A stretch of DNA of 64,000 bases from Dehalococcoidia bacterium (GTDB lineage: Bacteria; Chloroflexota; Dehalococcoidia; Lucifugimonadales; UBA6952), in NCBI GenBank assembly GCA_022450525.1, contig JAKUQA010000005.1, forward strand, positions 4,475 through 68,474. Reading direction: 5' to 3'. This document shows, piece by piece, positions 1 to 64,000 of this stretch; within the stretch, counting starts at the first letter, position 1, and each line of letters opens with the position of its first letter. The position numbers and the translations under genes were made by a program. A model generated the notes under the pieces. The model did no database searches, was not told where the DNA came from, and saw only the letters and a list, made by a program, of their open reading frames with translations.

Positions 1-504
1 ATAAAAGAAGGTGCTGTAAAATCAGGCCGAGACCCAAACAAAGTTAAACTTGGCACAGTTTTCCATACCGTCTTTTGTGAAGACGAAGATGATGCAATGC
101 TAATGGGTAAATCAATGGCTGCAGGTTATTATGAATATTCTCCTATGCTTGTAGATAATTTAAATATTCCTTGGAATGGACCTCATCCAGATGAACTCAA
201 AGAACAAGGATTAGTTTGGCCAGATTTTCATCATGCAGCCAATTTAATAGAAAGTGGTAAAACTGTAGATTTTATGTCTGAGAATTTAGCAAAAGCTTTT
301 TGCTTAATGGGTGGAGTAAATCAAATAGTTACGCAAATCACTGAAATATTAAAGAAATGTAATAACGTTGGCATAGAGTTTGAATTTGTAGTTCTTCATC
401 CAATACCTAACCCACCTGTACCAGATAATGGACCAAATGCCTATTTAGAAAAAATCCCAAGAGAAGTTATATCGCAGGTTAAAGAAAATCTTGCTACATT
501 ATAG
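1..504 (+). CDS. LLM-class (luciferase-like) flavin-dependent oxidoreductase, C-terminal part; gene starts before the window
   Basis: Frame is open from base 1: IKEGAVKSGRDPNKVKLGTVFH...; ends with the LLM-type C-terminal pattern AFCLMGGVNQIVTQITEILKKC. Confidence 0.7.
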   Translation: MKEGAVKSGRDPNKVKLGTVFHTVFCEDEDDAMLMGKSMAAGYYEYSPMLVDNLNIPWNGPHPDELKEQGLVWPDFHHAANLIESGKTVDFMSENLAKAFCLMGGVNQIVTQITEILKKCNNVGIEFEFVVLHPIPNPPVPDNGPNAYLEKIPREVISQVKENLATL

Positions 505-1276
505 CCGTAGCTACATCAAACCATATTCTTATAGAAATTACTGTCAATAAAATCACAAAACCAAAACGCAAATTTTTCAAAGTTAATTTGGAATTTACAA
601 ACGTTCCTAATTTTGCTCCAGGTATCCCCCCTGCCACAGCAAATAATGAAAGGATAAATGGTACCTGAAGCGTAATAATTTTACCTATCAATCCTGCAAA
701 AACTGCAAAAAATGTCATAGCAAGAGAACTAGCTATTGCGTTTCGTAATGGAATTTTCATTAGTCTATTCAAAATAGGTACAGTTAAAAATCCGCCACCA
801 ACACCAACCATACCGGCCATTAATCCCTCAGGGAAAAATATTGCTAAAATCTTATAGTTCTTAGATTGATTATCTCTTTCTTCTATACCTTCTCCGGAAT
901 TCGATAGCATTAATATAACTGCCGTTGTAGACATTGAAGCAAAAATAAATAATAGCAGTGTATCAGGCGACCATTTGGAAAGAATACCACCAATTAAACC
1001 CCCTACAGCTACTAACACACCTCCCCAAATGACAATAGTTCTATCAATTAAACCACTCTTTTTATAAACTAATGCTCCTGTGAAACTAGATACAAGACCT
1101 TGAACCAGAGATATAGCCATGACTTGCTTGATATCTATTGGTGGCATACCAAGGATTTGTGGACCATACAAAAGAAATGGAACAGTAACTACAGCTCCAC
1201 TAACACCAAATAGGCCCGACAGCCATCCACCAAGAAAAGTTAATAATAAAACCACTAAATAAAGCAATATATCCAT
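494..1276 (-). CDS. Sulfite exporter TauE/SafE family membrane protein
   Basis: 260 aa, highly hydrophobic, with two repeats of GLFGVSGAVVTVP / GMVGVGGGFLTVP. Confidence 0.85.
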   Translation of the reverse strand: MDILLYLVVLLLTFLGGWLSGLFGVSGAVVTVPFLLYGPQILGMPPIDIKQVMAISLVQGLVSSFTGALVYKKSGLIDRTIVIWGGVLVAVGGLIGGILSKWSPDTLLLFIFASMSTTAVILMLSNSGEGIEERDNQSKNYKILAIFFPEGLMAGMVGVGGGFLTVPILNRLMKIPLRNAIASSLAMTFFAVFAGLIGKIITLQVPFILSLFAVAGGIPGAKLGTFVNSKLTLKNLRFGFVILLTVISIRIWFDVATAIM

Positions 1277-1351
1277 ATCGTGGTAATAATACCATGAATT
1301 ACTTTAAAATTTAGTCGAAAGAAATTGATTTAATCAGATAGTATTTCAAAT

Positions 1352-2092
1352 ATGTTATTAGAAACCAACGTCATTATTATTCTAATTTTAGTTATTTTAT
1401 TTGCATCAACTGTGAAAACCACTGTTGGGTTTGGATTTGCATTAGTCTCAACACCATTATTGCTTCCGATATTAGATTTAACAATTATTGTTCCAATAAT
1501 CATGCCTTTAGTTTTAATCAATGACTACATTATCGCCATTGAAAATAAACAATATTTGAAACCAGACAAAATTCTCCCTATTGCTGGTTCAGCAATTTTA
1601 GGTATACCACTAGGAATTATTATACTTTCTAATTTAGATATGTATGTCCTAAAAATTATAATATCTATAATAATTTTAATAGCTGCTTTATTTCTTTTTA
1701 CAGGAAAAACAATAACCATTAAAAGGGAGAGATTAACCTCTATGTTTGCTGGATTTTTTAGCGGGATATTGGTGAGTACCTCAGGCTTATCTGGACCACC
1801 AATTACTATTTTTCTCATAAACCAAAAGTGGGGGAAATTAGATTTTAGAAATAATTTAGCACTTTATTTTTCCATCATTGATACAGTAACTGTAATATCA
1901 CTTTTTATAAGTGGTTTTATAACTCGTGATACGTTATTTGCAAATTTATTCCTTATACCATCAGTGTTAATTGGATACTTTATTGGGAAAAATATTCTGC
2001 CAATAATTAATCAACAACTTTTTAGGCAAATCATCATTGTAATAATAATGACTGGGGCATCTCTAACTTTATTAACAACATTAAGAGGATAA
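1352..2092 (+). CDS. Sulfite exporter TauE/SafE family membrane protein
   Basis: 246 aa, hydrophobic; motifs TTVGFGFALVSTP and STSGLSGPP. Confidence 0.85.
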   Translation: MLLETNVIIILILVILFASTVKTTVGFGFALVSTPLLLPILDLTIIVPIIMPLVLINDYIIAIENKQYLKPDKILPIAGSAILGIPLGIIILSNLDMYVLKIIISIIILIAALFLFTGKTITIKRERLTSMFAGFFSGILVSTSGLSGPPITIFLINQKWGKLDFRNNLALYFSIIDTVTVISLFISGFITRDTLFANLFLIPSVLIGYFIGKNILPIINQQLFRQIIIVIIMTGASLTLLTTLRG

Positions 2093-3736
2093 TTCTTCTA
2101 AAACGTTGTCCACCACAGAATTATCAACATTTGAATTCACTTCGGCATGCCCTATCTCAGATAGTAGTACCCAATTTATTGATGAACCTACTGCTTTTTT
2201 ATCGAGTGACATAGCTGATTTTATTGATTCAATATTAATATTATTAAAAGATATAGGTAAATCAAACTTTTTCAAAATAGATATTTGGCGCTCTAATATA
2301 GAACTATCTGTGATACCCATTCTGTTCCCTATCATCGCAGCACCCATCATTCCTATTGATACTGCCTCTCCATGTAATAATTGATGATATCCAGTCGCAG
2401 CTTCAAGACCATGACCAATTGTATGTCCATAATTTAGTAAAGTTCTAATACCTCTCGTTTCTTTTTCATCTTGAGAAACAACTTCTGCCTTTATTTGAAT
2501 ACTTCGTTTAACAACATCTGTTGTAAGATTAGGTTCCAAATCTAATAATTCTTGATATCTATTTTCAAAAACCTCAAATAATTGCTTATCTAAAATCAAT
2601 CCATGTTTAATAGCCTCAGCCCAACCTTCCATAGTTTCACGGTGTGGTAAAGATTTAAGGGTAGAAACGTCAGCAATTACCACTTTTGGTTGATAAAAAG
2701 CACCAACAAGATTTTTACCTTCAGGTAAATCAACCGCAGTTTTTCCCCCAACTGAAGCGTCGACCATAGCTGCTAAGCTAGTTGGAATTTGTATAAATCC
2801 TAGGCCACGATTATATGTTGCTGCTACAAAACCAGCCATGTCCCCAACAACTCCACCTCCTAAAGCAACAATGGTATCGCGTCTTTGCGCTTTTGATTCT
2901 GCTAGCCAACTATACACATTAGATATTGAATCAAACGTTTTATTATGTTCCCCTGGCTCCAACTCATGAGAAAAAACTTTTTTACCTGTAGAAGCTATAA
3001 ATTTTTCTACTTCTTCTCCATATAAGCTATATACATTTCTATCAGAGATTAGAAATAAATTACCTTGAATATTTAATTGTGAAAAGATTTTTGGAATATC
3101 GGCATATATATCCCAACCAGAATATATAGGGCAAACTCCATTGCTATAAGTTACCATCCCAGCTAAATCAGCTTTCATATCTTTCTGAATAAACTTTGAA
3201 GCATCTAAATTAACAAAAGTATTGTATATTTTTGATACCTCTTCAGCAGATTGATAAGGTGTTAAATTGTCAGTATGGATAGTCCAATCAGATTTAGCAT
3301 AATATTGTTGTCTTTTGTTTTTTATATTCATGATGGAATCTATACTTAAATTATCTTTAAGCACTGGTCGTATTTCATCTTTTGCATTTTCACTAGTAAG
3401 TCTATTGAATATTGTTTGTGGGGTTGCTTCCAAACAAACAATGAAACCATTAGATTTCATTAATTCATAATTATCATTGTTAGTTATAACTCCACCACCT
3501 GTGGCTATAACGAATTGTGATAAAGAACCATAGTATTCTAATAATTCACTTTCCTTCATTCGAAATACTTCTTCAGAATCTTCTGAAAATATCTTATCAA
3601 TAGATTTATTGAAATATTTTACTATTTCTGTATCAAGATCTATAAATTTGTATGACAGTATATTGGAAACAATCGGCCCAATTTCCGATTTACCAGTACC
3701 TGAAAAACCAACTAAAAATATATTATTCATATACAA
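2081..3736 (-). CDS. aroKB: Bifunctional shikimate kinase / 3-dehydroquinate synthase (AroK-AroB fusion)
   Basis: N-terminal P-loop GFSGTGKS, DLDTEI and ATGGG; C-terminal ALGGGVVGDMAGFVAATYNRG, DASVGGKT, LNYGHTIGH and HGEAV. Confidence 0.95.
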   Translation of the reverse strand: MYMNNIFLVGFSGTGKSEIGPIVSNILSYKFIDLDTEIVKYFNKSIDKIFSEDSEEVFRMKESELLEYYGSLSQFVIATGGGVITNNDNYELMKSNGFIVCLEATPQTIFNRLTSENAKDEIRPVLKDNLSIDSIMNIKNKRQQYYAKSDWTIHTDNLTPYQSAEEVSKIYNTFVNLDASKFIQKDMKADLAGMVTYSNGVCPIYSGWDIYADIPKIFSQLNIQGNLFLISDRNVYSLYGEEVEKFIASTGKKVFSHELEPGEHNKTFDSISNVYSWLAESKAQRRDTIVALGGGVVGDMAGFVAATYNRGLGFIQIPTSLAAMVDASVGGKTAVDLPEGKNLVGAFYQPKVVIADVSTLKSLPHRETMEGWAEAIKHGLILDKQLFEVFENRYQELLDLEPNLTTDVVKRSIQIKAEVVSQDEKETRGIRTLLNYGHTIGHGLEAATGYHQLLHGEAVSIGMMGAAMIGNRMGITDSSILERQISILKKFDLPISFNNINIESIKSAMSLDKKAVGSSINWVLLSEIGHAEVNSNVDNSVVDNVLEELSS

Positions 3737-3747
3737 ATATAAACCTT

Positions 3748-4071
3748 TTACTCTTTATGCCATGGTAATTTAGCATTAGGATCACTCCATAATTTAGCTA
3801 AACGTAAAGAAATAAATACTCCTCCTGCAATAGCGATAATAATATGTAAATTAGTAAAATTATCAATTAAGGAATTAAATACTAGGTATAAAATAAATGC
3901 TAGCAACCAATTAAATAATCCCCACAATACATTTACTATAGGTGAAGAAAGTTTACTAAAAACTGTCATGTGAGATTGGCCAGTCACTCCTTTGGTATAA
4001 TGAGGAATACCATTAGCAATACAAGCTCCGATCATAAAAGCTAAGACAAAACCAACTATTTCTAAAATCAA
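3748..4071 (-). CDS. Conserved hypothetical small membrane protein
   Basis: 107 aa with about 3 hydrophobic segments; motifs ANGIPH and SSPIVNVLWG; co-oriented with both neighbours. Confidence 0.6.
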   Translation of the reverse strand: MILEIVGFVLAFMIGACIANGIPHYTKGVTGQSHMTVFSKLSSPIVNVLWGLFNWLLAFILYLVFNSLIDNFTNLHIIIAIAGGVFISLRLAKLWSDPNAKLPWHKE

Positions 4072-4091
4072 TTTATTACCCCTTAAATCAA

Positions 4092-5105
4092 TTATTTATG
4101 AAGATAGGAAAGTAAATCACCAACATCATTATAATCTTTCACATCAGAAGGAAGACCTATTGAAATCCTAGAAGCATATCCTCCAAAACGTTCTTTTAAA
4201 GATGGACCTATTTCTTTATATGTACCAGAAACACTAAAGGTATCTACCATAGTATCATCAATTAAATTGGGCATTTCATCCCATTTTCCTTCTTTAGACA
4301 TTTCATGTAATCTTAAACACGTATCTCCCCACTCATGCATATCCATAACGGTTTTATAACTACGGGTAGAGCCATAAAAAGATATTCTTTTTCTACAAAT
4401 TTCTCTTTGCTGAGCAACTTGTTCCTCAGTTGCTCCTGTAGCAATCATTCCTCCACCTGATACTGAAATATCTTCTATATTTCGTCCTGAGGAATTCGCA
4501 CCTTCTTCAATATTTGGTAAAATTATTTCATCAACATATCGTTTATTGTTAAAACTATGTAAAAGTATTCCATCACAAACATTACCAGCGACTCTAGTCA
4601 TTGCTTCACCAACAGCAGCTATATAAATTGGAGGCTGTTCACAATCTAAAGGGCCTGGATTAAATTCTGGAGTCATCAACGTAATCGAATAATGTTTTCC
4701 CTGATAATTTAATTGTGATCCATTTTGCCAACAATCCCAAATTGCACGTATAGATTCAACATACTCCTTAATACGTGGTGCTGGAGCAGACCACTGAACC
4801 CCAAATCGTCGTTCATTATGACCTTTAACCTGAGAACCTAGTCCTAATTCAAATCTTCCATCAGACATTCGTTGTAAGTCCCATGACATATAAGCAGAAA
4901 CCATCGGACTTCGGGCAAAAGCAATGGCTATAGAAGTGCCAACCTTTATTTTTTTTGTATGTTCTAAAGCCAAAGTTGATAACAAAAAGGAATCATGTGC
5001 TAATTCTCCAAAAGATATACCATCAAAGCCTAACTCTTCAGCTGCTTTAGCAAGCTTAGGAATATCTTTTAAATTATCTCTCGGCAAACCACAGTAAACT
5101 TTCAT
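4092..5105 (-). CDS. LLM-class, probably F420-dependent, oxidoreductase (TIGR03617-like)
   Basis: TSIAIAFARSP, GRFELGLGSQVKGHNERRFG, ISFYGSTRSY. Confidence 0.85.
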   Translation of the reverse strand: MKVYCGLPRDNLKDIPKLAKAAEELGFDGISFGELAHDSFLLSTLALEHTKKIKVGTSIAIAFARSPMVSAYMSWDLQRMSDGRFELGLGSQVKGHNERRFGVQWSAPAPRIKEYVESIRAIWDCWQNGSQLNYQGKHYSITLMTPEFNPGPLDCEQPPIYIAAVGEAMTRVAGNVCDGILLHSFNNKRYVDEIILPNIEEGANSSGRNIEDISVSGGGMIATGATEEQVAQQREICRKRISFYGSTRSYKTVMDMHEWGDTCLRLHEMSKEGKWDEMPNLIDDTMVDTFSVSGTYKEIGPSLKERFGGYASRISIGLPSDVKDYNDVGDLLSYLHK

Positions 5106-5115
5106 ATTTATCTCC

Positions 5116-5580
5116 TTAATTTATAATTTTAACCATTGTAACATGTGGAATCCCCACCTCTAAAAATACATCACCCTGTACGTGATATCCATGATCTGAA
5201 TAAAATTGTTTAACATATTCTTGAGCATCCAAAGTAATTCGTGTTATACCTTCATTCAATGCTATTTCTTCTAAATAAGTTAAAATTAATCCTCCTATAC
5301 CAAATCTTCTATAATCTTTTCGAACAGCCATTCTTCCAATTCTTCCATTATTATTACCTTCTGGAATAAGCCTGCCAGTTCCAACAGGATAAGTATTAAT
5401 ACGAGCTATAGCATGAAAAGAAGTTTCATCTAATTCATCGAGTTCTTCTTCGCTAGGAACACCTTGTTCTTCAACAAAAACTTCAATTCGAATCGAAAAA
5501 CAATCTTGTTGATCTTTTTCTGTAATAGCCCGCATTACTTTTGTGTTATTTTCCATTAGCACATTATATTCTACTGTCAT
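5116..5580 (-). CDS. GNAT family N-acetyltransferase (ElaA/YjcF-like); start uncertain (5580 or 5556)
   Basis: IRIEVFVEEQGVP, GRIGRMAVRKDYRRFGIG, FLEVGIPHVTM. Confidence 0.85.
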   Translation of the reverse strand: MTVEYNVLMENNTKVMRAITEKDQQDCFSIRIEVFVEEQGVPSEEELDELDETSFHAIARINTYPVGTGRLIPEGNNNGRIGRMAVRKDYRRFGIGGLILTYLEEIALNEGITRITLDAQEYVKQFYSDHGYHVQGDVFLEVGIPHVTMVKIIN

Positions 5581-5678
5581 AAAGATTAAATACCTAGAAA
5601 GAGAATGCTTGTCAAAAAACCATTTACAGGAGTAATCTTTTATAAATAATCTTAACAATATTGAACCGAAAGGCCATA

Positions 5679-8312
5679 ATGCTTAGTTCAGAAATAAGAA
5701 GAAAATACTTAGATTTTTTTGAAAATCAAAAACATCAAATAATGCCAAGTTCTTCATTAATTCCTGCTGAAGATCCAACATTATTATTAACTACTGCTGG
5801 TATGGTTCAATTTAAACCATATTTTACTGGAGAAATTTCCACTGATATTACCAGATTCACCAGTTCTCAAAAGTGCTTCAGAGTAACTGACTTAGAAGAA
5901 GTTGGAGACGAAACTCATCTTACATTCTTTGAAATGTTAGGAAACTTTAGTATTGGTGATTATTTTAAAAAAGAAGCGATTATCTGGTCTCTTGATTTTG
6001 TAACAAACTATTTAGGACTAGAAAAAGAAAAGTTATGGGCAACTATTTATACCGATGACGATGAAGCACTTAATTTATGGATAAATGCTGGAATTCCAGC
6101 AGATAGAATTCGGAGATTCGGAGATTCTGATAATTTTTGGGGACCAGCTGGTGCAGAAGGTCCTTGTGGACCCTGTAGTGAATTGCATTATGATTTTGGT
6201 GGACCATGTACAGCAAATAATGATGATAATTGTGGACCAAATTGCTGTGCGAGATTTTTAGAATTATGGAATCTTGTCTTTATGCAATACTTTCAAGATT
6301 TGGAAGGAAATAGAACCCCATTACCTAATCCAAATATCGATACAGGAATGGGTCTTGAGAGAGCAGCAATGATTTTACAAAAAGTAAATTCACTTTATGA
6401 AACAGATTTATTTATTCCAATAATCGAAAAAGTTGAGGTTATATATAAAACAAAATATGGTTCTAATACTGATACTGATTATGCCATTAGAGTAATTGCA
6501 GAACATGTACGATCTGCGACTTTCCTTATAGCTGATGGTGTAGTTCCTAGTAATGAAGGAAGAGGTTATGTATTACGAAGATTAATAAGAAGAGCAATTA
6601 GATTTTCAAAAAAGATTTATCCTGAATCTAATGATTTATGCTTAAACCAAGTCTCAAAAACAGTCATCGAAACAATGGGTCAGCACTATCCTGATCTAAT
6701 TGCAGGAGAAGAATTTATTTATAAAGTACTAGATCAAGAAGAACTACAGTTTTCTAAAATTCTAGATCGAGGATATGACTATCTCATGCAACTGATCGAA
6801 CAAGGTATAAACAACGGTATTATACCTGGAGAAGAAATATTCAAACTACATGACACATATGGATTTCCAATTGAAGTCACCAAAGAAGTTGCTGAAGAAA
6901 ATGGTGTTAATCTTGATACCGATAATTTTGAACAATTAATGGAAGGTCAAAAAACAAAGGCTAGGTCAAGTGCTGATTTTACTGGAGATATTGAAGCAAA
7001 TAAGATATATAGCTCTATAAATTCTGAATCTTCATTTATCGGTTACGAGAAAATTGAGGGTAATTCCAAAATAATCGCAATTATCTCTAATGGTAAACAA
7101 ATTGAGAAACTTGAATCTAAAGAAAATGGAGAAATAATTCTTTCTTCTACACCCTTCTATGCCGAAGCTGGAGGTCAACTCGGCGATAAAGGATATATAC
7201 AAACTAAAACAGGTACATTTGTTGTTGAAGATACACAATCACCAATACCCGGAATAATTTCGCACAAAGGCTACGTTGCTAATGGAACAGTATTTACAAC
7301 TGAAGATAGTTCAGCAAATGTAGATAGTATTTATCGACAAGGAACTTCAAGAAATCACACAGCAACTCACATATTACATAGCAGCCTTAGAGAAATATTA
7401 GGTACACATGTGAGACAGGCAGGATCCAGTGTAGGTAATGATCGCTTAAGATTTGATTTTACTCACATTGGTAGCATGTCATTAGAAGAAATAAAGGCTG
7501 TAGAAAACCTTGCAAATACACAAGTAAGAAATAATCATTCTATTTCAACAAATATAACAACATATAGAGAAGCAGTCACTAACGGAGCTCTAGCTTTTTT
7601 TGGGGATCGTTATGGAAGCGAAGTTAGAATGGTTACAATAGCAACAGGAGAACCATTTAGTGTAGAGGTTTGTGGAGGAACGCATTTAGACAACACCGGA
7701 CAAATCGGTTATATAAAAATAATCAATGAAACTAATATTGGTTCTGGTATGCGAAGAATTGAAGCAATATCTGGAGAAACAGCTTCTGAATACTCTATAA
7801 ATGATCAATTTACACTTGCACGTATAGCTCAGATTCTTGAAACAAATATAACTACAATTGAATCCAGGCTTGATTCCTTATTACAGGAAAATAAAAACCT
7901 TAAATCAAGTTTAAATTCTTATCAACAAACACAATTTGTAAATCAAGCCAAAGAATTATCTTCAAAAATGAAAATTATCGATAATATCGAAATTATTACT
8001 AGTATGGTAAATGCTTTTACCCCACAAGATATAAAAAATATTGCAGATCTACTTAGAGATAATATTAAATCTGGAATTATTAATTTAGGAGCTATAATTG
8101 ATAATAAACCTCATACCTTACTTATAATAACGGATGACTTGGTAGAAAAAGGAGCCATTGCAGTTGCAGCAATTAAAGAATCTTCAAAATTCTTACAAGG
8201 AGGAGGCGGTGGGAAACCCAATATGGCTACTGGAGGAGGCAAAGATATCTCTAAAATAAACGAAGCAATAAATATGAATGAAGAAATAATTATCAAACAA
8301 CTGGGTGACTAA
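5679..8312 (+). CDS. alaS: Alanine--tRNA ligase
   Basis: LLLTTAGMVQFKPYF, TFFEMLGNFS, IDTGMGLER, NHTATH editing motif, EVCGGTH, GGGGG C-terminus; ATG at 5679 follows a GAAAGG RBS. Confidence 0.98.
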   Translation: MLSSEIRRKYLDFFENQKHQIMPSSSLIPAEDPTLLLTTAGMVQFKPYFTGEISTDITRFTSSQKCFRVTDLEEVGDETHLTFFEMLGNFSIGDYFKKEAIIWSLDFVTNYLGLEKEKLWATIYTDDDEALNLWINAGIPADRIRRFGDSDNFWGPAGAEGPCGPCSELHYDFGGPCTANNDDNCGPNCCARFLELWNLVFMQYFQDLEGNRTPLPNPNIDTGMGLERAAMILQKVNSLYETDLFIPIIEKVEVIYKTKYGSNTDTDYAIRVIAEHVRSATFLIADGVVPSNEGRGYVLRRLIRRAIRFSKKIYPESNDLCLNQVSKTVIETMGQHYPDLIAGEEFIYKVLDQEELQFSKILDRGYDYLMQLIEQGINNGIIPGEEIFKLHDTYGFPIEVTKEVAEENGVNLDTDNFEQLMEGQKTKARSSADFTGDIEANKIYSSINSESSFIGYEKIEGNSKIIAIISNGKQIEKLESKENGEIILSSTPFYAEAGGQLGDKGYIQTKTGTFVVEDTQSPIPGIISHKGYVANGTVFTTEDSSANVDSIYRQGTSRNHTATHILHSSLREILGTHVRQAGSSVGNDRLRFDFTHIGSMSLEEIKAVENLANTQVRNNHSISTNITTYREAVTNGALAFFGDRYGSEVRMVTIATGEPFSVEVCGGTHLDNTGQIGYIKIINETNIGSGMRRIEAISGETASEYSINDQFTLARIAQILETNITTIESRLDSLLQENKNLKSSLNSYQQTQFVNQAKELSSKMKIIDNIEIITSMVNAFTPQDIKNIADLLRDNIKSGIINLGAIIDNKPHTLLIITDDLVEKGAIAVAAIKESSKFLQGGGGGKPNMATGGGKDISKINEAINMNEEIIIKQLGD

Positions 8313-8740
8313 TGGATCGTATACTAGGTCTCGATTTTGGAAATAAACGCATTGGAATATCGATTTCTGATCCATCAAATATTTTTGCATTACCACATGC
8401 AATTTATTTCAGAGAAAATATTCAAAAAGATATTGATCATATAAACTCAATATCTGAATCTAATTCAATATCTAAAATTATTCTAGGGCTTCCATTATCT
8501 TTAAGTGGCAATCAAAATCAACAAACTGAATCTACTTTAAAATTTAAAGACGCTTTACAAAGTCAAACAAAAATTATAATTGAAACTTGGGATGAACGTT
8601 TTACCTCCATTCAAGCCCAACGCACCTTTGAAAAACCAAAATCGAAAAAAAAATCAAAACAACAAAAACAATTTATTGATGACGTAGCAGCAACAATAAT
8701 GTTGCAATCTTACTTGGATAGACAAAATAACAAAATATAA
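8312..8740 (+). CDS. ruvX: Holliday junction resolvase-like protein RuvX/YqgF
   Basis: ILGLDFGNKRIGISISD, WDERFTS, DDVAATIMLQSYL; follows alaS as is typical. Confidence 0.95.
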   Translation: MDRILGLDFGNKRIGISISDPSNIFALPHAIYFRENIQKDIDHINSISESNSISKIILGLPLSLSGNQNQQTESTLKFKDALQSQTKIIIETWDERFTSIQAQRTFEKPKSKKKSKQQKQFIDDVAATIMLQSYLDRQNNKI

Positions 8741-8753
8741 AGAAGCATGTAAA

Positions 8754-9590
8754 ATGAAACTACAAGTTGGGATTATAGGTAATTCTATCAAACACTCTCT
8801 TTCACCTATAATTCAAAATTTAGCACTAAAAACCCATAATATTAATGCAAACTATGAAATTTGGGATACACCAATACCTGAATTAAAAAACCGAATAGAT
8901 CTATTAAAGCAAGATAACGTACTCGGTGCAAATGTAACAATACCATATAAAGAGCAAGTTATTCCCTGGTTAGACAGTTTCTCAGATGAAGTAAAAACAA
9001 TTGGGGCAGTAAATACAATCATAAATCGTAAGGGCCAACTACATGGAGAAAATACAGATTCAAGGGGTTTTATTAAAGATTTAACCGACAGGCATAATAT
9101 CTCTATTACTAATAAAAATATACTTGTATTGGGTGCAGGAGGATCTTCTAAAGCTATAATTTATGGTCTCCTAAAAAACAACTGCCAATCAATTACAATT
9201 ATTAATCGAACACAAGAAAAAGCAGAAGATATTGTTAATAAATTTTCGCACCTCGGCAATATTAAAACCCTATCTTCAAAATTTGATCAACCTAAAGATT
9301 TATCAAATTTTGATATTATTATTAACTGTACTTCATTCGGTATGAAACACAGTGAACTTGAAGGGCAATTACCTATACCACAGAATCTTGTAAAACAATG
9401 TCGGATTTTTTACGATCTTGTTTATAATCCTCCTATAACCCCAATTCTTCTAGAGATACAAAAGTATGGTGGCATCGGAATTAATGGAATAGGTATGCTA
9501 ATTGAACAAGCAGGATTATCATTTAAATTATGGACAGGACTAGAACCACCTATTGATTCGATGTATTCAGTATTAAGTAAAAAAACCTAG
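8754..9590 (+). CDS. aroE: Shikimate dehydrogenase
   Basis: HSLSP, GANVTIPYK, GAVNTI, NTD, LGAGGS, DLVYNP. Confidence 0.95.
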   Translation: MKLQVGIIGNSIKHSLSPIIQNLALKTHNINANYEIWDTPIPELKNRIDLLKQDNVLGANVTIPYKEQVIPWLDSFSDEVKTIGAVNTIINRKGQLHGENTDSRGFIKDLTDRHNISITNKNILVLGAGGSSKAIIYGLLKNNCQSITIINRTQEKAEDIVNKFSHLGNIKTLSSKFDQPKDLSNFDIIINCTSFGMKHSELEGQLPIPQNLVKQCRIFYDLVYNPPITPILLEIQKYGGIGINGIGMLIEQAGLSFKLWTGLEPPIDSMYSVLSKKT

Positions 9591-9674
9591 TTTATATTTA
9601 TACATTCGGTTAAGAAACAGTATCACTTGTTAAACTTTTGCCAAATACGAATTCTAGCTATCATAGAATTAAAC

Positions 9675-12086
9675 TCAAATATTGATCAAAGCATTTGCAA
9701 TGCCCTGATTTTTTTCTTCCTTTAGGAATGGATCTTTATCAATAAGATTTTTTGCTTCAAATCTTGCGATTTGCATCAATTTGAAATCTGTTTGAATATT
9801 TGCAATTTTCAGAAAATCATGACCACTCTGAACTTTGCCATGTTGCCGAACATTCCCTTCTCCGCGTAATTCCAAATCAATTTCAGCAAGTCTAAAACCA
9901 TCGGATACTTGCTCTACTGCTTTAAGTCTTTCTAAAGAATCTTCTGATGGATCCTCAGCAACTAACATACAATAACTTTCATGTTTGCCTCTACCAACCC
10001 GTCCCCTAAATTGATGTAATTGCGCAATACCAAATCTGTCAGCCCCTTCAATAATCATAACTGATGCATTAGGTATATCAACTCCAACTTCAATTACTGG
10101 TGTAGAAACTAATATATCAATTGATCCTTCTCTAAAACTATCCATGACTGATTGTTTTTCTTCCATCTTCATTTTCCCATGAAGTAAGCCCACAATTCTA
10201 TCTGGGAATATGTCTTTTTGTAATCGCATTTGCTCAATAATTGCAGCTTTTGCATTAATCGATTCAGATTCATTAATGAGTGGATACACGACAAAAGCTT
10301 GTCGACCTTGATCAATTTGCTTTCGAACAAATTCATACATTTTATTTCTGTTAATTTTATCCACAACTCTTGTTCTTATTTTTTGGCGACCTTCTGGAAG
10401 AGAATCTATTACAGAAGATTCTAAATCTCCATATATCGCCATTGCCAATGATGCAGGAATGGGAGTTGCAGTCATAGCAAGCATGTGGGGAATAGTGTTA
10501 TCATCGATTCTCTTTTTAAATAAAGCATTTCTTTGATCTACACCGAATCGATGTTCTTCATCAACTACAGCTAAAGCAAGTTTAGGAATTATTACACGCT
10601 CTTGTATTACTGAATGTGTACCAATCACTATATCTAATTCTCCCGTTTCCAGCATTTCTTGAATTTTTTCTTTTTTTCTTTTTGGCATACTTCCCATTAA
10701 AAGCCCTATTCTATAATCTCTGTTATTAATTAAATTACTGACTTGTAAATATGAATCTACTTGTTTTAATTCATCTGATAATAATTTTTTTACGGTCAAA
10801 AAATGCTGCTCAGCTAATACTTCTGTTGGTGCCATTAATACCCCCTGATATCCTGCTCCAACAACAGACAACAAGGATCCTAATGCAACAACAGTTTTAC
10901 CGCTACCTACATCGCCTTGTAATAATCTTCTCATAGGTTTATTTGAATTTGATAAATCGTGAATTATTTCTTTAATAACTTTCTTTTGTCCTTCGGTTAA
11001 TTTGAAAGGCAAAATATTGATAAACTGTGTTAGGCTTTCAGTTATATTTGTCACTTTAATTGATGATATATCCTTTTCTATATCTGAACGATAATACAAA
11101 AAAGACATTTGTAATAAAAATAATTCGTCGAAAGCTAGTCTTCTTCTTGATCGCTCTAAGCTTGATAATGATGAAGGATAGTGCATTTGTATTAATGCTT
11201 CTCTCAATTTCAAAAGATCATTTTTAACAATAAGTGATTCTGGTAAATATTCCTCTATTTCAAAAGCAAAATCTTTCAAAAAATCTCTTATAACTTTTCG
11301 TATCCTTGATTGTGAAACACCTTCAGTTTTTCCATAAACAGGAAAAAGCCTTCCTGAATTTAAAAATTTTTGATTTGCCATTTTAGCGTCAGCTAATTCC
11401 CAATCTGGAGATTCTAATGTTTTATATCCATTATGAATATTTGTTTTACCAGATAAAATATAAAGTTTCCCTGTCGATAATTGTTTACTTAAATATGTTT
11501 GGTTATACCAGATAACTTTTATTGTGCCAGAATGATCAGTAAATATTGCTTCTGTCGCTTTAAAATTTCTTTTATTACCCAAAAAGACTACTTGTGTTCC
11601 ATCACATCTAGCCAAAATAGTAGAATCGTCACCTGGAGCTAATTTATCTATTGTAGTGATTTTGCTATATCTACGTGGAAAGTGATATAGCAAATCATTT
11701 AACTTAAATATATTTAATTTATTTAGTTTTGTAGCTAAAGAATTTGTAATTCCCTTGAAATATGTTAATTCTTGGTCTAACTTATTTACGATATCGGAAG
11801 GACTACTAGGATCTACTTGATCTAGTATCTGTAAAGTTTTTTTTACCCAAATAATTCTTTGTTTTTGATCAAGTTCAGAATAAACCACAGGATATAGATT
11901 ATTATTCTTAAATTTCTCAAATAAAGGATTGATAGTTTCACGAAGTGACCATTGGCTTAGTAAACGATCTAGGCCACCAAATACAGATCGATCTATACAT
12001 CCAGTATTTTTTTCTAAACTACATACTGCAATTAAGGACTCAACATAATCTTTAAGCGTACGATCACGATTTTTAAAAATAGACAT
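9675..12086 (-). CDS. recG: ATP-dependent DNA helicase RecG with N-terminal extension
   Basis: LLYHFPRRY, RLLQGDVGSGKT, MAPTEVLAEQH, DEEHRFGVDQR, MTATPIP, QLHQFRGRVGRG. Confidence 0.97.
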   Translation of the reverse strand: MSIFKNRDRTLKDYVESLIAVCSLEKNTGCIDRSVFGGLDRLLSQWSLRETINPLFEKFKNNNLYPVVYSELDQKQRIIWVKKTLQILDQVDPSSPSDIVNKLDQELTYFKGITNSLATKLNKLNIFKLNDLLYHFPRRYSKITTIDKLAPGDDSTILARCDGTQVVFLGNKRNFKATEAIFTDHSGTIKVIWYNQTYLSKQLSTGKLYILSGKTNIHNGYKTLESPDWELADAKMANQKFLNSGRLFPVYGKTEGVSQSRIRKVIRDFLKDFAFEIEEYLPESLIVKNDLLKLREALIQMHYPSSLSSLERSRRRLAFDELFLLQMSFLYYRSDIEKDISSIKVTNITESLTQFINILPFKLTEGQKKVIKEIIHDLSNSNKPMRRLLQGDVGSGKTVVALGSLLSVVGAGYQGVLMAPTEVLAEQHFLTVKKLLSDELKQVDSYLQVSNLINNRDYRIGLLMGSMPKRKKEKIQEMLETGELDIVIGTHSVIQERVIIPKLALAVVDEEHRFGVDQRNALFKKRIDDNTIPHMLAMTATPIPASLAMAIYGDLESSVIDSLPEGRQKIRTRVVDKINRNKMYEFVRKQIDQGRQAFVVYPLINESESINAKAAIIEQMRLQKDIFPDRIVGLLHGKMKMEEKQSVMDSFREGSIDILVSTPVIEVGVDIPNASVMIIEGADRFGIAQLHQFRGRVGRGKHESYCMLVAEDPSEDSLERLKAVEQVSDGFRLAEIDLELRGEGNVRQHGKVQSGHDFLKIANIQTDFKLMQIARFEAKNLIDKDPFLKEEKNQGIANALINI

Positions 12087-12116
12087 ATGTAACCTATGAA
12101 CAATTTAATTTAATAA

Positions 12117-13403
12117 TTATTCACCTACAGCCCCAGAATCTCTCAATTCTTTTATCTTTTTTTCTGAATATCCCAATGCATTTAATATCTCATCATTATT
12201 TTGACCTAGCGTTGGAGATGGGTCATGTGGAACAAGGGGTGTTTCAGACATTTTAACTATAGGGCCTATCATTTTTATTTTTCCAACCAACGGATGTTCA
12301 TGTTCACGAATGATATCATTTGCAATAACTTGATTATCTGTCATAAGTTCAGATACGAATTTTACAGGGCCACATGGAACTCCAGCACTATCCAAGACTT
12401 CCATCCATTCTTGTACAGTTTTAGTAAGAAATAGTTCTTCTACTTCTTTTCTAAGATTTTGAGTAAATGCAATATTATCTTCTTGATCAGCTTTGTAACC
12501 TGGTTCAAACCTTCGATCATAAATTCCTATAGCATCCGCCATTTTTTTTCTAAGTCTGTCACTTAAACAGGCTACAGCTATAACACTATCTTTAGCCTGA
12601 TAGGTTCTGTAGTAAATCATTCTAATGCCGAATGCTGCAGGATTATTTAGTCTTATTCCATCAACATAATCATGGATATCACTGTAAGGAGCACCGCTTT
12701 CTCTCAATAAATTAATTGTTTCAATTAGCTCTTCTTTTGGTTCTTTATCAACCATTTCAACTTCTAAAAAACTTGTAGTCTGTAATGCTAATGCTGTTGC
12801 TAATAAAGAAGCTTCTATTTTTTGTCCTTTTCCAGTGATTGATCTGGCATGTAAAGCCGCACATATTGACATGCTCATAGTCAATGCAGTTGAAAAATCA
12901 GCAAGAGCAGTAGCACTTATAGATTGAGGTATCCCTTCATTAAGTTTACCATCAGCAGCCATCAATCCACTCATTGCCTGAATAATTATGTCGTATCCCG
13001 GGCGATAACTATCATTTCCTTCACTACCATATGCTGTATTTTGACAATAAATTAATTTAGGATTCATTTTTGACAAAGTATCATAATCTATACCAAGGTT
13101 TGCAGGAACGTCTGGACGATAATTAACGATAACAACATCTATATCATTAATTAAGTCATAAATTATTTGTTTTGCAGAATCTTTATTTAAATCTAAAGTA
13201 AGACTTTTTTTTCCTCGATTCAAACTAATATATGTTCGGCTTTCATTTGGAACAATTGGTTGAGAAAATCTCCAAGGTTCTCCCCAAGGTGGTTCTATTT
13301 TTATTACATCTGCACCCATGTCAGATAAAAGCATACCTGCAAAAGGGCCTGCAATAATCTCTGAAAAATCCAAAACACGTATATTTTCTAAAGGACCTTT
13401 CAT
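12117..13403 (-). CDS. Family III CoA-transferase (CaiB/BaiF)
   Basis: PLENIRVLDFSEIIAGPFAGMLLSDMGADVIKIEPPWGE, NRGKKS, catalytic-Asp region ALADF; start reassigned to ATG 13403 (GGGAGG RBS upstream). Confidence 0.93.
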   Translation of the reverse strand: MKGPLENIRVLDFSEIIAGPFAGMLLSDMGADVIKIEPPWGEPWRFSQPIVPNESRTYISLNRGKKSLTLDLNKDSAKQIIYDLINDIDVVIVNYRPDVPANLGIDYDTLSKMNPKLIYCQNTAYGSEGNDSYRPGYDIIIQAMSGLMAADGKLNEGIPQSISATALADFSTALTMSMSICAALHARSITGKGQKIEASLLATALALQTTSFLEVEMVDKEPKEELIETINLLRESGAPYSDIHDYVDGIRLNNPAAFGIRMIYYRTYQAKDSVIAVACLSDRLRKKMADAIGIYDRRFEPGYKADQEDNIAFTQNLRKEVEELFLTKTVQEWMEVLDSAGVPCGPVKFVSELMTDNQVIANDIIREHEHPLVGKIKMIGPIVKMSETPLVPHDPSPTLGQNNDEILNALGYSEKKIKELRDSGAVGE

Positions 13404-13497
13404 ATTGTGTATCCTCCCATTTACATAAAAAATAGAATGAAGAACGTTATAATCGAATGAAGCAAGTATATAAGAAAATATAAACAACTTATAGATG

Positions 13498-13525
13498 TTG
13501 ACGACAAAAATAAACAACCTATAAT
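13498..13525 (+). promoter_or_regulatory. Putative sigma70-type promoter for the MBL-VOC-CapA-ComA-DinB operon
   Basis: TTGACG (13498-13503), 16 nt spacer, TATAAT (13520-13525). Confidence 0.55.
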
Positions 13526-13590
13526 TATCAGGAGCTGTCAATCATACATTTTTTTGATATTTATCTAACAAAAAGAAAGAAAAATCATCT

Positions 13591-14427
13591 ATGAAAATTT
13601 CCGAACATGTCTATAGAGTCCATATTAACGAAGATGATAGTCCATTTGGCACTTATCACCCAGGAGGATCAAGCATATATTTTATCGGTAATCCCAATAC
13701 AAATATGGTGGTTATGGACACTGGAGAACATTATCGTAGTTGGACAGATCAAATACTTGCCTATCACAAAGAATTAGGCTCTCCAAATATTTCCAACATT
13801 TATATTACCCATGGTCACTACGACCATATTGGAGGAGTTGATCGACTTCAAAAAGAATTTCAATGCAAAGTTGGATGTCATATAAATTTAAAATCTAAAT
13901 TGGAAATGATCCTAGAAGAAGGTATTGTATTTTCTATAGAAGATCAAGAAATATTAAAGGTTAATGATAATATCAACCTTTTAGCTCTCTATACACCAGG
14001 GCATGAAAATGATCACATATGCTATTTTTTACAAGAAGAACAAATTATGTTTACAGGTGACACAATATTGGGAAGTTCTTCATCTTCAGTAAGAAATTTA
14101 AAACAGTATATGAATAGTTTAGAAATTTTACTTGACCATAAACCCACAAAAGTTTTTCCAGCACATGGAGCTTTAGTAGAAGATGGAACAGCAAAAATAA
14201 AATCTTATATACAACACCGCCAAAAAAGAGAAGAACAGATTATTAATGCATTAACTAAAAATACTTCACAAAATGTTTATGAAATCGTAGATTTTGTATA
14301 TCCTAAGGATCTAAACCCTAATCTTAGAGAAGCTGCTGCTCGAAATGTTAGGACTCATTTAGAAAAATTGTCAGAAGAAGGTAAGATAGAAGAAACTAGC
14401 CCTTTATATTCTCTAAATAATAACTGA
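13591..14427 (+). CDS. Metallo-beta-lactamase fold hydrolase with C-terminal winged helix (LACTB2-like)
   Basis: THGHYDHIGG, PGHENDH, FTGD, PAHG; C-terminal HLEKLSEEGKI. Confidence 0.9.
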   Translation: MKISEHVYRVHINEDDSPFGTYHPGGSSIYFIGNPNTNMVVMDTGEHYRSWTDQILAYHKELGSPNISNIYITHGHYDHIGGVDRLQKEFQCKVGCHINLKSKLEMILEEGIVFSIEDQEILKVNDNINLLALYTPGHENDHICYFLQEEQIMFTGDTILGSSSSSVRNLKQYMNSLEILLDHKPTKVFPAHGALVEDGTAKIKSYIQHRQKREEQIINALTKNTSQNVYEIVDFVYPKDLNPNLREAAARNVRTHLEKLSEEGKIEETSPLYSLNNN

Positions 14428-14440
14428 AAAGGAGAAATGT

Positions 14441-15364
14441 ATGTCTTTTACTAGAATTGATCATGTAACTATATTAGCCCCTGACCTTGATAAAGCTAGA
14501 GATATTTACTGCAATGGATTTGGAATGTCAGTTGATCAAAGTCGGACACCTATATCAAAAACTAATCCTGGATCCTTACCAGATGTAAACAGCCTACTAA
14601 TGCCTATAGCTGAAATGTGTGTAGAATTTGCTACACCGATCACACAAAAAGGAGAGGCTCATGAATTCATTCAAGAAAAATCTTCTGGTGGTATACACCA
14701 CTTGTGCTTGAATTCAGATAATTTAACAGAAGATATAAAACACCTTGAATCAAAAGGTATTAAAATCAGAGCGGATCAACTCGAAGGATGGAATGGGAAA
14801 ACCCCAGTACTTTTGGATCCAAATACAACATTTGGACTACAGTTAATGGTTTGCTCATCAGAAGATTATTATCCACATCCTGCATACAGAGGTAATGGTA
14901 ATTTTAATGGAATGGCCCATATAGGTATAGCTGCAAGAAGTTATGAAGAACAAAAATTTCTTTGGGAAGAATGTTTTAAATTACCACAAGACTATACAAG
15001 AGATCGAGGTGGTCCTCGTGAAAAAAATCCTGACGGAACTCCAAGACTTGGTCCCGATGATCCCGTATATCTCAAAGAATTCCCAATCGGAAGTTGTGTA
15101 ATTGAAATTAGTATCCCTGCAGATGAAGATAGCGGCACAGCCAAATTCGTCGCACAGAGAGCATTGCAAGGAGCTGCTTTTCATCACATTGGCCCATGGT
15201 CTCCAAACGTCCATAAAGTAATTGATCAAGCTAAAGAGTATGGTATACAACAAATAGGAGCTGTCCCTGAACCTGGACTTGATATCAATTATGTTGCCTG
15301 GTTTCATCCTAAGACTTGTATAGGAACTCTTGTTGAAGTATGGAATCGTGCAGAACCGCATTGA
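14441..15364 (+). CDS. Tandem two-domain VOC family protein (methylmalonyl-CoA epimerase-like)
   Basis: Two repeats: IDHVTI..CVE..GIHHLCL and MAHIGIA..VIE..AFHHIG..WFHPKTCIGTLVEV. Confidence 0.8.
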   Translation: MSFTRIDHVTILAPDLDKARDIYCNGFGMSVDQSRTPISKTNPGSLPDVNSLLMPIAEMCVEFATPITQKGEAHEFIQEKSSGGIHHLCLNSDNLTEDIKHLESKGIKIRADQLEGWNGKTPVLLDPNTTFGLQLMVCSSEDYYPHPAYRGNGNFNGMAHIGIAARSYEEQKFLWEECFKLPQDYTRDRGGPREKNPDGTPRLGPDDPVYLKEFPIGSCVIEISIPADEDSGTAKFVAQRALQGAAFHHIGPWSPNVHKVIDQAKEYGIQQIGAVPEPGLDINYVAWFHPKTCIGTLVEVWNRAEPH

Positions 15365-15379
15365 TTTAAGGAGATATAG

Positions 15380-16513
15380 ATGTCAAAAAAGTCTGATTCA
15401 ACCTTACGCATAGTAATGGTAGGAGATGTAATTATTACGGAGGCTATTGATCCTGAAATAGCTTTTGGAAATACTTTACCCATTTTACAAAATGGTGATA
15501 TCACCTTGGCAAATGTTGAAGGAGTGATATGTGATGAATCAGTATCTTCTCTTCCAGGTAAAACAGAATCAGGCAGTGGAGGACATGTACGGATGCCCTC
15601 TGGTCCAATTGAAAACATATTAAAATTAGCCAATGTAAATGCAGTATCTACCGCAAATAATCACACTATGGATTTTGGAGAAGAAGGTCTTATTCAAACT
15701 CTCAATGCTTTAGATAAAGCAAAAATACCTCATGCAGGCTCTGGTATGAATATAAATGATGCACATAAACCTGTTTATCTTGAATCTAAGGGTAGAAGAA
15801 TCGGATTTTTATCATATACTTCCTGCTATGTCCCTTTGACTTTTCCCGCCGGAGAAAACAAACCTGGATGTGCAGTAGTAAATGCACAAACCGCATACGA
15901 AGCTTCATATAATGCCCCATATCAACCAGGTTCAATTCCAAGAATAATTAGTTGGGCTAATCCAGAACATTTAGAAGTAATGAAAGAAGATGTACGTAAG
16001 GCAAAAATTAATTCAGATATAGTTATTATTAGTTGGCACTGGGGACAAACTGCAAGGGGTAATGCTCGATCTTTAGGTGTACCAGTAGAAATTGCTCCAT
16101 GCTATGTCACAGAATATCAAGAAGAAATGGCTCATACTGCAATAGATGCAGGAGCAGATATTATTATGGGCCATCATCCTCATGAACCCCAAGGAATAGA
16201 AATTTACAAAGGTAAACCAATTTTCTACAGTTTGGGGAATTTCTCATTTGGAGGAACAGCAATTCGATCAATAGAGCGAGATTCTTGTATTGCACAGGTA
16301 GATATAGACAGCTTAGGTAGAAAAAGAGTTTCCATACTACCTATTCGTATAAGCAGTGAAAATATTCCCAATGTACTAACTCCTCGACAAGGTAAAAGTT
16401 TAATTCAATATTACGGAATACTTTCAAGAAAATATCAAACCATATTTAAAACAGTCGGAAAAGAAGTAGTTGCAAAAAAAATTAATACTAAAATTGAAGC
16501 TCCAGTTTACTAA
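15380..16513 (+). CDS. CapA (PGA_cap) family metallophosphoesterase-fold protein, no signal peptide
   Basis: VGDVII, ANVEG, ANNHTMDFGEEG, SWHWG, GHHPH, PIFYSLGNF. Confidence 0.9.
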   Translation: MSKKSDSTLRIVMVGDVIITEAIDPEIAFGNTLPILQNGDITLANVEGVICDESVSSLPGKTESGSGGHVRMPSGPIENILKLANVNAVSTANNHTMDFGEEGLIQTLNALDKAKIPHAGSGMNINDAHKPVYLESKGRRIGFLSYTSCYVPLTFPAGENKPGCAVVNAQTAYEASYNAPYQPGSIPRIISWANPEHLEVMKEDVRKAKINSDIVIISWHWGQTARGNARSLGVPVEIAPCYVTEYQEEMAHTAIDAGADIIMGHHPHEPQGIEIYKGKPIFYSLGNFSFGGTAIRSIERDSCIAQVDIDSLGRKRVSILPIRISSENIPNVLTPRQGKSLIQYYGILSRKYQTIFKTVGKEVVAKKINTKIEAPVY

Positions 16514-16527
16514 ACTAAGGATGAATA

Positions 16528-17313
16528 ATGACTGAAACTTCGTTTGATTTCATCTCAATAAATTTGCCTAACCCTAAACCAAGGTCTAAAGGTGTCACTT
16601 GCGTTACTGATGTTATGTGGACAACCTCAATGATGGATGATTATCTCGATGATTTTGAAGATATTATTGACTGGGTAAAAATTCAAAATCACCGTAGAAC
16701 AATTAGTACCTATGATGATAAATGGTTTTCGAAAAGAAATAAAACTTTAGCTAAACATAATGTTGGTTCTTATATAGGTGGTATGGTATTTGAAATGGCT
16801 TATGTACAGGGTAAACATCGTCAATTTTTTGAAAAAAATTTAGAGTTAGGATTTAGTGCTATAGAAGTTAGTGAAGATAGTATCCCTGATATGCCTCCAG
16901 GAGTACGTACTGATATTATTAAGGAAGCAAAATCAATGGGACTCAGAGTGTTTACTGAAATTGGAAAGAAAAAGCCTGTTTCTCCAATGAAATCTGATGA
17001 TGCTATCAAAGCAGTACTTGAAGATTTAGAGGCAGGTAGCGAGCATGTAATCTTAGAATCTGCAGAAACAAAATTACTACGAGAAAATAATATGATCGAT
17101 GTATTGCCGACAATCGCAAAAGCTGTTGGTTTGGAACATATTTATTTTGAACTCCGTCGAGGTTACAATTTAGAACAACCTTGGATGGAATTATGTGAAT
17201 GGTTAGTCCAATCACTTGGCCCAGAGATCAATGTAATGAATATTAAAGTTGATGAATGTGTTTGGGTAGACCGAATCAGATATCCATTAACAACCAACCA
17301 AAATTTACATTAA
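16528..17313 (+). CDS. comA: Phosphosulfolactate synthase (ComA)-family protein, divergent
   Basis: PKPRSKGVTCVTD, GGMVFE, GFSAIEVSED, VFTEIGKK, LEAGSEHVILE. Confidence 0.75.
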   Translation: MTETSFDFISINLPNPKPRSKGVTCVTDVMWTTSMMDDYLDDFEDIIDWVKIQNHRRTISTYDDKWFSKRNKTLAKHNVGSYIGGMVFEMAYVQGKHRQFFEKNLELGFSAIEVSEDSIPDMPPGVRTDIIKEAKSMGLRVFTEIGKKKPVSPMKSDDAIKAVLEDLEAGSEHVILESAETKLLRENNMIDVLPTIAKAVGLEHIYFELRRGYNLEQPWMELCEWLVQSLGPEINVMNIKVDECVWVDRIRYPLTTNQNLH

Positions 17314-17328
17314 AAATAAGGAGATAAT

Positions 17329-17739
17329 ATGAGTAAAGTAAATGATTATTTAAAAAATATGGCAGAATCTAGAGCAAAAGTCATAGCTAAATTACAAAAT
17401 GTTCCCGATGAGGCTATGACTTTACCAATACCAAATAGAGATAATATATCTGTACGTTTTATATTTTACAGACTAGTTGCTCATGAAATAGAACATACTA
17501 TTCACCTAGCGAAAACTGTAAGATCTCTAGGCGTACATTTGAGTGAAGCAGAACAAATTCTTGAAGAGTTAGCTGAAAGTCGCGGAAAATTAATCGGAAT
17601 GTTAAGCACATTAACTGATGAAGAGCTTGATACCAAACCATCTGCAGAAGATTGGTCACCTAGAGAAGTAGTTGACCATATACTAGAAGTAGAAGAAGGA
17701 AGTTATTCTGACCAAATAATCAATGCTTTAGAAAAATAA
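17329..17739 (+). CDS. DinB/YfiT-like four-helix protein
   Basis: HEIEH and KPSAEDWSPREVVDHI motifs; internal repeat AESRAKVI / AESRGKLI. Confidence 0.75.
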   Translation: MSKVNDYLKNMAESRAKVIAKLQNVPDEAMTLPIPNRDNISVRFIFYRLVAHEIEHTIHLAKTVRSLGVHLSEAEQILEELAESRGKLIGMLSTLTDEELDTKPSAEDWSPREVVDHILEVEEGSYSDQIINALEK

Positions 17740-18844
17740 TTAGAAAGTATCATTAGAGACTTGATTTAACAGATATGATTGTAAAAAATCATTGATATTA
17801 CCATCTAATACAGAATTAGTATCGGTATCTTCATGCCCAGTTCTGTGATCTTTTACCATTTTATATGGATGTAAAACATAACTTCTAATTTGATTTCCCC
17901 ATTCTGCAGATATGTGTTCACCCTTTAATTCAGAATGTTCTTTCTCTAATTCTTTCATTCTTATATCTAGTAGTCGTGCCTTCAATATTTGCATTGCGAG
18001 TTCTTTATTCTGTAATTGTGATCTTTCATTTTGACAAACAACTACAACTCCAGTAGGTAAATGAGTTATACGTATTGCTGTAGAATTTTTCTGCACATTT
18101 TGCCCTCCATGCCCTCCAGCTCGAAAAACATCTATTCGCAAATCATCATTATCTATTGTTACATCAACATTTTTTTCTGTATCTGGTAAAACTTCAACTA
18201 ATGCAAATGATGTATGCCTTGATTTTGAAGCATCAAACGGAGATATTCTAACTAACCTATGAACCCCTTTTTCTGATTTCAAATTCCCATAAGACCATCG
18301 CCCCTTTATGGAAATAAGTACACTCTTGATACCTGCTTCATCACCTTCTGATAACTCGATTATCTCAGCAGAATAATTTTTCTTCTCTGCCCATCTTAAA
18401 TACATCCTGAGCAACATCTGAGACCAATCTTGAGATTCAGTACCTCCTGCTCCAGCATGAATTGCAAGTATAGAATTGGAATCGTCATACTCTCCTGAAA
18501 AGAGTAAATTAAATTCTACAATAGATAATTCTTCTTCCACCCTGGTAATTTCTTCAAGTAATTGTTTTTCAACCTCAACATCATCCTCATCTATGATTGA
18601 AGTTAATTCTACTAATTCACTAATATCTGACTCAAGGGAACGACACTTTTGAACAAAATTTGTTAGATCAGCTAAACGTTGCATTATCTCTTTAGCCAAT
18701 GAAGAATTGTCCCAAAAATCCCCTGCTAATGTTTTCTGTTGTAAATCTTCAATTTCTGCATCTGTTTTAGGTAAGTCAAAGACGCACCATTATATCTGCA
18801 AATTTTGATTCTAAACTAACAGACCTGTTATTTAACTCTTCCAT
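17740..18844 (-). CDS. prfB: Peptide chain release factor 2, 367 aa, translated via a +1 programmed frameshift after codon 22
   Basis: Frame 0 reads MEELNNRSVSLESKFADIMVRL-stop from ATG 18844; the +1 frame continues DLPKTDAEIEDL..DFWD; contains GAGGTESQDW, SPF and GGHGGQNV. Confidence 0.95.
18775..18790 (-). other. RF2 +1 frameshift site CTT-TGA-C with upstream SD-like sequence
   Basis: Minus strand reads ATGGTGCGT CTTTGAC; CTTTGAC at 18781-18775. Confidence 0.92.
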
Positions 18845-19010
18845 TTTAACTACTTCCTTATTTTTAATACCAACATAAATTATGCAATATATTAAATATA
18901 TTAACAACAAAGTAGGTAAGCAAAATAAATGCATCTATTTACTTGCTTTAGAAAAACATTTCTATTATATTGTGAGCACTGTAGCAATTTTACTCAATGG
19001 GGAGGTTCTG

Positions 19011-19565
19011 ATGACTGAACAACAGGCTATGTTAAGCCCTCTAACTATCTTAGATAAAATTAAAGAAAACAACGTTACTCATGTGATTTATCTGCCTGAC
19101 AGTGAGACTAATCATTTATTCATTGCCATGGAAGAAGATCCAAATATTGAAGTTATCACTGTTGGAAGAGAAGCCGAAACAATGGCCATAGCAGCAGGTG
19201 TAATTGTTGGTGGGAAAATACCAGTTTGCTTGGTGCAAAATACTGGCATGATGGAATCTGGAGATTCTATTCGTGGCCTTGGACTAGACTGTAACCTACC
19301 AATAGTTATGATTATTGGGTACCGTGGCTGGACTAGATGGGGTATAACTCCTGACTCAGCAGCAAGACTTACTGAACCAACTCTTAACGCATGGGGAATA
19401 CAATACTACCTCGTTGAACATGACGGAGATGCTGATCGAATCACACTTGCATTTCAAACTGCAGCAGCAACTCAAAAACCTGTAGCTGTTCTCGTAGGTG
19501 ATGAATATCACGGATTCAACAGAATGAATTTGGATGAAGAAAGAAAAATAATCAAAGAAGGATAA
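19011..19565 (+). CDS. comD: Sulfopyruvate/phosphonopyruvate decarboxylase alpha subunit-like (ThDP Pyr domain)
   Basis: YLPDS, GREAETMAIAAG, LVQNTGM; start reassigned to ATG 19011 behind a GGAGG RBS. Confidence 0.75.
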   Translation: MTEQQAMLSPLTILDKIKENNVTHVIYLPDSETNHLFIAMEEDPNIEVITVGREAETMAIAAGVIVGGKIPVCLVQNTGMMESGDSIRGLGLDCNLPIVMIIGYRGWTRWGITPDSAARLTEPTLNAWGIQYYLVEHDGDADRITLAFQTAAATQKPVAVLVGDEYHGFNRMNLDEERKIIKEG

Positions 19566-19614
19566 TTTATTTTATCAGACAAATGTTTATAAAATATTAG
19601 TATCGAGGTCAACT

Positions 19615-20202
19615 ATGATAAATAACGACGATTTAATGGCAGAAATAAAAAAGTTTAGAGGTAAAGCAATAGCGATACCTACTATGACTGGATCCCGTGG
19701 GTGGTTAGATTCCAGTGAACAACCATCTAGAGATGTAAGTGTTGGCGGTGCTATGGGTAAAGCTTCAAACTTTGCAATGGGATTAGCATTAGCGCAACCT
19801 GATACAAAGGTAGTTTGTTTTGATGGTGACGGAAGTCTTAATATGAATCTAGGTACGATGATGACTATTGCCGGAGCAAAACCAAAAAATCTGATTCACT
19901 TTGTACTTAATAATGGATATTTCTCAGTTACTGGTGGTCAACCTATTGCTGCAGCTGATGAAGCTAATTTTTCACAAATGGCTGCTGGAGCAGGGTATGC
20001 TGCTTCATACGAATTCGATAACATAGAGGATTTTGCTGGAAAAGTAGAAGAAATTTTCACAGCTGAAGGCCCAATTTTTGTTCATATCCATTCTGTCCCT
20101 GAAATACAAAATGAGCCAATTGGAAGACGAACTAGAGATCCCAGAAATCGTTCAACAAATGACGCCATAAAAGATCTCCGAAAAGAACTAGGCACACTTT
20201 AA
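19615..20202 (+). CDS. comE: Sulfopyruvate/phosphonopyruvate decarboxylase beta subunit-like (ThDP PP domain), copy 1
   Basis: GAMGKAS, DGDGSLNMNLG..HFVLNNG..TGGQP. Confidence 0.75.
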   Translation: MINNDDLMAEIKKFRGKAIAIPTMTGSRGWLDSSEQPSRDVSVGGAMGKASNFAMGLALAQPDTKVVCFDGDGSLNMNLGTMMTIAGAKPKNLIHFVLNNGYFSVTGGQPIAAADEANFSQMAAGAGYAASYEFDNIEDFAGKVEEIFTAEGPIFVHIHSVPEIQNEPIGRRTRDPRNRSTNDAIKDLRKELGTL

Positions 20203-20216
20203 TTTAGATATACCAA

Positions 20217-20783
20217 ATGTTGCTTGAAAATTGTCTCACCGAGCTTGGAAAATATCGTAAGAATGAAGTTGTCGTTGCTTGTGAATCAAGTAGCCATGTA
20301 TGGAATTCTGTTAGCAATAATCAAAATTTAGATATCTATTTTGAAGATTGTATGGGTAAAGGTTCCTCGCTCGGCTTAGGTATTGCTTTAGCAAAGCCCA
20401 CTAATAAAGTTATTGTTTTGGATGGCGATGGAAGTTTGTTGATGAATCTAGGTTCATTAGCAACAGTTAGCGAAATTCAGCCCCAAAATTTCATCCATTT
20501 TGTAGTCCAAAATGGTTCATATGCAGGATCAGGAAGTCAACCAATACCTTCAAGTAGCCAACTTTCCTTTTCAAAAATGGCCGATGCAGTTGGTTATGCA
20601 AAAACATTTGAATTTGATAATATCGAAGATTTCACCTTAGATCTTGAAACTATATTAAATACACCAGGACCAATATTTGTAACCTTAAAAGTAGAAAATG
20701 ATCCTAATTATATTGCTCCAAAGACAAAACATGAACTAAAAGACAGCATAGAACTTGTCAAATTACATCTAAATAATTCTTAA
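20217..20783 (+). CDS. comE: Sulfopyruvate/phosphonopyruvate decarboxylase beta subunit-like, copy 2
   Basis: CMGKGS, DGDGSLLMNLG..HFVVQNG..SGSQP. Confidence 0.72.
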   Translation: MLLENCLTELGKYRKNEVVVACESSSHVWNSVSNNQNLDIYFEDCMGKGSSLGLGIALAKPTNKVIVLDGDGSLLMNLGSLATVSEIQPQNFIHFVVQNGSYAGSGSQPIPSSSQLSFSKMADAVGYAKTFEFDNIEDFTLDLETILNTPGPIFVTLKVENDPNYIAPKTKHELKDSIELVKLHLNNS

Positions 20784-21421
20784 GCTTTATTTGGCATAAC
20801 GACTACTTTGCGGTTATACCCTGAACCATAACTTTCTGTTTTAACACCTGGGTGATCTGCTAAAGCTGTATGAATTACCCTTCGTTCCGAAGCGGTCATT
20901 GGCTCCAAAGTTATTGAACGTTTATTATTCATTACCCTATCAGCAACTTTAGCTGCCAATGTATTTAATGATTGTGATCTTCTTTCTTTATATTGTTCTA
21001 TATCTAATGTAACAAAAGAATCGACACTATTAGATCTTAATATTCTATTTAAAATAAATTGAAGTGCACTTAGATTTTCACCCTTTTTACCTATCAGCAA
21101 ACCAGCATCCTCACCCTGTATATCAATAACTGGACCTTTGTTTTTACTATTATTTACAGTCCTAATCGTTGCTAAAGCATCTACATCTAAGAAAGATAAT
21201 ATTTCATTTAGATATGTAATCGCAGTACCAGAAGCTGCAGATGAATCTCCAAGCCTAGTCACCTTAACCGTTGCTTCTGTAGCACCAATACCAAAAAGAC
21301 CTGATTTTCCTTCTGATATTATATCTATTGATACTTCATCTCTGCTTGCGTCTAGCTCTATTAGAGCTATTTCTATTGCGTCTTCTACTGTCTTGCCGCT
21401 TATTTTTATACTGTTTCTCAT
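20780..21421 (-). CDS. jag: RNA-binding protein Jag/KhpB (Jag_N, KH, R3H)
   Basis: GKTVEDAIEIAL, GLFGIG, GLLIGKKGENL, LEPMTASERRVIH. Confidence 0.95.
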   Translation of the reverse strand: MRNSIKISGKTVEDAIEIALIELDASRDEVSIDIISEGKSGLFGIGATEATVKVTRLGDSSAASGTAITYLNEILSFLDVDALATIRTVNNSKNKGPVIDIQGEDAGLLIGKKGENLSALQFILNRILRSNSVDSFVTLDIEQYKERRSQSLNTLAAKVADRVMNNKRSITLEPMTASERRVIHTALADHPGVKTESYGSGYNRKVVVMPNKA

Positions 21422-22214
21422 CTAAATCCTCCTCTTCTGAAGAAATATCTTCTTCATTTATTTTTGATGGTTTTACTGGTACAGAATTGTTTGTATCTGC
21501 ACTTGGTATCAAACCTCCCCAACCTGCAACAAAGTATTGAACTGCTATACCTACTAAATTACTTGTCATCCAATACATAGATAAGCCAGAAGGGAATTGT
21601 AAACATAAAAATCCAAACATAAATGGCATCATCCACAACATCATTTTTTGTGTCTGTTGCTGCCTAGGGTCTGTAGATTCCATCATGGACATTTTTTGCA
21701 AAACCCACATTGATCCACCTACAAATAATGCAAATAACGCTACAGGTTGTCCTAAATCTAGTCCTAAAAAGGTACTATTTAAAGGTATAGCTGTATCCAA
21801 AAATTCCAATGAATCATACATATGAGAGGTTAAACTTGCAAAATTTTCTGGAAAAGTAGGAATAAGCGCATATATACACCAATATAAACTTATCCATATG
21901 GGCATTTGAATTACCAATGGCCCCAAACAACCTAATGGACTAATTCCTTCTTCTTTATAAATTCGCATAGTTTCTTGCCCTCTACGCTGCGAATCATTTG
22001 CATATTTCTTTTGAATTGCCTGTAGTCTAGGGCCAAGTACTGCAAGCTTTTTTGTAGAACGTATTTGTTTAAGTCTTAAGGGCAACATTATTATATTTAC
22101 TATTAAAGTAAATACAATAATTGTCAGCCCAAAATTATTTCCTAAGAATGTATATAAGATTATTAAGCTATTTAGCATTGGATCAAATATCAATGCATTC
22201 CATAAATCTCCCAT
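21336..22214 (-). CDS. yidC: Membrane protein insertase YidC/Oxa1, short form without periplasmic domain
   Basis: LPLRLKQIRS, LQAIQKKY, YKEEGISPLGCLGPLVIQMPIWISLY, FPSGLSMYW; basic C-terminal tail. Confidence 0.95.
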   Translation of the reverse strand: MGDLWNALIFDPMLNSLIILYTFLGNNFGLTIIVFTLIVNIIMLPLRLKQIRSTKKLAVLGPRLQAIQKKYANDSQRRGQETMRIYKEEGISPLGCLGPLVIQMPIWISLYWCIYALIPTFPENFASLTSHMYDSLEFLDTAIPLNSTFLGLDLGQPVALFALFVGGSMWVLQKMSMMESTDPRQQQTQKMMLWMMPFMFGFLCLQFPSGLSMYWMTSNLVGIAVQYFVAGWGGLIPSADTNNSVPVKPSKINEEDISSEEEDLDEKQYKNKRQDSRRRNRNSSNRARRKQR

Positions 22215-22221
22215 AATACCT

Positions 22222-23562
22222 CTATTTCTCCGTTACTGATAAACAGCCTATTGCATCTTTATGCAAATCTTTTTTACATAAGAATTTTTTCTCACTTGAA
22301 TGAAAGTACATAGTTCTATCCATTGCCAAAGGTTCTGAAGGAATACCTTGCCATGATTCATCAGAACCATGTTTCACAGGAGAAAGCTCTACAGTATTAC
22401 TTGATTGAAAAGAACTTGAAGAAACTTCCCAAATGTTACCTGAAATAGAATCTACAATAATCAATGTGTCATCTAGTAATATTGGAGAACTAGTTATTAA
22501 AATATCTTCACCCGCTTTTTGACCTCTATTCTTTAACTGAACAGATGCCATATTTTTCTTTCGGCCTGAAGTATCTATTTCAAATTTATATAATCTTCCA
22601 TTTGTAGTGACGGTATATATTTGATTATCATTAATCAATGAGCCAGCCCAAAATCTTCCACTTGCCTTTTCAGTATCATCGAATAGCGTCGTAATAATTG
22701 ATCCATCTTTTTTATTTATCACATAGATATTTCTATCAAGAGACGTAATTATGAACATACCAGATAATGCAGATGGTTTAGATATTAAAGCAGATTTATT
22801 AGCTGTTTGAAAAAAAGTAGCATTTGGTATTTTCGTAGTTCCATCATATACATCTAAAGAATAAATTGATCCATCTAATGAAGAAAGATAAACCTTACCA
22901 GCGTCTACTAGAGGTGAATCATACATTGACCCTAATACCGACTCAGGTTGGCAAATTGCAGTAGTAACTTCTCCGTTATAGCACCATTTTATATTTCCAG
23001 TATCAATACTTATTGCCAAAATAAAACCTTTTGATGTACCCATTATAGCTAATCCATCATGTACAGTAATATTTCCAATTAAGGTATCAGGTTGATGTCT
23101 GGGTCCAAAACTTAAAAAGCTAAAAAACCCACCACTAGAATTAGCTTTGGATAAAGGGTCTATAAAATTACACCACTTTAAACTTAAATCGGGATATCTG
23201 AGTCCCACAACCAAACCGCTATAATATCCAACAACTAATGTACTATTATTGGCACTGTAAGCAGGAGTGCTATAAATAGCATCTCCAGCCTTATCCAAAT
23301 AATCTGAATCACAATTCTGGTGGCTATCCTCAGGAGAGAACTTGGCAGCTGGTCTTTGATTTTCAGATTCACCAGTCACAGGAAGTAAATTAGTATCTGC
23401 AACAAAAACCATACCTTTTTCAGACATACTAATAACAGATTCTTCAACTAAGATTGGACTTGCCCAGCCATAATCTGCTGTGAATCTGTCACTATCACAA
23501 CCTGATAAAATCACTATTGAGATTATCATCATATAAGTTAAAATGTTTTTCTTTTTAAACAT
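22222..23562 (-). CDS. PQQ-like (BamB-type) beta-propeller lipoprotein
   Basis: From ATG 23562: KKK, hydrophobic stretch, lipobox LSG-C; about 8 blade repeats such as SPLVDAGKVYLSSLDGSIYSLD and ILAISIDTGNIKW. Confidence 0.8.
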   Translation of the reverse strand: MFKKKNILTYMMIISIVILSGCDSDRFTADYGWASPILVEESVISMSEKGMVFVADTNLLPVTGESENQRPAAKFSPEDSHQNCDSDYLDKAGDAIYSTPAYSANNSTLVVGYYSGLVVGLRYPDLSLKWCNFIDPLSKANSSGGFFSFLSFGPRHQPDTLIGNITVHDGLAIMGTSKGFILAISIDTGNIKWCYNGEVTTAICQPESVLGSMYDSPLVDAGKVYLSSLDGSIYSLDVYDGTTKIPNATFFQTANKSALISKPSALSGMFIITSLDRNIYVINKKDGSIITTLFDDTEKASGRFWAGSLINDNQIYTVTTNGRLYKFEIDTSGRKKNMASVQLKNRGQKAGEDILITSSPILLDDTLIIVDSISGNIWEVSSSSFQSSNTVELSPVKHGSDESWQGIPSEPLAMDRTMYFHSSEKKFLCKKDLHKDAIGCLSVTEK

Positions 23563-23587
23563 AGATTGAAAGTCTAAATTAATTAAG

Positions 23588-23800
23588 TTACTTTGGGATC
23601 GGGTCATATCCTTTTCCACCTAAAGGGTTACATCGTAATAGTCTTTTCACTGTTAAAAAAAACCCTTTGAATGTTCCGAATTTTTTTATAGCTTCTATAG
23701 AATATTGAGAACATGTTGGTTCATATCTGCATACAGAAGGCATGTATGGTGATATTCCTTTTTGATATAACCTAATTATTTTTATTGCTACTGATGCCAC
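23588..23800 (-). CDS. yidD: Membrane protein insertion efficiency factor YidD
   Basis: YQKGISP..CRYEPTCSQYSIEAI..RLLRCNPLGGKGYDPIP. Confidence 0.96.
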   Translation of the reverse strand: MASVAIKIIRLYQKGISPYMPSVCRYEPTCSQYSIEAIKKFGTFKGFFLTVKRLLRCNPLGGKGYDPIPK

Positions 23801-23825
23801 TTTATTTCACTTACTATTTATAGGT

Positions 23826-24149
23826 TCACTGTAGTAGTTCTAATTTACCACAAATTTTTTTGAGATCTTCCGTTAATTCATCATAACTGGTATTTCTTAT
23901 TCCTACTCTTGCTACGACAACTATGTCCCATCCAGGCTTTAATTTAAAATCACCAATTATATTTTTTAGTCTTCGTTTAACCAAATTACGAGAAACTGCA
24001 GTTCCTATTCTCTTACTTATTGAATATCCTATTCTTGTGGATATTTGAGAATTTTTCTTTATCTTTACTCTCATATATCTACTTGAATAACCATAATTTA
24101 AACTATGGACTGATTTAAACTCCACCGTTTTTTTTATGGTCTTGTACAT
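23826..24149 (-). CDS. rnpA: Ribonuclease P protein component
   Basis: RIGYSISKRIGTAVSRNLVKRRLK (RNR-type motif); position after rpmH. Confidence 0.93.
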   Translation of the reverse strand: MYKTIKKTVEFKSVHSLNYGYSSRYMRVKIKKNSQISTRIGYSISKRIGTAVSRNLVKRRLKNIIGDFKLKPGWDIVVVARVGIRNTSYDELTEDLKKICGKLELLQ

Positions 24150-24205
24150 AAAATACCAATAAGCAAAATTATTATACGAAACAATACAGGATTGACTTAA
24201 TGAGG

Positions 24206-24343
24206 CTATACAGTTAGAGAATGACGACCTTTAGTGCGTCGGCGACTTAATACAGCACGACCACCTTTTGTGCTCATTCTACTTCGAAAACCGTGCACTC
24301 TAAGTCTTCTACGTTTTTTTGGTTGATAAGTTCTCTTAGGCAT
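24206..24343 (-). CDS. rpmH: 50S ribosomal protein L34 (45 aa; missing from the ORF track)
   Basis: My translation: [45 protein letters not shown]. Confidence 0.97.
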
Positions 24344-24378
24344 AACAAATTACAAAAAAATAAAAAATTTACCAACGG

Positions 24379-24408
24379 ATTATAGTTTCTATATATATAT
24401 TATGTCAA
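24379..24408 (-). promoter_or_regulatory. Consensus sigma70-type promoter of the rpmH operon
   Basis: Minus strand TTGACA (24408-24403), 18 nt spacer, TATAAT (24384-24379). Confidence 0.7.
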
Positions 24409-24467
24409 TTAATGTAACATATGATCTCTTGTGAATTTCGAAATCATTCAGATAAATATAAGTAGAT

Positions 24468-25226
24468 ATGTCGTCAAAAACAAAAAAAAGAATAGATTTT
24501 CTTGTACATGAATTAAATTTTGCAAATTCTCGATCTCATGCACAAGCTTTAATTATGGCTGGAAAGGTTTACGTAAATGATCAAAAGGTAACCAAACCAG
24601 GTACCTTATTTAACCCTGCTATTTCTACAATTAGAGTAAATCAATCAAAAAAGTTTGTTAGTCGAGGAGGGGAAAAACTTCAGCACGCTTTAGATACATT
24701 TAATATTCATATATCCGAAACCATCGCCCTTGATATTGGGGCCTCTACAGGAGGATTTACTGATTGTTTACTACAAAATGGTTCATCTAAAGTATATGCA
24801 CTTGATGTAGGTAAAAATCAATTAGATTATAAACTGCGAATCAATCCCAAAGTTGTAACTATGGAAGGAATTAATGCGAGAAATCCATTTGGTTTAGATG
24901 AAAAGGTAGATTTAATTACTATGGACGTTTCCTTTATATCCGCACGTTTATTGTTGAAGAATATTTCTACCTATTTAAAAAGTAATGGATCTATAATTTG
25001 GCTCTTAAAACCCCAATTTGAAGCTAAAAAAGAAGAGGTTGGAAGAAGAGGACTCATCAAAGATTACAAAACACATTCACTAATTATTGGAAGGCTAACA
25101 AACTGGCTAATAAATAATCAATTTTCTATCAAAAATTTCACTACTTCACCAATAAAAGGACAAACAGGAAATAAAGAATTCTTTGTACATCTAAAACTTA
25201 GTGAATACTTTCTACACGATCTTTAA
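24468..25226 (+). CDS. tlyA: TlyA family rRNA 2'-O-methyltransferase (S4 plus FtsJ domains)
   Basis: SRSHAQALIMAGKV, FVSRGGEKL, DIGASTGGFTDCLLQ, DVSFIS, KPQFE. Confidence 0.95.
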   Translation: MSSKTKKRIDFLVHELNFANSRSHAQALIMAGKVYVNDQKVTKPGTLFNPAISTIRVNQSKKFVSRGGEKLQHALDTFNIHISETIALDIGASTGGFTDCLLQNGSSKVYALDVGKNQLDYKLRINPKVVTMEGINARNPFGLDEKVDLITMDVSFISARLLLKNISTYLKSNGSIIWLLKPQFEAKKEEVGRRGLIKDYKTHSLIIGRLTNWLINNQFSIKNFTTSPIKGQTGNKEFFVHLKLSEYFLHDL

Positions 25227-28200
25227 TTTCAAAAATAAAGTTAAATAATTTATCAAGAGTATCTATATTTGAGTAAGTAGAAACCTTACAATTTAAACTT
25301 CTGTTTTTTACATTAATATCAAGTTCATTATTACTTTCTAATATATACTTTAAAGATTTTATTGTTTGATCAAATCGGATGTGATAAATATTTTCGTTTA
25401 ATATAATAGAATTAATCCCACATTGAAAACTCATTAATCGTAGACGTGCAACAATAAATAAATTCTCAAATTCTGGAGGAATTTGACCATATTTATCGGT
25501 AATTTCTGATTTAAGTTCATATAAATCTCCAATATTATCAATTTCTGCTAAATCATTGTAGAGAGAAATACGTGTGGAAACTTCCGGAATAAATTCTGTA
25601 GGAATTAATGCATTCAAGTTTAATTTTAGATGTGGGCCTTTTTGTTCTTTATCTTCAAATGGTTTTGCATCATTATCATTAAGCAATTCCTGACCTTTTA
25701 CTTTTTTCATTGCATGAGAAATCATTTTCATATAGAGATCAAAACCTATTGTCGTAATATGACCACTCTGTTTCTTACCAAGAACTTGTCCTGCTCCTCG
25801 AATTTCTAAATCCCTACTTGCTACTCTGTAGCCAGAACCTATATCAGAAGATGCCAAAATAGTATCTAATCTTGCTTGTGCAGGTGGAGTGACAATTTTA
25901 AATTCTGGGATTGTGAAATACGCATATCCTTGTCTATAACTCCGACCAATTCGACCTCTTAATTGATATAATTGGGCAAGTCCAAATCGGTCAGCATTAT
26001 CGACTATTAAGGTATTTACGGAAGGCAAATCTAATCCAGATTCGATTATGGTCGTACATACCAATATATCAAATTTCTTAGCTACAAAATCGGTCATAAC
26101 TTTATCTAAACTATCTGGCAACATTCTTCCATGAGCTACACCCACTCGTAAATTAGGGAGTAATTTTGTTAATTTACTCGCAATCATCTCAATAGAATGA
26201 ACTCGATTATGTAAATAATATACTTGGCCTTGACGAGATAATTCTCTTTTTATCGCTTCTGTGATTAATTCATCGCTCTCTTCAGATACAAAAGTTTTCA
26301 CTGGCAATCTGTATTCTGGCGCCGTGTCTATAGTACTCATGTCTTTTAATCCTGACATCGTCATACTAAGTGTCCTTGGTATAGGTGTTGCACTCATAGA
26401 TAAATAGTCAACTCCAAGGCGCATTTCTTTGAGTCGGTCTTTCTGAAGCACCCCAAACCGATGCTCTTCATCAACAATAACTAAACCTAAATTTTTTAAT
26501 TTTATATCTTTTTGTAATAGTCTATGAGTACCTATACAAATATCAACATTTCCTTTTAATAAATCATTAATAATCTCTTTTTGTTCATTTTTAGGAACTA
26601 ATCTACTCAACATTTTGACCGTAATAGGATACGGTTTTAATCGATTAACAAACGTCTCAAAATGCTGAGTTGCTAACACAGTTGTTGGTACTAAAATTAT
26701 AACCTGAGATCCCGAATCAACGGCCTTAAATGCAGATCGTAAAGCAACTTCCGTTTTCCCAAATCCGACATCACCACAAATTAATCTATCCATAGGAGTT
26801 GAAGATTCCATGTCTTCTTTTACCTCATTGATTACCCTGATTTGATCTTCAGTTTCAATATACGGAAAAGAATCTTCTAATTCTTTTTGCCATAAACTAT
26901 CACTAGGAAAACTTTTTCCTTTGGCTAAATTCCTCTGTGCATATAAATCTAGTAAATCTTTAGCGATCTCCAATGTGTCTTCTTCCACTTGTGCTTTCGT
27001 TCGCTTCCATTCCATTGTAGACAACCTTGATAAAGAGGGGTTTGAGCCATTCGATCCCTTATATAAACTAACTCTATGAGACATATGTGTTGGGACATAA
27101 ATCTTACCTTTATCGGCGTACTGTAAGACCATATATTCTTCACCGTCTCCATATTCACTCATGACAGTAGTTCCAATAAATTTCCCAATACCATGATCAA
27201 TGTGAACTACAAAAGAATTGATACTAAACTCATCGAGAGATACTGACGAAACACCTCGGGTTTTATTTTCATTAACTATAATATTCCGTTGTTTGCTGAA
27301 CCCAAAAATTTCATTATCACTAAGTATCAATACTTCTTCATTTTGTTCTATTACAAGTCCTTCTTTTAAATTACCTTCAACAATTGTAACGATATTTTTT
27401 TTGATAGCTTTTGTTTGATCTGTTAAAACATCGTAGGGTATTTCATATTCCTGAAATAATTCTTTGATTCTATTTAAATAAGATGACACAACAATTACTA
27501 CACCAGATTTAATTTTAACTTTTATATCACTTATCAATCTGTCAAATTGATTTTGATAGGATAAAATTGGTTTGATTGGAACATTAAATCCTTTTGACTG
27601 AATTTCTTTAATATCGATAACTTTATTCAGGCTTTCTATGTGATTATTAAATTCAGTATAAGAAAAATATGGGGATTGAAAATCAACAGGTAAGGTATTC
27701 GTTTTGATATAAATATTTTGACGATTAACTATTTCTTCATATAGTTCAAAATATTTCTCGAGTATTTTTTCTTTTCCATCAATAATTACTAAACCTGTGT
27801 TAGTAAAATAATCTAATAATGAACTTTTATTGTAGGTACCAGCATAAAAGTCTGGAAATTCGAAATTGTTACTGAATTTAACATCTCTCGAAAGTTGTTG
27901 AATGTTTTTAACGTCTTGCTTATGGTCGATTTGACCACCAAAGTATTCGATTGATGCGTCATTTGTTGGAAACACCACTTCGCTTACTGGATAAATAGTA
28001 ATTACATTTAGTACTTCTAAAGAAGTTTGAGTATTAGTGTCAAAACTGCGTAAACTTACCACTTCGTCTCCCCAGAATTCAATCCTAATTGGTTTTTCAT
28101 AGATCGGACAAAATATATCGACAATCCCGCCTCTTTGACTGCATTGTCCTTCCATTTCAGTAAACTTATTCAATTTATAGCCAAACTGTAAAAGTAAAAA

Positions 28201-28674
28201 TAATAAATCTTTCATTTTTAATGATGTGCCTTCTTTGATGATCAGCCTTTTTTCTTTTATTTCAAAAGAGCTAATTATTTTATTCGTAATGGCAGAAATT
28301 GGAGCAACAACTATTGGGGGATATTGATTTTTTTCTGATTCAATGATTGCAGATAAAGCTTTGGATCTTTGAGTATAGGTCATAGAGTTAATATGTAAAA
28401 ATTCAAACGGTATGTTTTCAAGTGGAGGATAATAAAACACCTGATTTTGAGAGCCTGTAATCATTAATAAATCATTAACTAAGGTTTCTGCACGATTAAT
28501 ATCACGAGTTACATACAAAATTGGTGAATTGAATCTAAAATTTAGGGAATTAAACAATAGAGATCTGCCACAATCAGGTACTGAGACCTCTGTGTAAAGA
28601 TTGGTTTTTAATAAGTCGATTAGACTTAAATACCAGTCAGAATTGTTAAATAATTCTGACACTTTATGAAACAC
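25198..28674 (-). CDS. mfd: Transcription-repair coupling factor
   Basis: VVHIDHGIGKF, DRLICGDVGFGKTEVA, DEEHRFGV, ATPIPRTL, QLYQLRGRIGRS, RDLEIRGAG. Confidence 0.97.
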   Translation of the reverse strand: MFHKVSELFNNSDWYLSLIDLLKTNLYTEVSVPDCGRSLLFNSLNFRFNSPILYVTRDINRAETLVNDLLMITGSQNQVFYYPPLENIPFEFLHINSMTYTQRSKALSAIIESEKNQYPPIVVAPISAITNKIISSFEIKEKRLIIKEGTSLKMKDLLFLLLQFGYKLNKFTEMEGQCSQRGGIVDIFCPIYEKPIRIEFWGDEVVSLRSFDTNTQTSLEVLNVITIYPVSEVVFPTNDASIEYFGGQIDHKQDVKNIQQLSRDVKFSNNFEFPDFYAGTYNKSSLLDYFTNTGLVIIDGKEKILEKYFELYEEIVNRQNIYIKTNTLPVDFQSPYFSYTEFNNHIESLNKVIDIKEIQSKGFNVPIKPILSYQNQFDRLISDIKVKIKSGVVIVVSSYLNRIKELFQEYEIPYDVLTDQTKAIKKNIVTIVEGNLKEGLVIEQNEEVLILSDNEIFGFSKQRNIIVNENKTRGVSSVSLDEFSINSFVVHIDHGIGKFIGTTVMSEYGDGEEYMVLQYADKGKIYVPTHMSHRVSLYKGSNGSNPSLSRLSTMEWKRTKAQVEEDTLEIAKDLLDLYAQRNLAKGKSFPSDSLWQKELEDSFPYIETEDQIRVINEVKEDMESSTPMDRLICGDVGFGKTEVALRSAFKAVDSGSQVIILVPTTVLATQHFETFVNRLKPYPITVKMLSRLVPKNEQKEIINDLLKGNVDICIGTHRLLQKDIKLKNLGLVIVDEEHRFGVLQKDRLKEMRLGVDYLSMSATPIPRTLSMTMSGLKDMSTIDTAPEYRLPVKTFVSEESDELITEAIKRELSRQGQVYYLHNRVHSIEMIASKLTKLLPNLRVGVAHGRMLPDSLDKVMTDFVAKKFDILVCTTIIESGLDLPSVNTLIVDNADRFGLAQLYQLRGRIGRSYRQGYAYFTIPEFKIVTPPAQARLDTILASSDIGSGYRVASRDLEIRGAGQVLGKKQSGHITTIGFDLYMKMISHAMKKVKGQELLNDNDAKPFEDKEQKGPHLKLNLNALIPTEFIPEVSTRISLYNDLAEIDNIGDLYELKSEITDKYGQIPPEFENLFIVARLRLMSFQCGINSIILNENIYHIRFDQTIKSLKYILESNNELDINVKNRSLNCKVSTYSNIDTLDKLFNFIFEIKDRVESIH

Positions 28675-28767
28675 TATGTAACTCCTGTTGACTCCGCAAT
28701 TACGTTGTTTTACAGTTTGTACTACTACTCTATACTAATGTCACAAATTTACCAAGAGGAACACAAA

Positions 28768-29667
28768 ATGGACGTGAAAAAAGAAACTATCGGATTTATC
28801 GGATTAGGAATTATGGGCCTTCCGATGGCAAAAAACCTAATTAAGAGTAATTTTGATCTCATTGTGTACAATCGGACCAAATCAAAAACTAAGGAACTTA
28901 GTGAATTAGGAGCTCGAGTAGCTAGTAATCCAAAAGAGGTAGCAGAAAATGCCAAATGTATAATTACTATGCTTACTGATTCTCCAGATGTAGAACAAAT
29001 AATTCTTGGAGAAAATGGAGTAATTAAAGGGATACAAGCAAATAGTATTGTTATTGACATGAGTACGATTTCCCCGAAGATAACTAGAAATATTAATGAG
29101 GAATTAAGCAAACATCAAAGTTCATTACTTGATGCACCTGTTAGCGGTGGTTCTTGGGGAGCTATCGAAGGCACACTTTCAATAATGATTGGTGGAAGTA
29201 ACGAAGATTTTAATACTTGTTTACCTGTATTTGAAGCTATGGGGAAAAATATAATCCACACAGGATCTTCAGGTATGGGGCAAACCACTAAATTAGTAAA
29301 TCAAATATTAGTAGCTGGTACCATGAATGCTGTAGCAGAAGCAATGGTTTTCGCTGCTAAATCCGGAGCAGACTTATCTACTACTATAGAGGCTGTTGGT
29401 GGAGGTGCTGCCGCTTCTTGGCAATTAAACACATTAGGTCCTAGACTAATTAAAGGAGATTTTGATCCTGGATTTATGATCAAACTACAACAAAAAGATT
29501 TGAGATTAATTATAGAATCTGCACAAGAATTAAATGTTGCAATACCCGGCACATCACTGGTTAGCCAATTATTTGCCGGTCTTTTAAGCCAAGGATTAGG
29601 AGATGAGGGCACTCAAGCACTAGTAAAAGCCCACGAACAACTATCAAATGTAAAAGCACGAATATAA
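28768..29667 (+). CDS. NAD(P)-dependent beta-hydroxyacid dehydrogenase (3-hydroxyisobutyrate/tartronate semialdehyde reductase family)
   Basis: GFIGLGIMG, DAPVSGG, GQTTKLVNQ; start reassigned to ATG 28768 (AGAGGA RBS). Confidence 0.9.
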   Translation: MDVKKETIGFIGLGIMGLPMAKNLIKSNFDLIVYNRTKSKTKELSELGARVASNPKEVAENAKCIITMLTDSPDVEQIILGENGVIKGIQANSIVIDMSTISPKITRNINEELSKHQSSLLDAPVSGGSWGAIEGTLSIMIGGSNEDFNTCLPVFEAMGKNIIHTGSSGMGQTTKLVNQILVAGTMNAVAEAMVFAAKSGADLSTTIEAVGGGAAASWQLNTLGPRLIKGDFDPGFMIKLQQKDLRLIIESAQELNVAIPGTSLVSQLFAGLLSQGLGDEGTQALVKAHEQLSNVKARI

Positions 29668-29678
29668 TAAGGAGTATT

Positions 29679-30560
29679 TTGGATAATATTACTGTCGGAA
29701 TAATTAGCCCAGGAGACATGGGGCACGCTGTAGGGGCGCAACTCATAAACAATAACGTAAATGTAATTACTTCATTAGAAGGAAGAAGCGAAAGAACCAA
29801 ATCGTTAGCAAAATATGCAAAAATACAAGATGTAGGAACCTTAACAAACTTAGTAGAAAATTCCGACTTGATTCTATCCATATTAGTCCCATCACAAGCT
29901 GTACCTTTTGCTAAAACGATTTCAGAAACTATCAAATCATTAGATAAATCTATTTATTTTGCAGATTGCAATGCAATTGCTCCACAAACAACCCAAAAAA
30001 TGTCTGAAAATTTTCAGAATACACCAGCGATTTTTATCGATGGTGGTATCATCGGAGGACCTCCATCAGAAAATTACCAACCAGTTTTTTATACTAGTGG
30101 TCCAGATACAACCCCTTTAGAAAGCCTAAACGGCAAGGGTATTAAAGTGAGTAATATAGGTTCTGAAATTGGACAAGCTTCTGCGATTAAAATGTGTTAT
30201 GCAGGAATGACTAAAGGAACTATAGCTTTGAATATTTCTGTTTTATCAACTGCCAAAATTTTAGGAGTATACGATAGCTTAATTGCTGAATTTAGTAAAA
30301 GTCAGTCTGAAATGTTAAAACGCATGAATGGTATGAGTGAAGTTCATACTAAATCAAATAGATGGATTGGCGAAATGTTAGAAATCAGTTCCACTTTTGC
30401 ATCTGCAAATCTTAGTGGAATGTTTCATAAAGCTGCAGCAGACACTTATGATTTTGTTAGTAAGACAGAAATTGCACTTAATGAAACACCTGAAAATTAC
30501 AAAGAAGACCGCTCTTTAGAGGAATTGATAGATATTTTTTCCAAATATTTACAGGAATAA
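29679..30560 (+). CDS. NAD(P)-dependent oxidoreductase with DUF1932-like C-terminal domain
   Basis: GIISPGDMG, DCNAIAP, IDGGIIGGPP, ASAIKMCYAGMTKG, RWIGEM. Confidence 0.8.
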   Translation: MDNITVGIISPGDMGHAVGAQLINNNVNVITSLEGRSERTKSLAKYAKIQDVGTLTNLVENSDLILSILVPSQAVPFAKTISETIKSLDKSIYFADCNAIAPQTTQKMSENFQNTPAIFIDGGIIGGPPSENYQPVFYTSGPDTTPLESLNGKGIKVSNIGSEIGQASAIKMCYAGMTKGTIALNISVLSTAKILGVYDSLIAEFSKSQSEMLKRMNGMSEVHTKSNRWIGEMLEISSTFASANLSGMFHKAAADTYDFVSKTEIALNETPENYKEDRSLEELIDIFSKYLQE

Positions 30561-30703
30561 CAAATTTGTGGACTGAATTAGATAAACTTCCCTTTGTAAA
30601 AAAATATACGTATCAATCGGAATTTGGATATGGGCTCTCATAGTATTTTTGAGTACTAGATAGTACGTCAGTTAATCTAGTGATTAAATCTTGTATAGTA
30701 TTA

Positions 30704-31183
30704 CTAATTATTCCAATCCTGAATAATTTTCCTATCCCGATCAAAAGCTAAAACTGGTAATTTATCTAAAGGAAAAGTTTGTATGCTTTGAACCTCTGAA
30801 TTATCTGTTCTTACGCCACCAACAATGTGGCCACTATATACGATGAGTATTATGGGATCATCTTCTTGCGAATATACTCCAACCAATTTATCAAGTTCCA
30901 CAATAAACCCAGTTTCTTCAAAAACCTCACGTATAGCTGCATTTTCTACTTTCTCTCCCCTGTCTACAAAACCTGCAGGAAAAGTCCATTTCCCTCTTTG
31001 AGGTTCTAAATTTCTTTGGACCAATACAACTTCTGAATTAATAGTAAATAAAACACCAGTAACAACTTTGGGATCTATAAATTCCATACGATCGCAATCA
31101 GTACAAAAAAACCTATTGGTATTCTCAAAAGGTTTCAAAATCATTTCACTAGCACATGAAGAACAATATTTTATAGCAGACAT
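30704..31183 (-). CDS. NUDIX hydrolase with N-terminal zinc ribbon
   Basis: YCSSC..CTDC; Nudix box PAGFVDRGEKVENAAIREVFEETG. Confidence 0.9.
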   Translation of the reverse strand: MSAIKYCSSCASEMILKPFENTNRFFCTDCDRMEFIDPKVVTGVLFTINSEVVLVQRNLEPQRGKWTFPAGFVDRGEKVENAAIREVFEETGFIVELDKLVGVYSQEDDPIILIVYSGHIVGGVRTDNSEVQSIQTFPLDKLPVLAFDRDRKIIQDWNN

Positions 31184-31267
31184 GAATTTAAATTTGCACA
31201 ATTTAAGTTAAAATTTATATTACTACCATCATATTATAAGAAGTTATAAAAAACATCCTTTAGAGGT

Positions 31268-31297
31268 TTGACACCCCTATAATGGGATTGATACAAT
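31268..31297 (+). promoter_or_regulatory. Putative promoter of the nuo operon
   Basis: TTGACA (31268-31273), 18 nt spacer, extended -10 TGA-TACAAT (31289-31297). Confidence 0.6.
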
Positions 31298-31343
31298 TTA
31301 TACCTGCTGAACATTTTTTCATGAATTTCATTTGAGGATTCTT

Positions 31344-31757
31344 GTGGGTAACGAAGTACAAATAATTCAAGACACTTGGATTGCTATTTTAATAGCAACT
31401 GCATTTGGAGTTATTTCTATCTTAGGTATGTTTATAGCTTCTTTTATTTTATCACCCAAAAAAAAATCTATCGATAAACTTATTACATATGAAAACGGAA
31501 TACGACCAACGCCATTTTCTTGGTCTCAAATTCATGTGCGTTATTACATATTTGGAATATTATTTCTTATATTCGATGTCGAAGCCGTTTTTATATTTCC
31601 TTGGGCTGCAGTTTTCAACGAAATTAAAGAAAATGTTGATGGTCAATTTACAGTAGCTTTAGCAAATCTAGTGTTTTATGAAATGATGGTTTTCATTGGT
31701 ATACTAATTCTTGGAATTGTTTATGCCTGGAAAAAAGGAGTTCTACAATGGAAATAA
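31344..31757 (+). CDS. nuoA: NADH-quinone oxidoreductase-like subunit A
   Basis: [38 protein letters not shown]; GTG start at 31344 behind GAGGA. Confidence 0.95.
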
Positions 31758-32359
31758 ACAGAATGAAACCAGAACCTTGGACTCCTAAAAGAGACCACAA
31801 GCTCTCTATCCCACTTATACCAACAAGTAACGATAATTGGGAAACATCTGACTCGTTAAGTTCTGGAAACGTACCAGCTCAAAGTCTTCTTCAAAAATCT
31901 GGTGCACCTGGTGTAATTACAGCAAAAATCGACCAATTATTAGCTCTGGCTAGAACATCGTCTCTATGGCCTTTAACTTTTGGCTTGGCTTGTTGTGCTA
32001 TTGAAATGATGAGTACATATATGGGACACCATGACCTTGATAGATTTGGTGTAACTCCATGGCCATCACCAAGACAAGCGGATGTGATGATTGTTGCAGG
32101 TACTGTCGTTAAAAAAATGGCAAAACCAATTCAACTACTTTATGAACAAATGCCTGAGCCTAAATGGGTTATTGCTATGGGAAGTTGTGCTACAAATGGA
32201 GGTCCGTATTATAGGTCCTACTCTGTAGTTATGGGCGTAGACCATATTATACCTGTAGATGTGTACGTTCCGGGTTGCCCCCCAAGACCTGAAGCATTAA
32301 TGGAAGGCATTTTAAGATTACAGGAAAAAATAAAACAGGATGCTAGAAAAAATGGCTGA
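31748..32359 (+). CDS. nuoB: NADH-quinone oxidoreductase-like subunit B
   Basis: [38 protein letters not shown]. Confidence 0.97.
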
Positions 32360-32870
32360 AGAAGAAACAACTGAATCAATATCTGAAGAAGAAGTTTCTG
32401 AAGATTTAGATCCAATATTAGCTGAAAGAATCTCGATACTTGAAAATATTCTAAGTACATATGATATTAGTATTTCATCTTTTCTTGGAGAAATTAATAT
32501 ACATATACAAAAAATAGACCTTTTAGATATTCTTACAATTCTCAAAAACTCTCCTGAAACACTGTGCAACCTTTTCTTATGCTTAAGTATTGTTGATTAT
32601 GAAGATAGGTTTGAAGCTGTTTACCACCTGCAATCCACAACCCTTAACCATAGATATGTAATTAAATCTAGCTTAGACAAAGATAAGCCATTAATTTCAT
32701 CATGTATTGGTATATGGAAGGGTTGTGACTGGTATGAAAGAGAAGGCCACGATTTATTTGGAGTTGTTTTTGAGGGCCATCCAAATCTATCGCCTCTACT
32801 ATTGTATGAAGAATTTGAAGGATATCCTGGAAGAAAAGATTTTCCTTTTAACGACTATAAAGAATGGTAA
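32340..32870 (+). CDS. nuoC: NADH-quinone oxidoreductase-like subunit C
   Basis: [26 protein letters not shown]. Confidence 0.93.
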
Positions 32871-32873
32871 CGT

Positions 32874-33986
32874 ATGACTAATCAACAAAGCTTAAATAGT
32901 GTAGACATGTTACTCAATATGGGGCCACAACATCCATCTACCCACGGTGTTTTCAGAATGGTACTTCAAATAGACGGAGAACGAGTCATAGACGTTGATC
33001 CTTATATCGGTTATCTCCATCGAGGATCAGAAAAACTATCAGAAGGAGAACAATATGCACAAATTGTCACTCTTTTTGATCGATTAGATTATTTGGCTAA
33101 TTTTAATAATGAGCTTGTTTTTTGTATGGCAGTTGAAAAACTAATGGAAGTTGAAATACCCGAAAGAGCCGAATACATAAGAGTAATTCTATGTGAACTC
33201 AATCGAATAGCTAGCCATTTCCTTTTTTATGGAACTATGGGAATGGACGCTGGTGCAAGTACTCCCATACTATACGGATTTAGAGATAGAGAAAAAATCC
33301 AATCTGTTTTCGAATCTGTAAGTGGTGCAAGAATGATGCATAACTACTTCAGAATCGGAGGAGTGAAAGAAGACTTACCAACTGATTTTTTTGAAAAAAT
33401 TTATTGGCTAATAGACGAAATAAAAAAAGGAGTAGATCAAGCAGATAGTTTATTATCGTTCAATGAAATATTTCTAAACCGTACAAGAAATATTGGATTA
33501 ATCAATGCTGAAGATGCTATAGACTACGGACTTACGGGCCCAAATTTACGAGCATCAGGAGTTTCATACGATTTAAGAAAAAATGACCCATATTCCATTT
33601 ATGAAAGGTTTGATTTTGATATTCCTGTGGGTGATCGTGGAGATGTTTGGGATAGATATTTTGTCAGAGTTCAAGAAATAAGAGAATCAGTTAAAATTAT
33701 CGAACAAGCTTTAAAACAAATACCTGATGGAGAAATCACTGCAAATGTTAGAAGAATTGCACGACCTCCAGAAGGTGATATTTTTGCACATGCAGAAAAT
33801 CCTCGTGGGGATTTCGGAGTATATTTAGTCAGTGACGGTTCAGATAAGCCCTACAGACTAAAAATTCGCCCCCCATCATTTTGCAATTTAATGGCATTAA
33901 GACATATGATGCGAAATGCCTATGTTTCTGATGCAGTTATGATTTTAGGTTCAATAGATATTGTTTTGGGTGAAGTAGATCGATGA
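32874..33986 (+). CDS. nuoD: NADH-quinone oxidoreductase-like subunit D
   Basis: NMGPQHPSTHGVFR, GYLHRGSEK, DRLDY, GEVDR C-terminus. Confidence 0.97.
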   Translation: MTNQQSLNSVDMLLNMGPQHPSTHGVFRMVLQIDGERVIDVDPYIGYLHRGSEKLSEGEQYAQIVTLFDRLDYLANFNNELVFCMAVEKLMEVEIPERAEYIRVILCELNRIASHFLFYGTMGMDAGASTPILYGFRDREKIQSVFESVSGARMMHNYFRIGGVKEDLPTDFFEKIYWLIDEIKKGVDQADSLLSFNEIFLNRTRNIGLINAEDAIDYGLTGPNLRASGVSYDLRKNDPYSIYERFDFDIPVGDRGDVWDRYFVRVQEIRESVKIIEQALKQIPDGEITANVRRIARPPEGDIFAHAENPRGDFGVYLVSDGSDKPYRLKIRPPSFCNLMALRHMMRNAYVSDAVMILGSIDIVLGEVDR

Positions 33987-35116
33987 GTATTATAGACCTT
34001 TTCTTATTACAAATAAAAATTATTACACTTTTTGGTGGACTTACAATAGTTGTATTATCTCTGGTCTGGCTTGAAAGACGAGTCTTGGGAAAAATACAAA
34101 GACGAATTGGACCGAACCGTGTAGGTCCACAAGGACTTTTACAATCCCTTGCAGATGGGATAAAACTCTTAGTCAAAGAAGATATAATCCCAGAATCAGC
34201 AGACAAATGGATATATTGGCTTGCACCAATTATTGTCTTTGTTCCTCCATTTGTTATATGGATAACAATACCTATTGCAAGTGATAATTCTGTATTAGCG
34301 GTAAACAATATGCATTTAGGATTACTCTTTGTAATCGCTCTAACAGTTGTTTCAATAACTGGATTAGTCATGGCTGGATGGGGATCAGCGAATAAATATG
34401 CCATCCTTGGAGGATTACGATCAACAGCACAACTGATAAGTTATGAAATACCAATAATTATGGTAGCTATTTCAGTATTAATAATATGCCAAACAACTGA
34501 TTTAAAAGAAATTGTTGATAAACAAAATATAATTCCTTATGCAATTTATCTTCCATTGGGACTACTGCTCTTTTTCATCGCTGGTATAGCAGAAGTTGGC
34601 AGAATACCTTTTGATATATATCATGCAGAATCAGAAATTGTAGGAGGTCCTTTTGTAGAGTACAGTGGTGCCCACTGGTCTGTTTTCTACTTAGCAGAAT
34701 ACATTCAAACTTTTACCATAGCAGTTTTAATTACACTTTTATTTCTTGGTGGATGGCACATTCCGTTTATTTCATTACAAGAAAACATAATTCTGGGATT
34801 TTTCATAACAATTATTAAATCGTACGGTGTTGTATTGATAATCTTTTGGTTCCGAGGAACTTTTCCAAGAATGAGAATAGATCAACTTATGTCATTTGCA
34901 TGGAAAGTTTTGATACCTCTATCGTTTGCAAATGTAATATTTTCTTCAATAGTGATTTTTTACGATATTCCTCTATTAGTTTTATCGATTATAAATATTT
35001 TGGTAACAGTTTTGATTGGATATGTTTTGTATAACAAGTTTACAACACCTGCAATAATAGATGCGGAAGAAATGTTACGTAAAGCTAGAAATTATAAATT
35101 ACCCGAGGGAATATAA
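33983..35116 (+). CDS. nuoH: NADH-quinone oxidoreductase-like subunit H
   Basis: WLERR..RRIGPNRVGPQG, DGIKLLVKED, RIPFD..AESE, PRMRIDQL. Confidence 0.96.
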   Translation: MSIIDLFLLQIKIITLFGGLTIVVLSLVWLERRVLGKIQRRIGPNRVGPQGLLQSLADGIKLLVKEDIIPESADKWIYWLAPIIVFVPPFVIWITIPIASDNSVLAVNNMHLGLLFVIALTVVSITGLVMAGWGSANKYAILGGLRSTAQLISYEIPIIMVAISVLIICQTTDLKEIVDKQNIIPYAIYLPLGLLLFFIAGIAEVGRIPFDIYHAESEIVGGPFVEYSGAHWSVFYLAEYIQTFTIAVLITLLFLGGWHIPFISLQENIILGFFITIIKSYGVVLIIFWFRGTFPRMRIDQLMSFAWKVLIPLSFANVIFSSIVIFYDIPLLVLSIINILVTVLIGYVLYNKFTTPAIIDAEEMLRKARNYKLPEGI

Positions 35117-35602
35117 ATGTTAAGCAGTATTAAAGGTTTAATGACTACAATTTCTGAATTTTTCAGGCCTATTGTGACAGCACAGTACCCTGAAAAGCAC
35201 TTACCTATAGCAGATAGATATATGGGATTTCCAGTTCTTATGTATGATGATGTTGTTGATGAACCATATTGTACTGGTTGTATGGTGTGTGTAAGAAATT
35301 GTCCAACAAATTGTATGAGCGCAATAATGAAGGACAATCCTAAAAATGAATCAGGTGAAAGTAAACGTCGAAAAATTATTGATGCATTTGAAATTAATTT
35401 AGGCCGCTGTATATTATGTGGAATTTGTGTAGAAGTTTGTAATTTTGATGCAATCGAAATGAGTCACCAACATGAACTATCAGTCGTCAATCGAAATGGT
35501 AACAGAGCAAATTTACAACAACTTTTAGAAATGGGTAAAAGTTACCAAAAAGAAACAAACTGGGCTCCACCAGTCAAACCTGCGAAGGAATCGAAAGAAT
35601 AA
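35117..35602 (+). CDS. nuoI: NADH-quinone oxidoreductase-like subunit I (2x[4Fe-4S])
   Basis: CTGCMVCVRNCP and CILCGICVEVC. Confidence 0.96.
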   Translation: MLSSIKGLMTTISEFFRPIVTAQYPEKHLPIADRYMGFPVLMYDDVVDEPYCTGCMVCVRNCPTNCMSAIMKDNPKNESGESKRRKIIDAFEINLGRCILCGICVEVCNFDAIEMSHQHELSVVNRNGNRANLQQLLEMGKSYQKETNWAPPVKPAKESKE

Positions 35603-35603
35603 A

Positions 35604-36095
35604 ATGAATAGTTTAGTAGTATTTTACATATTAAGTTCCATTATAACGGTATCAGCAATAGGTGTTGTAACAAGTCGTCACGTGGTACATGCTACATTTT
35701 ATTTATTAATTACCTTATTTGGTGTAGCTGGTGTCTATGTGATTTTACTATCACAATTTTTGGCAATAGTACAAATTTTGCTTTATGGCGGAGCTATAAT
35801 TATTGTTATTCTCTTTGCATTAATGCTCACCAATATTTCTGATTTTAATTTCCAAGTTGAAAACAAACACTGGAAATACTCTCTCGTAGGGTCAATATTA
35901 TTTTTTATAACAGGAACGATTGCCTTCTTCACCACAGGAGGCAATACCGTAACTGGAACCCTCGGAACTAGTATGAAAAATATTGGAATAGAACTTTTTT
36001 CATATTGGGGAATTCCTTTTGAAATAGTATCTGTCATTTTATTAGTAGCTCTAATAGGTGCAGTAGTAGTATCAAACACAGAAAGTAATAAATAA
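35604..36095 (+). CDS. nuoJ: NADH-quinone oxidoreductase-like subunit J
   Basis: VQILLYGGAIIIVILFALML, PFEIVSVILLVALIGAVV. Confidence 0.94.
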   Translation: MNSLVVFYILSSIITVSAIGVVTSRHVVHATFYLLITLFGVAGVYVILLSQFLAIVQILLYGGAIIIVILFALMLTNISDFNFQVENKHWKYSLVGSILFFITGTIAFFTTGGNTVTGTLGTSMKNIGIELFSYWGIPFEIVSVILLVALIGAVVVSNTESNK

Positions 36096-36409
36096 TGGGT
36101 GAATTAAGTCTTATACACATACAAATTGCCAGCATAGTATTATTTTCTATTGGTATTTATGGGGTTCTTTCTCGAAGGAATGCAGTGCTAATTTTACTCG
36201 CAATAGAACTCATGCTTAATGCTGTAAATCTTAACTTAATTGGCGTTAGCGCCTTTTTAGATCAATCGAGATTTCTAGGCCATATTCTCATAATTTTTAT
36301 CATAACAATTGCTGCTGCTGAAGTAGCATTAGCTTTAGCAATTGTCTTAAAACTTTATAAAGAAAAACGTAACACTGATGTTGATAAACTCGATGTTTTG
36401 AAATGGTAG
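36095..36409 (+). CDS. nuoK: NADH-quinone oxidoreductase-like subunit K
   Basis: IELMLNAVNLNL, AAAEVALALAI. Confidence 0.96.
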   Translation: MGELSLIHIQIASIVLFSIGIYGVLSRRNAVLILLAIELMLNAVNLNLIGVSAFLDQSRFLGHILIIFIITIAAAEVALALAIVLKLYKEKRNTDVDKLDVLKW

Positions 36410-36433
36410 CAATTTACCAAAGGAAAATTATTA

Positions 36434-38422
36434 ATGTATGAAATAAATGAAGCGGCTTTACAAGCTCCAAGTAATCTGGGAATAGTATGGTGGGCACCTA
36501 TCCTCTATATAATCTCTTTTGTTGTTTTAGGTGTATTAAGTAGAACGAAGATTAAATATACCTACTTTGTTCCAATTATAGTTTCCTTCATTAGTATTGG
36601 AATTTTTATTACTGTTTTTAGCACTTATGTTTCTAACAACTGGGAGCGATATGGTTGTGACATCATAGGAGTTTGTTGGAATGGTATCGATCCTTGGTTT
36701 GTTATTGGCGATATAGAAATGCACTTTGGAGCAATTATCGATGGTCTTACAGTAACAATGTTAGGCTTAATAAGCATTGTAGGTTCTTTAGTTATTATCT
36801 ATTCAGTCTCCTATATGCATGATGACCCAAGAAAAACCTGGTATTTTTCTTGTATATCATTTTTCATTGCAGCAATGCTATTCCTCGTTTTAGCTAACAA
36901 TCTATTATTGATTTATGTAGCATGGGAATTAGTGGGCTTAGGATCATATTTACTTATAGGCTTCTGGTATGGCAAACAAACCGCAGTTGATGCAGCCAAA
37001 AAAGCATTTATCACTACACGTATAGGCGATGTAGGTTTAATGGTAGGTATTTTGATTTTAGGCACTAGCTTCACAACTTCTAGTGGGGCAATCGGGACAT
37101 TTCATATCCCTGACATTATTTTAGCTGCACAACAAGGTATGTACAGTACTTCTGAACTCAATTGGGGTTGCCTCCTAATTTTCCTCGGAGCAATGGGTAA
37201 ATCTGCTCAGTTCCCTCTTCACATATGGTTACCAGATGCTATGGAAGGGCCAACACCAGTTAGTGCTTTAATTCATGCAGCTACAATGGTTACGGCAGGT
37301 ATATATCTGACCGCTAGATTATTCCCGCTATATGAAATTTCTACTATCGCCCTTACTGTTGTAACAGTTATAGGTCTTATTACTGCTATCATTGCTGCAT
37401 CTATGGCATTGGTAATGAATGATCTGAAAAAAATTCTTGCCTATTCAACAGTTAGCCATTTAGGATTAATGATTTTTGGTATAGGTACAGGAGGATATGC
37501 CGCAGCTATGCTTCATCTTGTAGCTCATGGATTTTCTAAAGCCCTCTTATTCCTTTCTGCTGGCAATATTATGCATTCTTTACATGAAGAAACGGATATA
37601 CGAAAAATGGGAAATCTTCGACATTACATGCCCATAACTACTATTTGTTTCCTCATTGGGGCCCTTTCTCTTTCTGGTATACCCCCGCTCAGTGGCTACT
37701 TTAGTAAAGATATGTTACTTCACGGTGTAACACACGGGAAAATAGATTTTACAAATATTTATTTCTTATTAAGCTTAGGATTTATTTTTCTAAGCTCCCT
37801 TTATATGACAAGAGTTTTTATATTAGTATTTTGGTCTAAGTCAACAACAGAATATAAGGATATTCACGAAGCACCTAAAACAATGAATATTCCAATCATT
37901 ATACTCACATTCTTTAGCATAGTTTTTGGAATAATAACGTGTTTAATATATCAAGACACACTCCTTGATATTATGCATTTAGTAACATGGGGTTTTCTTG
38001 ATACTCCTCTTCACTTTGAATTTGACTTGATACTAACCATACTTTCAGTTGGATTCGCATTAAGCGGTATTATTGCTGGATACTTTTTATATCAAGAAAA
38101 TTATGTAAACAAATCTGTATTTAATTCAGGATTATTTAAATCTCTAAATAGTCTTATTTCTCAGAAATATTATTTAGATGACGCGTATAATTGGATAGTT
38201 TCAAATGTAGTTAACAAAGTAACTGCTATTGTATCTTATATTGATCGAGCATTTGTAAACGACATAGGAATTAATAGTCCTGGAGAAGCTATTAGGGCAA
38301 CTTCAAATAAATTACGTTATATCCAAACAGGAAAAGTATATAACTATGCGCTCTTTATTGTGCTTAGTATATCTGTCATTGTTCTTATCTGGATATTTCT
38401 TGAAACAGGTAAAATCTTATAG
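36434..38422 (+). CDS. nuoL: NADH-quinone oxidoreductase-like subunit L
   Basis: AWELVGLGSYLLIGFW, GKSAQFPLHIWLPDAMEGPTPVSALIHAATMV. Confidence 0.97.
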   Translation: MYEINEAALQAPSNLGIVWWAPILYIISFVVLGVLSRTKIKYTYFVPIIVSFISIGIFITVFSTYVSNNWERYGCDIIGVCWNGIDPWFVIGDIEMHFGAIIDGLTVTMLGLISIVGSLVIIYSVSYMHDDPRKTWYFSCISFFIAAMLFLVLANNLLLIYVAWELVGLGSYLLIGFWYGKQTAVDAAKKAFITTRIGDVGLMVGILILGTSFTTSSGAIGTFHIPDIILAAQQGMYSTSELNWGCLLIFLGAMGKSAQFPLHIWLPDAMEGPTPVSALIHAATMVTAGIYLTARLFPLYEISTIALTVVTVIGLITAIIAASMALVMNDLKKILAYSTVSHLGLMIFGIGTGGYAAAMLHLVAHGFSKALLFLSAGNIMHSLHEETDIRKMGNLRHYMPITTICFLIGALSLSGIPPLSGYFSKDMLLHGVTHGKIDFTNIYFLLSLGFIFLSSLYMTRVFILVFWSKSTTEYKDIHEAPKTMNIPIIILTFFSIVFGIITCLIYQDTLLDIMHLVTWGFLDTPLHFEFDLILTILSVGFALSGIIAGYFLYQENYVNKSVFNSGLFKSLNSLISQKYYLDDAYNWIVSNVVNKVTAIVSYIDRAFVNDIGINSPGEAIRATSNKLRYIQTGKVYNYALFIVLSISVIVLIWIFLETGKIL

Positions 38423-38431
38423 GAGTACTCA

Positions 38432-39931
38432 TTGGATAGTTGGATATTACCTTTAATACTTATCGTACCAGTAATAACATTACTGGCAATATTATTTATA
38501 CCCAAAAATAACGATGAAACCATAAAAAATATAACTATTTTTGGCTCTGCAATTTCAGGGATTCTCTCCTTATATGTCTTTATGGCATTTGCGCAAACCA
38601 GAGATCCAAACCAATTTGATTTTTCAATGGTTTGGCTTCGTAATTTATCAATCCGTCTTGATTTTGGAGTAGATGGTATATCTGCTTTGATGGTTTTATT
38701 AGTTGGAATTGTCTACCTGACTGGAACGCTTATTTCTTGCAAAATAACTGAACGAATAAAAGAGTTTTTTATTTTATATATCCTGCTAATTATCGGAGTA
38801 TATGGTGTATTTATATCCCAAGATCTCTTTTTCTTCTTTTTCTTCTACGAATTAGCAGTTGTTCCAATGTATTTACTAATTGCTGTCTGGGGTCACAGCT
38901 CAGAATTCGAAACATTTAATAGAACCAAAGAATATGGGGCTTTAAAATTAATGCTTGTACTTGTTGCAAGTAGCATACTTATCTGGATTGGAATTTTATC
39001 CACATTTGTAGTTGCTAATCAAAATAGTTTCCTATTTAAAGATTTAATAGATGCTAATATTGGAAACGATTTCCAGATTTTCATTTTCCCATTCTTTTTA
39101 ATCGGTTTTGGTGTCCTAGCTGGTTTGTGGCCTTTTCATACATGGTCACCAGACGGACATGTTGCTGCACCAACTTCTGTAAGTATGGTTCATGCAGGTA
39201 TATTAATGAAATTAGGAGCGTACGGGATTCTAAGGAGTATCGAATTTTTACCTGCAGGTGCACAAGAATGGATGTGGCTCTTACTCATTCTAGGTACAAT
39301 AAATGTAGTATATGGTGCCTTATCAGCAATGGCTCAAAAAGATCTGAAATATGTCATTGGTTATAGTAGTGTAAGCCATATGGGATACGTGCTGATGGGA
39401 CTAGCAACCTTAAATGTCATTGGTGTAGCTGGGTCAGTATTACAAATGTTTTCTCATGGAATAATGACTGCATTATTCTTTGCGTTAGTTGGAGTGATAT
39501 ACGAAAGAACCCATAGTAGGGACATTGAAACACTTGATGGTTTAATAAAACCTATGGGCATTGCCGGTACCTTATTTGTTATTGCAGGTTTAACATCTCT
39601 AGGCTTGCCAGGATTAAGCGGTTTTGTAGCAGAATTATTCATATTTATCGGAGTATTTCAAACAAATCCACTTATGGCAATATTAGGGGTAATTGGTGCT
39701 GCTATAACAGCTGTATATATCCTTCGATTAATTGCAAGAATATTTTTTGGTACTGTTTCAGAAAAATGGGCAAATTTACCTGATATTAGTAAATTTGAAT
39801 TGATACCATCCGTTATTCTTGCATTCTTTATCGTATTTATGGGTGTTTTGCCAATATATTTTATTGATGCTGTCAATGAATCAGTAAAAGAACTAATTAA
39901 CGCATATTTGTCAAATTTTGTAGCTGGATAA
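38432..39931 (+). CDS. nuoM: NADH-quinone oxidoreductase-like subunit M
   Basis: FYELAVVPMY, WPFHTWSPDGHVAAPT, GLPGLSGFVAE. Confidence 0.96.
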   Translation: MDSWILPLILIVPVITLLAILFIPKNNDETIKNITIFGSAISGILSLYVFMAFAQTRDPNQFDFSMVWLRNLSIRLDFGVDGISALMVLLVGIVYLTGTLISCKITERIKEFFILYILLIIGVYGVFISQDLFFFFFFYELAVVPMYLLIAVWGHSSEFETFNRTKEYGALKLMLVLVASSILIWIGILSTFVVANQNSFLFKDLIDANIGNDFQIFIFPFFLIGFGVLAGLWPFHTWSPDGHVAAPTSVSMVHAGILMKLGAYGILRSIEFLPAGAQEWMWLLLILGTINVVYGALSAMAQKDLKYVIGYSSVSHMGYVLMGLATLNVIGVAGSVLQMFSHGIMTALFFALVGVIYERTHSRDIETLDGLIKPMGIAGTLFVIAGLTSLGLPGLSGFVAELFIFIGVFQTNPLMAILGVIGAAITAVYILRLIARIFFGTVSEKWANLPDISKFELIPSVILAFFIVFMGVLPIYFIDAVNESVKELINAYLSNFVAG

Positions 39932-39934
39932 TTC

Positions 39935-41443
39935 ATGGAAAATATAACAAACAATTTAACATACCTTATACCAGAAATTATAATAATCGCACTTGGATTT
40001 ATAATAATTGGTATAGGAATTTTTACTCGCATCAGAAATAAATTTATACTACCATTTGCCTCAATTACTGGACTCATCTTTACGGCAATATACATAACCT
40101 TCTTTTTTGACATTGGTAATATTCATATTCTATCCACAACTGACCATAATCAAATGAAAGACTTATTTATATATGGTGGGCTCTTAAAATTAGACTCATT
40201 CTCATTACTTTTTAAATTTATATTTATCATTCTAGGTATTTTTGTAATCCTTATGTCTATCGATTATGTTGATAAACATGTAAATCATGAAGGTGAATTC
40301 TATGGATTAATTATCCTTTCAATCGCAGGAATGATGATAATGTCAGCTGCAAATGAATTATTGACTGCATACATTGGTCTAGAGCTACTAAGTTTCAGTT
40401 TATACATATTAGTTTCATTAGGGAATGATCCAGAAAAAACAAATGAATCTAGTATTAAATATATATTACTCGGTGGATTTACTTCAGCCTTAGTACTTTA
40501 TGGTATTAGTCAAATTTATACTGAACTTGTAAAAAATGACATTGTAAATCCGACTTTCTTTTCATCAATAGGTATTTATGCAACTCAATACGAAACCTTT
40601 CCTCCACTGTTCATGTTTGGACTATTTCTTTTAATTACAGGCCTGGGATTTAAAATTGCTGCAGCACCATTCCATACTTGGGCTCCAGATATTTATGAAG
40701 GAGCGCCATTACCAATTGCAGGTTATTTAGCTACCGCATCAAAACTCGCTGGTATAGCCTTAATTCTCAGAATTTTCTCTGAAATTTTTGAAGGATCTCA
40801 CTCAAGTCTTGTCATTATTGTTGCTATTTTAGCGATTCTAACTATGTCGATAGGGAATATTACAGCTATAGCACAAACAAAATATCGAAGACTCATTGCG
40901 TATTCAGGAATCAGCCATATGGGATATATTCTTGTTGGATTAGCTACAAACACTGTAGACTCCTATACGGCAATAATATTGCACTCAATTGGATATGCCT
41001 TTTCAGGTTTAGTAATATTTGGGGTTCTAATATGTTTTTACAATCAAACTAATAAAGAAAATATTAATGATTTGTCAGGACTATACAAAACCAATTCATT
41101 CCTTGCTGTCAGTATAACTATTGCCTTGTTATCAACTGCTGGTTTGCCATTTTTTGTAGGTTTTATATCTAAGTTTTACCTATTTTTAGCAGCAGTAGAA
41201 CAAGATTTATTATGGTTAGTGATTATTGCTCTTATAAATAGCCTTATCTCCCTTTATTATTATTTAATGGTAATAAAAGAAATGTACGTAAATGAACCTG
41301 ATGATGTTCTAGCAATCTCTACAAACAATATAGAAAAATTGGTGTTAATTACCTCATTAATTGGCGTCATTGGTTTAGGAATTTATCCTGACATAATTAT
41401 GGATGCTATTAACAGCGCTTCAATTTCAGTATTTATAAGATAA
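39935..41443 (+). CDS. nuoN: NADH-quinone oxidoreductase-like subunit N
   Basis: GLELLSFSLY, GFKIAAAPFHTWAPDIYEGAP, AYSGISHMG. Confidence 0.96.
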   Translation: MENITNNLTYLIPEIIIIALGFIIIGIGIFTRIRNKFILPFASITGLIFTAIYITFFFDIGNIHILSTTDHNQMKDLFIYGGLLKLDSFSLLFKFIFIILGIFVILMSIDYVDKHVNHEGEFYGLIILSIAGMMIMSAANELLTAYIGLELLSFSLYILVSLGNDPEKTNESSIKYILLGGFTSALVLYGISQIYTELVKNDIVNPTFFSSIGIYATQYETFPPLFMFGLFLLITGLGFKIAAAPFHTWAPDIYEGAPLPIAGYLATASKLAGIALILRIFSEIFEGSHSSLVIIVAILAILTMSIGNITAIAQTKYRRLIAYSGISHMGYILVGLATNTVDSYTAIILHSIGYAFSGLVIFGVLICFYNQTNKENINDLSGLYKTNSFLAVSITIALLSTAGLPFFVGFISKFYLFLAAVEQDLLWLVIIALINSLISLYYYLMVIKEMYVNEPDDVLAISTNNIEKLVLITSLIGVIGLGIYPDIIMDAINSASISVFIR

Positions 41444-41455
41444 ATAAGGGAAAAT

Positions 41456-42754
41456 ATGTCAGATGACTTTCAGATAAAATCAATAATTGCTAAAGAAATT
41501 TTAGATTCCAGATCTAATCCAACTATAAGAGTGTCAGTCACCTTGTCAGATAATAGTGTAGGTAGTGCTAACGTACCATCCGGTGCAAGTACAGGAGCAC
41601 ATGAAGCAATTGAATTAAGAGATAATGATCCAAGTAGATTTTCAGGTAAAGGAGTATTGAAAGCAGTTGCTAATGTCAATAATACCATTGCAAAGAAATT
41701 AACAGGTATGAAATTTAATGATATTGATACTATTGATAGAACCTTAATCGAACTAGATGGAACTGAAAATAAATCTAATTTAGGTGCAAATTCTATTTTA
41801 GGAGTATCTCTTGCTACAATTCATGCAATTTCAAGTTCAAATCAAGTTCCTTTATATCAATACATTTCAAATATAACCAATAACAAAATATCATTACCTG
41901 TTCCAATGTTTAATATTCTAAATGGAGGTAGCCATGCTTCAAACTCCACAGATATTCAGGAATTTATGGTTATACCTTCTGGACTGAACTCCTTTAGTGA
42001 ATCTCTACAATTTGGTGCGGAAACATACCAATCTCTAAAATCTTTACTTTCTAAGGATGGGAAATCAACTAATGTTGGAGACGAAGGGGGATTTGCTCCA
42101 GAAATGAAATCTAATCAAGCTGCAATAGAAATTATATTGAAAGCTATCGAAAATGCGGGTTATAAGGTAGGAAGAGATTGTTATTTAGGTCTAGATGTAG
42201 CAGCTTCTGAATTCTATATTGATTCAAAGTATGAACTAAAAAAAGATAATCTAAATCTAAATAGTGACGAAATGGTCCAATATTTAATCAATTTAGTAAA
42301 TTCATACCCTATTTTAAGTATTGAAGATGGATTAGCTGAGGATGATTGGGATGGATGGGCTACTTTAACTCAACAAATAGGAAATAAAATTCAATTAGTT
42401 GGAGATGATTTATATACCACTAATGTTGCAAGGCTAACAAAAGGTATACAAGAAACTTGTAGTAATTCTATTCTTATCAAGTTTAATCAAATCGGGAGTA
42501 TAACTGAAACTTTTGATGCGATCGACTTAGCAAAGAATGCAAAATGGAGCAATGTTATTAGTCACAGATCTGGAGAAACTGAAGATACAACTATTGCTGA
42601 CTTAGCTGTCGGAACCGGTGCTGGACAAATAAAAACTGGAGCACCTGCAAGAAGTGAAAGAGTTGCAAAATATAATCGATTATTAAGTATTGAAGAGGAG
42701 TTAAAAGGAAGTGTATCATACGCAGGGAAATCTGCATTTCCTTTCTTATCATAA
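41456..42754 (+). CDS. eno: Enolase
   Basis: [48 protein letters not shown]. Confidence 0.98.
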
Positions 42755-42770
42755 TAATAAGGATTAAATC

Positions 42771-43778
42771 ATGGTAACAAAAATTGGTATTAATGGGTTT
42801 GGAAGGATTGGAAGACAAATACTCAGGGTTATAATGGAACAATACCGAAATGACCTCGAAGTGGTATCAATAAACGATGGTGGCAATATTGAAACTAACG
42901 CTCATTTATTCAAATATGATAGTACCTATGGAACCTATAATGGGACAGTTACACACAATAAAAACATTCTTGATATAGATGGTCATAAAATAATTAAAAC
43001 GAGTGACCGTAACCCTGAAAACTTAGACTGGTCTAAATATGGCGTTGATATAGTTGTAGAATCTACAGGTAATTTAACTGATAGAGAAAGCGCATCAACA
43101 CATCTCAACAATGGAGCAAAAACAGTCCTAGTTACAGCTCCAGCATCGAACGCAGATCTGACTATGGTTTTAGGAGTGAATGAAAATGAATATGACCCAA
43201 AAAACCATAAAATATTATCCAATGCTTCTTGTACTACTAATTGCGCAGCTCCACTAGTAAAAGTACTACATGATAATTTTGGAATAAATCAGGGCTTAAT
43301 GACAACAGTACATTCCTACACAAATGATCAAAAAGTCCTTGATGGAAATCATAAAGATTTACGAAGAGCAAGAACTGCTGCTGGAAATATAATTCCTACC
43401 TCTACTGGTGCAGCAAAAACATGCGCTGTTGTTATGCCAGAATTACAAGGGAAGGTACATGGTGTTGCGTTACGTGTACCAACACAAACAGTTTCTGTAG
43501 TTGATTTCGTAGCTACATTAGATAAAAAAGTAACATCTGAAGATATTAATCAAGCTTATAAAAATGCTGCTGAAACTTCCATGGAAGGAATAATAGAATA
43601 TTGTGATGAACCTTTGGTATCTAGTGACTTCCGAGGCAGTCCTTATAGTTGTATATTTGATTCTTTATCTACAATGGTATTAGGTAATTCAATGGTTAAA
43701 ATATTAGGCTGGTATGATAATGAATGGGGATATTCATGTAGAACAGCCGAAATGTTAAAATTTATTGCTAATAAATAA
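42771..43778 (+). CDS. gap: Glyceraldehyde-3-phosphate dehydrogenase (type I)
   Basis: GINGFGRIGR, SNASCTTNC, WYDNEWGYS. Confidence 0.98.
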   Translation: MVTKIGINGFGRIGRQILRVIMEQYRNDLEVVSINDGGNIETNAHLFKYDSTYGTYNGTVTHNKNILDIDGHKIIKTSDRNPENLDWSKYGVDIVVESTGNLTDRESASTHLNNGAKTVLVTAPASNADLTMVLGVNENEYDPKNHKILSNASCTTNCAAPLVKVLHDNFGINQGLMTTVHSYTNDQKVLDGNHKDLRRARTAAGNIIPTSTGAAKTCAVVMPELQGKVHGVALRVPTQTVSVVDFVATLDKKVTSEDINQAYKNAAETSMEGIIEYCDEPLVSSDFRGSPYSCIFDSLSTMVLGNSMVKILGWYDNEWGYSCRTAEMLKFIANK

Positions 43779-43807
43779 ACCAAAAACCCTAAGCTTGATA
43801 AAACCTG

Positions 43808-46800
43808 GTGATTAACTGGAACAATAAATCATTTAAAAACAATGCCGGATTCATAAATAAATCTATAATAATTACAATAATAATTATAGGTTTTCTGATA
43901 CGTTTGTATGGCGTGAATTGGGATAGTGGCTATTATTTTCACCCTGACGAACGCTCCATATATATGCGTGTAGACTGCATGTACAAAGTCCTCATGAATT
44001 CTTTGGGATATCTTGATTGTATAAAAGCGCCACCATTTGAATTAACCGAGCCTGGATTGCCTTCAATACAAACGTTTTTTAATAGCGATAAAAGTCCTTT
44101 AAACCCACACTGGTTTCCATTAGGAAGCGCAATAATTTATCTTTTATTATTTTTCAAAATCCTTCTCGCTCCATTTTTCACAATTGGTGTTTATGATCTT
44201 TACCTTATAGGAAGACCACTTTCAATAATAGCTGATATAGGTTCAATGGTATTTATATATCTAATTGCTAAAAACATTTTTGGAAGCAGAGCAGCGTTGT
44301 TATCTCTTGTTCTATTTGCCTTCTTACCAACAAGTATTCAGCATAGTCACTACTATCGACCTGAACCATTTTCAGTATTTTTCATTCTAGCTAGTTTTTG
44401 GTCTATGCTTAAGTTATATAATAAACAATCCATCAAACACTATCTTTATGTTGGATTTAGTATAGGTCTCGCCCTTTCATTCAAAATCAGTGCCCTATCA
44501 CTAGGGATACCGCTTTCTATTTTGTTTCTTTTGTTTCTTATCTCTAGTATTAATTCTTCATCAATTACATTGCAGTTACATCAAATCAAATTATTCCTAA
44601 TAACAGGACTTGTCATAGTATCTACATATGTGATTATAAATCCCTATTCAATATTAGATTTTCAAGAATTTTGGGAATGGAATACTAGGGAAATTAACAT
44701 TGTAAATACTGCAGGTATAGTTCCATATACTATTCAATATTTAAATACACCAAATTTTATTTATGAATTTCTGCAAACAACGAAATGGAACATTGGATTA
44801 CTTACAGGTGTCTCTCTATGGATATTATTCATATCAGCAATAATTTATAACTTTAGATATCCCAAAATTAATGAAATTCTTCTTTTAGTCTGGGGCTTTG
44901 CATACTTCATAACTATTGCAACAGTAGAAGTTAAATTTTCTCGATATATGTATCCTCTTATACCAATAATGATAATTATAGGTTCAGGATATTTATTCAA
45001 AGTACAATATTATCTAAGTCAAAAAAAGAATCTTTTTCATCCAGTTTTTTCGATACTCATTGTAATACTCACCACATCGTCAGTTTTATACGGTCTAGCA
45101 TATACAAATATCTATACAAACGACCATACAGCTGTTCAAGCGAGTAAATGGATCAATGAAAATATTCCAAAAGGAACGAAAATTATTAATGATAATCATT
45201 GGGATGAATCCATCCCTGATATTTATGGTTATCAAATAAAGCAAATACCTATATTTGAATCTGATACACAAGATAAAGGATTTAATATAGCGATAGATTT
45301 GTCATCCTCTGAGTACTTAATCTTTTATAGTAATAGAACATACAATGCTATATTTAATAATTCATCCCGATATCCAATTAGCGCTTCATATTACGATAGT
45401 CTTTTTAATGAAAAATTAGGATATTCACTCGTTAAATCATTTACTCAATATCCAGAAATTGCAGGTATCCATTTTCAACATGATACTTTCTCCATCAATG
45501 ATATACCTACACCTATTGGCTTTCCAACAGATGACAAATCTGGACTTAATTTAAACCTAGGTTATGGTGACAACGACATTGTAAATTATGATCATCCAGT
45601 AGTATTAATTTTTGAAAATATCCAAAAATATAAACCAGATAGAATATATCAAACTATTTATAGTGGACGAACAAATTACCCGTCCGAATTAAATTCTGTG
45701 CTTAATACTGAAGACAGAATAATAAATAGTAACGGTGGAACTTGGAATAATATTTTCTCTGAAAATATATTAGCTCAAAAATTGCCAATTTTATCATGGT
45801 TTATCCTATTAGAAATTCTATCAATTCTTTTGTTACCTATTTCCCTAATAATCTTTCGGGGTTTACCAGATAAAGGATTTGGAATCAACAAATTACTTTC
45901 ACTATTTGTAATCGCATATATTACATGGATATTTGTTTATTTAAATATCCTTACATTTACAATATTCTCGATCATATTAATCACAGTTATACTTAGCGCT
46001 ATTTCGATAAGAGTATTTTTTAGAAATAAAGACTATATAATCACAACAACTAAAAATAATATCAAAATATTTGTTCTAGAAGATTTGATATTTCTTTCAG
46101 CCTTTGCATTATTTGTACTAATTCGATGGTTTAATCCCGATTTATGGCATCCATATCTAGGAGGGGAAAAACCAATGGATTTTGCCTATCTTAATGCAAT
46201 TATAAAATCAACAACCATGCCTCCGTATGATCCATGGTTTGCCGGTGGTTATATCAATTATTATTATTTTGGACAGTTCTTTATAGCTGTTTACATTATC
46301 CTTTCTGGTATTCTTCCAGAAATCGCATACAATCTTGCTATCCCAAGTTTGTATGCTTTTACTACAGTTCTCTCATTCTCAGTTGGATATAATATTTATT
46401 CGCTGTATCGAGAGAAAACAAATTTCAACAGATCATCAGTATTTGCAGGTTTAATGTCTCTATTCCTCATAACATTATCAGGTAATTTTGGAATACTTTT
46501 TCAAATTATTGATAATCCAAGTTATCTCATGAATCCAACGCGATTTGACTGGTGGGGACCAAGCAGAATGATGGAACCACAATTTAGTATCACAGAATTC
46601 CCTTTTTGGACCTTTTTATTCGCTGATTTACATGCTCATTTAATCGCCCTTCCATTTACCATACTAACAATACTTGTAGGTTTAAATGTTTGTACTAACT
46701 TACTAAAACAGGAGAGAATTTTTACGAAAAAATTCATCGCGAGTTTTTTATCTTTTGCACTAATATTGGGATCTCTTTCCGTAATTAACACCTGGGATTA

Positions 46801-48094
46801 TCCAACCTATTTAGTTATATCCTTATTTTTTATATTTATTGGGATTTTTACTTCACTATCATCGATTCAACAAACAATTACAAAACTCATCTTAATTTCT
46901 TCGTCACTTATTACTATTTCATACCTGTTATATCTACCATATCATTTGGATAATACAATCTACACGTCAGGATTCCATCTGAGTAATGAACAAACAAATA
47001 TTGCTGATTTTCTATCGATATATGGATTTTTTCTTTTCATACTTCTTTCATATTTTCTTCTGAAAACACTCAGCTTTTACACATCTTTACCTATCCCCAG
47101 AAACCTAATTATCCCAATTAGTATTATTCTTATTTCGGCAATTACGGTGATCCTATCTTTCACACTATATTTTGGATATTTTACTGTTGGTATTATTGTC
47201 ATTTTAATAATAATCCTTAAATTAATGATTCCAGATTTATATATAAATTCCTTAGGAAATCGATACTATTTATTTCCTCTGTTTTTCATATTACTTTCGT
47301 TGAGTATTTGTATTTTTGTTGACATATTTACTATAGATAATGATATAAATCGAATGAACACAGTCTTTAAGTTCTACAATCAAGCATGGATTCTCTTTTC
47401 TATTGGCTCTGCATTTTTACTCACTATATTACTCGAATCTATAAATTCTAAATTAATATTTAATAACCGAATTGTTACATTCTTTTGGATATTTTTACTT
47501 GGATTTTTTGTTATAAATGCATCTTTATTTGCTATATTTGGTACAACCTCAAGAGTAAATAATCGATTTACCACAGAATTCAAAAGTTTAAATGGTATGG
47601 AATTTATGCAATACGCATCGTATACAGATACTAAAGCACCTCTCTGGAATCCTGAAATGGATGGTTTAAATTTAAACCATGATTTAGAAGGTATTATGTG
47701 GATACGAGATAATATACCAGGATCACCTGTTATAGCTGAAGCTACTACTGAACCTCATAGATATATGTGGGGTAACCGCATATCAATATATACGGGAAAT
47801 CCTACAGTCATCGGATGGGGATGGCATCAAACACAACAAAGAACATCCGGAGAGTCTATTGAAGAAATAAACACAAGGATCCAAGATGTAAAAGTTTTCT
47901 TTTCAACAGAAAATAAAAAATTGGCCCAAGATATAGCAGAAAAATATAATATTGAATATATTTATGTTGGGGAATTAGAAAAAATTTATTATCCCAAAGA
48001 GGGTCTAGATAAATTTGATTTGATGATCCAGCAAGGATTTAAGAAAATTTATTATAAAAATGGTTTTTCAGTTTACAAGATTGAACTATCGTAA
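43808..48094 (+). CDS. Very large DUF2298/YYY-type polytopic membrane protein with two GT-C-like glycosyltransferase modules
   Basis: 1428 aa; module 1 FHPDER..PHWFPLG; module 2 PDLWHPYLGGEKPMDFAYLNA, TEFPFWTFLFADLHAH, NTVFKFY; DUF2298 call is from motif recall. Confidence 0.8.
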   Translation: MINWNNKSFKNNAGFINKSIIITIIIIGFLIRLYGVNWDSGYYFHPDERSIYMRVDCMYKVLMNSLGYLDCIKAPPFELTEPGLPSIQTFFNSDKSPLNPHWFPLGSAIIYLLLFFKILLAPFFTIGVYDLYLIGRPLSIIADIGSMVFIYLIAKNIFGSRAALLSLVLFAFLPTSIQHSHYYRPEPFSVFFILASFWSMLKLYNKQSIKHYLYVGFSIGLALSFKISALSLGIPLSILFLLFLISSINSSSITLQLHQIKLFLITGLVIVSTYVIINPYSILDFQEFWEWNTREINIVNTAGIVPYTIQYLNTPNFIYEFLQTTKWNIGLLTGVSLWILFISAIIYNFRYPKINEILLLVWGFAYFITIATVEVKFSRYMYPLIPIMIIIGSGYLFKVQYYLSQKKNLFHPVFSILIVILTTSSVLYGLAYTNIYTNDHTAVQASKWINENIPKGTKIINDNHWDESIPDIYGYQIKQIPIFESDTQDKGFNIAIDLSSSEYLIFYSNRTYNAIFNNSSRYPISASYYDSLFNEKLGYSLVKSFTQYPEIAGIHFQHDTFSINDIPTPIGFPTDDKSGLNLNLGYGDNDIVNYDHPVVLIFENIQKYKPDRIYQTIYSGRTNYPSELNSVLNTEDRIINSNGGTWNNIFSENILAQKLPILSWFILLEILSILLLPISLIIFRGLPDKGFGINKLLSLFVIAYITWIFVYLNILTFTIFSIILITVILSAISIRVFFRNKDYIITTTKNNIKIFVLEDLIFLSAFALFVLIRWFNPDLWHPYLGGEKPMDFAYLNAIIKSTTMPPYDPWFAGGYINYYYFGQFFIAVYIILSGILPEIAYNLAIPSLYAFTTVLSFSVGYNIYSLYREKTNFNRSSVFAGLMSLFLITLSGNFGILFQIIDNPSYLMNPTRFDWWGPSRMMEPQFSITEFPFWTFLFADLHAHLIALPFTILTILVGLNVCTNLLKQERIFTKKFIASFLSFALILGSLSVINTWDYPTYLVISLFFIFIGIFTSLSSIQQTITKLILISSSLITISYLLYLPYHLDNTIYTSGFHLSNEQTNIADFLSIYGFFLFILLSYFLLKTLSFYTSLPIPRNLIIPISIILISAITVILSFTLYFGYFTVGIIVILIIILKLMIPDLYINSLGNRYYLFPLFFILLSLSICIFVDIFTIDNDINRMNTVFKFYNQAWILFSIGSAFLLTILLESINSKLIFNNRIVTFFWIFLLGFFVINASLFAIFGTTSRVNNRFTTEFKSLNGMEFMQYASYTDTKAPLWNPEMDGLNLNHDLEGIMWIRDNIPGSPVIAEATTEPHRYMWGNRISIYTGNPTVIGWGWHQTQQRTSGESIEEINTRIQDVKVFFSTENKKLAQDIAEKYNIEYIYVGELEKIYYPKEGLDKFDLMIQQGFKKIYYKNGFSVYKIELS

Positions 48095-49669
48095 TTAATC
48101 TTCATTTTCTTGAACTAAAGCTTTTTCCCATGTTAAGTATTTAAGCATAAGTTCACGATTCCCAAGAGGGTGTACAAAAACATCATCTGGATAATCATAT
48201 TTGTTATCACTTTTAGTAGTTAATGGCAGGTTGTTAGACTTCCATGCCTCTAAACCACCACTTAAAACCACAGTATTGCTATATCCTAAATCCTCCAATA
48301 TCTTTGTAGACAATGCAGATCTAAGTTCATCATTACAAACCAATACCACTTTATCATTGTTATTGGGCACAACCGCTTCTATATATATTTCTAACCAATC
48401 CTTTGGAAGCCAATATGAATTTTCAATATGACCTTCATTATAATTTGCACTATTTCCCAAAAATAAAATTGTCTGATTTTCGTTGTTATTTATACTATTA
48501 AGTAATTCATTTGAACTAATAGATTTGTAATTTACAGGAAGATCTATGATAGGTTTTGAAAATTCTGAACTAAACTTAAATTCATTACTTGAGCATTCAT
48601 TCATACCGCCCAAAACCACTTGTATATTGTCATACCCCATTCTTTTTAACCAATATGCAGCAACTGTCGACCGTGTCATATCATTACAAACTAGAATAAC
48701 TCGTGCATTTTTCATAGCAACAGTTTCATCAGTACGCTGAATTAGCTGTCCACCTGCCATCCAGTCGAATTCTGATAAATGTGATTCTTTATATTCAGAT
48801 TCTGTTCTAACATCGATAAAGTAAATATTATTTTCAATATTTTGATTAAAAAGATTTTTCAGTTCAACGTGATCAATGGTTTGTATACTATTTTGTTTAC
48901 GCATATTTTCAGCTAATTCTTGAGCAAGTTTTTTAAAATCCAGAGTTGTATCAACAAAATCTTCCACATCATTATCATATTGAAGCTCGTACCCCGCTAA
49001 CAACCACCCCATAGTTCCATCTTTAAGGGAGATTATGTCTTTATAACCTAAAGTATGCATCAAGCTCGCTCCAATAATACTCCTAGTTCTACCACCACAA
49101 TGAATTATTATTTGGCCATCAAATTCTTTATCCAATTGTGGCACTCGATTTATTAATTCTCCATTTGGAATATTTATACTATTTGGCATAGTTGCTCTTG
49201 AGTATTCTTCAGGGGTTCTTGTATCAATTAATAATAGCTTTTCACCATTTTCCATCATTTCAAAAAGTTGTTCTGGTGTTATTTCGGGAGGATCATCAGT
49301 ATGTAAAACTTGCTCACCAAAAGTTTTACTCGGAACATTCATACCTTCAGTATATGAATATCCATCAGCTATCCATTTATCTAAACCACCTTCTAATACT
49401 AATACATTTGAATATCCCATATGAGAAAGTTGTGCCACAGAATAAAAAGATCTTTTGGAATCACTATCATTTAATATAATTTTCGTTTGCTTGTAAGGAA
49501 TTAAACGAGGTAGTTGAAATTCAAGATCTGACCTAGGAATTGAACTTGAACCCAAAATGTGTTTCTCGTTAAATTCTGCCTTTGAACGTATATCAAGTAG
49601 ACAAAAATTACTACTACTAGTAATCAAGTCTAATAATTCTTCACAACTTATATAATTAGCATTAGTCAT
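48095..49669 (-). CDS. Four-domain rhodanese-like (sulfurtransferase) protein
   Basis: Four repeats beginning LLDIRS / LIDTRT / FIDVRT / ILFLG, with active-loop segments NDSDSKRS, HCGGRTRS, VCNDMTRS and VCNDELRS. Confidence 0.85.
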   Translation of the reverse strand: MTNANYISCEELLDLITSSSNFCLLDIRSKAEFNEKHILGSSSIPRSDLEFQLPRLIPYKQTKIILNDSDSKRSFYSVAQLSHMGYSNVLVLEGGLDKWIADGYSYTEGMNVPSKTFGEQVLHTDDPPEITPEQLFEMMENGEKLLLIDTRTPEEYSRATMPNSINIPNGELINRVPQLDKEFDGQIIIHCGGRTRSIIGASLMHTLGYKDIISLKDGTMGWLLAGYELQYDNDVEDFVDTTLDFKKLAQELAENMRKQNSIQTIDHVELKNLFNQNIENNIYFIDVRTESEYKESHLSEFDWMAGGQLIQRTDETVAMKNARVILVCNDMTRSTVAAYWLKRMGYDNIQVVLGGMNECSSNEFKFSSEFSKPIIDLPVNYKSISSNELLNSINNNENQTILFLGNSANYNEGHIENSYWLPKDWLEIYIEAVVPNNNDKVVLVCNDELRSALSTKILEDLGYSNTVVLSGGLEAWKSNNLPLTTKSDNKYDYPDDVFVHPLGNRELMLKYLTWEKALVQENED

Positions 49670-49674
49670 AATAA

Positions 49675-50499
49675 TTAAACCTCGTTAAATTTAGGATATG
49701 AACCAAACACCCTTATCTGACTTGTTTGTTTTCTTAATTTCTCCATCACAGGTTTAATACTTTCGTCATTTTGATGGCCATCAAAATCAATTAAAAATAT
49801 ATATTGCCCCAAACCTTCTCTGGAGGGTCGAGATTCAATTTTTATCAAATTTATATCATTCGATGCAAAAATACCTATGGTATCGTATAGCTGTCCTGGT
49901 TTATCCACATCATAACTAAAACATAGTGAAGTTTTGTCAAAACCAGTTGGATTAGTAAAATCTTTACCCAATACTACAAATCTAGTTACATTCGATGAAT
50001 TATCTTGAATACTTTTGTTCAAAATTTTCATGTCATAAAGTTCAGCTGAACCTAAGTTTCCAATAGCTGCACCCTGAGTATCACCTTTAATTTGCTCTAC
50101 AGCTGAAGCAGTACTTAAAGATGCTACTAAATTTGCTTTTGGAAAATTGGATTCAAGAAATACCCTACATTGTGCTAATGCTTGAGGATGAGAATATATA
50201 TTTTTTACATCCTTAACATTGGTGTTTGGATCGATAATGAAATGATGCTCTATTTTAATTATCACTTCATTACAAATAATTAGTGATGGATCATGTATTA
50301 ATAAATCCAGGGTATCTACAACCGAACCATTTAGACTATTTTCAATAGGTAAAACAGCGAGGTCGCTATCGATATTCACTGAGTCATATACTGCCCGAAA
50401 ATTAGATTGGGGTATCAAATTAGCTTTGGAATCATACAATTGTGCAGCCAATTCAGTAAAAGTTCCAGCTGGACCTAAATATGATATGTTTCGAACCAT
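49675..50499 (-). CDS. pheA: Prephenate dehydratase with ACT domain
   Basis: YLGPAGTFTE, PIENS, YSHPQALAQC, NVTRF, KIESRP; start reassigned to ATG 50499 (AGGAGA RBS). Confidence 0.95.
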   Translation of the reverse strand: MVRNISYLGPAGTFTELAAQLYDSKANLIPQSNFRAVYDSVNIDSDLAVLPIENSLNGSVVDTLDLLIHDPSLIICNEVIIKIEHHFIIDPNTNVKDVKNIYSHPQALAQCRVFLESNFPKANLVASLSTASAVEQIKGDTQGAAIGNLGSAELYDMKILNKSIQDNSSNVTRFVVLGKDFTNPTGFDKTSLCFSYDVDKPGQLYDTIGIFASNDINLIKIESRPSREGLGQYIFLIDFDGHQNDESIKPVMEKLRKQTSQIRVFGSYPKFNEV

Positions 50500-50507
50500 A
50501 AAATCTC

Positions 50508-51176
50508 CTACATTGTAAGCCAATTATTTAAAACTCTTATAGAATCTTCATCACCAATAAATATTAATTCATCACCAATATCGATAGTTGTATTAGCATC
50601 AATAATTTTTGGATTGCCACGCCCATCGATCATCATTAAAAGAGAAGTATCTTCTGGTAATTGTATATCACTGATTTTAATTCCAATAACATTACTTTCC
50701 AGCTCAACATGAACACGAAATATTTTTCGTTGTGAATTTTCTGATAGAGGCATTTCAAAAAAAGATGGTTTGTGAGCATTAGGAATACTATCTTCTAAAT
50801 CTTGCAATATCACATCAGTGTGATTAATTATGACATCAACACCTAATTGTTGAAATAAAGCTTCATTTTCTGGATTGTTTACTAATGCTATAGTTTTTGG
50901 AATATTAAATGATAGTTTAGCAACTTGGCAACCAATCAAATTTGAAGAATCATCTCCTGTTACTGCAATTAATAAATCTGCTCTCCTAATTCCAGCTTTT
51001 TCTAAACTATTAGGATTTGTACCATCCGCCTGTAAAGCTATACTTCCAAATGAATTAACTACTGATGAATAACGAGCAGCATCAGGTTCAAATACTAAAA
51101 CTTCATTACCACTTGCCAGTAACTCAGAAGCTAAGTTATATCCAATTGTTCCACATCCTAAAATTAAGACGTACAT
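50508..51176 (-). CDS. trkA: TrkA-type RCK protein (TrkA_N plus TrkA_C)
   Basis: ILGCGTIG, DGTNPNSLEKAGI, AVTGDDSSN. Confidence 0.88.
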   Translation of the reverse strand: MYVLILGCGTIGYNLASELLASGNEVLVFEPDAARYSSVVNSFGSIALQADGTNPNSLEKAGIRRADLLIAVTGDDSSNLIGCQVAKLSFNIPKTIALVNNPENEALFQQLGVDVIINHTDVILQDLEDSIPNAHKPSFFEMPLSENSQRKIFRVHVELESNVIGIKISDIQLPEDTSLLMMIDGRGNPKIIDANTTIDIGDELIFIGDEDSIRVLNNWLTM

Positions 51177-51190
51177 GTTTTCCCTTTTAT

Positions 51191-51586
51191 TTATCTTATT
51201 GAATCTAGCACAATATCAGATATTAAACTTGTAGTACTGATAACATTTAAACCTAATTTACGAAATATACCATCTTTTTTGGGATCAGAAACTAAACATA
51301 AGATAGTTTTTGGGTTATATAAAGACTTAACCTTTTGTGCTGCTAATATATTTCTATTGTCACTAGGTTCCAATGCTAAAAATATATCACTTTCAATTAT
51401 TCCAGCACCTTCTAATTCATTTGAAATAGTGCCGTCTCCTATTATTGTTGTTATATTTTCAGTTTCTTCAATAATCAAGAAGTTATCCGCCTGAACATCA
51501 ATAATCGTTATCTTATGATCATTTTTGGCCATCTTCTCAGCTACATTAACAGCGATTCCATTACATCCCATAATAACAATATTCAT
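51191..51586 (-). CDS. Stand-alone TrkA_N (RCK) domain protein
   Basis: IVIMGCNGIA, IIGDGT..LEGAGI, DNRNILAA; 131 aa with no TrkA_C domain. Confidence 0.82.
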   Translation of the reverse strand: MNIVIMGCNGIAVNVAEKMAKNDHKITIIDVQADNFLIIEETENITTIIGDGTISNELEGAGIIESDIFLALEPSDNRNILAAQKVKSLYNPKTILCLVSDPKKDGIFRKLGLNVISTTSLISDIVLDSIR

Positions 51587-51600
51587 AAAGCACCTTTAAA

Positions 51601-52023
51601 CTATTTTTCATTTCTATATAGCAATACTGGACAATGAGCATTTTCTAAAACGTACGGAACAGTATAACCTAATGTAAAAGAACCGTGTGCTCTTTTATAC
51701 TCTGATGACATAACAATTAAGCTCGCATCGCGATCAACAGCTTCCTGTATAATTGCTAATCCTGCTTCTCTTGCCTGCAATAACTCTGCTTCTACTCGAA
51801 GATTAGATTTTTTTGCTTGTGACTCTACAGAATTCAAAATAGCATCTCCAATATTAAAATCTGGAGTAAGATCAGCATCTAATGGTAGCTGACGACCCAC
51901 TTCAATGACATGAAAAACAAATACTTGTCCTTTATTTTGCTGAGCCATAAGCTTAGCTAAATTAATTGCATGTTCGTCAGTTTCATCTCCCATTACAGGT
52001 ACAACTATAGTATATTTGCTCAT
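51601..52023 (-). CDS. Universal stress protein (UspA family)
   Basis: IVVPVMGD, FHVIEV, LIVMSS, VLENAHCPVLL. Confidence 0.85.
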   Translation of the reverse strand: MSKYTIVVPVMGDETDEHAINLAKLMAQQNKGQVFVFHVIEVGRQLPLDADLTPDFNIGDAILNSVESQAKKSNLRVEAELLQAREAGLAIIQEAVDRDASLIVMSSEYKRAHGSFTLGYTVPYVLENAHCPVLLYRNEK

Positions 52024-52041
52024 TTATCTCCTAATTGATAA

Positions 52042-52713
52042 TTAATTATTAATGTCTTCGGAGCGCATTCGATCTAATAGGTCATCTCTTCCTGCTATAA
52101 ACAAAACATCATTTTCTCGTATTGATTCATCTTTCGCAGGGAAAATTATCGGATCCTTTCCTCTTCGAAGAGCTATAACTGAAACACCATACTTGTCTCT
52201 AGTTCCACCTAGACCTGATTCTTCAATAGTTTTTCCAACAACATTTGTAGGAGGTTTAACTCTACTTATACCAAACTTTGATGCTACTGATAAATAATCC
52301 TGAACATCAGGATTAAATAAAGTATGAGCCATCCGCACACCTGCATCATGCTCAGGATTAACTACCTTATCTGCTCCCACTCTTTCAAGAGTCTGTGTAT
52401 GTAGAGTGTTATTTGATCTAGCAATAACTTGTTTTACACCAAGTGTTTTTAACAGAATCGTTGTCATTATATTGGCTTGTATATCAGATCCAATAGCAAC
52501 TATTCCTAGATCATAATTAGCTATACCCAAATCACGTAATACAGCTTCACTGGTCGAGTCACCCTTAATCATGTAAGTTAATTGTCCTTGCAAATTTTCA
52601 ATAACATGATCGCTACTATCTAGAGCTAATACATCAAATCCAAGTGTATCCAATTCTTGAGCTAAGCTTATTCCAAATCTTCCTAAACCAACCACGATAG
52701 CTTGTCTTGCCAT
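52042..52713 (-). CDS. trkA: KtrA/TrkA potassium uptake regulatory subunit
   Basis: VVGLGRFG, GDST, GIVAIGSD, GADKVVNPEHDAG. Confidence 0.92.
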   Translation of the reverse strand: MARQAIVVGLGRFGISLAQELDTLGFDVLALDSSDHVIENLQGQLTYMIKGDSTSEAVLRDLGIANYDLGIVAIGSDIQANIMTTILLKTLGVKQVIARSNNTLHTQTLERVGADKVVNPEHDAGVRMAHTLFNPDVQDYLSVASKFGISRVKPPTNVVGKTIEESGLGGTRDKYGVSVIALRRGKDPIIFPAKDESIRENDVLFIAGRDDLLDRMRSEDINN

Positions 52714-52734
52714 TTCATTTCCTTTTCTTTATAT

Positions 52735-54180
52735 TTATCCGATTCTAATTCTTTCTTCAGAGTATCTATATAATGCTGTATATCTACGCCTACCCAATGC
52801 TAATGCGATAGTTAAAGGACCAACACGACCTATAAACATCGTAAATATAATTAATAATTGGCCTAAATCAGATAATGAAGAAGTAATGCCAGTAGATAAC
52901 CCTACTGTTCCAAATGCAGAAATCACTTCAAACAATACTTTGCTATAGGTAACATTTTCGGTAATAACTAATAAAAAAGCAATTATGAATATAAACATAA
53001 TAGCAATAAACGAAAGTGAAAAAGCTCTAACCACTAATGAATTAGGTATTTCCCTTCCGTAAGCTTCCACATAAGTTTTACCCCTACTAGCAGTCATAAT
53101 TGCAAGTACTATAACCGCAAAAGTCGTAACTTTAATACCTCCAGCAACCGAACCTGAAGCTCCTCCAATAAACATTAACCCAGCGTATAAAATATTAGTG
53201 TATTCTCTTGTTGTACTGAAATCTATGGATGAAAAACCGGCAGTTCTTCCACTTATTGATTGAAATAGAGATGTACTGATTCTTTCTATAATGTTTTGAT
53301 CTTTGAATGTCGATGAATTTCCCGACTCAGTAATAAGAAAAAACAATGTACCTATCACTATCAAACTTAGGGTAGTAACAAGAACTAATTTTGTATCTAA
53401 AGATAATCGTTTAAATCTTTTAAATTTCAATAATTCTAGTATTACAGGATAACTCAAACTTCCAAGAAAAATCATAAAGGCTATAAACAATAAGGTTATA
53501 TGATCTTGAAAAAAAAGAGCCAAACTTGAACTATCAGGCACGATAGTAAAACCAGCATTATTATACGAAGATATAGATAAAAAAATCGACTGCCAGATTA
53601 CATCACCATTACTTTCAAATAAAGGCAAAAAACGGTAATAATAGAATATAGCAGCAGCCACTTGAATGATTATACCCAGAGCAGCTACTTGAATAGTTAT
53701 TCTTAATATATTTGAAGATCCAATCATCTCTTTAATCGGTTGGTTTTCCCATAATACTAGTTGATTACTTGATGTAAATTGTTGTGCAACTACAACTAGC
53801 AAGAAAGTTGCAGCACTCATAAAAGTAGCCCCGCCTAAAAACATCAGAATTGCTATTGTGATCTCCCCAAAAAAACTCCAATATTCTGAGGTATTAACAG
53901 TAACTAATCCTGTTAGTGTCGCTGCAGAAGTTGATGTAAATAATGCAGTTATAAATGGTGTAAACTCATCATTATTATTCGAAATTGGGAGCCATAAAAA
54001 TAAAGTTCCCAAAGAAATAATGAATCCAAAAACATAAATGATAAGTAAAGGAGACTCAAATCTCCTGGATCCAACAGAAGTATTGGAAAACGATTCCTCT
54101 ATAACTTCCGTTTCAAATTCTTTTGTTCGAGGTTTCCTAACAACCTTGTCACCAACTCTAATAATGCTACTTTTTTGCAT
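52735..54180 (-). CDS. trkH: TrkH/KtrB potassium uptake membrane subunit
   Basis: Four pore motifs TLTG, NNAG, RTAG and GTVG; FIGGASGSVAGGIK; MFIGRVG. Confidence 0.95.
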   Translation of the reverse strand: MQKSSIIRVGDKVVRKPRTKEFETEVIEESFSNTSVGSRRFESPLLIIYVFGFIISLGTLFLWLPISNNNDEFTPFITALFTSTSAATLTGLVTVNTSEYWSFFGEITIAILMFLGGATFMSAATFLLVVVAQQFTSSNQLVLWENQPIKEMIGSSNILRITIQVAALGIIIQVAAAIFYYYRFLPLFESNGDVIWQSIFLSISSYNNAGFTIVPDSSSLALFFQDHITLLFIAFMIFLGSLSYPVILELLKFKRFKRLSLDTKLVLVTTLSLIVIGTLFFLITESGNSSTFKDQNIIERISTSLFQSISGRTAGFSSIDFSTTREYTNILYAGLMFIGGASGSVAGGIKVTTFAVIVLAIMTASRGKTYVEAYGREIPNSLVVRAFSLSFIAIMFIFIIAFLLVITENVTYSKVLFEVISAFGTVGLSTGITSSLSDLGQLLIIFTMFIGRVGPLTIALALGRRRYTALYRYSEERIRIG

Positions 54181-54270
54181 TAATTCTCCTATTGTCGGTT
54201 ATTATAAAAACAAGTTTTTTTACCATTCAGTTATTATACTATTTTATTATTAATATTTTATGGATGCAGA

Positions 54271-54299
54271 ATTGTATTCTTTCTTTAATTTTCTGTCAA
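54271..54299 (-). promoter_or_regulatory. Putative sigma70-type promoter of the trkH operon
   Basis: Minus strand TTGACA (54299-54294), 17 nt spacer, TACAAT (54276-54271). Confidence 0.65.
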
Positions 54300-54330
54300 T
54301 TAAAGTATCATTTTCTAACCTAAGTTAGTA

Positions 54331-54359
54331 TTGACTCTAATGTAAAGGTGAAGTATTAT
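54331..54359 (+). promoter_or_regulatory. Putative sigma70-type promoter of the hot-dog dehydratase operon
   Basis: TTGACT (54331-54336), 17 nt spacer, TATTAT (54354-54359). Confidence 0.6.
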
Positions 54360-54479
54360 CCCTCTACTAAGTAGCTTTTAGGGTTAATAAAGACAAGAAA
54401 TTGGTCGTTTTCCTAGTGTTTTTATAACCCTTTTTATGTCAAAAGAAAAGAAAATTCGACTGTGAAGGAAGGAGAGGTC

Positions 54480-55040
54480 ATGACTTCAAATGGAGAAAGT
54501 AAATTAACTGATGACATAAAAGCTCTAATAGGTGTAGAGGGTGAAGAACACGAAGTCACTGTCTGGGGGGTTGAAAGAGAAGGTTTGAGAAGATTTACTC
54601 AGGCTGTAATGGACCCAGATCCTAGACACTTTGATGAAAAATTTGCAAAATCCACTAAATTTGGAGAAACTACCACCCCGGGAATATATGTAACCTATCT
54701 TAATAGAACACATCCTCGTGAGGATGATCCTGTTACTAGAGCTTTTAAGGAAAATCCAGTCTCAGATGGAATAGGTGGTGTAAGAACCAGTAGTAGACCT
54801 GGTGCACTTCCAGATATACCCACAGATCTCGTTCGTGTATTAAATGCAGGAAATGAAATTGAGGTATATAAATATCCATCAATGGGAGATAGGGTGTTTG
54901 CAAAAAACAAATACCATAATATAACAGAACGTGTAGGTCGTGATGGTTCTCATATGTTAATTATTACTATGGAAACAACATATAGAAATCAAGATGGTAC
55001 ATTACTTTGTATCACACGATCTTCAAGCTTTAGAAGATAA
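54480..55040 (+). CDS. MaoC/FAS1-like dehydratase N-terminal-type hot-dog protein, paralog 1
   Basis: RRFTQAVMDPDPRHFDEKFA, LNAGNEIE, MGDRV; ATG 54480 behind GGAGAGG. Confidence 0.8.
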   Translation: MTSNGESKLTDDIKALIGVEGEEHEVTVWGVEREGLRRFTQAVMDPDPRHFDEKFAKSTKFGETTTPGIYVTYLNRTHPREDDPVTRAFKENPVSDGIGGVRTSSRPGALPDIPTDLVRVLNAGNEIEVYKYPSMGDRVFAKNKYHNITERVGRDGSHMLIITMETTYRNQDGTLLCITRSSSFRR

Positions 55041-55068
55041 AAATTATATTCAAGAAAGGAGAATGGTT

Positions 55069-55569
55069 ATGCCTACTCAAGAAGAGTTAAGAAATAAAGA
55101 ACAAACATATTATGATGATGTAGAAGTTGGCCAAGACTTACCGCCATATATTATAGGGCCAATGACTCCAACACATTTATTTAGATGGAGTGCTGCTATA
55201 GAAAACTGGCATAGGATTCACTATGACCAGGACTTTAGTATCTATCATGATGGACTACCTAATATTTTGGCACAAGGTTCTTGGAAACAGAGTGTTATGC
55301 CACAATATTTAAAAGACCTCTGCTTACCTAATGGCTGGGCTTGGAAAGTTCAGTTTCAACACAGAGCCATGATTGTCCCTGGAGATACAATCACAGTCTC
55401 TGCAAAAGTCACAAATAAATATGAAAAAGATGGATTAGGGTTTGTTGAAGTGGAAACAGGAATGACAAACCAAGATGGTATCAATACATGCCCAGGTAAT
55501 GGAACTATTGTATTACCAATAAAAGGCGGAAAAGAGATACCATATCCTTTTGTCGCTCCAGAAGAATAA
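55069..55569 (+). CDS. MaoC-like acyl dehydratase (probable catalytic hot-dog subunit)
   Basis: YYDDVEVGQDLP, ENWHRIHYD, ILAQG, PGDTITVSAKV; start reassigned to ATG 55069 behind AAGGAG. Confidence 0.82.
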   Translation: MPTQEELRNKEQTYYDDVEVGQDLPPYIIGPMTPTHLFRWSAAIENWHRIHYDQDFSIYHDGLPNILAQGSWKQSVMPQYLKDLCLPNGWAWKVQFQHRAMIVPGDTITVSAKVTNKYEKDGLGFVEVETGMTNQDGINTCPGNGTIVLPIKGGKEIPYPFVAPEE

Positions 55570-55605
55570 TTAATCATTTAAACAAACTTTTTTAAGGAGG
55601 CAATT

Positions 55606-55884
55606 ATGCCACGTTGGTTAGCAATAGGTACTGCTGATGGATGGGATAATCCAGAAAAATTTAGAGAACAAATGGCTGCTACAAAAAATTGGCGCCCTGA
55701 TGCTCGAACTACAATTACAACAGTTCTGCATTTAGGTGATGGCAAATTACTTGCAGAATGCCATTCTCCTTCACAAGATGCATTTGATGCATGGTTAGAA
55801 CAAAAGGGATGGAATATCGAAAGTATTACACCTATACAACAAATCGCAAAAACTGGAAGTATTTGGGATGGTCAAAAACCATAA
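55606..55884 (+). CDS. Small hypothetical protein, 92 aa, Trp-rich
   Basis: Strong AAGGAGG RBS; in-operon position. Confidence 0.75.
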   Translation: MPRWLAIGTADGWDNPEKFREQMAATKNWRPDARTTITTVLHLGDGKLLAECHSPSQDAFDAWLEQKGWNIESITPIQQIAKTGSIWDGQKP

Positions 55885-55903
55885 CCCTTAAGGAGGCAAA
55901 ATT

Positions 55904-56458
55904 ATGACGACATCTGAAACTAAATTAACAGATGAAGTAAAAGCAATGATTGGTGTTGAGGGTGAATTAGCTGAGGCTTCTTGGTACTTGATTGAAAACG
56001 AAGGAGTACGTAGATTCACACAAGCTGTTATGGATCCAGATCCTAGATTTTGGGATGAAGAATACGCAAAAAATTCTAAATTTGGTGAGTTAATTACTCC
56101 TCCAATTTATGTTAGCTATCAAGCAAAAACCCCACCATGGGGCGGTGATCCAGTAACACAAGCTTTTAAAGAAAACCCTGTCGCAGATGGAGTTGCACAA
56201 CTCAAAGAAAGACCAAAGGGATCTTTACCTCGTGTTCCTACTGACTTAGTAAGAAACCTTAATGCTGGTAATGACTTGGAAATATTTCAATATCCAAGTC
56301 GAGGAGACAGAATCTACAAACAACAACGTTATGCAAATATTATTGAACGTGTTGGGCGAGATGGTTCTCATATGTTGATTATTACAACAGAAGTAAACTT
56401 CTATAATCAAAAAGGCGAAAAACTTTGTACTACACGCGCTTCAGGATTTAGAAGATAG
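55904..56458 (+). CDS. MaoC/FAS1-like dehydratase N-terminal-type hot-dog protein, paralog 2
   Basis: RRFTQAVMDPDPRFWDEEYA, LNAGNDLE; clearly paralogous to 54480-55040; AAGGAGG RBS. Confidence 0.82.
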   Translation: MTTSETKLTDEVKAMIGVEGELAEASWYLIENEGVRRFTQAVMDPDPRFWDEEYAKNSKFGELITPPIYVSYQAKTPPWGGDPVTQAFKENPVADGVAQLKERPKGSLPRVPTDLVRNLNAGNDLEIFQYPSRGDRIYKQQRYANIIERVGRDGSHMLIITTEVNFYNQKGEKLCTTRASGFRR

Positions 56459-56471
56459 TAATATCATACAA

Positions 56472-56509
56472 AAAAAGGGAAGAGGTAATCTCTTCCCTTT
56501 TTATTTTTT
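56472..56509 (+). terminator. Intrinsic (rho-independent) terminator of the hot-dog operon
   Basis: Perfect 13-bp stem AAAAAGGGAAGAG-gtaat-CTCTTCCCTTTTT followed by a T run. Confidence 0.9.
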
Positions 56510-56537
56510 GATTCATTAAATCAAGGAGTGCTTTCTG

Positions 56538-57293
56538 ATGGATGATGTAATCTGTTTTATGACAGATAATAATGATCGAAAACCTCAGAAAATTTCTACG
56601 CGGCCACGTTTACCGCAAGCGTCTTTACATTGCCCCCCTATTACTGCAGGTAATGAACTTGGACTAGTCGTATACCCTAATAGTAGTTCTAATTGGGAAA
56701 TCCAAAGAGTACCAGAATATATTCAGGTTACTTATACTCCTGAAAATCCTGAAATAGACACACCTTTTATACTCTCCGTTGGTGAGGATGGATCACGAAT
56801 GGTCCAGCTAATACCTAAGGATCCGAATGATCCCTCAACTCAAGAAGATTATCAACAAGCCATGAAAAGAATTGATACTCTTTTTAACGATTTTCATACA
56901 CCTGCCGGAGCTATTACCTTGAAAGCCAATTGCTGGTTTCAAACTCCTGAGAACTGGGATTCAATTTGGATGGGAATAACAAATCAATTCGATCCCCCGT
57001 TCCCTGACACATACACTGTTAGAGTACAAACTGATTGGTACTCAGCTTCAACGAACGTTGAAATTCGTTATCAACTGAAAATAGGTCAAATTGTAAAGGT
57101 ATCTAAAGAAAATCCTATTGGTATGGTTACATTTTTAGAACGTGACAATATCAACATCAAGTACAGTGAATACTCTGATCAGCTCATTGGTAAACAAAAT
57201 GAACAGAAAAATGAGAAACTAGATAAGTCCTACGTAATCACAGAAAAAAATCTCACGCCACATAATATTTGGTATCAAACAAATAAGAAATAA
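56538..57293 (+). CDS. Hypothetical protein resembling DUF6065 (dUTPase-like beta fold)
   Basis: AAGGAG RBS; motifs HCPPITAGNELG, FQTPENW, VQTDWY and KENPIG recall DUF6065 from memory; unverified. Confidence 0.55.
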   Translation: MDDVICFMTDNNDRKPQKISTRPRLPQASLHCPPITAGNELGLVVYPNSSSNWEIQRVPEYIQVTYTPENPEIDTPFILSVGEDGSRMVQLIPKDPNDPSTQEDYQQAMKRIDTLFNDFHTPAGAITLKANCWFQTPENWDSIWMGITNQFDPPFPDTYTVRVQTDWYSASTNVEIRYQLKIGQIVKVSKENPIGMVTFLERDNINIKYSEYSDQLIGKQNEQKNEKLDKSYVITEKNLTPHNIWYQTNKK

Positions 57294-58091
57294 TTATCCC
57301 ATCTCTCGTATTTTTTCAACTAATAGTGGGAGAATATCTCCAGTTGCTCCTGCGATTTGAGTCGTAACAATATCGGATATTGGTGTTCTTTCTGGATTAA
57401 TCTCAACTATATACGCGCCGTTCATGTAAGCTTCTGTAGGAAATGAGGCAGCAGGATAAACTGTACCAGACGTTCCCAGAACTAACATTGCATCGCAATT
57501 TTGTGTAGCTGTAATACATCTCGCAAGAACATCTGAAGGAATAGGTTCTCCAAACATTACTCCGTCACCTTTAATCATACCCTGACAATTTGGGCATTTA
57601 GGAGGAATATCAATAATCGTAAATTCATCTCGTAAAAATCTGCTGGAACAATCTAAACAACGATAATAATTTCTATTTCCATGAATTTCTGCAACATTAT
57701 TATTGCCAGCTATCCTATGTAAACCATCAACATTTTGAGTGATTATTGTATCTAATTTGCCCATTTTTTCTAATTCAACTAGTGCAAAATGACCTGGGTT
57801 AGGTTTTGCTTCAGCTAATGCTTTTGTGAATTTTGCACGTTCAGGTGATTCTTCATTAACGAGATCTGGATTCAACATTCTTTCCCACCATAATTTTGGA
57901 TCGTTCATAAAATTTTGAAAACTTCTAGGATCTGGTTCTCCAATTTTAGTCCAAATTCCACCCGAACCTCTATATGTTGGTATGCCACTTTCTGCGCTCA
58001 TTCCAGCACCAACTAAAGCAACTACATGACTAGCACCATGAATTTTTTCTGCAGCTATATCAATTAATTTTTTTATTTCATCCGTAATCAT
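57294..58091 (-). CDS. cobB: NAD-dependent protein deacylase (sirtuin)
   Basis: GAGMSAESGIPTYRG, TQNVDGLH, EIHGN, CLDC..CPNC, FGE, GTSGTVYPAA. Confidence 0.95.
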   Translation of the reverse strand: MITDEIKKLIDIAAEKIHGASHVVALVGAGMSAESGIPTYRGSGGIWTKIGEPDPRSFQNFMNDPKLWWERMLNPDLVNEESPERAKFTKALAEAKPNPGHFALVELEKMGKLDTIITQNVDGLHRIAGNNNVAEIHGNRNYYRCLDCSSRFLRDEFTIIDIPPKCPNCQGMIKGDGVMFGEPIPSDVLARCITATQNCDAMLVLGTSGTVYPAASFPTEAYMNGAYIVEINPERTPISDIVTTQIAGATGDILPLLVEKIREMG

Positions 58092-58094
58092 ACG

Positions 58095-59486
58095 TTATAA
58101 ATTAATAATACCCTTGTCCCCATCAATGGTAATTTTTGTGCCAAATGGTTCTGAAAGGGATTGAAAACGTTCTAAGACTTGTTTTGCAACTTGCCCAGAC
58201 GCTAATACAGGACGACCTCTTTGTGATCTTTCTTTTCCATAGCCAAGATCAATAGGTAATAGTTCTAATTTTATCATTTCACCCTTTTCAAACTGAACAG
58301 TGGCAACAGCACTTTCCCATCTAATAGGCTCAATAGTCTGACCTCTATTAGCTATTTTATCAGCAGTATATGCGCTTCCATCACGAGCATCATAAAAATC
58401 AGCAGGAGTTCCTTCCCAACTCAAATTTTGTCGAATCATATTATCATGAGGCATAAGTTCAACAGTGTCGTTCTGCAAAATAAAATCACCTAAACTATAA
58501 AAAATTGGTTTTCCTTTATAAATTTCAATACCTCTATCTTGGTGTGGGCCGTGACCAATAAACATATCTGCACCTGCATCAATTACAGCATGTGCAAGAA
58601 CTTTTATATGATCAGATGGTTCATTTTCTGTTGCGCCACCTTCATGATTATGTACAGTAAATAGTACCCAGTCACTCATTCGTTTTGCATCAGATACGCG
58701 TTCCAAATTCCTTTTGAGATCCGATTCATTTATATAGGTACGTTTCTGAATTGAACTACCTTTTACAAATTTTGTATAAGATTCGTCTTGATAACTAGCA
58801 TGGTCTAAGAAATACACTAAATCATCAGAAGGAGGGCTTAATTTGTCAGAATTATCTTCAAATTCAGCACCTTTTGCAGCTCGATTTTTCATTGTTTCGG
58901 ACCAACCAAGCTTATCAGCTACAAGCTTTAGACCTTTAATCATTTCTTCATCTACGTTCCATTCTGTCGTCCAACGAATATAATTTGGACCTGGTCGTCC
59001 ACGAACATCTCGTCTTTGATCTCCAGCTCTTCCTCCCGGAGGTCCACTAGTTGTGGCTGAAATTAATGCAACACGACCGGCATTGGTATCTAAATACGTT
59101 GGTGCACTTGCTGAAGCTAAATTAACGCCAGTTCCAGCATATGGCAAACCATATTTATCTAAATTTTGTATATTAGTTAAAACACCGTTTTCTCCAAAAT
59201 CCCATGCATGGTTATTTGCAGTTGCAACAATATCAAAACCCATCCATTTTAAATCTTCTATATATTGTGGATCGCATCTCATATATGTTCCACCAGGAAC
59301 AGTTGAAGGTGCGTCTTCATAATTATGGAATAACATTTCCGCATTGGTAAATGAAACATCAGCACTAGTTATGACATCTTTCAACGCAAGAAATTGTTTT
59401 TCCGTAAAAACTTTCATCTGGCGAGAAATCAATGATTCTCCAGTGATTGCCATTGTTACATTTCTTTTTTCTGCATCATAAATCAT
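58095..59486 (-). CDS. CapA (PGA_cap) family metallophosphoesterase-fold protein, second paralog
   Basis: ITGES, TNAE, ANNHAWDFGENG, VHNHE, GHGPH, PIFYSLGDF; ATG 59486 behind GGAGG. Confidence 0.88.
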   Translation of the reverse strand: MIYDAEKRNVTMAITGESLISRQMKVFTEKQFLALKDVITSADVSFTNAEMLFHNYEDAPSTVPGGTYMRCDPQYIEDLKWMGFDIVATANNHAWDFGENGVLTNIQNLDKYGLPYAGTGVNLASASAPTYLDTNAGRVALISATTSGPPGGRAGDQRRDVRGRPGPNYIRWTTEWNVDEEMIKGLKLVADKLGWSETMKNRAAKGAEFEDNSDKLSPPSDDLVYFLDHASYQDESYTKFVKGSSIQKRTYINESDLKRNLERVSDAKRMSDWVLFTVHNHEGGATENEPSDHIKVLAHAVIDAGADMFIGHGPHQDRGIEIYKGKPIFYSLGDFILQNDTVELMPHDNMIRQNLSWEGTPADFYDARDGSAYTADKIANRGQTIEPIRWESAVATVQFEKGEMIKLELLPIDLGYGKERSQRGRPVLASGQVAKQVLERFQSLSEPFGTKITIDGDKGIINL

Positions 59487-59540
59487 AATATCCTCCATTC
59501 ACTATTAACCTACTCAATGAATTATCATACAAACAATAAA

Positions 59541-60749
59541 TTAAATAAACTCATTGTCTGAGGTTTTTAATATACCTTTTTCTTCTAAATCAATAATTGT
59601 TTTATCATCATAATTTAACCATTCATTTAATATACTTTTTGTGTGTTCTCCAACAACAAATGCTCTTTTACTAACATCTGCAGGAGTTCTAGAAAGCCTC
59701 ACAGGAGTATTTGATACTTTTACCTGTTGTTCATTTTCGCCAGGAACAGGTAATGAAACAATTGAATTTCGCGCTTTTATATGAGGATCTTCAATCATGT
59801 CTTCTAAATTATTTATAGGCCCAGAAACTGCTATCCCATCTAACACTTCTATCCAATGTTGGGTAGTTTGTTTTTTTAAAGCCTCTGTCAAAATTGGTTC
59901 TAAAACACCATGATTTTGTGTTCTTTTTTCTCCAGTATTAAATCGATCATCAGTTGCTAATTCTTCTAATCCTAAAATAAAACAAAATGCCTCCCAATCT
60001 CTTAATCCTGCTATGCATATGTATCCGTTGGCTGTTTCAAATGTTTGGAAAGGAGTTATTAAAGGATGTCTTGTACCAATTCTTTGAGGTATCTGACCTG
60101 TTATAGAATACCTAATAATTGCATTTTCTAGGTTGTATATCACACTCTCAACCATACTTACATCTATTTTCTGACCTTTGCCGCTCCTATCTCTTTCATA
60201 AAGAGCAGATAGTATGCCTAAAGCCATATAAGTACCACCAAAAGTATCTCCAACTGAAGTACCAACTCGCATAGGTCTACCATCAGGTTCTCCAGTTATG
60301 CTCATTAACCCACTAAATCCTTGGGCAATAACGTCAAATGCTCCTTGTTGAGCCCTCGGTCCAGTTTGACCGTACCCTGAACATGAAGCATATATTAACC
60401 CTGGATTAGTACCTTCAAATTGCTCATACCCAAGGCCTAATTTTTCCATAACACCAACAGAAAAGTTTTCTGTAACAACATCTGCCTTATTTATTAAATC
60501 TTTTACAATCTGTAAACCGGTAGGGTCTTTCAAATCAACTTGTATGGATTTTTTTCCTCTTTCTAATGAATACCTATAAGAACTTATACCATTGACATAA
60601 GGACCATCACCTCTATTGCTATCTGTTGCAGTAATCCTTTCTACATGAATTACTTCTGCACCTAAATCGCACAAAATCATAGTCCCAAATGGTCCTGCTA
60701 ACCAATGAGTGAAATCAATAATTTTCACTCCTTCTAATGGTCCTGCCAT
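59541..60749 (-). CDS. Family III CoA-transferase (CaiB/BaiF), second paralog
   Basis: PLEGVKIIDFTHWLAGPF, ENFSVG, SGYGQTGP, VGDTFGG; ATG 60749 behind GGAGG. Confidence 0.93.
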   Translation of the reverse strand: MAGPLEGVKIIDFTHWLAGPFGTMILCDLGAEVIHVERITATDSNRGDGPYVNGISSYRYSLERGKKSIQVDLKDPTGLQIVKDLINKADVVTENFSVGVMEKLGLGYEQFEGTNPGLIYASCSGYGQTGPRAQQGAFDVIAQGFSGLMSITGEPDGRPMRVGTSVGDTFGGTYMALGILSALYERDRSGKGQKIDVSMVESVIYNLENAIIRYSITGQIPQRIGTRHPLITPFQTFETANGYICIAGLRDWEAFCFILGLEELATDDRFNTGEKRTQNHGVLEPILTEALKKQTTQHWIEVLDGIAVSGPINNLEDMIEDPHIKARNSIVSLPVPGENEQQVKVSNTPVRLSRTPADVSKRAFVVGEHTKSILNEWLNYDDKTIIDLEEKGILKTSDNEFI

Positions 60750-60851
60750 ATTGCCCTCCATTTAATTCAAATATTATCTATATTTCGTACTGAAATACTT
60801 AATGTAAACATATATAATTAAACAATATCGTATGAAAGAAAATACAATTCC

Positions 60852-61907
60852 ATGTATGAAAATCTATTACGCCCAATATTATTTAAATTGCCTCCAGAAA
60901 AAGCACAATCTTTTGCTGACTTTTTTTTGAAGCGACAGCTTATTTGGGAAGTATATCATTCATTTCTCAAAACGTCTGATCCTCGTTTACAAATATCCTA
61001 CACTAATAATCAAAATCTCCCATCTCCTTTGGGGTTTGCTGCAGGTTATGACAAAGATTGTGAATTTTTAACCTCTTTGCTTTTATTAGGTTTTGGGTAC
61101 GTTATAGGGGGGACTATAGTTAACTCTCCCAGATATGGTAATGAAAAACCCAGAATAGCTAGAAATATAAAAGAAGAATCATTGATCAATGCTTTAGGAT
61201 TTCCCTCTAAAGGAAAAACCTATGTGACAAATTTGCTTGAAAAGTATCAAAAAACATTGCCGAAAAGATCAAATTTAGGCAAAATAATGCTTAGTATTTC
61301 AGGTCTTGATCATGAAGATTTATTATCATGCCATTCAGATATTCAGCCATATACTGATTTCTTAGAAATAAATATAAGCTCTCCAAATACAAGTAATATA
61401 AAGATTTTCCAAGAACAAGATAATTTATCTAAATTATTAAATTCACTCAATAAACAAAAGCCTCTTTTTCTAAAACTTGCACCATATACATCAAATGAAG
61501 AAAAGGAATTAGTTTTTTCATTAATTAAAACTGCTATTTCTTGCGGGATAGACGGTTTCACTATTTCAAATACAAAACCCACTACTGATGAACGTCTTGC
61601 AGTAGGCAAAGGTGGGATGAGTGGAAAGCCCTTATTAACTCAAACTATACAAATGATCAAAGAAATTCGATCTGAGTTTGGATACGAATTTCTCATTAAT
61701 GGTTGTGGTGGTATTTCAAATGCCTATGATTTACTTTCAGTCCTAGATGCAGGAGCTAATACTGGTCAATTATTAACATCATTTATTTATAAAGGCCCAA
61801 ATGTTGCTAATAATATAAATCGTACATTGATACAGTTAATCGAAAAAACTGGTTCTGAAAATATTACAGAACTAGTACAAGAGTATCCTAATCTAGATAA
61901 ATTATAA
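60852..61907 (+). CDS. pyrD: Dihydroorotate dehydrogenase (class 2, quinone-type)
   Basis: GFAAGYDKD, INALGFPSKG, EINISSPNT, LKLAP, SNT, GGMSGKP, GCGGI. Confidence 0.92.
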   Translation: MYENLLRPILFKLPPEKAQSFADFFLKRQLIWEVYHSFLKTSDPRLQISYTNNQNLPSPLGFAAGYDKDCEFLTSLLLLGFGYVIGGTIVNSPRYGNEKPRIARNIKEESLINALGFPSKGKTYVTNLLEKYQKTLPKRSNLGKIMLSISGLDHEDLLSCHSDIQPYTDFLEINISSPNTSNIKIFQEQDNLSKLLNSLNKQKPLFLKLAPYTSNEEKELVFSLIKTAISCGIDGFTISNTKPTTDERLAVGKGGMSGKPLLTQTIQMIKEIRSEFGYEFLINGCGGISNAYDLLSVLDAGANTGQLLTSFIYKGPNVANNINRTLIQLIEKTGSENITELVQEYPNLDKL

Positions 61908-61936
61908 AGGACATAAAATTTAATAATAAGTTTTTA

Positions 61937-61965
61937 TTGAATACAATCTTCTTGATTGTTACACT
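61937..61965 (+). promoter_or_regulatory. Putative promoter of tRNA-Val (and possibly dnaE)
   Basis: TTGAAT (61937-61942), 17 nt spacer, extended -10 TGT-TACACT (61957-61965). Confidence 0.5.
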
Positions 61966-61976
61966 GTCGAGAAACC

Positions 61977-62050
61977 GGGCGGTTAGCTCAGTTGGTTAGA
62001 GCGTCGCGTTGACATCGCGGAGGTCAGTGGTTCGAGCCCACTACCGCCCA
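61977..62050 (+). tRNA. tRNA-Val (anticodon GAC); CCA not encoded
   Basis: Acceptor stem GGGCGGT/ACCGCCC, D arm AGCTCAGTTGGTTAGAGC, anticodon arm TCGCG-TTGACAT-CGCGG, T loop GGTTCGAGCCC. Confidence 0.97.
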
Positions 62051-62066
62051 TTTAAAATTTTTTGCT

Positions 62067-64000
62067 ATGAAACCATTTAGTCACTTACATGTACATACTG
62101 AATATAGTTTGTTAGACGGCTTAAGTCGTGTAAAACCATTTAGTCATGGCACTTCTCTCATTGAAAAAGTGAAAAAAGAATCCATGGACCATATCGCTAT
62201 AACCGACCACGGAAATCTTTATGGAATTATCGACTTTTATAGAGAATCCATGCGTGAGAACATAAAACCAATCATTGGTTGTGAAGTATATGTAGCCCGT
62301 GAAAGTATGCATATAAAAAACGCTACAGAAAAAAGTCCTTACCACTTAACTCTTCTTGCAAAAAATAATACCGGATATAAAAACCTCATAAAACTTGTTT
62401 CTAAAGGGCATCTTGAAGGATTTTACTATAAACCAAGAGTAGATAAAAAACTTTTAGAAGAATTTGGAGAAGGTATTATCGCTCTTTCTGGATGTCCAAA
62501 CAGCCAGCTTTCCCAAGCAATTGTAGCGAATGATTTTACACAGGCAAAAAATATTGCCGAATGGCATAACAACGTGTTTGATGACTTCTACTTAGAGTTG
62601 CAAGATCACAGATTTGTAGACAACTTAGAATCTATAAACAAAGGTCTAATAAATTTAAATAAAGATTTAAATCTTCCTCTGGTCCTTACAAATGATTCCC
62701 ACTATGTTGAAAAAACAGACTCTGAAATTCAAGACCTAATGATTTGTATACAAACTAATACAAATATTATGGATGGGAAAAGATTACGAATGGAGGATCA
62801 AACATACCACATTCGTTCAAGTCAAGAAATGTCTACGTTATTTCCAGAATTTCCCCAGGCATATGAAAACACCTGGAAAATTGGTGAAATGTGTGATGTG
62901 ACTATAGACTTTGATAAAGTGTATCTTCCTGAATTTCCTACCCCCAACAACAAAGACGCATTCGAATACTTAACTGAATTATGTATGGATGGTATTAACC
63001 GTAGAATACCAAACTACGATTCTATATATCGTGAGCGATTAGAGTATGAATTAAATGTTATAAAAACTGCACAATTCGCTAATTACTTTTTAGTTGTATG
63101 GGATATTGCAAAAGAAACGAGAAGAAAAAACATACTTTTTGGGGTTCGTGGAAGTGCTGCTGCAAGTTTAGTTTTATATGTACTGGGAATAACAGATATA
63201 GACCCTATATCATACAGACTGGTATTTGAACGTTTCTTAAATTACGAACGTAAGGAAATGCCCGATATAGATATGGATTTTCAAGATGATAGACGTGATG
63301 AAATATTACAATATGTATGTGAAAAGTATGGTTCTGATCATGTAGCTCAAATAATTACCTTTGGAACACTTAGGGCCAAAGCTGCATTGCGTGATACAGG
63401 TAGAGCTTTAGGTATGCCCTACGGAGATGTTGATCAAGTAGCAAAATTAATCCCATTCGGCGTGAACTCTTTGGATGAAGCCGTGTCTTCAATCAAAGAG
63501 ATCGAAATGTTAAAAGATTCAGATAATAATATAAAAAACCTTATTGAAAAAGCCCAAAAGCTCGAGGGTGTCGTAAGAAATGCAGGTACACACGCTGCTG
63601 CAGTAGTCATTTCTAAAGAACCTCTCACTGAAGTAATTCCGCTACAAAATGCCCCTCGTAAAACTGATACAGATGTTCCAGTTACACAATTTTCAATGGG
63701 GCCAATCGGAGACCTAGGCCTTTTAAAAATGGATTTTTTGGGGTTAGGTAATCTTTCTATTTTAAGTAAAACAATCGAAATAATTAAAGAGACTAAAGGT
63801 ATCGATCTTTCTTTACCAGCGATTGAAATAGATAATCAAGCTGCATTTGACTTATTAGGATCTGGAGAAACAACTGGTGTGTTCCAACTTGAAAGCTCGG
63901 GAATGAGGCGTTATATCAAAGATCTTAAACCCAATTCAATTGCAGAAATCTCCGCCATGATAGCTTTATATAGGCCTGGTCCTATGGAACATATAGAAAC
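62067..64000 (+). CDS. dnaE: DNA polymerase III alpha subunit, 5' part; runs off the window end
   Basis: My translation: HLHVHTEYSLLDG, AITDHGN, GVRGSAAASLV, FERFLN, MPDIDMD, HAAAVVI, LKMDFLGL, ALYRPGPM; frame is open to base 64000. Confidence 0.97.
   Translation, partial: MKPFSHLHVHTEYSLLDGLSRVKPFSHGTSLIEKVKKESMDHIAITDHGNLYGIIDFYRESMRENIKPIIGCEVYVARESMHIKNATEKSPYHLTLLAKNNTGYKNLIKLVSKGHLEGFYYKPRVDKKLLEEFGEGIIALSGCPNSQLSQAIVANDFTQAKNIAEWHNNVFDDFYLELQDHRFVDNLESINKGLINLNKDLNLPLVLTNDSHYVEKTDSEIQDLMICIQTNTNIMDGKRLRMEDQTYHIRSSQEMSTLFPEFPQAYENTWKIGEMCDVTIDFDKVYLPEFPTPNNKDAFEYLTELCMDGINRRIPNYDSIYRERLEYELNVIKTAQFANYFLVVWDIAKETRRKNILFGVRGSAAASLVLYVLGITDIDPISYRLVFERFLNYERKEMPDIDMDFQDDRRDEILQYVCEKYGSDHVAQIITFGTLRAKAALRDTGRALGMPYGDVDQVAKLIPFGVNSLDEAVSSIKEIEMLKDSDNNIKNLIEKAQKLEGVVRNAGTHAAAVVISKEPLTEVIPLQNAPRKTDTDVPVTQFSMGPIGDLGLLKMDFLGLGNLSILSKTIEIIKETKGIDLSLPAIEIDNQAAFDLLGSGETTGVFQLESSGMRRYIKDLKPNSIAEISAMIALYRPGPMEHIE

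Follow-up and report, generated by a model that had tools for sequence, protein, structure and literature searches.

Background

YidC is usually described as acting alone or with SecYEG, and no dedicated partner of a bacterial YidC on the extracytoplasmic side is known to us. Its gene belongs to a cluster, rpmH-rnpA-yidD-yidC-jag, the order of which is conserved across Bacteria. Extracytoplasmic or lipid-anchored elements on the five-helix YidC core are found in the P1 domain of diderm bacteria, a beta-supersandwich carried in cis, and in the lipid-anchored N-terminus of Firmicutes proteins (SpoIIIJ/YidC2), which is part of YidC itself. BamB (YfgL), a lipoprotein of the diderm BAM complex with a length of 392 aa, is accessory to a membrane-protein insertion machine and consists of an N-terminal lipobox, a short tether and a cofactor-free PQQ_2 propeller with eight blades and about 360-390 residues. 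The blade motif (Pfam PQQ/PQQ_2) and the eight-bladed fold are also those of PQQ-dependent alcohol and glucose dehydrogenases. A further association of a propeller with an insertase is known from the EMC, which pairs EMC3, an insertase of the Oxa1/YidC superfamily, with the PQQ-repeat propeller EMC1 on the exoplasmic side (PMC6362398).

Here we describe a yidC operon that carries an additional propeller gene. In the whole class Dehalococcoidia, including SAR202 and Dehalococcoides, essentially every genome sampled has an operon with a BamB-like propeller gene directly before yidC, and this position suggests a previously undescribed outer-face helper of YidC.

The yidC operon of the window

The window, that is the whole 64-kb stretch of DNA that was analysed, carries on its minus strand rpmH, rnpA, yidD, a propeller lipoprotein gene, yidC and jag, in that order, which bears out the sequence-only reading that an extra gene lies inside the conserved operon. 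The first three genes are rpmH (24209..24343; ribosomal protein L34, 44 aa), recognised by its translation and by homologs in 77 loci, rnpA (23826..24149; RNase P protein component, 107 aa; Pfam Ribonuclease_P, 2.7e-20) and yidD (23588..23800; membrane protein insertion efficiency factor, 70 aa; Pfam YidD, 1.2e-29, and TIGR00278, 3.3e-23). They are followed by the propeller gene (22222..23562; 446 aa, eight-bladed and PQQ_2/BamB-like according to Pfam PQQ_2, AlphaFold2, Foldseek and the NCBI copy of the protein), by yidC (21336..22214; an insertase core of 292 aa; 60KD_IMP, 2.9e-48, and TIGR03592, 1.4e-51) and by jag/khpB (20780..21421; 213 aa, with Jag_N, KH_KhpA-B and R3H domains), the start of which lies 86 nt within the 3' end of yidC.

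Upstream of rpmH, on the same strand, stands a promoter-like site, TTGACA-18-TATAAT (24379..24408), that agrees with the sigma-70 consensus at 12/12 positions and is the only perfect consensus match within 20400..24700; no convincing terminator was found between this site and jag. As predicted from these signals, the propeller gene is part of a single transcription unit with yidD and yidC. The propeller stop codon TAG (22224..22222) and a spacer of 7 nt (together 22215..22224, minus strand) separate it from the yidC ATG at 22214, a distance that had been correctly read from the letters. An AGAGG Shine-Dalgarno-like motif for yidC overlaps this stop codon, and its location within the stop and spacer makes translational coupling between the propeller gene and yidC plausible.

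The propeller lipoprotein

The start of the propeller gene is ambiguous (GTG 23619, ATG 23607 or ATG 23562, the longest ORF being 23619..22222); the NCBI copy of the protein is the 446-aa form beginning MFKKK, and the mature protein is identical whichever of the three starts applies. A Sec-type signal peptide of type II, with the lipobox ILSGC, is encoded at 23497..23562 (minus strand; codon of Cys22 at 23499..23497). Its sequence is MFKKKNILTYMMIISIVILSGC, with the lipobox L-S-G-C and an h-region of mean hydropathy 2.7; written as MFKKK-NILTYMMIISIVIL-SGC, it fits the lipobox pattern [LVI][ASTVI][GAS]C. The lipobox Cys is invariant in the orthologs (76/76), G, A or S occupies position -1 in 75/75, L occupies position -3 in 41/75, and these counts strongly support the earlier proposal of a lipoprotein with the lipobox LSGC. 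The tether is short, with 7-12 residues between the lipobox Cys and the first conserved Trp of the orthologs. No gene for Lgt or LspA turned up in those window ORFs that were examined.

The mature protein has about 424 aa in the window, and about 360-430 aa in the family overall. It contains six further Cys (84, 131, 194, 204, 429 and 440), which had been read as three possible disulfides: the residues are present as described, but they are conserved only among relatives that are 80-99% identical, and we reject these genus-specific residues as a feature of the propeller family. The number of Cys in the mature protein is even in 72/76 orthologs, in keeping with disulfide formation outside the cytoplasm.

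The window protein matches Pfam PQQ_2 (PF13360) with an E-value of 1.4e-13 (51.5-52.2 bits, for a gathering cut-off of 27.6), and PQQ_2 matches were obtained for 20/20 orthologs tested (best E 8e-61). The count of about eight PQQ-type blades made from the sequence is confirmed by AlphaFold2, which models the window protein (pLDDT 78, pTM 0.80) with eight four-stranded blades and a typical ortholog likewise with eight. With Foldseek, the closest natural solved structure to the window model is BamB (E 2.5e-19), also the top natural match of the typical ortholog (TM about 0.8, rmsd 2-3 A); over both models the TM of the BamB match is about 0.7-0.8. The residues C22, G32, P100, Y234, W305 and P360 are invariant, the conserved residues correspond mostly to the generic blade motif, and no invariant polar residue was found among the orthologs outside this motif. 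PQQ_2 propellers form a huge and functionally diverse superfamily: a profile search of 1.84 billion protein representatives returned 71,425 of them at E<=1e-3, a set dominated by giant multi-propeller proteins and not an ortholog count.

YidC of the window

The product of yidC scores 164.4 bits with 60KD_IMP (cut-off 35) and 175.3 bits with TIGR03592 (cut-off 84.3), and has a basic C-terminal tail. It aligns solely to residues 332-531 of E. coli YidC, without TM1 and without the P1 domain; it also has no lipid-anchored N-terminus, and the gene for the lipobox-bearing propeller immediately precedes it. The earlier statement that this YidC lacks an extracytoplasmic domain holds for P1, but has to be qualified for the extracytoplasmic loop at residues about 119-153 (21756..21860, minus strand), where the alignment to E. 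coli YidC has a gap. This loop is about 20 residues longer than its E. coli counterpart, the insertion is conserved in Dehalococcoidia, and P122, E123, L128, Y133, P144, F149, L150 and L154 of the loop region are invariant in 20 YidCs. We consider the insertion a candidate docking site for the propeller.

Distribution in the Dehalococcoidia

A propeller ortholog lies between yidD and yidC in 78/79 informative Dehalococcoidia species genomes (GTDB), a recurrence that excludes chance as the origin of the arrangement; related genomes, far from lacking the gene at this place, have it almost without exception across the class. All of the best 80 loci in our scan of the genome collection are from Dehalococcoidia. 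Among syntenic loci, YidC is 41-95% identical and the propeller about 20-25%. The propeller stop and the start of yidC are a median 18 nt apart, and 75% of loci have <=34 nt between them. Each locus has exactly one member of the propeller family, and no second member was found elsewhere in the 64-kb window. About 20 metagenome contigs have the same gene order, which was seen on L003, L084 and L128-L131 and on 15 metagenome contigs. In a metagenome scan with the HMM consensus of the propeller orthologs, high-scoring matches without yidC (L099-L102) were rejected as orthologs, as they are generic repetitive PQQ proteins in which no lipobox or GW motif was detected.

Several loci depart from the usual order. 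On L003 a break in the operon lies upstream of the propeller gene, and this gene is still found with yidC; L131 has lost jag and retains an intact propeller-yidC pair. On L041 (OY760867.2), yidC-jag lies behind the gene gap and no propeller was found within 6 kb of it, and on L074 two unrelated small genes stand between the propeller gene and yidC. An apparent YidD-propeller fusion on L009, considered as a Rosetta-stone link, was rejected as a homopolymer indel artefact because alignment with four close relatives showed that one C-run has a C too many in this long-read assembly; no propeller-YidC fusion was found among the loci surveyed. By mirror-tree analysis of 69 taxa, the propeller correlates with YidC (r = 0.70), rnpA (r = 0.70) and jag (r = 0.72), and the partial correlation of the propeller with YidC (0.28) is lower than that with rnpA (0.45).

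Judging from published annotation, gene position and proteomics, the reduced genome of Dehalococcoides mccartyi, a cultured relative, appears to have kept the gene. In strain 195, expression of the PQQ repeat protein DET1041 goes together with that of Jag, DET1039 (PMC5102406). Strain CBDB1 has cbdbA1016 between rnpA and the gene of YidC (cbdbA1015), and proteomes of this strain quantify both cbdbA1016 and cbdbA1015 (PMC7918482, supplements). The text of a Dehalococcoides complexome supplement contained no relevant entry.

A possible outer-face partner of YidC

We propose that the propeller may serve the YidC insertase as an accessory or a scaffold outside the cytoplasm, a reading to which we assign a probability of roughly 0.45. 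Co-location and co-transcription with yidC, as would be expected of a YidC accessory, hold in 78/79 species loci, the median gap being 18 nt, and the additional loci agree. The propeller would be exported and lipidated at its invariant Cys, which would tether it to the outside of the single cytoplasmic membrane, and the protein would be made together with YidC, probably in step. There it could receive or hold the exported loops of newly inserted membrane proteins, or alternatively organise YidC with other envelope partners, and the class-conserved 20-residue insertion in the outer loop of YidC would be a candidate contact site. It would thereby supply in trans, as a separate polypeptide of different fold, what P1 in diderm bacteria or the lipid-anchored N-terminus in Firmicutes gives in cis. 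No description of a YidC-associated propeller was found in our literature searches.

An insertase with an exoplasmic propeller, as in EMC3 and EMC1, is the architecture that we propose for YidC and its propeller. EMC1 differs in being a type I membrane protein, about 1000 aa long, that has two propellers and belongs to a complex of 9-10 subunits. The EMC1 Pfam models (PF25293 Beta-prop_EMC1_N and PF07774 EMC1_C) give no match in the window propeller; PF25293 matches 3/20 orthologs, the best E being 0.001, whereas the PQQ_2 matches of these orthologs are far stronger, and EMC1 chains are absent from the top 50 structural matches of the propeller models. The EMC1-like character suggested by the sequence-only reading therefore amounts to a generic affinity: matches around 1e-3 are as for any PQQ-like protein, a specific relationship is unsupported, and the comparison is only an architectural analogy. 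The Dehalococcoidia might have a two-component YidC holo-insertase, in which a dedicated BamB-like propeller, lipid-anchored on the outer side of the membrane, would be the permanent partner of a core-only YidC, as a bacterial counterpart of EMC3-EMC1; we put this stronger version forward tentatively and with some doubt.

Alternative explanations

An eight-bladed propeller lipoprotein for which BamB is the best natural solved structure could be a true BamB. It would then belong to a cryptic beta-barrel assembly machine in the outer membrane of a lineage that is in fact diderm. To our knowledge, Chloroflexota are generally regarded as monoderm and without BamA, and the host class would offer no BamA/POTRA partner. 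Sequence identity to BamB is about 15-20%, the scores with the BamB equivalog models are far under the cut-offs (TIGR03300, 38.7 against 285.2 bits; NF008351, 34.1 against 423), and the propeller family has signatures of its own, C-x(7-11)-GW[SG]G and W[FY]W. A Pfam scan of the 20 larger flanking ORFs revealed nothing Bam-like, the gene being placed between yidD and yidC and not in a bam context. We therefore regard a true BamB as highly improbable, and the earlier label of BamB-like stands for the lipobox, the eight blades and the top natural structure, but not for the equivalog HMMs. An enzyme, either a PQQ-dependent dehydrogenase acting outside the cytoplasm or a hydrolase that has a PQQ-like fold and no cofactor, for example tetrathionate hydrolase, also seems unlikely, if less so. 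Pfam PQQ repeat matches in 19/20 orthologs would agree with it, as would tetrathionate hydrolase chains, which are among the top structures matched by the typical ortholog (TM about 0.62-0.69), but BamB ranks above these enzymes with better TM and rmsd. Quinoproteins are longer (about 600 aa, with PQQ/Ca2+ sites) and none occurs in the top 50 structural matches of the propeller models, whereas a propeller of BamB size leaves no room for quinoprotein active-site insertions. The match to the PQQ alcohol dehydrogenase model TIGR03075 reaches 22.5 bits for a cut-off of 480.05 and is confined to residues 185-262, so that, with its size and its top structure, the protein does not resemble a PQQ-dependent dehydrogenase. 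The absence of invariant polar residues outside the blade motif argues in the same direction, and the position in a housekeeping operon gives no hint of a catabolic role.

Operon position itself can be read in another way. We know of no functional tie of rpmH and rnpA to YidC, and since these genes keep their order all the same, as does jag, conserved position is weak evidence for a complex. The propeller could be a passenger, inserted once in the ancestor of the Dehalococcoidia and kept because a highly expressed operon is rarely rearranged, with a job unrelated to YidC, for instance in assembling the S-layer or the cell surface, or in scaffolding other exported proteins. This explanation, which we find plausible although not probable, agrees with the absence of a YidC-specific signal in the mirror-tree, with the separability of the pair on L041 and L074 and with the functional diversity of the PQQ_2 superfamily. 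It accounts less well for an insertion exactly between two membrane-insertion genes, for a tight packing kept over deep divergence, for a pair that stays intact where the upstream (L003) or downstream (L131) part of the operon is lost and for a single copy per locus that is apparently kept in reduced genomes.

Significance

If the propeller is indeed an accessory of YidC, a class-wide, operon-encoded propeller lipoprotein would be a new type of subunit for the YidC/Oxa1 family. It would offer a simple system, in bacteria, in which to study the lumenal propellers of EMC1, the function of which is poorly understood. The proposal can be tested directly, as a cultured relative appears, by position and annotation, to express the propeller. 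A role would also be given to an uncharacterised conserved "PQQ-like repeat protein" of SAR202, which are abundant ocean bacteria, and of Dehalococcoides, which is of interest for bioremediation. Should the two-component holo-insertase prove true, a design of propeller plus insertase would recur at the outer membrane (BamA-BamB), at the ER (EMC) and at the plasma membrane of monoderm bacteria.

Organisation of the yidC region

The minus strand of the window carries, in order, rpmH (24343..24209), rnpA (24149..23826; RNase P protein, 2.7e-20), yidD (23800..23588; YidD, 1.2e-29), an ORF matching Pfam PQQ_2 (23619..22222; hereafter the propeller), yidC (22214..21336; 60KD_IMP, 2.9e-48, and TIGR03592, 1.4e-51) and jag (21421..20780; Jag_N, KH and R3H), every assignment being backed by Pfam and NCBIfam. 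A sigma-70 consensus, TTGACA-18-TATAAT (24408..24379, minus strand), lies immediately upstream of rpmH and is the sole 12/12 match in the region, and no convincing terminator was found between this promoter and jag. The propeller gene shares a transcription unit with yidC and is tightly packed against it, its TAG stop codon being separated by 7 nt from the yidC ATG; the sequence-only reading, which had described an extra lipoprotein gene at this place in the operon, was correct as written. An AGAGG motif overlaps the propeller stop codon, which makes translational coupling of the two genes plausible.

The alignment of the window's YidC (292 aa) with that of E. coli is confined to residues 332-531 of the latter, and the protein consists of the five-helix core, without TM1 and without the P1 domain. 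One of its extracytoplasmic loops (residues ~119-153; window 21756-21860) is ~20 residues longer than that of E. coli and, in 20 Dehalococcoidia YidCs, P122, E123, L128, Y133, P144, F149, L150 and L154 are invariant in the loop region. The C-terminal tail is strongly basic, and the first 86 nt of jag, counted from its ATG, overlap the 3' stretch of yidC encoding it (21336-21421); according to longest-ORF calls, yidC and jag overlap by ~100 nt in most Dehalococcoidia loci.

Other features of the window include three adjacent short ORFs (18882-20783, plus strand), which are convergent to jag, are also conserved in L001 and L002, two close relatives, and encode parts of a split thiamine-diphosphate enzyme (one TPP_enzyme_N and two TPP_enzyme_C). 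In prfB, the gene for release factor 2 (17740-18843, minus strand), there is a programmed +1 frameshift site of the classical type, CTT TGA C, at 18775-18781: the 22 N-terminal codons (MEELNNRSVSLESKFADIMVRL) occupy one frame, and the rest, an ORF of 319 aa, is in the +1 frame. In a 1428-aa membrane protein (43808-48094, plus strand), a region resembling PMT_2 glycosyltransferases is joined to DUF2298.

Distribution of the propeller gene

Since the propeller has few near homologs, with identities of 99, 88 and 80% before the values fall to 23%, we made the survey through YidC. A YidC-alignment scan with one genome per GTDB species yielded the best 80 loci, all labelled Dehalococcoidia, SAR202 or Chloroflexota and with a YidC 41-95% identical to that of the window, and the window proteins served as queries against their six-frame ORFs. 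Between yidD and yidC, 78 of these 80 loci have a propeller homolog (78/79 informative, the contig of locus L038 beginning at yidC), so the gene is not absent from this position in relatives. The distance between the propeller stop codon and the start of yidC has a median of 18 nt and is at most 34 nt in three quarters of cases. Searched with the family HMM, each locus gives a single member, and the 64-kb window holds no other copy; the propeller is a single-copy, class-wide gene, and it appears to be retained even in reduced genomes.

The gene order of the window is also that of its near-identical relatives L001 and L002, and is seen again in a high-GC soil contig (L084), in contigs L128-L131 and in 15 metagenome orthologs recovered with the family consensus. 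High-scoring metagenome matches without yidC were set aside as generic, internally repetitive PQQ proteins, in which no lipobox/GW motif was detected. In locus L009 (4634-5971), YidD and propeller share one ORF; compared with four close relatives, a run of C is one base longer there, so that the most likely cause is an error of the long-read assembly, not a true fusion. Only one insertion was seen among the best 80 species loci: in L074 (5122-5939), two small unrelated genes (123 and 155 aa), tandem paralogs of one another, sit between propeller and yidC.

Three loci in which the operon is naturally broken are instructive. In contig L003, yidD is absent and the upstream neighbour of the propeller is a divergent secreted repeat protein, the propeller still being immediately followed by yidC; in L131, jag is gone and the propeller-yidC pair is intact. 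The only one of the best 80 loci in which yidC has lost its propeller neighbour is L041 (4923-6927), where yidC-jag is preceded by gap (GAPDH), with no rpmH, rnpA, yidD or propeller within 6 kb.

Sequence and predicted fold of the propeller

The most likely start is the ATG at 23562, giving MFKKKNILTYMMIISIVILSGC; the copy of this protein at NCBI has the same length, 446 aa, and bears the name 'PQQ-like beta-propeller repeat protein [SAR202 cluster bacterium]'. Alternative upstream starts (23607 or 23619) would lengthen only the n-region. The N-terminus reads as a textbook type II signal peptide. Across orthologs, the lipobox Cys is invariant (alignment of 76), all 75 sequences scored have G, A or S at position -1, and the 11 residues before it are strongly hydrophobic, all of which upholds the lipoprotein call. 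The first conserved Trp, held in a near-invariant G-W-[SG]-G, falls just 7-12 residues past the Cys in 69/75; by this distance, the predicted propeller must sit close to the membrane surface.

The six further Cys, from which three disulfides had been proposed, are indeed present in the window protein and are kept solely in its 80-99% identical relatives. The number of Cys in the mature part is even (0, 2, 4 or 6) in 72/76 orthologs; 37/76 (in the set L004-L083, for example at loci L026, L032, L055 and L083) end in a Cys, and 30 of these 37 have a second one in a C-x-[IVLM]-[GDNKE] motif of the last blades. Even counts and paired C-terminal Cys suggest disulfides and fit an extracytoplasmic location.

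PQQ_2 is matched by the window protein at 51.5 bits (cut-off 27.6) and by 20/20 orthologs scanned. AlphaFold2 models of the window protein (pLDDT 78, pTM 0.80) and of a typical ortholog, P0004 (pLDDT 84.5), both have eight four-stranded blades, in line with the roughly eight first counted from sequence. In Foldseek searches of the PDB, ranks 1-36 for the window model are all BamB chains (E 2.5e-19, TM ~0.7); for P0004, designed eight-bladed propellers come at the top, BamB leads the natural structures (TM ~0.8, rmsd 2-3 A, 20% identity) and a cofactor-less tetrathionate hydrolase is the next. Among BamB-like PQQ_2 lipoproteins, we conclude, the propeller forms a new and deeply conserved branch.

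Possible role beside YidC

We tentatively favour, at a probability of about 0.45, a reading in which the propeller would be exported, lipidated and then held on the outer face beside YidC, possibly docked on its extended loop, as an accessory or scaffold in membrane-protein insertion, folding or assembly. The proposal that it would be an in-trans partner of YidC is supported in part, having withstood two of the checks set for it, on the position of the gene in relatives and on the protein being a dehydrogenase. The comparison with EMC1 holds for architecture and not for specific affinity, since EMC1 models matched marginally in 3/20 orthologs (E ~1e-3); no EMC1 chain occurs in the top 50 Foldseek matches of either model.

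The main rival, only somewhat less probable, is that the class ancestor acquired an unrelated envelope lipoprotein in an operon that is seldom rearranged. The same operon holds rpmH and rnpA, though these have no tie to YidC, and a mirror-tree comparison gave no specific covariation, the propeller correlating with YidC (r = 0.70) as with rnpA (0.70) and jag (0.72). The persistence of the propeller-yidC pair in L003 and L131 has to be set beside these points. An enzymatic role is improbable: the protein scores 22.5 against 480 for the curated PQQ alcohol dehydrogenase model, and no quinoprotein dehydrogenase is among the top 50 structural matches of either model. That it is a true BamB is more improbable still, for although BamB shares the eight-bladed fold and is the best natural match of both models, the window protein falls far under the cut-off of the curated BamB model (38.7 vs 285). 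The remaining probability goes to explanations outside these four.

In Dehalococcoides mccartyi strain 195, expression links DET1041, annotated 'PQQ enzyme repeat domain protein', to DET1039, 'SpoIIIJ-associated protein Jag' (PMC5102406). In strain CBDB1 (PMC7918482), a gene annotated 'uncharacterized protein' (cbdbA1016) stands between rnpA (cbdbA1017) and the gene of YidC, the 60-kDa inner membrane protein (cbdbA1015), with Jag (cbdbA1014) next in order, and proteomes quantify both cbdbA1016 and cbdbA1015 (PMC7918482 supplements). From its position and the strain 195 annotation, we infer that cbdbA1016 is the propeller ortholog. We found no paper discussing a propeller-YidC association, and the fixed place of the propeller before YidC across the whole of this monoderm class appears to be undescribed. 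The arrangement is open to experiment in Dehalococcoides.
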